A stretch of DNA of 31,348 nt, from positions 1-31,348 of IMG/VR virus record IMGVR_UViG_3300011439_000037. One strand, written 5' to 3'. Position 1 is the first letter of the stretch, and each line of letters opens with the position of its first letter. This document shows, in pieces, positions 1-31,348 of the stretch. Origin of the DNA: a virus (lineage: Duplodnaviria > Caudoviricetes). The translations under genes were made by a program, and so were the position numbers. The notes under the pieces were generated by a model. The model was given only the letters and a program-made list of their open reading frames with translations, had not been told where the DNA came from and searched no databases.

Positions 1-222
1 ACCGAACTCCTTTTTATGCAGAGCATCAACATCCATAGTTCCAGTCTCTCGGAGGGTGCGGATTTCGAGGATGATAAACCCGAGCAGTGCATTGAGTTCC
101 GAGATTTCTTCCATAGTGGGAGTTTTCCTCATGCCAATCCACCGCATTGAAATGTTTCGGGCGTTGATGGCGTAGAGCTGACCTTCAATGGTTTCTAGGT
201 GTTGTTTTTGTTCGTCCGTCAT
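1..222 (-). CDS. Hypothetical protein, partial (runs off the left edge): MTDEQKQHLETIEGQLYAINARN...
   Basis: ATG at 222 with GGAGG just upstream; 74 codons open to the window edge (hand-translated, not in the ORF track). Confidence 0.75.
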   Translation of the reverse strand, partial: MTDEQKQHLETIEGQLYAINARNISMRWIGMRKTPTMEEISELNALLGFIILEIRTLRETGTMDVDALHKKEFG

Positions 223-245
223 AAAACCTCCTGGGAGTCCCAATG

Positions 246-488
246 TTACTCAAATTTTGATAGGTTCTCATTTTTTTCTACAGGATTTGGTTCAAACCCA
301 CAGGAAATGCAGACTTCCTGGGACATGTAGTTTTCGTTGTGGCAGCGAGGACATCGCCTCACATGGATTTTGCCGTCTTCTTTGCTTTGGTAGCCGTAGC
401 CCTGAACTCGACCATCCTCAGTTTCCCAGCGAATGTCGTTGGAGTCGTGGTCTTCTGGGGTTGGGTACATGACTGTTTTGAATTTCAT
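246..488 (-). CDS. Small protein with C-terminal zinc ribbon (CPRC...CISC), 80 aa
   Basis: Start reassigned to ATG 488, which overlaps the upstream TGA as ATGA; two CxxC pairs. Confidence 0.8.
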   Translation of the reverse strand: MKFKTVMYPTPEDHDSNDIRWETEDGRVQGYGYQSKEDGKIHVRRCPRCHNENYMSQEVCISCGFEPNPVEKNENLSKFE

Positions 489-634
489 AAAAGGTGTGAG
501 TATTTGGTAAAGCCTCCGATAAGCAGGAAGAGCCACAAGGTTCCCATAATATAGAAGGTTTCGTTGCCGAACCGCTTTTTACAGTCCCACAAAAAATACA
601 TGCTCAGTGCTATCAAAAGAATTGCGTATATCAT
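485..634 (-). CDS. Small membrane protein, 49 aa (MIYAILLIALSMYFLWDCKKRFGNETFYIMGTLWLFLLIGGFTKYSHLL)
   Basis: Hand-translated; two hydrophobic segments; ATG 6 nt after a -10; stop coupled to the next gene by ATGA. Confidence 0.75.
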   Translation of the reverse strand: MIYAILLIALSMYFLWDCKKRFGNETFYIMGTLWLFLLIGGFTKYSHLL

Positions 635-635
635 G

Positions 636-670
636 CCAACACTATAACACAATGCTTGCTATTTGTCAAC
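636..670 (-). promoter_or_regulatory. Class I sigma70-type promoter TTGACA-17-(TGt)TATAGT, leaderless to ATG 634
   Basis: Consensus -35, 17-nt spacer, extended -10; 28/35 nt identical to 24264..24298. Confidence 0.8.
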
Positions 671-793
671 CTCGTGCTCGTTGTACCACTCGGAATAGGA
701 CTCTAGCTTGCCTTTGAAGTAGAGAACCACGCACAGAACGATTAGTGCAATGATTACACCAATGACTTTTAGTAGAAAAAATAGTATTTCCAT
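659..793 (-). CDS. Small single-pass membrane protein, 44 aa (MEILFFLLKVIGVIIALIVLCVVLYFKGKLESYSEWYNEHEVDK)
   Basis: Hand-translated; long hydrophobic N-terminus then a charged tail; fills the gap between the tRNA and the next promoter. Confidence 0.65.
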   Translation of the reverse strand: MEILFFLLKVIGVIIALIVLCVVLYFKGKLESYSEWYNEHEVDK

Positions 794-794
794 G

Positions 795-866
795 TTCCAG
801 GGGTCAGACTCGAACTGACATAGACTCGGTTATGAGCCGAGCGAGCAACCTTTACTCCACCCTGGG
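795..866 (-). tRNA. tRNA-Met(CAT), initiator (fMet)-like; CCA not encoded
   Basis: Cloverleaf CCCAGGG-TG-GAGT-AAAGGTT-GCTC-G-CTCGG-CTCATAA-CCGAG-TCTAT-GTCAG-TTCGAGT-CTGAC-CCCTGGA-A; C1:A72 mismatch and A11:U24 pair. Confidence 0.93.
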
Positions 867-898
867 GAGTGTGGGGATGTTGCCAGAGCCCCACTATT

Positions 899-1378
899 TT
901 AGTCGTGCTTGAGTGTATTGAGATAATCAATACGAGCAATATCATCCCCAGTGACGGGCATGTTGTGTCTCTTTGACTCTAGCGACCTGAGCTCTGCTTT
1001 TTCTTCATCGGTTGCGATTTGTCGTCCTTCTTCATCAAACCTGACATTTTCGCTCCCTTCGACTTCATCCGCTCCAGTAGCGTCAGTTTCCTCAGCTTCA
1101 TTTTGAGCTGGTACTGCGTCTGCTGCGGGTTCAGTTCCCGCTTCTGATAGGGGGGCTTCTGCTGGAGCTTCGATGTTTTCTCCCTGGCTCTCGCCTCTAT
1201 CTTCGCTCGAAGTTTCTGCTTGCTGCTCTTCATTCCCAGTTTCAGGGTTTGTATCTCCCTCTGGACTTCCAGGTTGGCTTGGAACGGGTTGGTTCCCGTC
1301 TTCGCCACTGACTTGGGCTGCTGGAGAAACTTCTGTCTCGGGCTCAGTTCCTTCGACTTGGTTTTGTTCGTCTTGCAT
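899..1378 (-). CDS. Highly acidic, largely disordered protein, 159 aa
   Basis: Strong SD (AAAGGAGGTGA); about 120 E/Q/A/P/G-rich residues then a short helical-looking C-terminus. Confidence 0.85.
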   Translation of the reverse strand: MQDEQNQVEGTEPETEVSPAAQVSGEDGNQPVPSQPGSPEGDTNPETGNEEQQAETSSEDRGESQGENIEAPAEAPLSEAGTEPAADAVPAQNEAEETDATGADEVEGSENVRFDEEGRQIATDEEKAELRSLESKRHNMPVTGDDIARIDYLNTLKHD

Positions 1379-1398
1379 GGTGTTTCACCTCCTTTCAT

Positions 1399-1445
1399 AA
1401 TAATAGTGTTGCATTTTTTCTGCGGTTATGCAATAGTTGTAGTAT
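1399..1445. promoter_or_regulatory. Class II overlapping divergent promoters with TCTGCGGT box
   Basis: Plus: TTGCAT(1409)-17-AATAGT-8-ATG 1446. Minus: TTGCAT(1433)-17-AACACT-6-ATG 1398. Box at 1419..1426. Confidence 0.65.
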
Positions 1446-1598
1446 ATGGGAAAAGCTAAAAAACTCAAAATGCTACGAAAAGCAGTGCAAGGTTTAGCTC
1501 CCCAGGTTCCGTTTGCTGCACTCAAACCCCATTATAAACGAATGAAGAAAATTATACTGAAAGGAGGGCAACCAAATGTTACACATCCTTTACACTGA
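1446..1598 (+). CDS. Small basic protein, 50 aa (MGKAKKLKMLRKAVQGLAPQVPFAALKPHYKRMKKIILKGGQPNVTHPLH)
   Basis: Hand-translated; first ORF after the divergent promoter; contains the SD of the next gene. Confidence 0.65.
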   Translation: MGKAKKLKMLRKAVQGLAPQVPFAALKPHYKRMKKIILKGGQPNVTHPLH

Positions 1599-1875
1599 GG
1601 AAGAAGGTGGAGATTTCCGAGAATTCCACTACATTGCTGAAAATTCCGACAAAAAAACTCGAGAACTGTATGAAACTGCGGTCAAATCGGGGCAACTCAT
1701 GTACTCTATCGGTGACAGAACGGTGAATATCAAGCCAGCCTACATCTCTTTGGTGGAAACTACTGAGGATTTTGACTTTGTGCTTGGTCGAACCCGCATG
1801 GAACCACCAGTACACACTCCAATTATCGAAGCCAGTGTCGAAATCACTGATAAGAAGGAGGAAAATGTCCAATAA
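1576..1875 (+). CDS. Hypothetical protein, 99 aa
   Basis: SD AAGGAGGG at 1561; overlaps both neighbours in operon fashion. Confidence 0.8.
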   Translation: MLHILYTEEEGGDFREFHYIAENSDKKTRELYETAVKSGQLMYSIGDRTVNIKPAYISLVETTEDFDFVLGRTRMEPPVHTPIIEASVEITDKKEENVQ

Positions 1876-2836
1876 ATTACCCACCATTGGGTTTATTGGC
1901 AATTTCGTTCCTCCATTTTCCACGGAAAACGACAGGAAGTGGAGTTTTGAGAAACTCGGTTACAAAGTCGTCCCTTTTCAGGAGTCTCGCACTACTGTTG
2001 AGGAATTACGCCGACACATGCGGGACGAATTCTACTCAGACCCCATCGGAGTTGAGTGTTTTGATGTTTTGTTCTACTCCCACACTCACGGCTGGGAAAT
2101 TCCTGGGCTTATTGAGTTTTTTGAGGAGTGTAAAGAGAAAAAAATCCCCACAGTCTCAGTTCATCTTGATAGATGGGCGTGGCTCGAGCGGGTGACTGAT
2201 GTTGGCAAGGAAGCAACCTGGTTTACCGAGCATTTGTTCATGGCTGACGGTTCTCCCGAGGCTGAACAGCTTTATGCCAGACATTCTTTGAACTGGCACT
2301 TCCTCAAACCTGGTGTTGTTGAGCGTGATTGCTACATGGCAGCTCCAGACCCCGCAATGTTTCCCCATGAAATTGTGTTTGTTGGCTCAAAAGGCTACCA
2401 CCCCGAGTATGCGTTTCGTCCAAAGCTCATTGAATTCCTAGCCGAAACCTACGGTGACAGATTTGGTCACTGGGGTAATGATGGATTGGGTGTAATTCGT
2501 GAAGGTGGTCTCAACACACTCATGGCTTCTGCAAAAATTGTTGTTGGTGACTCCTGTTTTGGTGGCAGACCTGATTATGTGTCCGACAGGTACTACGAAA
2601 CTCGTGGAAGAGGTGGCTTTTTACTCCATCCTCATCCCGAAGGTGGGAGAATTGACAATGTTGGGGTCGGTCACTACCAGCCACAAAATCTCGTTTCCCT
2701 AAAAGAAAAAATTGATTATTATTTGGAGCACTCTTTTGAGCGTGAAGAAATGCGGGAGATGGGTTTCAACTGGGTAAAAGACCACGAGACCTACACCAAT
2801 CGCACAAAAGAAATGATGGAGGTCATTTTCCCATGA
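1865..2836 (+). CDS. Glycosyltransferase, GT-B fold, CgeB/YkvP-like (Glyco_trans_1_2)
   Basis: Start moved to ATG 1865 (SD AAGGAGG); motifs IVFVGS, SDRYYETRGRGGFLL, IDYYLEH..ERE....G...V..HETYTNR. Confidence 0.85.
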   Translation: MSNKLPTIGFIGNFVPPFSTENDRKWSFEKLGYKVVPFQESRTTVEELRRHMRDEFYSDPIGVECFDVLFYSHTHGWEIPGLIEFFEECKEKKIPTVSVHLDRWAWLERVTDVGKEATWFTEHLFMADGSPEAEQLYARHSLNWHFLKPGVVERDCYMAAPDPAMFPHEIVFVGSKGYHPEYAFRPKLIEFLAETYGDRFGHWGNDGLGVIREGGLNTLMASAKIVVGDSCFGGRPDYVSDRYYETRGRGGFLLHPHPEGGRIDNVGVGHYQPQNLVSLKEKIDYYLEHSFEREEMREMGFNWVKDHETYTNRTKEMMEVIFP

Positions 2837-3510
2837 TTAGTATTCTGCTCCCCACCAGAGGAAGACCCGACATGGCTCGCAAATTTATTGAGTCCGTGCT
2901 TCACACCGCCGACAACCCTGACCAAGTAGAAATCGTGATGCGGGTTGATGATGACGACACCAGTTATGACGACTGGAGGCACATTCCCCAGGCTCACCTG
3001 TATCTGGGAAAGCGAGAGAACCTTTCATCCTGCTATTTGTGGGAGAGAGCTCGGGGCGACATCTTCTTTATGGGTGGCGATGACTTGATTTTCCACACAA
3101 AGGGTTGGGATACCAAGGTCGAAGCGGAGTTTGCCAAGTACCCTGACAAAATTCTTCTCGTTTATGGGGATGATGGCGACCCAAATACTGAAAAAACCAA
3201 CGCTTCCCATGGATTTATTCATCGTAATTGGTGCAACGCCCTTGGTCGTTACCTTCCACCCTATTTTAGTGGGGACTTTGTTGATACCTGGCTCACTTTC
3301 CTGGCTGATGGGGTTGGTCGAAAGGTGAAAATTGACATCGTTACCGAGCATTTACACCCAGCTTTCAACAAAAGAGAGCAGGACAGGACTGACAAAGAGC
3401 GATGGGAGAAGCATTTCAAGGATGACATGCCACAAAAGTTTCTCGACACTCTCCCAGAGCGTGAGGCGGATGTGGTAAAGCTCAAGAAATTCATGGAGGA
3501 CTTCAAATGA
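2833..3510 (+). CDS. Glycosyltransferase, GT-A/GT2-like
   Basis: N-terminal ISILLPTRGRP, EIVMRVDDDD, DxD-like FFMGGDDL, late EHLHP; ATGA-coupled. Confidence 0.85.
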   Translation: MISILLPTRGRPDMARKFIESVLHTADNPDQVEIVMRVDDDDTSYDDWRHIPQAHLYLGKRENLSSCYLWERARGDIFFMGGDDLIFHTKGWDTKVEAEFAKYPDKILLVYGDDGDPNTEKTNASHGFIHRNWCNALGRYLPPYFSGDFVDTWLTFLADGVGRKVKIDIVTEHLHPAFNKREQDRTDKERWEKHFKDDMPQKFLDTLPEREADVVKLKKFMEDFK

Positions 3511-4409
3511 AAATCATCGTAACAGGCGAACAAGGATTTATCGGCTCCCACATGGCAGCTTTTTTGGTGCAAAAGGGACATGATGTACGATTTATTACAC
3601 CCCAGGGCAAAGACCTTCGCAATTTTGAGGGTTTGACCGACCAACTGCGGGGTATCGACATGGTATTTCACTTTGCAGCCAACATGGGTGGGGTTGGGTT
3701 CTTCTCAGAGCACAACTACCAACCATTCATCGACAACGCCCAGATAGACATGAACATTTTTACCGCTTGCCAGGAGGCTGGGGTTGGAAGATTGTTCTAT
3801 GCTGCCTCGGCTTGCATCTACCCGATTGATATTCAGGCAAATGAAAACGCCATTCCCTCTCTCAAAGAGACTCAAATCATTCCAGCACATGCTGACCAAA
3901 TGTACGGCTGGGAAAAACTGATGATGATGCTTCTTGCCAAACACGCACCTATGGATGTTCGAGTTGGTATCCTCAATACCGTTTTTGGTGAGGGTCAAAC
4001 CTGGATTGGAGACCGAGTGAAGTTCCCACCAGCTATCACCTACAAGGTTTTACAGGCAAAAAAGTCTGGGGCTTCCATCCCTATTTGGGGTAATGGAAAT
4101 CAAACCAGAACTTTTCTCTATATTCAGGATGCGGTTGAAAAAATCTATGAAATTATGATGACTCCCGAGTATTTTGGGGAAGTGAATGTTGCCAGCGATG
4201 AAATTGTTACAATAAAGCAGTGTGCTGACTGGCTCTGTGAAATTGCGGGCATCACTCCTGATTATCAGTTTGACACCACCAAGCCGAGTGGAGTTTTGGC
4301 TCGAGGCATTGATAACACAAAATTCAATGAGCATTACAAATATCGAAGTCAATTCACAACCCGACAGGGGTTTGAAAACCTGTATCACTGGATGGAACAA
4401 CAAGTATGA
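3507..4409 (+). CDS. NAD-dependent nucleotide-sugar epimerase, GDP-mannose 3,5-epimerase-like
   Basis: TGEQGFIGSH (GxxGxxG), FAANMGGVGF, YAASACIYP, YGWEK (YxxxK), WGNGNQTRTFLYI. Confidence 0.88.
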   Translation: MKIIVTGEQGFIGSHMAAFLVQKGHDVRFITPQGKDLRNFEGLTDQLRGIDMVFHFAANMGGVGFFSEHNYQPFIDNAQIDMNIFTACQEAGVGRLFYAASACIYPIDIQANENAIPSLKETQIIPAHADQMYGWEKLMMMLLAKHAPMDVRVGILNTVFGEGQTWIGDRVKFPPAITYKVLQAKKSGASIPIWGNGNQTRTFLYIQDAVEKIYEIMMTPEYFGEVNVASDEIVTIKQCADWLCEIAGITPDYQFDTTKPSGVLARGIDNTKFNEHYKYRSQFTTRQGFENLYHWMEQQV

Positions 4410-5917
4410 AAATAAACTATCTCTCAACCAAAGAAGGAACACCAGCCTCGGGATACTGGGATATGGCGTTCATTGAAGACATTCTGCGTGACCTGCCCGA
4501 CTCAGAACGAGCGGTGTTCGTCATTCCTGCTGCCTACCAAGGTGATATGGTGCCCGCAATAAACGCTGAAATAAACAAACACGACCATGTGGTTGTTTTT
4601 ATCACTTCCGATGAGGAGCACAAGTTCCCAACCGAGCAACTTCGACACCCAAGTATGTATGTGTTCGAGCAGTACAAGGCGACTTTCCCTCTGGGCTACA
4701 CCCCACAAACCAGGAGCGAGCTCAGGAAAATTGGCTACCAAAAGAAAACTCTTCCTTATTTTTATTCAGGACAAATCAACCACATCCGAAGGCAACAACT
4801 CCAAGATGTGCTCGTGAAGTATGACCATGGTCGCCAATACTTTTTCCCCACCGATGGCTTTGCCAAGGGTATGAACCCCGAGGGATATTTCCAAATGATG
4901 TCTCGAGCAACGGCTGTTCCCTGTCCTCCAGGCAATGTGACTCAGGACTCATTCCGTGTGTATGAAGCACTTGAGGCTGGGGCGGTTCCTATTGTTGATA
5001 GGTTTTCAGCTCAGGGCGAAGGTGAGTATTGGGAGAAAATGTTCCCCGATGCACCGTTCCCAATTCTTTCGTCTTACCAGGAACTCCCAGAACTCATTGA
5101 AAAGTGCCAAGACCCCATGCTCCGCAACAAGGTGTTTGCCTGGTGGATTGGAAAAAAGATGAAGCTCCGCCAGCAAATGAAGGATATTTTGGGTATCAAA
5201 GAAGCTCTCACTATTGTGGTGCCGACCTCCTACATCCCTTCCCACCCAAACACCACAGTCATTGACCAGACTATTGCCTCAATCCGCTACCACACGGGCT
5301 CGGATATTATCCTGACCATTGATGGTTTGCGGGATGAGCACAAAGAAATGAGTAATGATTACACAGAATACATCCGAAGGCTCTTATGGAAGTGCAACTT
5401 TGAGTATGAGAACGTCCACCCAATCCTTTTTGAAAAACACACCCACCAAGCTGGAATGATGAAAAAGGCTTTGACCCAGGTGCATACCGACCTCGTGATG
5501 TATGTGGAACACGACACCCCACTTGTTACGGATGAACCAATCGACTGGGAGTACATCGTTAAAGTATTGATGCAGGGGGACGCTCACGCAATCCGCTTCC
5601 ACTTTGAGGCACGAATTCCCGAGGAGCACAAATATATGATGCTTCCTGAACACGATATGCCGTATCTCCAAGCCACAATTCAGTGGAGCCAGAGACCCCA
5701 CATCGTCAGAACCAACTTTTACCGTGGCATTATGCAGCTCTTCTCTGACAACGCTGACTGTTTCATTGAAGACTTTATCCATGGCAAATGTGCCGAGGGT
5801 GACTGGAACGATTGGAAGCTGTTTATTTATTCTCCTCCAGGCAACAATATAAAAAGAAGTCTCAACCTTGATGGTCGTGCGGGTGGGGCAAAATATGACG
5901 ACAAACAAATATGGTAA
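4406..5917 (+). CDS. Two-domain glycosyltransferase: exostosin/GT47-like N-domain plus GT-A C-domain
   Basis: FYSGQ...RR...PCPPGN..DSFRVYEALEAGAVPIV (exostosin-like); IVVPTS...IILTIDG...MYVEHD (GT-A-like). Confidence 0.78.
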   Translation: MKINYLSTKEGTPASGYWDMAFIEDILRDLPDSERAVFVIPAAYQGDMVPAINAEINKHDHVVVFITSDEEHKFPTEQLRHPSMYVFEQYKATFPLGYTPQTRSELRKIGYQKKTLPYFYSGQINHIRRQQLQDVLVKYDHGRQYFFPTDGFAKGMNPEGYFQMMSRATAVPCPPGNVTQDSFRVYEALEAGAVPIVDRFSAQGEGEYWEKMFPDAPFPILSSYQELPELIEKCQDPMLRNKVFAWWIGKKMKLRQQMKDILGIKEALTIVVPTSYIPSHPNTTVIDQTIASIRYHTGSDIILTIDGLRDEHKEMSNDYTEYIRRLLWKCNFEYENVHPILFEKHTHQAGMMKKALTQVHTDLVMYVEHDTPLVTDEPIDWEYIVKVLMQGDAHAIRFHFEARIPEEHKYMMLPEHDMPYLQATIQWSQRPHIVRTNFYRGIMQLFSDNADCFIEDFIHGKCAEGDWNDWKLFIYSPPGNNIKRSLNLDGRAGGAKYDDKQIW

Positions 5918-6969
5918 ACAAAATTGGACTCATCGCTTTTGCAAATGATGGTGGACTGGGAGCTCAAACTCGCAGACTTGCCAAGATGCTCAACCCCGAC
6001 ATCATTATGGTTATCGACTCTTCTGGGTTCTCCAAAAACAAGGTGCAGCATTTTGAGTGGTACCGAGAGTGGAACCACTTTATTGTGGGCGGTCTCCCAG
6101 GAAATCTTGCCATTCAAACCTTCCTTCAAAACCTGACCCATGTGTTTGTATGTGAAAATCCTTACAATTTTGGACTCGTGTACTGGGGACAACAGCAGGG
6201 GACGAAGGTTTTCGTGCAGAGTAACTACGAATTTTGCGACAACCTGGACAAACCATGGTTGCCAGTACCAGACAAATTTCTCATGCCTTCTCACTGGATG
6301 ATACCTGAGATGTTGGAAAAGTACGGCACCGACAAAGTGATGTATCTCCCACCACCCATCAACCCCAATGAATTCACCAAGGCTCGGGAGCAAAACATGA
6401 AACGCCGTGGTAAAAAGCGTTTCCTTCACCTTATTGGAACTGCTGCCACCGAGGATAGAAACGGTACCTTGGATTTGATTGATACCCTGAAACTCACCAC
6501 TGGTGATTTTGAAGTTGTCATCCGCTCCCAACAACCACTCTCCATGGACGTTTACTTGGACGACCCACGGGTTACTTATGAAGTGAACAACTGGGACGAA
6601 AACTGGGAACTCTACAATGACTTTGATGCTCTACTCTTGCCTCGCAGGTGGGGTGGATTGTGCCTCCCAATGCTTGAAGCCCTGATGTCGGGACTCCCCG
6701 TACTGATGACTGACATTTCTCCCAACAAGGAGGTTTTGCCACGACAGTGGGTAGCTCCAGCCAATCGCATGGGAACTTTTATGGCTCGCAGCGAAATCCC
6801 CTACTACTCAGTGGGTCATGGAATTTATGCTGAACTTATCGAAATGTTTGCGAAAATGAGTGATGAAGTGATGCTCGAACAGAAGATGAAAGCATTTGGT
6901 TTGGGAGTAGAGAGATTTTCAGACGCAGCACTCAAGCCCAAGTATTTAGAGCTTCTTAACAACGGGTAG
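5911..6969 (+). CDS. Glycosyltransferase, GT-B/GT4-like
   Basis: N-terminal DGGLG loop; DALLLPRRWGGLCLPMLEALMSGLPVLMTD. Confidence 0.88.
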   Translation: MVNKIGLIAFANDGGLGAQTRRLAKMLNPDIIMVIDSSGFSKNKVQHFEWYREWNHFIVGGLPGNLAIQTFLQNLTHVFVCENPYNFGLVYWGQQQGTKVFVQSNYEFCDNLDKPWLPVPDKFLMPSHWMIPEMLEKYGTDKVMYLPPPINPNEFTKAREQNMKRRGKKRFLHLIGTAATEDRNGTLDLIDTLKLTTGDFEVVIRSQQPLSMDVYLDDPRVTYEVNNWDENWELYNDFDALLLPRRWGGLCLPMLEALMSGLPVLMTDISPNKEVLPRQWVAPANRMGTFMARSEIPYYSVGHGIYAELIEMFAKMSDEVMLEQKMKAFGLGVERFSDAALKPKYLELLNNG

Positions 6970-7137
6970 CCCCGAGTGAGTTTCTTTCACAGTCCACCCA
7001 GTAGGTAGTTCAGGACAGTAGTCCTCTTTTTGTTCCCTGCGGAAAAAATAGGTCTTGGTTGCAATCTTATTTCGACCAATGATGGTGTTTCGGCAATGGA
7101 GAAACCACTTGGTTCCTTTGCTGTTGGTATACGTCAT
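6946..7137 (-). CDS. Small conserved-looking hypothetical protein, 63 aa (YTNSKG...YFF...LP.G..V.E..SGLPVVKK)
   Basis: Own leaderless promoter; resembles, from memory, a small uncharacterised family frequent in CPR bacteria; convergent 24-nt overlap with the GT4 gene. Confidence 0.8.
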   Translation of the reverse strand: MTYTNSKGTKWFLHCRNTIIGRNKIATKTYFFRREQKEDYCPELPTGWTVKETHSGLPVVKKL

Positions 7138-7182
7138 AAAATAATAGTAGCATATTTCTGCGGTCTTTGGTATTCTGATAGT
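7138..7182. promoter_or_regulatory. Class II overlapping divergent promoters, both leaderless, with TCTGCGGT box
   Basis: Plus: TAGCAT(7148)-17-(TGg)TATTCT-6-ATG 7183. Minus: (TGc)TACTAT-6-ATG 7137. Box at 7157..7164. Confidence 0.7.
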
Positions 7183-8760
7183 ATGAGCAATGTCTTACTA
7201 CCCGATGGTGAAATGAAAAAAGTCCAAGAGACATTGATGGAGATGGCAAAACAGGCATCCGAAGACCCAATTTATTTCATCGACACCTTCTGCTACACCT
7301 TCAACCCAAAACAGGAACCCTTTCATTTGCGGTTCAAACTTTTCAACTTTCAAAAGCGTTTAGTCCGAGACATCGTTGCAGCAATCCGCAATGGTGATGA
7401 TATTTTCATTGATAAAACTCGGGAAATGGGCGTGACCTACACCATTCTCGCAGTCTTTTTGTGGTTCTGGTTGTATGAGCCAGCTTCAAACTTCCTTATC
7501 GGCTCTCGAAAAGAAGATTATGTTGATAACCGTAGAGGCGGAACCACTGGAAATAAAGAAGAGTCGCTGTTTGGAAAACTAGACTACATGCTCTCCCGAC
7601 TCCCCAGCTTCCTACTCCCAGAGGGTTGGAACAGAGAGAGGCACTTTACCTACATGTCTTTGGTCAATCCTAAAAATGGTAACTCAGTATCGGGGGAAAG
7701 TAGTAATCCGAATTTCTCTCGAGGAGGAAGGCAACGAGCAATCTTTTTAGATGAGTTTGCTTTCTGGGATGAGGGCTCCGCCGTATGGGGAGCAACTGCC
7801 GACACCACCAACTGCCGTATCGTAGCCACCACCCCAGGAAACAAACCTTCAAAAGCAAAAAGACTTCGCTTCGGAAAAGACGGGGAAAAAATCAAAATCA
7901 TCACTCTTGACTACAAGCTCGACCCACGAAAAACTCGTGCATGGTTGGACGAACAACGCACCCGCCGTTCCACTGAGGACTTCAATCGAGAAATCATGGT
8001 CAACTGGGAAACCTCCATCACTGGTCGTGTGTATCCAGAAATTGAGAGTGCAGCCTATGGCGACTTCCCATTCCTGGTGAACCAGCAACCCTACACTTCC
8101 TGGGACTTTGGTTTGGACGGAACCTCCTTCGCTCTTTGGCAGCAGAACCCAGCGAACGGAAAGTGGCGTGTCATTGATGCCTATGAAAAAGTTGACCAGC
8201 CTATTCAGTTCTTCTTCCCCTTCTTTGGGAAACCCATGGACTCCAAATTCCAGTACACCGATGACGATTTGAAAGCTATGAAGACCTGGAGTCAGTATCC
8301 AAAACAAATTCATTTTGGAGACCCTGACGTTGCAAAACGAAACTACGCCTCGCCTGAAATCACCAGTGCTCGCCTGGAGCTCCAGAAAATTGGTATCTTT
8401 GTGCAGTCAGTTACCAGGAATGATTTCTTCTCTCGAAGGGAAATCACCAAGGTGTACCTGCAAAAAGGAATTGAAATTAACCAGGGCACCAGGACTGAGG
8501 ACTGGTTGGAAGCTATCAAACAGGCTCGCTACCCACAACGGGAAGAGAGCTCACAGGCAACCACCCCAATCACCAACCCAATTCACGACTGGACTTCCCA
8601 TTCACGAACCGCCATGGAGTATTTCTTTATTAACATTGACCTTTATGCCAATATAGAGGTGGAGAAGCCTTCATGGGCTGACAAAGCGTCTGACCTTTCA
8701 AGAGGGGGGTCGGCACGTTCACTAACAAGTAGAAGTGCTCTTGCACACCGAAGGAGGTGA
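7183..8760 (+). CDS. terL: Terminase large subunit
   Basis: Walker A-like DKTREMGVT, Walker B AIFLDEFAF, coupling motif ATTPG, nuclease SWDFG; start moved to ATG 7183. Confidence 0.93.
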   Translation: MSNVLLPDGEMKKVQETLMEMAKQASEDPIYFIDTFCYTFNPKQEPFHLRFKLFNFQKRLVRDIVAAIRNGDDIFIDKTREMGVTYTILAVFLWFWLYEPASNFLIGSRKEDYVDNRRGGTTGNKEESLFGKLDYMLSRLPSFLLPEGWNRERHFTYMSLVNPKNGNSVSGESSNPNFSRGGRQRAIFLDEFAFWDEGSAVWGATADTTNCRIVATTPGNKPSKAKRLRFGKDGEKIKIITLDYKLDPRKTRAWLDEQRTRRSTEDFNREIMVNWETSITGRVYPEIESAAYGDFPFLVNQQPYTSWDFGLDGTSFALWQQNPANGKWRVIDAYEKVDQPIQFFFPFFGKPMDSKFQYTDDDLKAMKTWSQYPKQIHFGDPDVAKRNYASPEITSARLELQKIGIFVQSVTRNDFFSRREITKVYLQKGIEINQGTRTEDWLEAIKQARYPQREESSQATTPITNPIHDWTSHSRTAMEYFFINIDLYANIEVEKPSWADKASDLSRGGSARSLTSRSALAHRRR

Positions 8761-8766
8761 AAATAT

Positions 8767-8997
8767 ATGCCAGGAAATGAATTTCAAGAAAGAGCTGAAA
8801 ATGAACAGAAAACTGTTCAGGCTCAACAGATTAGTACCATTTTGGATACCGTCCAAGGTCTCGTCACTGAGTTGCGAGCAGTCAAAAAAGAACTGCGAAC
8901 CGCTCGTGCGGAGCTGAGAAATCTTGATAAGTTACGACCTCTCCGCTCCGAAAAAGAGGAGGCTGAGGAAGTAGCTCCAGAAGTTACTGAGAAATAA
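8767..8997 (+). CDS. Small coiled-coil protein, 76 aa
   Basis: SD AAGGAGGTGA overlapping the terL stop; heptad pattern VQGLVTELRAVKKELRTARAELRNL. Confidence 0.8.
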   Translation: MPGNEFQERAENEQKTVQAQQISTILDTVQGLVTELRAVKKELRTARAELRNLDKLRPLRSEKEEAEEVAPEVTEK

Positions 8998-8999
8998 AT

Positions 9000-9677
9000 A
9001 TGATAGACGTATCTGTCCTTATAACCTGTTTCAACAAGGAGAAGTACCTTGATGAATGTGTTTCTTCCGTGCTCCGACAATCAAAAGAGCCACGGGAGAT
9101 TATTGTGGTTCACGATGAATGTGAAAATCCTATGCACCATGCAGAGGTTACCACCATCATGCTCCGCAAAAACCTTGGTGTGGCTCGTGCTCGCCAGGAG
9201 GCGTTCCGTTATTCAATAGGGAAACTCATTCTCTTCCTAGATGGTGACGACATTTTGTCGCCTGATTACTTGGAGAAAATGACCCAGCGAATTGCGGATG
9301 GTGCAGATATTGTCTACCCAGATATTTACTTCTTTGGTGACAGTGGAAAAAAACTATCCGTGCTGACTGAAAAGGTTGAGCCAGCACTGGTAGAGAAACT
9401 GGAACGACTCCCCATACCTGTGACCTGCTTGATGAAACGAGAGGTCTACGAAAAGGTAGGGGGGTTTGGAAAGTGGGAGGTACTCGAAGACCTCGACTTT
9501 TGGCTTCGAGCGATGTGTAATGATTACACCTTCGGAAAGGCGGAAACCCTGCTCTGGTACCGCCAGGAAGGAGTCAAAAGAAACGCAATGGACTTGGGGA
9601 AAAAGACCAAAATCATGCGTGAGATTATGGAGCAATTTGTGATAGAGAACAACACTATCAAACAAAAACATGCCTAA
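9000..9677 (+). CDS. Glycosyltransferase family 2
   Basis: VSVLITCFNKEKYLDECVSSV, GVARAR, FLDGDD, EDLDFWLR. Confidence 0.93.
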   Translation: MIDVSVLITCFNKEKYLDECVSSVLRQSKEPREIIVVHDECENPMHHAEVTTIMLRKNLGVARARQEAFRYSIGKLILFLDGDDILSPDYLEKMTQRIADGADIVYPDIYFFGDSGKKLSVLTEKVEPALVEKLERLPIPVTCLMKREVYEKVGGFGKWEVLEDLDFWLRAMCNDYTFGKAETLLWYRQEGVKRNAMDLGKKTKIMREIMEQFVIENNTIKQKHA

Positions 9678-10023
9678 AACGTACATAAAAACATTGCGAC
9701 AACTTATGATGGTAGCCTCCTCCCAGAATTTTTCGGAAATGGAGATGCCAGATGGGGAGCCATTTGACGCTGGGGATAATGGGGAAGCTGCTGATATGAT
9801 GGTGTCACAAGTGCAAGCCGATGCTCATTTACTGTCCCTCCTTCGCAACATGGCGGATAGGGAAAAAATCATTCTCATGTATCAAATTTTGAGGGAGTCT
9901 GGGTACAATTTGAACCATGCGGAGTGTGCAAAAACCTTGAACATAACCCGTGAACGCTACATGGTGATTTTGAAAGGTGTGAAGAAAAGAGCTGCAAAGA
10001 TATTACAAATTCCCTTGGAATAA
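9670..10023 (+). CDS. Stand-alone sigma70 region-4-like HTH protein (putative transcription regulator)
   Basis: LRNMADREKIILMY...LNHAECAKTLNITRERYMVI matches the sigma region 4 pattern; at 117 aa there is no room for region 2. Confidence 0.75.
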   Translation: MPKTYIKTLRQLMMVASSQNFSEMEMPDGEPFDAGDNGEAADMMVSQVQADAHLLSLLRNMADREKIILMYQILRESGYNLNHAECAKTLNITRERYMVILKGVKKRAAKILQIPLE

Positions 10024-10037
10024 AGGATAATAGAGAT
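10003..10037 (+). promoter_or_regulatory. Class III promoter TTACAA-17-GATAAT-6-ATG (portal)
   Basis: Same geometry as 21415 and 29375; the -35 lies in the 3' end of the sigma-4-like gene; no properly spaced SD before the ATG. Confidence 0.7.
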
Positions 10038-12038
10038 ATGGAGAGCCAAGACAAACGCTACGCTGAAATCATCCGTAACCGCCTAAACAAAGCCCGAGAG
10101 CTTACTCAGGAGGTTTTTGATAGGGTGGAGTTGAACCGCAACCTGTACAAAGGCATCCTCCTAGTCGATGATACCTATGAATGGGATTACTCTTTGGTTG
10201 ACCAACAGGTCTTCCCACTCATCCGAAATTATATTGCTCGCTCCAACCCTTCGATGCTCAAGCTCCGCTTGGAAGCTCGCACCTCACAGGACTTTGAACG
10301 CAGACAGGTAAACCAAGACTTCGTGAACTGGGAAATTGGTGAGCTGCCAATGACCAACCTTTTGACTCGTGCTTTTTACTCCAACTACCTCGCTGGTAAA
10401 GCCTACTTCAAATCAGGGTGGAAATATGACCCAAGAGTCATCGTTACTCGAGGACAATACTCCTACGAGATGCGACCACTCATCAATCGTGCAGACCTCA
10501 AATTCGTTCGTTTTAACAATATCATCATCCCGAACCGCAACATTCCAGACCTACAGGAACAACCCTACGTCTTTGAATTGATGCAGCTCTCGCCTGGTGA
10601 AATGATTAAAGATAACGAGTCCTACGGGTACGAATACTGGGACAAAGCCTTCATTGAAAAACTGAGAAAATCTGGTGTTACTTCCAAGGCTCTCGACTAC
10701 GAAGCAGAGTTTGTGACTGAAATGGACACCATCGTCAAAGAGAAAAATTCTCCAGAAGAAATGATGTTTAGAGCAGCCACTTTCCCAGTGGTCTGTATGC
10801 ACACCAAGGAAAATGAAGTGATGTACATTCCTTTGGTTGACGGCATGGATACTGTTATCAACAAAAACCGAGAGAATGAATTCTGGCATGGCAAATACCC
10901 ATACATGGATATGACCGCTTTCCCAGAAGATGATGAATTTTACCCAATGTCAGTAGTCGATGCTGTCGGTGACACTCAAATCGCTTCCACTGAGGTGTTG
11001 AACCAAACCCTGACCAACATCCGCTCTATCAACAACAATATGTGGATTACTGGTGCTCCTGCTGCAACAACCCCTGACTACATGTTCAAGCAACGCCCAT
11101 CGGGAATTATCCGTGTTGCTGGCGACCCAGGACAAGTTGTCCCAGTTAGACCTCAAGACGGTACCCGCTCAATGCTTGAAGTTGGTCGTGAACTGCAAAC
11201 CAAATTTGAAAGAACTGGTGGAATTTCTTCACTCTATAGCTCTGGTGCTCCTTCCAAGACTGTCAATCAGACAGCTCGTGGTGCTCAAATCATTGACTCA
11301 AATATCGAAACCAATGTTCAAATGATTATGGACTTGTTCGGTGAGCAAATCCTCAAGCCTCTCGGTGACCACTTCATCGCTCTAAACGCCCAATATGTTA
11401 CCGAAGAGCAGTCATTCTCTGTTACTGGTAAAAAGGGTGTCCGAGAACTCTTGGCAATCGAGCCAGGTTTGGTCTCTGCAAACTTCGACATTTACACCTA
11501 CCCAGAGGCAATGATAAAACAGACCCCAGCTTCACGCCAGGCAAGTCTCCAAAACTTCTTGACGGTTTTGAACACCCAGGTCGTTCCAACTGGTGCTCAG
11601 GTTGATGTTGTCCCAGTCGTTGAGGCTTTAGTTGACTCCTACCCAGAAATGGAAAATATCGAAGACATCGTGGTCTCCATTGATGAAAAGGGCAAACGAG
11701 ACATCCTTTCAATGGAGCGTGGTCAGTTCCCAGAGGTCAAGGTTCGGGACGCTCACATGGAGCTTATCCAGCTTGTGACCCTTCACTTTGAAGACAACCA
11801 GGCAAACTACGCCCCAGAAGTGGCTCAAATGTTCACCATGTATGTTGAAAAACACATGAGGTTCCTGCAATCAGCTCAAGAAATTCAACAATTAACAGCT
11901 CCTCCGCCTCCACAGGTGCCAGGCGGGGATGGATTAGCAGCAGCTTTTGGGGCAACTCCTGATGGCGGAGGTGGAGATATTCCCCAAAATGAAGGAACAG
12001 GGGAAGAGGGTGGCTACAATCTTGGTGCCATTGTCTAA
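10038..12038 (+). CDS. Portal protein (P22/SU10-like)
   Basis: 666 aa, downstream of terL; FYPMSVVD and QTARGAQII resemble P22-type portal motifs; Q/P/G-rich tail. Confidence 0.88.
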   Translation: MESQDKRYAEIIRNRLNKARELTQEVFDRVELNRNLYKGILLVDDTYEWDYSLVDQQVFPLIRNYIARSNPSMLKLRLEARTSQDFERRQVNQDFVNWEIGELPMTNLLTRAFYSNYLAGKAYFKSGWKYDPRVIVTRGQYSYEMRPLINRADLKFVRFNNIIIPNRNIPDLQEQPYVFELMQLSPGEMIKDNESYGYEYWDKAFIEKLRKSGVTSKALDYEAEFVTEMDTIVKEKNSPEEMMFRAATFPVVCMHTKENEVMYIPLVDGMDTVINKNRENEFWHGKYPYMDMTAFPEDDEFYPMSVVDAVGDTQIASTEVLNQTLTNIRSINNNMWITGAPAATTPDYMFKQRPSGIIRVAGDPGQVVPVRPQDGTRSMLEVGRELQTKFERTGGISSLYSSGAPSKTVNQTARGAQIIDSNIETNVQMIMDLFGEQILKPLGDHFIALNAQYVTEEQSFSVTGKKGVRELLAIEPGLVSANFDIYTYPEAMIKQTPASRQASLQNFLTVLNTQVVPTGAQVDVVPVVEALVDSYPEMENIEDIVVSIDEKGKRDILSMERGQFPEVKVRDAHMELIQLVTLHFEDNQANYAPEVAQMFTMYVEKHMRFLQSAQEIQQLTAPPPPQVPGGDGLAAAFGATPDGGGGDIPQNEGTGEEGGYNLGAIV

Positions 12039-12043
12039 TATGT

Positions 12044-13024
12044 ATGAAATACGAAACAATACTACAACTTGTCCAGTCAATAATTGACAGCTTCACCAAC
12101 GTAGCTGTTGCTCATCTTAATGGGCTGAAAAACTTCCTCTCCAAAAACACCTTTTCAGTCAAAGTCACCAATCCTGCAACCAAAATGAAGGTCGAGGGTG
12201 AGGTAAAGGTCTCGAATACGCAACCGTTACTCAAAGCTATTGGTGGTATTCCTATTGCCATAAATGCTCTCAAAAAGACAGTTCTCGCTCAAAAAGACGT
12301 GGTGGTTACCAACTTCAAGGATTTGAAGTTTCCAGAGTTTCCAAAGAAAATTGAAGTTTCAAACCCTCAGAAGGAAGTAAAAATCACCAACATGAAGGAG
12401 TTCACCACTGCTATCGAAAAGATTGCAGAGTTTCTGGCGAAGGTGAAGTATGACCCCAGAATTGAGGTCAGTCCCACACCTGTGAATGTCAAAGCTCCCG
12501 TGGTCAATGTTGCAGCTCCCATTGTAAATGTGCCTGAACAGAAGCCACCCGTGGTCAATGTTGAAAAACCAGACCTCTCAGCTCTCAAGAAACTACTCGA
12601 ATTTTTCGATGCTATCAACGCTAAAAAACCACTGGCTGTTCGTCTGTCGGACGGCAAGGAGTTTTACAAAGCTCTCGAGAAGATGGCTGACATTTACGCT
12701 GGCTCTACCTTCTCAGCTTTTCAGGACACCTCTGGTGGTGAGGGGCGTGGTATTCTCAATCGAAACAATGAGATTTTGGTCACGACTTCCGACACTTGGT
12801 CTCTCAATGACGTGGACACCGTGAATAACGGTCAGTTCACCTACCTTGGCGAGGAAACCATTGATGGCAGGTGGAGAGTCACAAGAGTGCAAAAAGTGGG
12901 TCGGTTCAACGTGATGAACTATGCGACTATCAGAAATAACCCAGACCATGTGGAGTCAGATTATCCAACAGCTTGGGCTGCTCACGCAGACCTTGAATAC
13001 AATAGGGTGTCTTTGGCACTATAA
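12044..13024 (+). CDS. Putative virion protein with P-V-V-N-V repeats
   Basis: PVNVKAPVVNVAAPIVNVPEQKPPVVNVEKP plus several V-x-V-x-N units; between portal and collagen fibre. Confidence 0.7.
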   Translation: MKYETILQLVQSIIDSFTNVAVAHLNGLKNFLSKNTFSVKVTNPATKMKVEGEVKVSNTQPLLKAIGGIPIAINALKKTVLAQKDVVVTNFKDLKFPEFPKKIEVSNPQKEVKITNMKEFTTAIEKIAEFLAKVKYDPRIEVSPTPVNVKAPVVNVAAPIVNVPEQKPPVVNVEKPDLSALKKLLEFFDAINAKKPLAVRLSDGKEFYKALEKMADIYAGSTFSAFQDTSGGEGRGILNRNNEILVTTSDTWSLNDVDTVNNGQFTYLGEETIDGRWRVTRVQKVGRFNVMNYATIRNNPDHVESDYPTAWAAHADLEYNRVSLAL

Positions 13025-13037
13025 TTAAAATAACAAT

Positions 13038-15143
<2,106 letters not shown>

Positions 15144-15148
15144 AAACT

Positions 15149-15901
15149 ATGGCAATCGTATTAGAACAAACAGTCGGACAACGAGGCTCGGGTGGCGATA
15201 GAACTGCTGCCTCTCTCGCTGTGGCTGCGGGTGATGTCCTCATTGCTATTTGTACCGCCCAGGACTCAAACACAAACAACCTCCCTGTTGGTTCTGTTAT
15301 TTTTAATGGTAGTGAGAACTTTACCCTCGTTATTGCAGCAGGAGGCTCGGCTGGAGCTGGTCAACCTTGTCGTATTGAAATCTGGAGACTCAATGCTCCA
15401 ACCGCCACAACTGCCAATGTAGTTGCTGATTTTGCCTCTGGTATCAACGAAACAACACTCACAGTTTTCCGTCTTTCGGGAGCTGATGCAGCAGACCTTA
15501 TTGAGGCTCAGGACTCTGATACTGCCAATGGATTTGCTCCAGCGATGAGTTTGGTTACGGCAGCAGCAGGGGCTTTTGCTCTTGGAGGTATCGTTTCTGA
15601 GGCAGAAATCACAGGATACGGAACCAGTCAGACTGAACGCTCAAACTTTGACGACCAGGGATTTGAAAACTCAAACACCTCAACTGAACCCTTGGCTTCT
15701 GCTGGAACACACGACCACTCGTATGGAATGTCTGGTGGAAATCCTTATGCTCAAGCATCTATCGCCATCAACGCCTCGGCTGGTGGGGGAGAAACCTCTG
15801 ATGTCAAAAAGCTCTCTGGAGTCCTTCATGCAAGTCTCAAGAAAATCTCAGGAATTGTCGAAGCGTCAGTGAAAAAGGTGTCTGGGGTGTCCAACGTATA
15901 A
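15149..15901 (+). CDS. Putative virion surface protein, A/G/S/T-rich beta domain with a triple KKxSG[VI] tail
   Basis: 250 aa, starts 5 nt after the collagen gene stop; ends KKLSGV...KKISGI...KKVSGV. Confidence 0.7.
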   Translation: MAIVLEQTVGQRGSGGDRTAASLAVAAGDVLIAICTAQDSNTNNLPVGSVIFNGSENFTLVIAAGGSAGAGQPCRIEIWRLNAPTATTANVVADFASGINETTLTVFRLSGADAADLIEAQDSDTANGFAPAMSLVTAAAGAFALGGIVSEAEITGYGTSQTERSNFDDQGFENSNTSTEPLASAGTHDHSYGMSGGNPYAQASIAINASAGGGETSDVKKLSGVLHASLKKISGIVEASVKKVSGVSNV

Positions 15902-15907
15902 ACCCTG

Positions 15908-15942
15908 TTGCATTTCAGTACCGCAGAGATTATGATTATTTC
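15908..15942 (+). promoter_or_regulatory. Class II promoter TTGCAT-17-TATGAT-6-ATG with ACCGCAGA box
   Basis: Box at 15920..15927 is the reverse complement of the boxes at 1419 and 7157. Confidence 0.75.
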
Positions 15943-16554
15943 ATGCAAGACGAATGGAAAAAAGCACAAGAATTTGAGACCGACTGGTGGGGAGACTGTC
16001 TAAACACCTATGGTGAAGAAGAAAAACAGATATTTTACGCAAGAAAAATGGGACTCAGGTGGTTCCACAACGGGAAATCGCCGTACAACATTGATTTGGG
16101 CGGTCAGTCTGTTATTGATATTGGGGGTGCTGTTTCTTCTCTGCTTCTTAAATGTGTCAACCGTGGGGTAGCCATTGTTGCTGACCCTATGCCAATCCCC
16201 GACTGGGCTCACGATAGATATGCTTCTGGAGTTATTGAGTTTCTCAATCGAAAAGGTGAAGAGCTAGGGACATTGAAGTCCCTACCAAAAGTCGATGAGG
16301 TCTGGATTTACAACGTCCTCCAGCACACCGATGACCCTGCACTCATTTGCAAGAACGCTCGAAAGCTCGGGAAAATTGTTCGTGTTTTTGAGTGGATTGG
16401 GATAAAAGATGAACACGGACACCCTCACGAACTTACTGAGAAAAAGCTGAATGAATGGCTTGGTGGTGAAGGGCGAACCGAAAAACTCTCTCTACCCACT
16501 CTTCGGGGCACCTGTTATTACGGAATTTTCAAAGGAGATAGTTATGGAGTTTAG
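15943..16554 (+). CDS. Class I SAM-dependent methyltransferase (probably glycan-modifying)
   Basis: Motif I SVIDIGG; DEVWIYNVLQHTDDP; no DPPY/NPPY or PC DNA-methyltransferase motif. Confidence 0.82.
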   Translation: MQDEWKKAQEFETDWWGDCLNTYGEEEKQIFYARKMGLRWFHNGKSPYNIDLGGQSVIDIGGAVSSLLLKCVNRGVAIVADPMPIPDWAHDRYASGVIEFLNRKGEELGTLKSLPKVDEVWIYNVLQHTDDPALICKNARKLGKIVRVFEWIGIKDEHGHPHELTEKKLNEWLGGEGRTEKLSLPTLRGTCYYGIFKGDSYGV

Positions 16555-16684
16555 TATCCCAATCCCTAAATTTATGGTGGATTTTTGGTGGTTCCTCAAT
16601 GACCGTTGTTCAGAATGTGGGGGTGAAGTTGAAGAGCACATAAATGGAAAATACTATTGTAAAAACTGCAATGCAAAAAACTAA
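16544..16684 (+). CDS. Small zinc-ribbon protein, 46 aa (CSEC...CKNC)
   Basis: SD AAAGGAGA at 16531; overlaps both neighbours. Confidence 0.75.
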   Translation: MEFSIPIPKFMVDFWWFLNDRCSECGGEVEEHINGKYYCKNCNAKN

Positions 16685-17852
16685 ATATAGATTTCATTTA
16701 CTGGGACTCGTTCATGTACCGCAAGCACGGAGATATTCTGGCTGTGCGTTTACCCAGAAGAACTTGAAGCTGGCTAAAATGCTTGTAAACCTGGGGCATG
16801 AGGTGTTTTTCTACGGCTCTGAGGGTTCTGATGTTGTCGAGTATTGCAACAACTCCCCACTCCTTCATTTCATTCAAACACACACCCTAGCTGACATCCG
16901 AAAAGACTACGGCGAGGGAGACAACCGCTTTGAGCTGGGATATGACCACAACGCTCAAATGTTCAAGCATGACTTCAATGCTCCACCAAATCCATCAACC
17001 AGGAAGTTTTTCACCTCGGTCATTGAACACATCGTCAAAGTAAAAAAGGACGATGATTTTCTTCTCATTACTCAGGGAACGTACCAAAAGCCAATCGCTG
17101 ATGCTGTGGGTTTGTATCTCACTATCGAGCCTGGAGTTGGGTACCGAGGAGCGTTTGCCAACTTCAAAGCCTTCGAGTCTTCCTACATTCAGAATTTCTA
17201 TTATGGGAGCAAAAATCCACTGGAGTCACTCAACGGCAACTATTATGACCGAGTAATTCCCAATTACTTTGACCCTGCCGACTTTGAGGTTGCCGAGAAA
17301 AAAGGTGACTATTATCTCTACATTGGCAGAATGATTATCCGAAAAGGGGTTTGGACAGCCGTCAAAGCTACTGAGGCTATCGGAGCCAAACTCATTCTTG
17401 CTGGACAACTCGACCCAGAAATTGACATCACAACGCTTCCAAAACACTGCACATACGTTGGCTCAGTGGGCGTAGAAGAGCGGAAGAAGCTCATGGCGGG
17501 TGCTATAGCCACTTTCGTACCATCGGTCTATTTAGAGCCATTTGCGGGGGTTCACATAGAGTCTATGCTTTCAGGTACTCCACCCATCACAACAAACTTC
17601 GGTGTGTTCCCAGAAACCATCCCTGACTACTTGAATGGTCGGGTGGGTTTCCGTTGTAACACCCTGGCTGATTTTGTGGGAGCTGCCAGGCTTGCCAAAA
17701 AGATGGATGTCGATGTTCGCTTTGTGCGTGAGTACGCCGAGAGGTTTACCATAGACAGGGTGGCTTTGGACTACGAGAGATGGTTTGACGACCTTCATAT
17801 ACAATGGGAGAGTGCGGTTGACCCAAACAAACTTGGCTGGCATCGGCTATAA
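16671..17852 (+). CDS. Glycosyltransferase family 4 (GT-B)
   Basis: YLYIGRMIIRKG, PSVYLEPFAGVHIESMLSGTP (EX7E); start at 16671 preferred, 16644 possible. Confidence 0.9.
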   Translation: MQKTKYRFHLLGLVHVPQARRYSGCAFTQKNLKLAKMLVNLGHEVFFYGSEGSDVVEYCNNSPLLHFIQTHTLADIRKDYGEGDNRFELGYDHNAQMFKHDFNAPPNPSTRKFFTSVIEHIVKVKKDDDFLLITQGTYQKPIADAVGLYLTIEPGVGYRGAFANFKAFESSYIQNFYYGSKNPLESLNGNYYDRVIPNYFDPADFEVAEKKGDYYLYIGRMIIRKGVWTAVKATEAIGAKLILAGQLDPEIDITTLPKHCTYVGSVGVEERKKLMAGAIATFVPSVYLEPFAGVHIESMLSGTPPITTNFGVFPETIPDYLNGRVGFRCNTLADFVGAARLAKKMDVDVRFVREYAERFTIDRVALDYERWFDDLHIQWESAVDPNKLGWHRL

Positions 17853-17868
17853 TGTAATCATTACACAT

Positions 17869-18276
17869 ATGATAAAACGAGTACGAGACAAACTACGAAA
17901 TTTTAGACCACAAGATGTGGTGTCCTATGAGGACTGGCAGGATATTGAGAGCCGTTTTGTTTTTGCGAGCAATCTTCTCAAGGAAGACAATCCTGCATAC
18001 CAGATACTCAAAACCGACTTGGAACAGGCTCGGGAAATTCTCATCCATAACAGGGTTCACGAAGTCAAAGAGGTTCGCATTATCGGGGAACTCCAGAAGA
18101 TTTTTACTACTGACAAAAAAGAGCAAATGGATGAACTGGTTGGTCAAATCAAATACATCGAAGGTTATTTGGCAGAGCTCCAGTCTTGGGTAGACCGCAA
18201 GGTTCAGCTCGAGCATGAGGAGGCTGGGGGCAAAATTGTCATCAGGAGAACCCAGGAGGAACAAGTAAATGACTGA
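17869..18276 (+). CDS. Hypothetical helical protein, 135 aa
   Basis: First ATG after the GT4 stop; protein-like composition; overlaps the next gene. Confidence 0.78.
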   Translation: MIKRVRDKLRNFRPQDVVSYEDWQDIESRFVFASNLLKEDNPAYQILKTDLEQAREILIHNRVHEVKEVRIIGELQKIFTTDKKEQMDELVGQIKYIEGYLAELQSWVDRKVQLEHEEAGGKIVIRRTQEEQVND

Positions 18277-18607
18277 CAAAGACCCAAAAGACTTTCCATT
18301 TCCACTCGATACTGACATCGAAGAGCAGGTTCCTGTAAAGAAAATCTCCATTGACTCCATTGATGAGAAGACGGGCAGTGCCAAGTTTTCAGTCAAAACA
18401 GTCATGGAAAAACAGACTGTTCGCTACATGCACGTCCCCAAGGTGAAGTATCGCTGCAAGCCTGGCGACCATGTGTTTCGTGTCCTTGATGCCAAGAAGG
18501 GTATGTTTGGATGCACTCTCTGTCCTTTTGCAGCAAAAATCCACCCAGCAAACTACATGTTCAAAGACGGCAAACTAATACACCGCAGAACCCTCCGAGT
18601 CGTATAA
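18269..18607 (+). CDS. Hypothetical protein with probable Zn site (CKPGDH...CTLC)
   Basis: SD AGGAGG upstream; C-x4-H and CxxC. Confidence 0.8.
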   Translation: MTDKDPKDFPFPLDTDIEEQVPVKKISIDSIDEKTGSAKFSVKTVMEKQTVRYMHVPKVKYRCKPGDHVFRVLDAKKGMFGCTLCPFAAKIHPANYMFKDGKLIHRRTLRVV

Positions 18608-18659
18608 CTTGTCAATAGTTATTTTCACCCCTTTTTAGTGCGGTTTCCTACCTAACACA

Positions 18660-18688
18660 TTACATTTAATAAAATACTTGTGTATTAT
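18660..18688 (+). promoter_or_regulatory. Class III promoter TTACAT-17-TATTAT (scaffold/capsid operon)
   Basis: 17-nt spacer, TGTG before the -10; same hexamers as 24762. Confidence 0.75.
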
Positions 18689-18695
18689 TAAACTA

Positions 18696-18773
18696 AGCAT
18701 AAAGCCTCTTTTGGCTCAACCTTTCGGGGGGCGACCCTCGTTATATAAATCGTTAGAGGAGAGCGTTTTTGCT
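18696..18773 (+). other. Structured 5' leader of the scaffold mRNA
   Basis: 18696-18715 pairs with 18752-18773; encloses CC-TTTC-GG and GGG-GCGA-CCC (GNRA) hairpins. Confidence 0.6.
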
Positions 18774-18800
18774 AACACAAAAATATGAAGGGAGGTGAAT

Positions 18801-19778
18801 ATGATGGATAACAACACAAATGGTGGGGATAATTCCTCACAAGACCGTGGCTTTGGAGAAGTCGCTGAAAGAGAAATACCTCAAGACGCACTCGACTCCG
18901 AGGACACCCAGGATGAACAGGTAGAGGATGACTCAAACGAGTCGGACGATACGAACTCAAACCAGACTGACAACCAGGAAGGGGATGAGGGAGACAAAGC
19001 CGATGACGATGAGAATTCTCAGCAACCTAAGCAGGATAAAACGGAAAAAGGGACGAAACTCGACCCCAATCCAAAATCCGCAGTTCATCAACAATTAGCG
19101 AACGAAAGACGTGTGAGGACACAAATGGAGCAAGTTCTTGCTTCACCAGACCTCATAGCGAAATTCGTCAGGGAGCAGTACGGAATTGAAATGCCGACAG
19201 CCAAGGGAGCTTCACAGCAACCAGCAGCTACGACAACTCAACCCGTTACCACTACAAAGTGGACTGCCAAGGACTTTGAGTCCCTAGAAGATGTCGCTGA
19301 GAAATTCAACGGCTTACAGGAGCAATTTACGACTGAAATCTCCAAAAGAGATGAGGAAATAAAAAAACTCACTGGTCAACTAGGAGGCATCTCAGAGAGA
19401 GGTCGGATACTACAAATAGCCGACTCACTCGAAACGGATGTTAAAACTCTCAGTGCTGAACCTGAGCTTAATCCCAATAGCCCAGAATTTATTCCAGGCT
19501 TAGAGGATGAGATTGGTGCTTTGTATCATCGGTTAGACTTTGATGAAGCATCTGGGATGTACCGAGGAAACTACTCGATGCGTGAAATCGGAGAGTCAAT
19601 AATAAAGACCGCCCGAACTGCTAAAAAAGCAGGTTCCCAGAGAGCTCAAACAATCGTCAAAGACAAAACTGGCGGTAGAATTCGCACTGGTACCCAGGGC
19701 AATAACCAGGGTGCAAGTCGGGATGAACTTCCACCTGCACAATCTATTGCACAAGGTATCTCAAAGATGTTCAAGTAA
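18801..19778 (+). CDS. Capsid scaffolding protein
   Basis: Directly upstream of the capsid gene; acidic disordered N-terminus, coiled-coil middle, short C-terminal helix; SD GGAGGTGA (ATG 18801 or 18804). Confidence 0.82.
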   Translation: MMDNNTNGGDNSSQDRGFGEVAEREIPQDALDSEDTQDEQVEDDSNESDDTNSNQTDNQEGDEGDKADDDENSQQPKQDKTEKGTKLDPNPKSAVHQQLANERRVRTQMEQVLASPDLIAKFVREQYGIEMPTAKGASQQPAATTTQPVTTTKWTAKDFESLEDVAEKFNGLQEQFTTEISKRDEEIKKLTGQLGGISERGRILQIADSLETDVKTLSAEPELNPNSPEFIPGLEDEIGALYHRLDFDEASGMYRGNYSMREIGESIIKTARTAKKAGSQRAQTIVKDKTGGRIRTGTQGNNQGASRDELPPAQSIAQGISKMFK

Positions 19779-19879
19779 AACCTTGTGGGTGACATATGGG
19801 CTCACAAAGGTACTACTGAACCCTTTGTGGGGTAAAACCCAATGATAAATTATAAAAAAGATTGGAGGTGAATAAAATT

Positions 19880-21034
19880 ATGAAACAAGCAAATTACGGA
19901 CAAGGTTCAACATTTGAGGCTAACGATAAACAGCTTTATCTCAATATCGAAAAAGAGATAATGAAGTATCCTAGCCCTCGTATTGAGCTGTTAAAAAGAA
20001 TTGGCTCTTTCGACCAGGCTATCAATTCTCACAAGATTGAATGGTCTCGCCGAGACAACAGACCTGTAAAGGCTCTCGTTGTAGAAGGTGCTGCTTCTGG
20101 TGGAACAGTGATTACTGTTGATACCGCAGGGGTCTTCAATGTGGACGACATTTTGGAGAAACCAAACGGTCAGCAAATGGTCGTTGAGGCTGTGAACGGT
20201 GGAGTACAAGTTACTTTCCGAGCACTGGCTGGTGCTGCTGAGGCTCTATCTGGCGGTCAAACTGTCAGACGCATCGGTATGGCTACCGCTCAAGGTAAAG
20301 TTGCCGACAATATGGTGCGAACTGGGTACGAAGATTTGTACAACTACACTTCCATTTTGGAAGACGTGGTTGACTTATCTGGAACTGAGCACAACGCCCT
20401 CATTAGAGGACACGAGAACTCAGGTCAACTGATTGCTCGAAAACAGCAAGAATTGGCGGAAATCTGGCAGTCACAGATGGTGCTCGGCAAGAGAACCAAA
20501 AATGACGCTTTGAAGACTACCACTAATGCTGGTATCAAGCAGCTCATCGAACTGTATGCTCCTAACAACATTATCGACTTCGGAGGCACGGGAACGTGGT
20601 CTCTAACAGGCGACAGTGGTGTTCTCGGGAAAGTTGATAACGCACTCGATGTGTTATCTGCTAAGGTCATGGACAAACCTGTGATGTACGTTGGTGCCAA
20701 ATTCATGCGTAAATTCAAACACGTCATGGCTGACACTATCCGAACAGACCAGGAAAATGACACCAGAGGTATTGGAGTCGTAGGTACATACCTGTCACAT
20801 CTCTATGGAAAAATCAAAGTAGTCCTCTTGCAAGAGAGAACTGGCTGGATGGACAACATGGTGCTTTTCGTTGATGAGTCCGATGTCGGACAAAAAGCAA
20901 TGAAGGGTCGTGAATGGCAAACCTACCCACTCGCAAGATTGGGAGACTCTTACAGATGGCAAGTTCTGTCTGAAAGAACGGTCAAAGTGGGCAATCCAGA
21001 AGCTCACGCAATGCTTATCAACCTCGGTTTATAA
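19880..21034 (+). CDS. Major capsid protein (SU10/DUF5309-like)
   Basis: 384 aa; SHKIEW..D, YNYTSILEDVVDLSGT, YLSHLYGKIKV, E.TVKV.NPEAHA; strong SD; followed by a terminator. Confidence 0.88.
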   Translation: MKQANYGQGSTFEANDKQLYLNIEKEIMKYPSPRIELLKRIGSFDQAINSHKIEWSRRDNRPVKALVVEGAASGGTVITVDTAGVFNVDDILEKPNGQQMVVEAVNGGVQVTFRALAGAAEALSGGQTVRRIGMATAQGKVADNMVRTGYEDLYNYTSILEDVVDLSGTEHNALIRGHENSGQLIARKQQELAEIWQSQMVLGKRTKNDALKTTTNAGIKQLIELYAPNNIIDFGGTGTWSLTGDSGVLGKVDNALDVLSAKVMDKPVMYVGAKFMRKFKHVMADTIRTDQENDTRGIGVVGTYLSHLYGKIKVVLLQERTGWMDNMVLFVDESDVGQKAMKGREWQTYPLARLGDSYRWQVLSERTVKVGNPEAHAMLINLGL

Positions 21035-21057
21035 TCGTAGGTGGGTAGTATTGAGAA

Positions 21058-21087
21058 GCCCTCGGCAGCAGTGTCGGGGGCTTTTTT
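21058..21087 (+). terminator. Intrinsic terminator after the capsid gene
   Basis: GCCCTCGGCA-GCAG-TGTCGGGGGC followed by TTTTTT. Confidence 0.9.
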
Positions 21088-21100
21088 GTGGGGGGGGTGG

Positions 21101-21136
21101 TTCACACTCATCGTGTGTAACCATTACACTAGAAGT
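21101..21136 (+). promoter_or_regulatory. Putative promoter TTCACA-18-TACACT-6-ATG 21137
   Basis: Just after the terminator; -10 lies 6 nt before the ATG of an 11-codon ORF. Confidence 0.55.
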
Positions 21137-21173
21137 ATGAACAAATTAACGCATTTGAAAGGAGGTGAGTAAT

Positions 21174-21353
21174 ATGGCAGGAACAGCAGTAGGACGAACA
21201 GTGTTCGTATTAGGCAAGCAAATTCATGGCAACCGTCAGGTTGTTGTGGTTGAAGATGGTCAGGAGTATGGCTTCGAGTACGCAGCTATCCAAAACATCA
21301 TCACGGCTTATACAGCACAAACAGCCCGTTTCCCATACGATTTACCAGCTTAA
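21174..21353 (+). CDS. Small protein, 59 aa (possible capsid-associated protein)
   Basis: Strong SD AAAGGAGGTGA; own promoter and downstream hairpin. Confidence 0.75.
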   Translation: MAGTAVGRTVFVLGKQIHGNRQVVVVEDGQEYGFEYAAIQNIITAYTAQTARFPYDLPA

Positions 21354-21376
21354 TGTTGGTGAGTTTAGTAGAATAG

Positions 21377-21412
21377 GAGGGTGGTTCTTTTCGGAGAGCT
21401 GCCCTCTTGTTG
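21377..21412 (+). terminator. 13-bp hairpin with TTCG loop, probable terminator
   Basis: GAGGGTGGTTCTT-TTCG-GAGAGCTGCCCTC then TTGTTGT (imperfect U-tract). Confidence 0.65.
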
Positions 21413-21414
21413 TA

Positions 21415-21449
21415 TTACAAAGTTTATCTTTGCAGGGTATTATTAGAGT
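21415..21449 (+). promoter_or_regulatory. Class III promoter TTACAA-17-TATTAT-6-ATG
   Basis: TATTATTAGAGTATG is repeated exactly at 25906..25920. Confidence 0.78.
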
Positions 21450-22181
21450 ATGCAGATAGTAGGCAATTACAACGAAACCATTTCAGACATCATGGCACTC
21501 ATGGCTCCTTCGGCTGGAGGTGCTATCCCTGATGAAGACTCAGAAGAGTACGGACAATGGCTCCTATTTATTCAAACCAAATATGAGGAGGCATCTCGCC
21601 GTGGCTTCTGGCGTAGACTGCTCAAAAAGAGCACACTCACCCTCGCTGAGGGCGACACTGTGGTGTACCTCCCTGACGACTTTCAAAGAGCAAATGGACT
21701 CTATATTTTCTATGTTGATGGAGTAGATTTGTGCGACCCAGACCGAGAACCAGACGACCAGTCTATTTTCGTTGAGGTTGACACTGACCCCTTTGAAGAG
21801 GACGGAGTGACCGCAAATGCCAACTTTGGTAAATGGAGAGTGACTTTCACCGAAGGTGTTGCAGAAGCCCAGGACGCACCAATTTGGTATTTCTGTGTTC
21901 CTCCAAAACCAACCGAAGCCACTGATAAAGTTCTTTTACCAGGAGACATGATTGGATTTGGTGCATTATCAGAAGTATTCCGAACCACCAACTTGGAAGG
22001 CTCCCAGGACGATGCTCGTACCGAGTACGAAAACCGTCTTGCTACCTACTTGGCAATGGAGATGATACCTCCTCGAAACGAAATCCTGACCTTCGTTACC
22101 AACCCTCGAGGGGCTGACAGACTCAGACTCGCCAAGAACAGGTGGAGTGCTCCACGGGGTTCACGACAGTCGAGGATGTAA
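21450..22181 (+). CDS. Head-to-tail adaptor (tail tubular protein A-like)
   Basis: Position after the capsid gene; helical ends around a beta core; motif YxLPxDF (VYLPDDF). Confidence 0.7.
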   Translation: MQIVGNYNETISDIMALMAPSAGGAIPDEDSEEYGQWLLFIQTKYEEASRRGFWRRLLKKSTLTLAEGDTVVYLPDDFQRANGLYIFYVDGVDLCDPDREPDDQSIFVEVDTDPFEEDGVTANANFGKWRVTFTEGVAEAQDAPIWYFCVPPKPTEATDKVLLPGDMIGFGALSEVFRTTNLEGSQDDARTEYENRLATYLAMEMIPPRNEILTFVTNPRGADRLRLAKNRWSAPRGSRQSRM

Positions 22182-22185
22182 GCCT

Positions 22186-24264
22186 ATGCCATTCGTATAC
22201 ACAAAAAAAAGAAAAAACCCACCGAAGCAAAGGATGGGGAGTAAAGGATTTCCAGACGGCTGGAACTCTCTTCCTCATGCTTCATCACTGAAAGACACCG
22301 AGCTTGCAGAGCTCATCAATGGTGTTTATTCTCAGTATGGTTCAATTTCCAAACGCCAGGGGTCACAGCTTTTAGGACTCCCTTCCGAGATTGATGGTGC
22401 CACCCACACGGTTGCTGGGGGTATGTTTTATGACATCGCTGGTCAGGACTACCTCATTCGTGTCGTCAATACAGGACACGTTGAACGCTACTCTTTTACC
22501 AGTGGTTTATGGGGACTTTTGACAGGAACTCCTCCTGTTGGTTACTCCGATGTTGACCCAGAATTTGTCAATGACTCTCCAATTTTCAGCACTAATGCTC
22601 ACATCAATATCGTCCAAACAAATGGGAAAATTTACTTTGCTTCCAGTGAAGACCGAGTGACTATCTTCAACGGCTCGGTGTGGAGTGTGTATGTTGAGCT
22701 CCCAGACCCCACAGGAGACATTACTGTGGTCAAAACGGGTGCTGGTACAGGTACTCGCTCCTACTACTACCGCTATGTGGATTTGAACGAATTTGGCACC
22801 ACTGCTGGAAATCCTGCCGTGGTTGCACAGGCACAGGGAACTGGATGGTACGGCTCAATGCCTGAAATTGACGGTTCTACCTACCTGACTTTGACACTTC
22901 CTGCTGCTGCTACTGGAACCACCAGACGTGCAGTGTACCGTGGAGATACGGCTGGAAATGAGTTCTTTTTGGCTGAACTTGGAGCTGCTGAAACCACCTA
23001 TATCGACAAAAACGTCAATCCACAGGGAGAAGAAGGGACTTCGGTCATCTTCCCAATTCCCGAGGAAAACACGACTCCTGGCTATCATTTCTACTTACTG
23101 GCTGTGTATGCCAACTCACTCGTTGGTACCACGGTTGAAGAAGGTGCTGATGTCCTGGTGTGGTCGGCAGGTGACGACAAATTCGACTCTTTTGCCCTCT
23201 CGGACGGTGCTGGATTTGATGGCTACCAGAGAGGTGACGGGCAAACAATCAATGCTCTGCAACCATTCTCTGTTGCCAATAAAGATGGTTTGGCTATTTT
23301 CAAAGATGCTCGTACAGGGCTTTTGGAGTTTGATGCCGAGGGTGGTGGAGATATTCAGAACGTCAATGTGGTTCGAGGTACGATGTCGCCAATGTCTCCT
23401 CACGTTGCAGGGGATAATATCCGCTTTTACTCCTCTGAGGGTGTCTCCTCACTGGGTCATGCGGAAAACTTTGGAACTATTTTGAAATACACCGTTATGT
23501 CGCTCAAAGCTGATGCAATCACCTCTCGTGTGACACCAGCTAACTTGCCAAAAATCTGTTCAGAATACTTCCGAAACTTGTCTCTTTTCTCAATTTCTAC
23601 TGGGGATGCAGCCGTTGGAAACGACTCCATGATTGTCTATGACGAACGCTACAACACCTGGAGTTACTTCACAGGACTCCATGCAGCGTTCATGTTCAAA
23701 GGACTTCATCCAACAACTAAAGTGGAAGCTCTCTACTTTGGCACTTCTGATGCAGCTCCCGACTCTGTTGGTGCAGCCGTTGTGGAAATGTTCAAAGGAA
23801 AAACTGACTATGCGACCTCTTCTGGCTCTGGAACCAAGATTACGCTCTCTCTCACCACAAAGCAGTGGGATGCCAATTTGCCCGATGCTTTCAAGAAATA
23901 CGACAAAGCGGTGCTCATTTTCGGTTCTCTGTTTGGAAACAACACCACAGTTCAGGCGTTCTTTATGGACGGCAACGGGCTTGGTCAATTCCCACGGTAT
24001 CGAATTGCCACTGACCCAACCCTTTCAGGCTTTGGAAACGATGAGTGGGGCAATCAAGAAGTTGGCATGATGCAGGAGGATGACCAGGGAGAAACACTCA
24101 ATATCCGCTACATCAACCTGCGACAGAGAGACCTTTTCTGGACAAAACTCAACTTGCAGAATGACGGCGTGGAGGATGACGTTACTCTTATCGGTATCGC
24201 TATTTATTATTCAAGTTCCCAGAGACAGCTCCCTGCAAAAGCACGACTTAATACTCTGGCGTAG
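22186..24264 (+). CDS. Tail nozzle / tail tubular protein B (P22 gp10- / T7 gp12-like)
   Basis: 692 aa, beta-rich; N-terminal FPDGWN...INGVYSQYGSISKRQG; IVYD...NTWS; start moved to ATG 22186. Confidence 0.75.
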   Translation: MPFVYTKKRKNPPKQRMGSKGFPDGWNSLPHASSLKDTELAELINGVYSQYGSISKRQGSQLLGLPSEIDGATHTVAGGMFYDIAGQDYLIRVVNTGHVERYSFTSGLWGLLTGTPPVGYSDVDPEFVNDSPIFSTNAHINIVQTNGKIYFASSEDRVTIFNGSVWSVYVELPDPTGDITVVKTGAGTGTRSYYYRYVDLNEFGTTAGNPAVVAQAQGTGWYGSMPEIDGSTYLTLTLPAAATGTTRRAVYRGDTAGNEFFLAELGAAETTYIDKNVNPQGEEGTSVIFPIPEENTTPGYHFYLLAVYANSLVGTTVEEGADVLVWSAGDDKFDSFALSDGAGFDGYQRGDGQTINALQPFSVANKDGLAIFKDARTGLLEFDAEGGGDIQNVNVVRGTMSPMSPHVAGDNIRFYSSEGVSSLGHAENFGTILKYTVMSLKADAITSRVTPANLPKICSEYFRNLSLFSISTGDAAVGNDSMIVYDERYNTWSYFTGLHAAFMFKGLHPTTKVEALYFGTSDAAPDSVGAAVVEMFKGKTDYATSSGSGTKITLSLTTKQWDANLPDAFKKYDKAVLIFGSLFGNNTTVQAFFMDGNGLGQFPRYRIATDPTLSGFGNDEWGNQEVGMMQEDDQGETLNIRYINLRQRDLFWTKLNLQNDGVEDDVTLIGIAIYYSSSQRQLPAKARLNTLA

Positions 24265-24298
24265 TTGACAAATAACTAGCGTTGTGGTAATATGTTGG
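24264..24298 (+). promoter_or_regulatory. Class I promoter TTGACA-17-(TGg)TAATAT
   Basis: Consensus -35, extended -10; homologous to 636..670. Confidence 0.8.
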
Positions 24299-24303
24299 AC
24301 ACT

Positions 24304-24747
24304 ATGAAATACTTTGTAATGATTACACTATTTTGGTTTATCACTATTGTGGTCAGCTTCTTTGGTGGGGTGAAATTTGCCACTCCCTACACTCCCGTTG
24401 AGGTCATAACACCTCCCACGGGTCAGGAAGTGCTCGCCGAACTCAATACCTATCGACTTTCCCAAGGACTTGAGCCTTTTGAATTGTCAGACCGTTTGTG
24501 TGACAATATCGTTGAGAGATGGCACAATTACAAAAACAACAATTCCCACGAAGGGTGGGATGAGTTTGCTGCTAGGGAATATCCTGGTGGATTTACGGCA
24601 AATGAGCTCTTGGTAGCAGGAGAGTCAGCCAAAATCATGGTAGACCAATGGGTGTCTTCACCCTCACATGACCTGGCAATAAAGAGCAATTCAAAAGCCT
24701 GTGTGTACTCGTATGACGGTTTGTCAGTGGCACTACTTTCAAACTGA
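24304..24747 (+). CDS. Membrane-anchored CAP (SCP/PR-1) domain protein
   Basis: N-terminal hydrophobic helix; LNTYR..QGL.P, SH, E.L, W..SPSH motifs; ATG 24292 lies inside the -10, so 24304 is preferred. Confidence 0.85.
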   Translation: MKYFVMITLFWFITIVVSFFGGVKFATPYTPVEVITPPTGQEVLAELNTYRLSQGLEPFELSDRLCDNIVERWHNYKNNNSHEGWDEFAAREYPGGFTANELLVAGESAKIMVDQWVSSPSHDLAIKSNSKACVYSYDGLSVALLSN

Positions 24748-24761
24748 ATTGAGACATTACA

Positions 24762-24790
24762 TTACATTTTGAAAAGTGGTGTAGTATTAT
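24762..24790 (+). promoter_or_regulatory. Class III promoter TTACAT-17-TATTAT
   Basis: Same hexamers and upstream ACATTACATT context as 18660. Confidence 0.72.
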
Positions 24791-24815
24791 TAAAGCATAG
24801 GGAATAAATAAACTT

Positions 24816-25868
24816 ATGAATTTCGACACAATTCTCAGACTCATCGGCGGTGAAAACCTTGACAAGATTGGTACTACGTTTGGACTAAAAGAACGTGGCT
24901 GGTCTGAACGGGCAAATAACAACCAACCAACCACCAATACTGGTGTTACTCCTCAGTCCAAAGCTGCTGGTCTCGATGACTGGCGTAGAGTTCACTTCGA
25001 CCAATCAACTGGCAATCCAAACTATCGTCCTCCTGCAAATGACCAAACAACTACTCCTCCTGGTGGAGGTGGTGCTTTTAGTGCTCCTGGTGGCGGTGGT
25101 GCAGGAGACCAAGGTGGTGGCGGTGGACAAGTCGATGAACTCGCACTTGCCGAAGCTGCTCGCCGAAATCGCATCAATTCCTACAAAGCTCAGGCTGGCA
25201 ACATCCGCTCACAAGCTCAGGGTGCTTTTGACAACATCCTAAAAGCTGTTGCTGCTTTCCGAGACCGCTCAAAAACTCAATACGACACTGCTGGTCAAGA
25301 AATTACCAACAATGCTTCTGAAATTCTTGGCTCCAATGCTCGTACCGCTACCGAAGCTGCTGGTTCAGCTCGCTCAAGGGGTCGTGCCATGGGATTGGGT
25401 GACAGTTCAAAATTCGCTCTCCAAAACAAAGTTCAAGGAAATCTCGCCTCTACTCAGGGTTCAACCATCGCTCGAAGGGGTGAGGAAGAGTCCTCAAATC
25501 GAAACCTCTTCCAAGAGAGAAACGACCAAGCACAGGGTCAAGAAGATGAGGCAAACACCTATCTCAAGAACGCAAATGACCGTGCAACTACTGTTGAAAA
25601 TACTGGGTATGATGCAGGTGAGGAAGTCTTCACCAGTGCCCTCAATGACATCGTGAACTACCAACGCCAGCTCGCAGCCGTCAAGCCTGTTCAGGCAGAA
25701 GGCTTACAGCAATACGCCCCGAACTTCGGTGGCATTGCGAACACTATCAATGGTGTGCTTGATGGTCTTGGTGGCGGTAGAGGTGTTACGGAAGAGCAAA
25801 TGGGTAACCCAGTCAATCCTACCAACGTGTTTGATATTCTCAAACGCCGAGGCTTAGTTCAGGGCTAA
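24816..25868 (+). CDS. Putative internal virion/ejection protein
   Basis: A/G/N/Q-rich helical composition; position after the nozzle gene. Confidence 0.65.
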   Translation: MNFDTILRLIGGENLDKIGTTFGLKERGWSERANNNQPTTNTGVTPQSKAAGLDDWRRVHFDQSTGNPNYRPPANDQTTTPPGGGGAFSAPGGGGAGDQGGGGGQVDELALAEAARRNRINSYKAQAGNIRSQAQGAFDNILKAVAAFRDRSKTQYDTAGQEITNNASEILGSNARTATEAAGSARSRGRAMGLGDSSKFALQNKVQGNLASTQGSTIARRGEEESSNRNLFQERNDQAQGQEDEANTYLKNANDRATTVENTGYDAGEEVFTSALNDIVNYQRQLAAVKPVQAEGLQQYAPNFGGIANTINGVLDGLGGGRGVTEEQMGNPVNPTNVFDILKRRGLVQG

Positions 25869-25902
25869 TCTCCTTCATAACGATACTTTCTCTCCTCTCT
25901 GA

Positions 25903-25917
25903 TGATATTATTAGAGT
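25903..25917 (+). promoter_or_regulatory. Extended -10 promoter (TGa)TATTAT-6-ATG
   Basis: Identical 15-mer to 21438..21452; -35 degenerate (ATACTT). Confidence 0.65.
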
Positions 25918-28900
25918 ATGGCACTAGCATTACTCCAAAAAGTCGCAGAAAAAGCAATTCAAGGTGTTGGAATGGCAGCAGGTTCCGCTTGGAATTATCT
26001 GTCAAAAAACGCTCCACAAGCTATTGACAAAGCACTCGAATTAAACCCTCAAACACGGGTTTTTTCTCAACGTGGACAGGGTGAAGTTGCTGACCTTGGT
26101 CGTTTCCTTCAAAAGATGCCTGATACTACTATCAAGGCACCCGAGTCCCGTGCCCCACAGTTCATCAAAAACACTCCCGCAGCTCTCTTATTTGATAATC
26201 CAGCTACTAAATTGCAGGACAAAGCCACTGAGTTTGTTTCTGGTATTCCAGGTGAATTTGTTCGTTCATGGGGTCGCACCACTGAGCGTGTGGCAACTCC
26301 CGAAGGACGACAGAAGATCGCCCAAGGAGCACAAGCTCTCCCAGGACAAGTAAAGAAAATTGCTACTCCAGGGCAACGCATGGAAGGACTTGGGGAATTG
26401 GTTGAAAATCCTGCTGTAGAAGATGCTCTCAATGCCACTGATTTGTTCACTCTTGGTGCTGGTACCGCTCTCAAAGCTGTTGGCAAGGAGGGTGTGGAAC
26501 AAGGTGTCAAACAGGTGGTCAAAAAAGGTGTCAAAACCGCTACTAAAGAAGTCATCGAGCAGGGTGTGGAAAGTTCGGGGAAAACTGCTGCAAAAACACT
26601 CTTCAAAGAGATAGCTGAGAAGCCTGGTGCCGTGCTCAAAGCGGTCACTGACCCAAAGGCTCAAAAAGCAGCTCTCAATGTTGTGGAAAACTCCGCTCCA
26701 TCCATTGTTGATGACGCTGTAAAACAGACAAAAACACTCTTCCGAAAACCAGTGGAAATTGCTCAGAAGTGGGTCAATACTCGTGAGGGTTTCACTAACT
26801 GGCGAGCTGCTGACATCAAGAAAACCCCAGGATTGACCGCTTTTGACAAAGAGGGCATGGAAGCCATCATTGAGCTACAGGCTGGGAAAAACCCTGAAAA
26901 ATTCAAAGCCATCAAGGACTTCACTGACGGGCTGTTTGAGCTCGAAAAGAAGGCTGGGCTACTGGAACCTGAACAATACCGCAAAAACTATATTACTCAG
27001 CTTTGGGATAACAGTCCCGAGGAAATTGATGAGGTGTTCAAAGCGGTTGTTGGCAAGAAGCCAGGGTTTACCAAGGCTCGCTTGCTCGAGGACTACAAAA
27101 CTGGTATCGAAGCAGGGCTCAAGCCCCGATATAACACAATGTCTGACTTACTGGAGTCTCGTTTCAAAACCTCTCAAAGAGCACTGGCTGACAAGGAACT
27201 TATTGATGATTTGATAACCTCTGGGAACGGAAAAACACTCGATAAAGCACCTCCTGGCTGGGAGGCTGTTGACCTTACCTGGGAAAATAAACCCATCGCT
27301 GTTCCTCCTGAAATTGCAAAGATTGTAAAGAATTACACAGCTACGGGCTCAAAGATGCTTGAAAATACAGCACAGTTTGTGTCAGAAGCCAAGCAAACCA
27401 TCCTTTCGGCTGGTATTCCTCGCTCTGGGTGGAATTTCCACACTGGGGTCAACGTCCCCACCCGTGCAATGGCAGCTCGTAAAAACCCACTGGGAGCAGT
27501 GGTTGACTCTCTTATCTGGAACACCAACCCAAAGAGTGCCGAAACATATATAACCAAAACTGTTCCGAAAGAAATTACCGATGGACTACTCAAAGCAGGA
27601 CTCACCATTTCCCGAAGTGCTGATGATGCTGGATACGGGTTCAAACCAAAGCCAGGAAAAGGGAAAATCTCCGCAGCTAGAAACACCTGGGACAAGCTCT
27701 TCTCAGAGGTCGCCTTCGACAAAGTGCTTCCTGCTCACAAGTTGAAAGTGGCATGGGAAACATACGAAAATGCTCTCAAAAAGGGACTCTCCTCAGACGA
27801 GGCGTTCCGCATTGCTGCTGAGACCTCAAACACTGTTTTTGGAGGGGTAAATCCAAAGGCTTTGGGTAGAGAACCAGACTTTCAAAATGCACTCAGAACC
27901 TTCCTTTTAGCACCAGATTGGCTGGAGTCAAACATCAAAATTGCAGGGAAAATGGGTGGTCTTTTGCACCCAAAGAACTGGGCTGACCCAGCGTATGCTC
28001 CCTACAAGAGATTTGCTGTAAATGCTGCTGGAATGTACTCTTCATTTGCGATGCTCAACAAAGCTATGTCGGGTAAGTTCCCATGGGAAAATGGTGAGGG
28101 TCAAGAATTCAACCTTGCGACTGGTACTTTTGATGAAAGAGGTCGGGAACGAATGGTGCCTGTGTTTGGTACCGCTTTTGACTTTGCTCGTATCCCACTA
28201 CAACTGGTGAGAGCCATCGGAGATGGTGACCCAGAACAAATTGGTCGGGTACTCAGAAACCGCCTTTCACCACCTGCGAGTGCTTTTACCTCTCTTTTCA
28301 TTACTGGGGAGGACTACAGAGGTCGTCCAATCGACACTCCTGGTGAGATTGCAGGACAGGTCGCACAAGCCGTTGGTGTGCCCTCCCAGATAACAAATGT
28401 CATCGGTGGGCTTACTGGCGAACAAACTCCAGAAGAGGTACTTGCTGGGGTACTTGAGGCACCTGTCAGGTACCGTGGTGGAGCCAATACTGCTGAGAAA
28501 CGACAAACTGCTGACCTGATGAAATCGGGTGGTTCAACAAATGAAGACATCAACAAAGCCTTCCAGTCAGACTACCAAGATGAGGGTGGTGGGTTCTTTG
28601 ACAAGCTCCTGGGTGGCTCTTCCTCTGGAAAAGGTATCACTGTACCAAAAACTCCCAAGGAGAAGAAATCCTTTGAAAAAGCTGTGGATACGGCACTGGA
28701 AAATGGAGCGGTTGACCTCTCGGAAGATGTAATCATTACACGGTTTTTCGATGGAAAAACCTATGATAAAAGTGCCCGCTCTGGACAACAGGACATCCTC
28801 GATGCTGCTCTCAAAGTGGCTGATGATGAGTACCTCACGCCTGAACAAAAGACAAAAATCGTCAACTCTGCAAAGATTGATGAGGTTGACCTGCAATACT

Positions 28901-29373
28901 ACCGAACAGCCTCACTTGACCAAACTGACCGCCTGGAAGGACTTCTTATGTATGCCTACGAAGCCCCTGAAAACAGAGATGAGTTTATCCAAGACCTCAT
29001 TCTTGGGAAACGTGCTGTGGGTGGAAAATCTATGTTCTCAACCACAATGTTTGATAGACTTTATGACGAAGGACTCATTTCCAAGGAAGAAAAAGCTCTC
29101 ATTGCAGCCGTCAAATATGACCCAGTGTTCAATAAATTTTACATGGATAGAGACTACAAGGGTGGTGGAAGCGGTGATGGTGGAGCCTCCAAAGTACGCT
29201 CTTATATCAGCTCTATAAATGCCCTCCACAAGAGCCCATTCAAGAAGAGTACCCAACCAAAGACATCTGATGTGCTGAAAAATACTGAACCACTTGAGGC
29301 TCCCAAGGTGAAATTTTCAAAGACACCAAAAGGGAGTGGAGGAACCAAAAACCAATGGTTTACGGCGTATTAA
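25918..29373 (+). CDS. Large putative internal virion/DNA ejection protein, 1151 aa
   Basis: Size and position; basic A/G/K-rich N-terminus; NRLSP...TGEDYRGRPI resembles motifs in large polyvalent/ejection proteins. Confidence 0.7.
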   Translation: MALALLQKVAEKAIQGVGMAAGSAWNYLSKNAPQAIDKALELNPQTRVFSQRGQGEVADLGRFLQKMPDTTIKAPESRAPQFIKNTPAALLFDNPATKLQDKATEFVSGIPGEFVRSWGRTTERVATPEGRQKIAQGAQALPGQVKKIATPGQRMEGLGELVENPAVEDALNATDLFTLGAGTALKAVGKEGVEQGVKQVVKKGVKTATKEVIEQGVESSGKTAAKTLFKEIAEKPGAVLKAVTDPKAQKAALNVVENSAPSIVDDAVKQTKTLFRKPVEIAQKWVNTREGFTNWRAADIKKTPGLTAFDKEGMEAIIELQAGKNPEKFKAIKDFTDGLFELEKKAGLLEPEQYRKNYITQLWDNSPEEIDEVFKAVVGKKPGFTKARLLEDYKTGIEAGLKPRYNTMSDLLESRFKTSQRALADKELIDDLITSGNGKTLDKAPPGWEAVDLTWENKPIAVPPEIAKIVKNYTATGSKMLENTAQFVSEAKQTILSAGIPRSGWNFHTGVNVPTRAMAARKNPLGAVVDSLIWNTNPKSAETYITKTVPKEITDGLLKAGLTISRSADDAGYGFKPKPGKGKISAARNTWDKLFSEVAFDKVLPAHKLKVAWETYENALKKGLSSDEAFRIAAETSNTVFGGVNPKALGREPDFQNALRTFLLAPDWLESNIKIAGKMGGLLHPKNWADPAYAPYKRFAVNAAGMYSSFAMLNKAMSGKFPWENGEGQEFNLATGTFDERGRERMVPVFGTAFDFARIPLQLVRAIGDGDPEQIGRVLRNRLSPPASAFTSLFITGEDYRGRPIDTPGEIAGQVAQAVGVPSQITNVIGGLTGEQTPEEVLAGVLEAPVRYRGGANTAEKRQTADLMKSGGSTNEDINKAFQSDYQDEGGGFFDKLLGGSSSGKGITVPKTPKEKKSFEKAVDTALENGAVDLSEDVIITRFFDGKTYDKSARSGQQDILDAALKVADDEYLTPEQKTKIVNSAKIDEVDLQYYRTASLDQTDRLEGLLMYAYEAPENRDEFIQDLILGKRAVGGKSMFSTTMFDRLYDEGLISKEEKALIAAVKYDPVFNKFYMDRDYKGGGSGDGGASKVRSYISSINALHKSPFKKSTQPKTSDVLKNTEPLEAPKVKFSKTPKGSGGTKNQWFTAY

Positions 29374-29374
29374 A

Positions 29375-29409
29375 TTACAATCTCTTTGAAGAACGGGTAG
29401 AATAAAAGT
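29375..29409 (+). promoter_or_regulatory. Class III promoter TTACAA-17-TAGAAT-6-ATG
   Basis: Fills almost the whole 36-nt intergenic gap; no SD. Confidence 0.78.
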
Positions 29410-30426
29410 ATGACCAATTTAGCGAACGACAAATATCGAGCAACTCTGCGTTCCACCTTCGTGGACGGGGTTGATACCACACTCAACGTCACAGCAATTC
29501 CAACGAATTTGCCGACTTTGGTTACTGTAGGCTGGAACACTCAATACGAGACAGTTTTTGCCATTACAGGCACCTCTGGTTCCAACTCTTCAAACTACGC
29601 TCTTACAGGACTCACCAAAATCAAGGGATATGAGGGCAATTTGCCTGAAAACTTGGCGGTCAACTGTTTGAACCATGAAGAGTTTTTTAACCAGTTTGCC
29701 AGTGTGGTAAATGACTCGTATATTCGCCTCGATGACCTCTCTGCTGATGTGGACACCCCAAGTGCCGACAAAGCTATTTTCTACATGAAGAATGGCTCTC
29801 CTTACGTCATCAATGATGCGGGAACAGTCACTCAAATTGGGTTCAAATCTGATGAATGGATTGATGTTGCTGATGCTGCAACCATGACCATTGACCTCTC
29901 TGAAACCATCAAAAAGCTCAAATATAAACTCGGAGCTCTTGCTGGTAACCGCACCCTTGCGTTGACCAACATTGCTGAGGGACTCATGTTCTTTGTCAGA
30001 ATTATGCAGGACTCTACTGGCTCTCGAACTGTTACCTGGTTCCCAGTCGTTTCTGAAACGGTGACAATGACGATTGCCACTCCAGGTGTTGTGACTACCA
30101 GTAAAGACCTCAAAACAGGCACTCCAGTCAAATTTACGACCACTGGGGCTCTTCCAACTGGCATCACTGCTGGTACGAAGTATTACTGGATTAGAACCTC
30201 TGCCACGACTGGAAATGTTGCCACCTCAAAAGCAAACGCTCTTGCAGGAACGGCTATTACTACTTCTGGCTCACAGTCAGGAACTCATACTATGGCGGTA
30301 CAAATTATCTGGGCGGAAGATGTGGAACCACCACTAAGCACAGACAAACTTGCATACGATGATTTCATGTTCATCGTGCATGACGAAAATACCATTACGG
30401 GAGTGACAGTAGCCCAAAACATGTAA
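29410..30426 (+). CDS. Tail fibre / tail-associated protein
   Basis: Thr-rich beta protein; LAGNRTL...IMQDSTGSRTVTW...W....PPLST...DDF pattern seen in phage fibre ends. Confidence 0.7.
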   Translation: MTNLANDKYRATLRSTFVDGVDTTLNVTAIPTNLPTLVTVGWNTQYETVFAITGTSGSNSSNYALTGLTKIKGYEGNLPENLAVNCLNHEEFFNQFASVVNDSYIRLDDLSADVDTPSADKAIFYMKNGSPYVINDAGTVTQIGFKSDEWIDVADAATMTIDLSETIKKLKYKLGALAGNRTLALTNIAEGLMFFVRIMQDSTGSRTVTWFPVVSETVTMTIATPGVVTTSKDLKTGTPVKFTTTGALPTGITAGTKYYWIRTSATTGNVATSKANALAGTAITTSGSQSGTHTMAVQIIWAEDVEPPLSTDKLAYDDFMFIVHDENTITGVTVAQNM

Positions 30427-30436
30427 AGTATGAACT

Positions 30437-31348
30437 ATGGCAACACAACGACTATTTCGCTCAGACGACACATCCAAATGGACGTACAAGTACGGGACTC
30501 GGGCACAGGGGAATAAAACCTTCGGTTCCGAAACACTCGACTCAGGCGACCATTTCTACAACGGTGCTTTCACTGGTACTGAGGGTGCTCTTGTTGGTGC
30601 TTCAACCAACATCTCTGATGGTACCTATAACCTCCCCTGTATGATTATCCAGACCAAAGGTACTGGGTCAAACGTCAATCCTAACTACGAACTAAATGTT
30701 CTCGTTTCTGTTGCCTCAAATGTCCCGACTTTCAAATATCCACTCACAAAGACCTGGAACACTGGTGCTCAAATCGTCACTTCTGGTAACTGGGGTGATG
30801 TCACAATCCCCAACGCTGCTTCGGTAACAGTCACTCAATACAACTCAACTAATGGCTACGGTGGTGTTTTTTTCCTTCTTGGAAAAGGTCGCTTCACCCA
30901 GGTTGGTACAGGAAATGTTGACCTTCGAGCAAAAGGCTTTGAACGGGGTGGTTGGCATGGAAACACCTCTGACTCTGACTACGGTGGAAACGGTGGATAT
31001 GGTCAGGCAGGACAATCTGGAAAAGGTGGCTATTCAGGCTCAACAATCAATGGAAATGCTCCCTCTGGTGGAGGTCGTGACGAAGGTGGAACTGGAAGAA
31101 CTGGTGATACCAACTACACGGGCGGAGGCGGAGGCGGAGGCGGAAGCCAAGCTCAGGGTGACGAGTCTGCTGGTGGCGGTGGAGGCGGAGGTCACAAGTG
31201 GGGTGGAGGTGGTGGAGGCTCTGGAACTGACGGTCAATCAGGTGGTGTCGGAGGAGCTTCAAATGCTGTCGGTGGTGGACAAGGCGGAACTGGTACCAAC
31301 GGTGCTGGGTCTGCTTCTGGGTCGGCTGCTGCAAACGTGTCGGGAACT
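30437..31348 (+). CDS. Glycine-rich tail/adhesin-like protein, partial (MATQRLFRSDDTSKW...)
   Basis: Hand-translated 304 codons open to the right edge; polyglycine runs GGGGGGGG, AGGGGGGG, WGGGGGG. Confidence 0.8.
   Translation, partial: MATQRLFRSDDTSKWTYKYGTRAQGNKTFGSETLDSGDHFYNGAFTGTEGALVGASTNISDGTYNLPCMIIQTKGTGSNVNPNYELNVLVSVASNVPTFKYPLTKTWNTGAQIVTSGNWGDVTIPNAASVTVTQYNSTNGYGGVFFLLGKGRFTQVGTGNVDLRAKGFERGGWHGNTSDSDYGGNGGYGQAGQSGKGGYSGSTINGNAPSGGGRDEGGTGRTGDTNYTGGGGGGGGSQAQGDESAGGGGGGGHKWGGGGGGSGTDGQSGGVGGASNAVGGGQGGTGTNGAGSASGSAAANVSGT

Follow-up and report, generated by a model that had tools for sequence, protein, structure and literature searches.

Can a lone sigma region 4-like protein of phage origin reset the promoter choice of its host's RNA polymerase? 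The question is raised by S4, a protein of 117 aa encoded at 9670..10023 on the plus strand of a 31-kb uncultured virus record (Duplodnaviria; Caudoviricetes). We refer to the whole stretch that was analysed, positions 1 to 31,348 of IMGVR_UViG_3300011439_000037, as the window. The initial annotation had pointed to a TRERYMVI helix in this ORF, which is indeed present, and to five promoters with an unusual -35 box, and had suggested that S4 replaces or supplements domain 4 of the host sigma factor. Here, S4 is considered as a candidate late-promoter specificity factor.

A sigma region 4-like protein in a packaging and virion module

According to Pfam and PHROG annotation, the window holds the packaging and virion module of a podophage-like phage, comprising glycosyltransferases, a large terminase, portal, capsid and adaptor genes of SU10 type and a collagen-like fibre; complete relatives measure 44-50 kb, some of them with direct terminal repeats. 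The S4 gene follows the large terminase gene terL (7183..8760, plus strand; Terminase_6N, phrog_5989) and is placed between a family-2 glycosyltransferase gene, GT2 (9000..9677, plus strand; PF00535, E 2e-25), whose stop codon overlaps the S4 start, and the portal gene (10038..12038, plus strand; Pfam SU10_portal, E 4e-26). The module also includes a putative scaffold gene preceding the major capsid gene (19880-21034; SU10_MCP, E 6e-23), an adaptor gene with a weak SU10_adaptor match (E 0.002), a 350-aa ORF that, by position only, likely encodes an internal virion protein, and a 338-aa tail-associated ORF with weak tail-fibre PHROG matches. S4 lies directly upstream of portal in 63 of the 65 loci holding both GT2 and portal, a set with many redundant members that includes same-phage duplicates and the window's own record twice. 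At one locus (L058), about 560 bp lie between S4 and portal. Four DNA runs over 9600-10200, with partial cover only, showed no variants.

A gene between terL and portal might also encode a small terminase or another packaging protein, an objection that the initial annotation had raised against itself. Three relatives (G002, G004 and G005) possess a small terminase gene separate from S4, of the GP3_package family (PF16677), which is present in 7 of the 11 genomes compared; terS was not found in the window, itself a partial record. The identification of S4 as terS is largely refuted by the separate gene in these relatives, and with a fold that matches sigma region 4 we regard any such packaging role as highly improbable.

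Six glycosyltransferase-like genes and a nucleotide-sugar epimerase (1772-6969, 9000-9677 and 16644-17852) are interleaved with the packaging and virion genes, which makes virion glycosylation possible. A 63-aa ORF with no Pfam match (6946-7137, minus strand) is divergent from terL and occupies the same place in L001 and L007. The host of the lineage may be a CPR bacterium, which is our impression only; no S4 relative was found in GTDB genomes in a search aimed at the host, and a DUF5659 search for a host clue gave no match. A portal match, the L105 contig, in an archaeal genome bin probably stems from a co-binned phage. S4 had no match in 50,697 phage records, and deposited phages are distant matches only.

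What kind of protein is S4? Residues 55-98 align without gaps to residues 545-588 of E. coli sigma70, such that T93 R94 E95 R96 Y97 M98 V99 correspond to T583 R584 E585 R586 I587 R588 Q589, the pairing of V99 with Q589 being an extension beyond the aligned 55-98. Comparison by hhalign of a 129-row S4 profile with an eight-sequence sigma70-family profile gave a probability of 79.6 (E 1.5e-5) over S4 50-97 only. With a structure model of pLDDT 84, a wide structure search (VIA) listed nothing but sigma factors or sigma-bearing complexes in its top 24 rows; the best match had a Z of 9.7 and an rmsd of 2.4 over 73 aligned residues, a Z that is modest alone for helical proteins, so that the argument lies in the uniformity of the sigma list. 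Foldseek also ranked sigma factors top, none of them at E 0.001 or better, and searching among solved structures by sequence produced no useful match. Pfam Sigma70_r4 matched S4 at E 0.006 (16.4 bits, under the 24.1 cut-off) and at E up to 0.05 in 16 of 129 family members, the best reaching 0.0002; PHROG held no family for S4 at E 0.001. Structure model, VIA list and hhalign thus agree with the assignment made initially: S4, as modelled, has a sigma region 4 fold.

The family consists of stand-alone proteins of about 95-150 aa. It has 82 matches among 1.84 billion representatives, including two long ones over a short stretch only and one 57-aa piece, and 188 matches upon finer clustering; a weak test among 8000 scored candidates gave no longer form of S4. 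The chain is without sigma region 2 and hence is not a full sigma70-family factor. It ends near the equivalent of sigma70 607 and does not include most of the last helix, by which sigma70 binds the flap tip (PMC2988021).

Within the recognition helix T93-V99 (9946..9966, plus strand; alignment of 129 rows), the exposed positions 93, 95, 96 and 99 are hypervariable, with entropies of 2.7-3.5 bits, and R94, Y97 and M98 are conserved (1.6, 0.4 and 1.9 bits); R64, which equals sigma70 R554, is conserved as well. Close variants of the protein, P0006, P0014 and P0050 (about 82% identical), have the helix SRKTYML. In the structural account excerpted from PMC2613000, R584 contacts -31 and E585 contacts -33; R588 makes no direct base contact there, and changes of R588 relax -33 specificity genetically. 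The initial annotation had held that the -35-contacting equivalents of R588 and Q589 are changed in S4. In the alignment they are (M98, V99), but the residues described as base-contacting in that source, R584 and E585, are both retained in the window phage.

The acidic stretch seen in the N-terminal half corresponds to E23-D42. A conserved N-terminal motif (9709..9777, plus strand), of the family form FIPxSxNFSE[LM], acidic linker and FDxGD, retains F21 in 110 of 128 sequences, S22 in 104 of 128 and D36 in 112 of 122, and is a candidate anchor to RNA polymerase or sigma. By eye it falls on sigma70 region 3.2 in gapless register; hhalign did not extend there and gave the likeness no support, and we therefore keep it as a lead only.

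Late and host-type promoters

The five late-class promoters are all found on the plus strand, at the places initially annotated and each with a 17-bp spacer, and they head virion genes, the 350-aa ORF being counted as such by position only. TTACAA-17-GATAAT (10003..10031) ends 6 nt before the portal ATG and overlaps the 3' end of the S4 gene, its first hexamer forming codons L112-Q113. TTACAT-17-TATTAT (18660..18688) lies 112 nt before the putative scaffold gene, which the major capsid gene follows; TTACAA-17-TATTAT (21415..21443) is 6 nt before the adaptor ATG, TTACAT-17-TATTAT (24762..24790) 25 nt before the 350-aa ORF and TTACAA-17-TAGAAT (29375..29403) 6 nt before the 338-aa ORF. The strict pattern TTACAW-N16-18-TANNAT has 4 matches in the window versus 0.16 expected, a number reached in 0 of 100 shuffles; with G allowed at -12 for the 10003 site, there are 5 matches versus 0.17 expected, and the maximum in 300 shuffles was 3.

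Promoters of a different kind are present in the same window. TAGCAT-17-(TG)TATTCT (7148..7176, plus strand) ends 6 nt before terL and is predicted to drive terL-o76-GT2-S4, and TTGCAT-17-TATGAT (15908..15936, plus strand) precedes a 203-aa ORF. Canonical host-type promoters are TTGACA-17-(TG)TAATAT (24265..24293, plus strand), before a CAP-domain gene, and TTGACA-17-(TG)TATAGT (641..669, minus strand), with 11/12 consensus matches; in a generic sigma70 scan of the window, consensus promoters were not in excess (17 vs 20.6). Since TTACAW boxes and canonical or near-canonical promoters occur side by side, the phage uses two kinds of promoter. A TTG/TAG-type -35 and/or a TG-extended -10 precedes terL in 24 of 27 loci, a count that refers to a loose pattern without a chance control. 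The host-type promoter ahead of terL leads to the prediction that the host polymerase, still unmodified, transcribes the S4 gene.

In nine S4-bearing genomes or large fragments, the two classes differ in more than their -35 box. The -10 is TG-extended at 23 of 46 host-type (TTG..) sites versus 3 of 50 late sites (Fisher P 1.5e-6). None of the 46 host-type sites heads a core virion gene, and 38 of the 50 late sites head virion genes, the latter count being partly circular. The base counts of the -10 hexamers are alike in both classes. Among 38 late promoters, the signal is restricted to about -36..-29 and the -10 region, and no consistent second, tandem or upstream site was seen. Because the same genomes keep TTG-type promoters, TTACAW is not simply the normal -35 of the host, a possibility that had been foreseen as damaging to the proposal.

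The start of a 1151-aa ORF (window 25868-25918) has a TG-extended TATTAT 6 nt before the ATG, with neither a TTACAW nor a TTG -35, and may thus be read without S4.

Covariation of the late -35 box and the recognition helix

The initial annotation had named covariation in related phages as a test, and its outcome is positive: the late -35 box and the S4 recognition helix vary together across phages. Upstream of portal, nnACAR at 17 bp occurs in 33 of 42 loci, where it falls in different S4 reading frames or outside S4; four loci carry another hexamer (TCTCAA, ATTCAA, CTACCT or ACGACT), and five (L030, L031, L038, L058 and L099) have no clear motif. Each genome repeats its own version at the portal, scaffold, adaptor and tail-associated genes. 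The window phage, with the helix TRERYM, uses TTACAW (five TTACAN sites at spacer 17 near starts). SRRQYM goes with NCACAW in G004 (eight sites near starts), QRQSYM and NRQGYM both go with A[TG]ACAW in G003 (five sites) and G006 (eight sites), VKESYM with YTACCT in G005 (five sites), HRSWYF with RCGAYY in G007 (four sites at 17 bp and two at 18 bp), and HRVHYM with TTACAN in G008 (five sites); G002 and G001 have three sites each at spacer 17, those of G001 being degenerate. Other spacers and non-overlapping foreign motifs gave mostly 0-2 sites per genome, in counts for which the motifs were drawn from the same genomes.

Two tests that are less circular point the same way. When sites were chosen blindly by their -10 score, within-genome identity of the -35 was 3.07/6 vs 2.70 after shuffling (P 0.002 for 14 units, 0.007 for 10). 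The -10 itself was also alike within genomes, more weakly (P about 0.02), and base composition thus contributes to the signal of this test. With sites chosen by their ACA core (94 pairs and 20 units, related units included), within-phage agreement was 0.73 vs 0.37 at -34 and 0.66 vs 0.41 at -35 (P 0.0002), with no such signal at -30.

Individual residues follow individual bases. Where residue 95 is R, the base at -34 is C (16 of 16 sites, a single clade); E95 pairs with T at -34 in 8 of 9 sites, and both K94 lineages depart from ACA. Neighbours on the portal tree, with one site each, give independent contrasts: L054 (SRSQ) lies within the SRRQ clade yet has CTACAA instead of TCACAA, and L028 (SRKW) lies beside the QRQS/NRQG pair yet has GCACAA instead of ATACAA. 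L105 (SRCQ) is an exception, for its one site is ACACAA and keeps C at -34. The portal tree is a quick version, and common descent underlies the sharing of helix types and of motifs; the series holds about three independent contrasts only.

Could the late -35 be read by something other than S4? Conceivably, another phage factor recognises it, or host sigma alone uses the late sites as weak 18-bp promoters, and S4 acts elsewhere, for example as a repressor of host promoters. The late sites of the window are indeed also readable as ATTACA-18, a 4/6 match to TTGACA, and shared ancestry may explain part of the covariation. Host sigma alone, however, leaves unexplained why whole genomes agree on bases that depart from the consensus and vary among related phages, and why the TTG promoters of those same genomes are unchanged. 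The nested changes at L054 and L028, moreover, track the helix, and no other conserved DNA-binding candidate was seen.

The relatives without S4 bear on this alternative from both sides. The two loci of 65 that have no S4 before portal represent one phage, G009, an 18-kb fragment in which portal, scaffold and adaptor are preceded by TTGACA and by TG-extended -10 elements; this would be expected if the private box owes its use to S4. In G010 (43.9 kb, with an estimated completeness of 54%), an HMM search detected S4 neither ahead of portal nor anywhere else, yet TTACC[CT]-19-(-10) precedes five of its gene starts, including those of portal, scaffold, adaptor and a tail gene; L085, in which no S4 was detected, has the same TTACCY-19 element. 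L086 / L122 (G010) and L085 form a sister lineage with TTACC[CT] at 19 bp. A private upstream element can therefore exist without a detectable S4, and G010 and L085 are the main result against the idea that S4 swaps for sigma domain 4. The reader in G010 is either encoded in the missing part of its genome or is another protein; a search for further relatives of G009 and G010 found none. Taking both sides together, we consider another reader unlikely, and S4 itself is in our judgement quite probably the reader of the late -35 box.

Possible modes of action at the polymerase

How might S4 direct the polymerase to late genes? S4 has a sigma-4 fold, and its presumed target is a single hexamer at the exact -35 position, strictly spaced from an unextended host-type -10; for these reasons it would be placed most simply where domain 4 of host sigma sits. 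We envision a scenario whereby S4, made from the host-type terL promoter, docks on the beta-flap in place of host sigma domain 4, its conserved acidic segment at the N-terminus perhaps reaching into the RNA exit path in the manner of sigma 3.2 and helping to push host sigma 3.2-4 aside. S4 would then read the phage-private -35 box, and recognition and opening of the ordinary -10 would be left to the host primary sigma, so that the portal, capsid, adaptor and tail-associated operons are transcribed. The near-invariant C of the late box, at -32, lies one base further upstream than the -31 position of sigma70. Were the S4 domain placed about one base upstream of the site of sigma70 domain 4, R94 would face and read this C, and residue 95 would face and read the variable, phage-specific base, matching the arrangement of R584 and E585 in sigma70. 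That S4 substitutes for host sigma domain 4 on the polymerase with the host primary sigma still reading the -10 seems to us an evenly balanced proposition; the fuller version, in which a region 3.2-like anchor and region 4 on one protein evict the host half and create a hybrid sigma in trans, we advance somewhat more tentatively.

A predicted complex of S4 with the B. subtilis beta-flap (770-930, as a stand-in for the host) scored 0.40 against 0.01 for the best control, with runs agreeing in at least 86% of contacts and partner pLDDT of at least 70. The mark applied here was reached by 116 of 157 solved pairs and 2 of 215 mismatched pairs, and at 0.60 or under by only 18 of the 157 solved pairs plus both mismatches. 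As complexes of sigma-4 with the flap are among solved structures, the pass of S4 may be one of likeness. The suggestion that S4 replaces or supplements host sigma domain 4 and so redirects the polymerase is favoured in part, by the covariation and the two promoter classes, but flap replacement itself is, on such modelling, plausible only.

Alternatively, host sigma domain 4 might stay on the flap, repositioned, and S4 might bind DNA beside or under it as an add-on activator, by way of sigma adaptation, appropriation or an Ltr-type mechanism. All of the covariation evidence fits this arrangement equally, the N-terminal motif, conserved as it is, might serve to contact sigma, S4 is short of most of sigma70's last helix, and the LtrA family of late activators has limited Sigma70_r4 similarity (PMC3753634). 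Then again, the late promoters offer one hexamer exactly at -35..-30, a strict 17-bp spacer and, in 38 promoters, no consistent further or tandem site, unlike the direct repeats that Ltr proteins need according to that paper. The predicted docking on the flap, weak as it is, also speaks for replacement. On balance we hold an add-on role to be rather improbable.

LtrA (Sigma70_r4), along with RinA, ArpU, LtrB and LtrC, belongs to the phage-specific activators of morphogenesis genes (PMC3753634). S4 resembles them in being phage-encoded, in its limited Sigma70_r4 similarity and in the location of its gene near packaging genes. The Ltr proteins for which tests are described in that source attach to direct repeats ahead of a single terS promoter, whereas S4 is partnered by one hexamer, free of repeats, at five to eight separate promoters, and its gene follows terL, between GT2 and portal, rather than lying directly upstream of terS.

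The likeness to T4 sigma appropriation that the initial annotation had drawn holds for promoter architecture: T4 middle promoters combine a host sigma70 -10 with a phage element replacing the -35 (PMC2988021), as the late promoters here do. It does not extend to the proteins. The MotA box has its centre at -30, at a distance of 12 bp from the -10, whereas the S4-associated hexamer is at the normal -35 place; MotA differs in fold from sigma-4 and depends on AsiA for the remodelling of region 4, whereas here one sigma-4-fold protein would suffice; and AsiA and MotA serve middle promoters, whereas the S4 system concerns late genes. No AsiA-like co-activator was identified, no Pfam match to an AsiA-like or MotA-like protein was obtained among the proteins scanned, and a co-factor that removes host sigma-4 was likewise not found.

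A sigma-4 domain on its own polypeptide is familiar from split sigma factors such as SigO-RsoA of B. subtilis, Tn916 Sig7-Sig8, T4 gp55/gp33 and SPO1 gp33/gp34 (PMC8103513; bioRxiv 10.64898/2026.10.01.756105). S4 might accordingly be one half of such a factor, with an unrecognised small phage protein as its sigma-2 half, in analogy to SigO-RsoA or Sig7-Sig8. Phages and mobile elements are known to encode split sigmas, the sigma-2 half of which can go unannotated (bioRxiv 10.64898/2026.10.01.756105), and a 76-aa ORF is found within the same predicted operon as S4. All of these systems bring their own sigma-2 half, whereas none was found with S4, and the -10 is host-type, its hexamers having much the same base counts in the late and host-type classes. 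No Pfam sigma-2 family matched any of the 145 small proteins scanned, which came from the window and from G002, G004, G005 and G010, and no second protein family is present in all nine S4-bearing genomes yet missing from the two S4-less ones. A split sigma thus strikes us as distinctly unlikely.

PafBC binds near -26 under sigma-4, which remains on the flap. Sigma adaptation by this mycobacterial factor, in which an added factor reprogrammes the housekeeping holoenzyme to new promoters (PMC8635444), resembles the proposed S4 mechanism in redirecting that holoenzyme, although PafBC is a heterodimeric WYL regulator. A precedent for the role proposed for the S4 N-terminus is phiEco32 gp79, a small protein that displaces sigma-4 by inserting its N-terminus into the RNA channel (PMC12276001). 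Unlike S4, gp79 works on behalf of gp36, a full sigma factor encoded by the phage itself, and the abstract of that paper does not describe it as a -35 reader.

Known phage routes to redirecting RNA polymerase comprise a full or split sigma of their own, two-protein remodelling of host sigma as in T4, and operator-binding activators. A lone sigma-4 pairing with host sigma-2 would, if true, add a further and very compact route; the open-licence PMC and bioRxiv literature yielded no description of the S4 family or of such a swap. Whatever the mechanism, the family provides a natural series in which recognition helices vary together with -35 boxes located at the canonical position. A corollary is that an amino-acid/base code of -35 recognition becomes directly testable, and the series could supply orthogonal promoter sets. 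Were the swap true, dozens of helix/-35 pairs would amount to a readable code (for example, C at -34 for Arg95 and T for Glu95) and to orthogonal switches.

Two features of transcript 5' ends deserve mention. Three late sites of the window stop 6 nt short of an ATG, so that their transcripts are predicted to be leaderless, and many promoters of both classes, in the window and G001-G008, end 5-9 nt before an ATG, pointing to widespread leaderless mRNAs in the lineage; strong Shine-Dalgarno sites occur at other genes, alongside the promoters close to an ATG. The leader of the scaffold/capsid operon (window 18690-18800) contains a hairpin that, together with its flanks, is conserved in 17 aligned loci, S4-less phages included. 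Rfam gave no match in the window; six pairs are predicted for the hairpin, three of them with changes on both sides, and it is a candidate translational operator or packaging-related RNA element.
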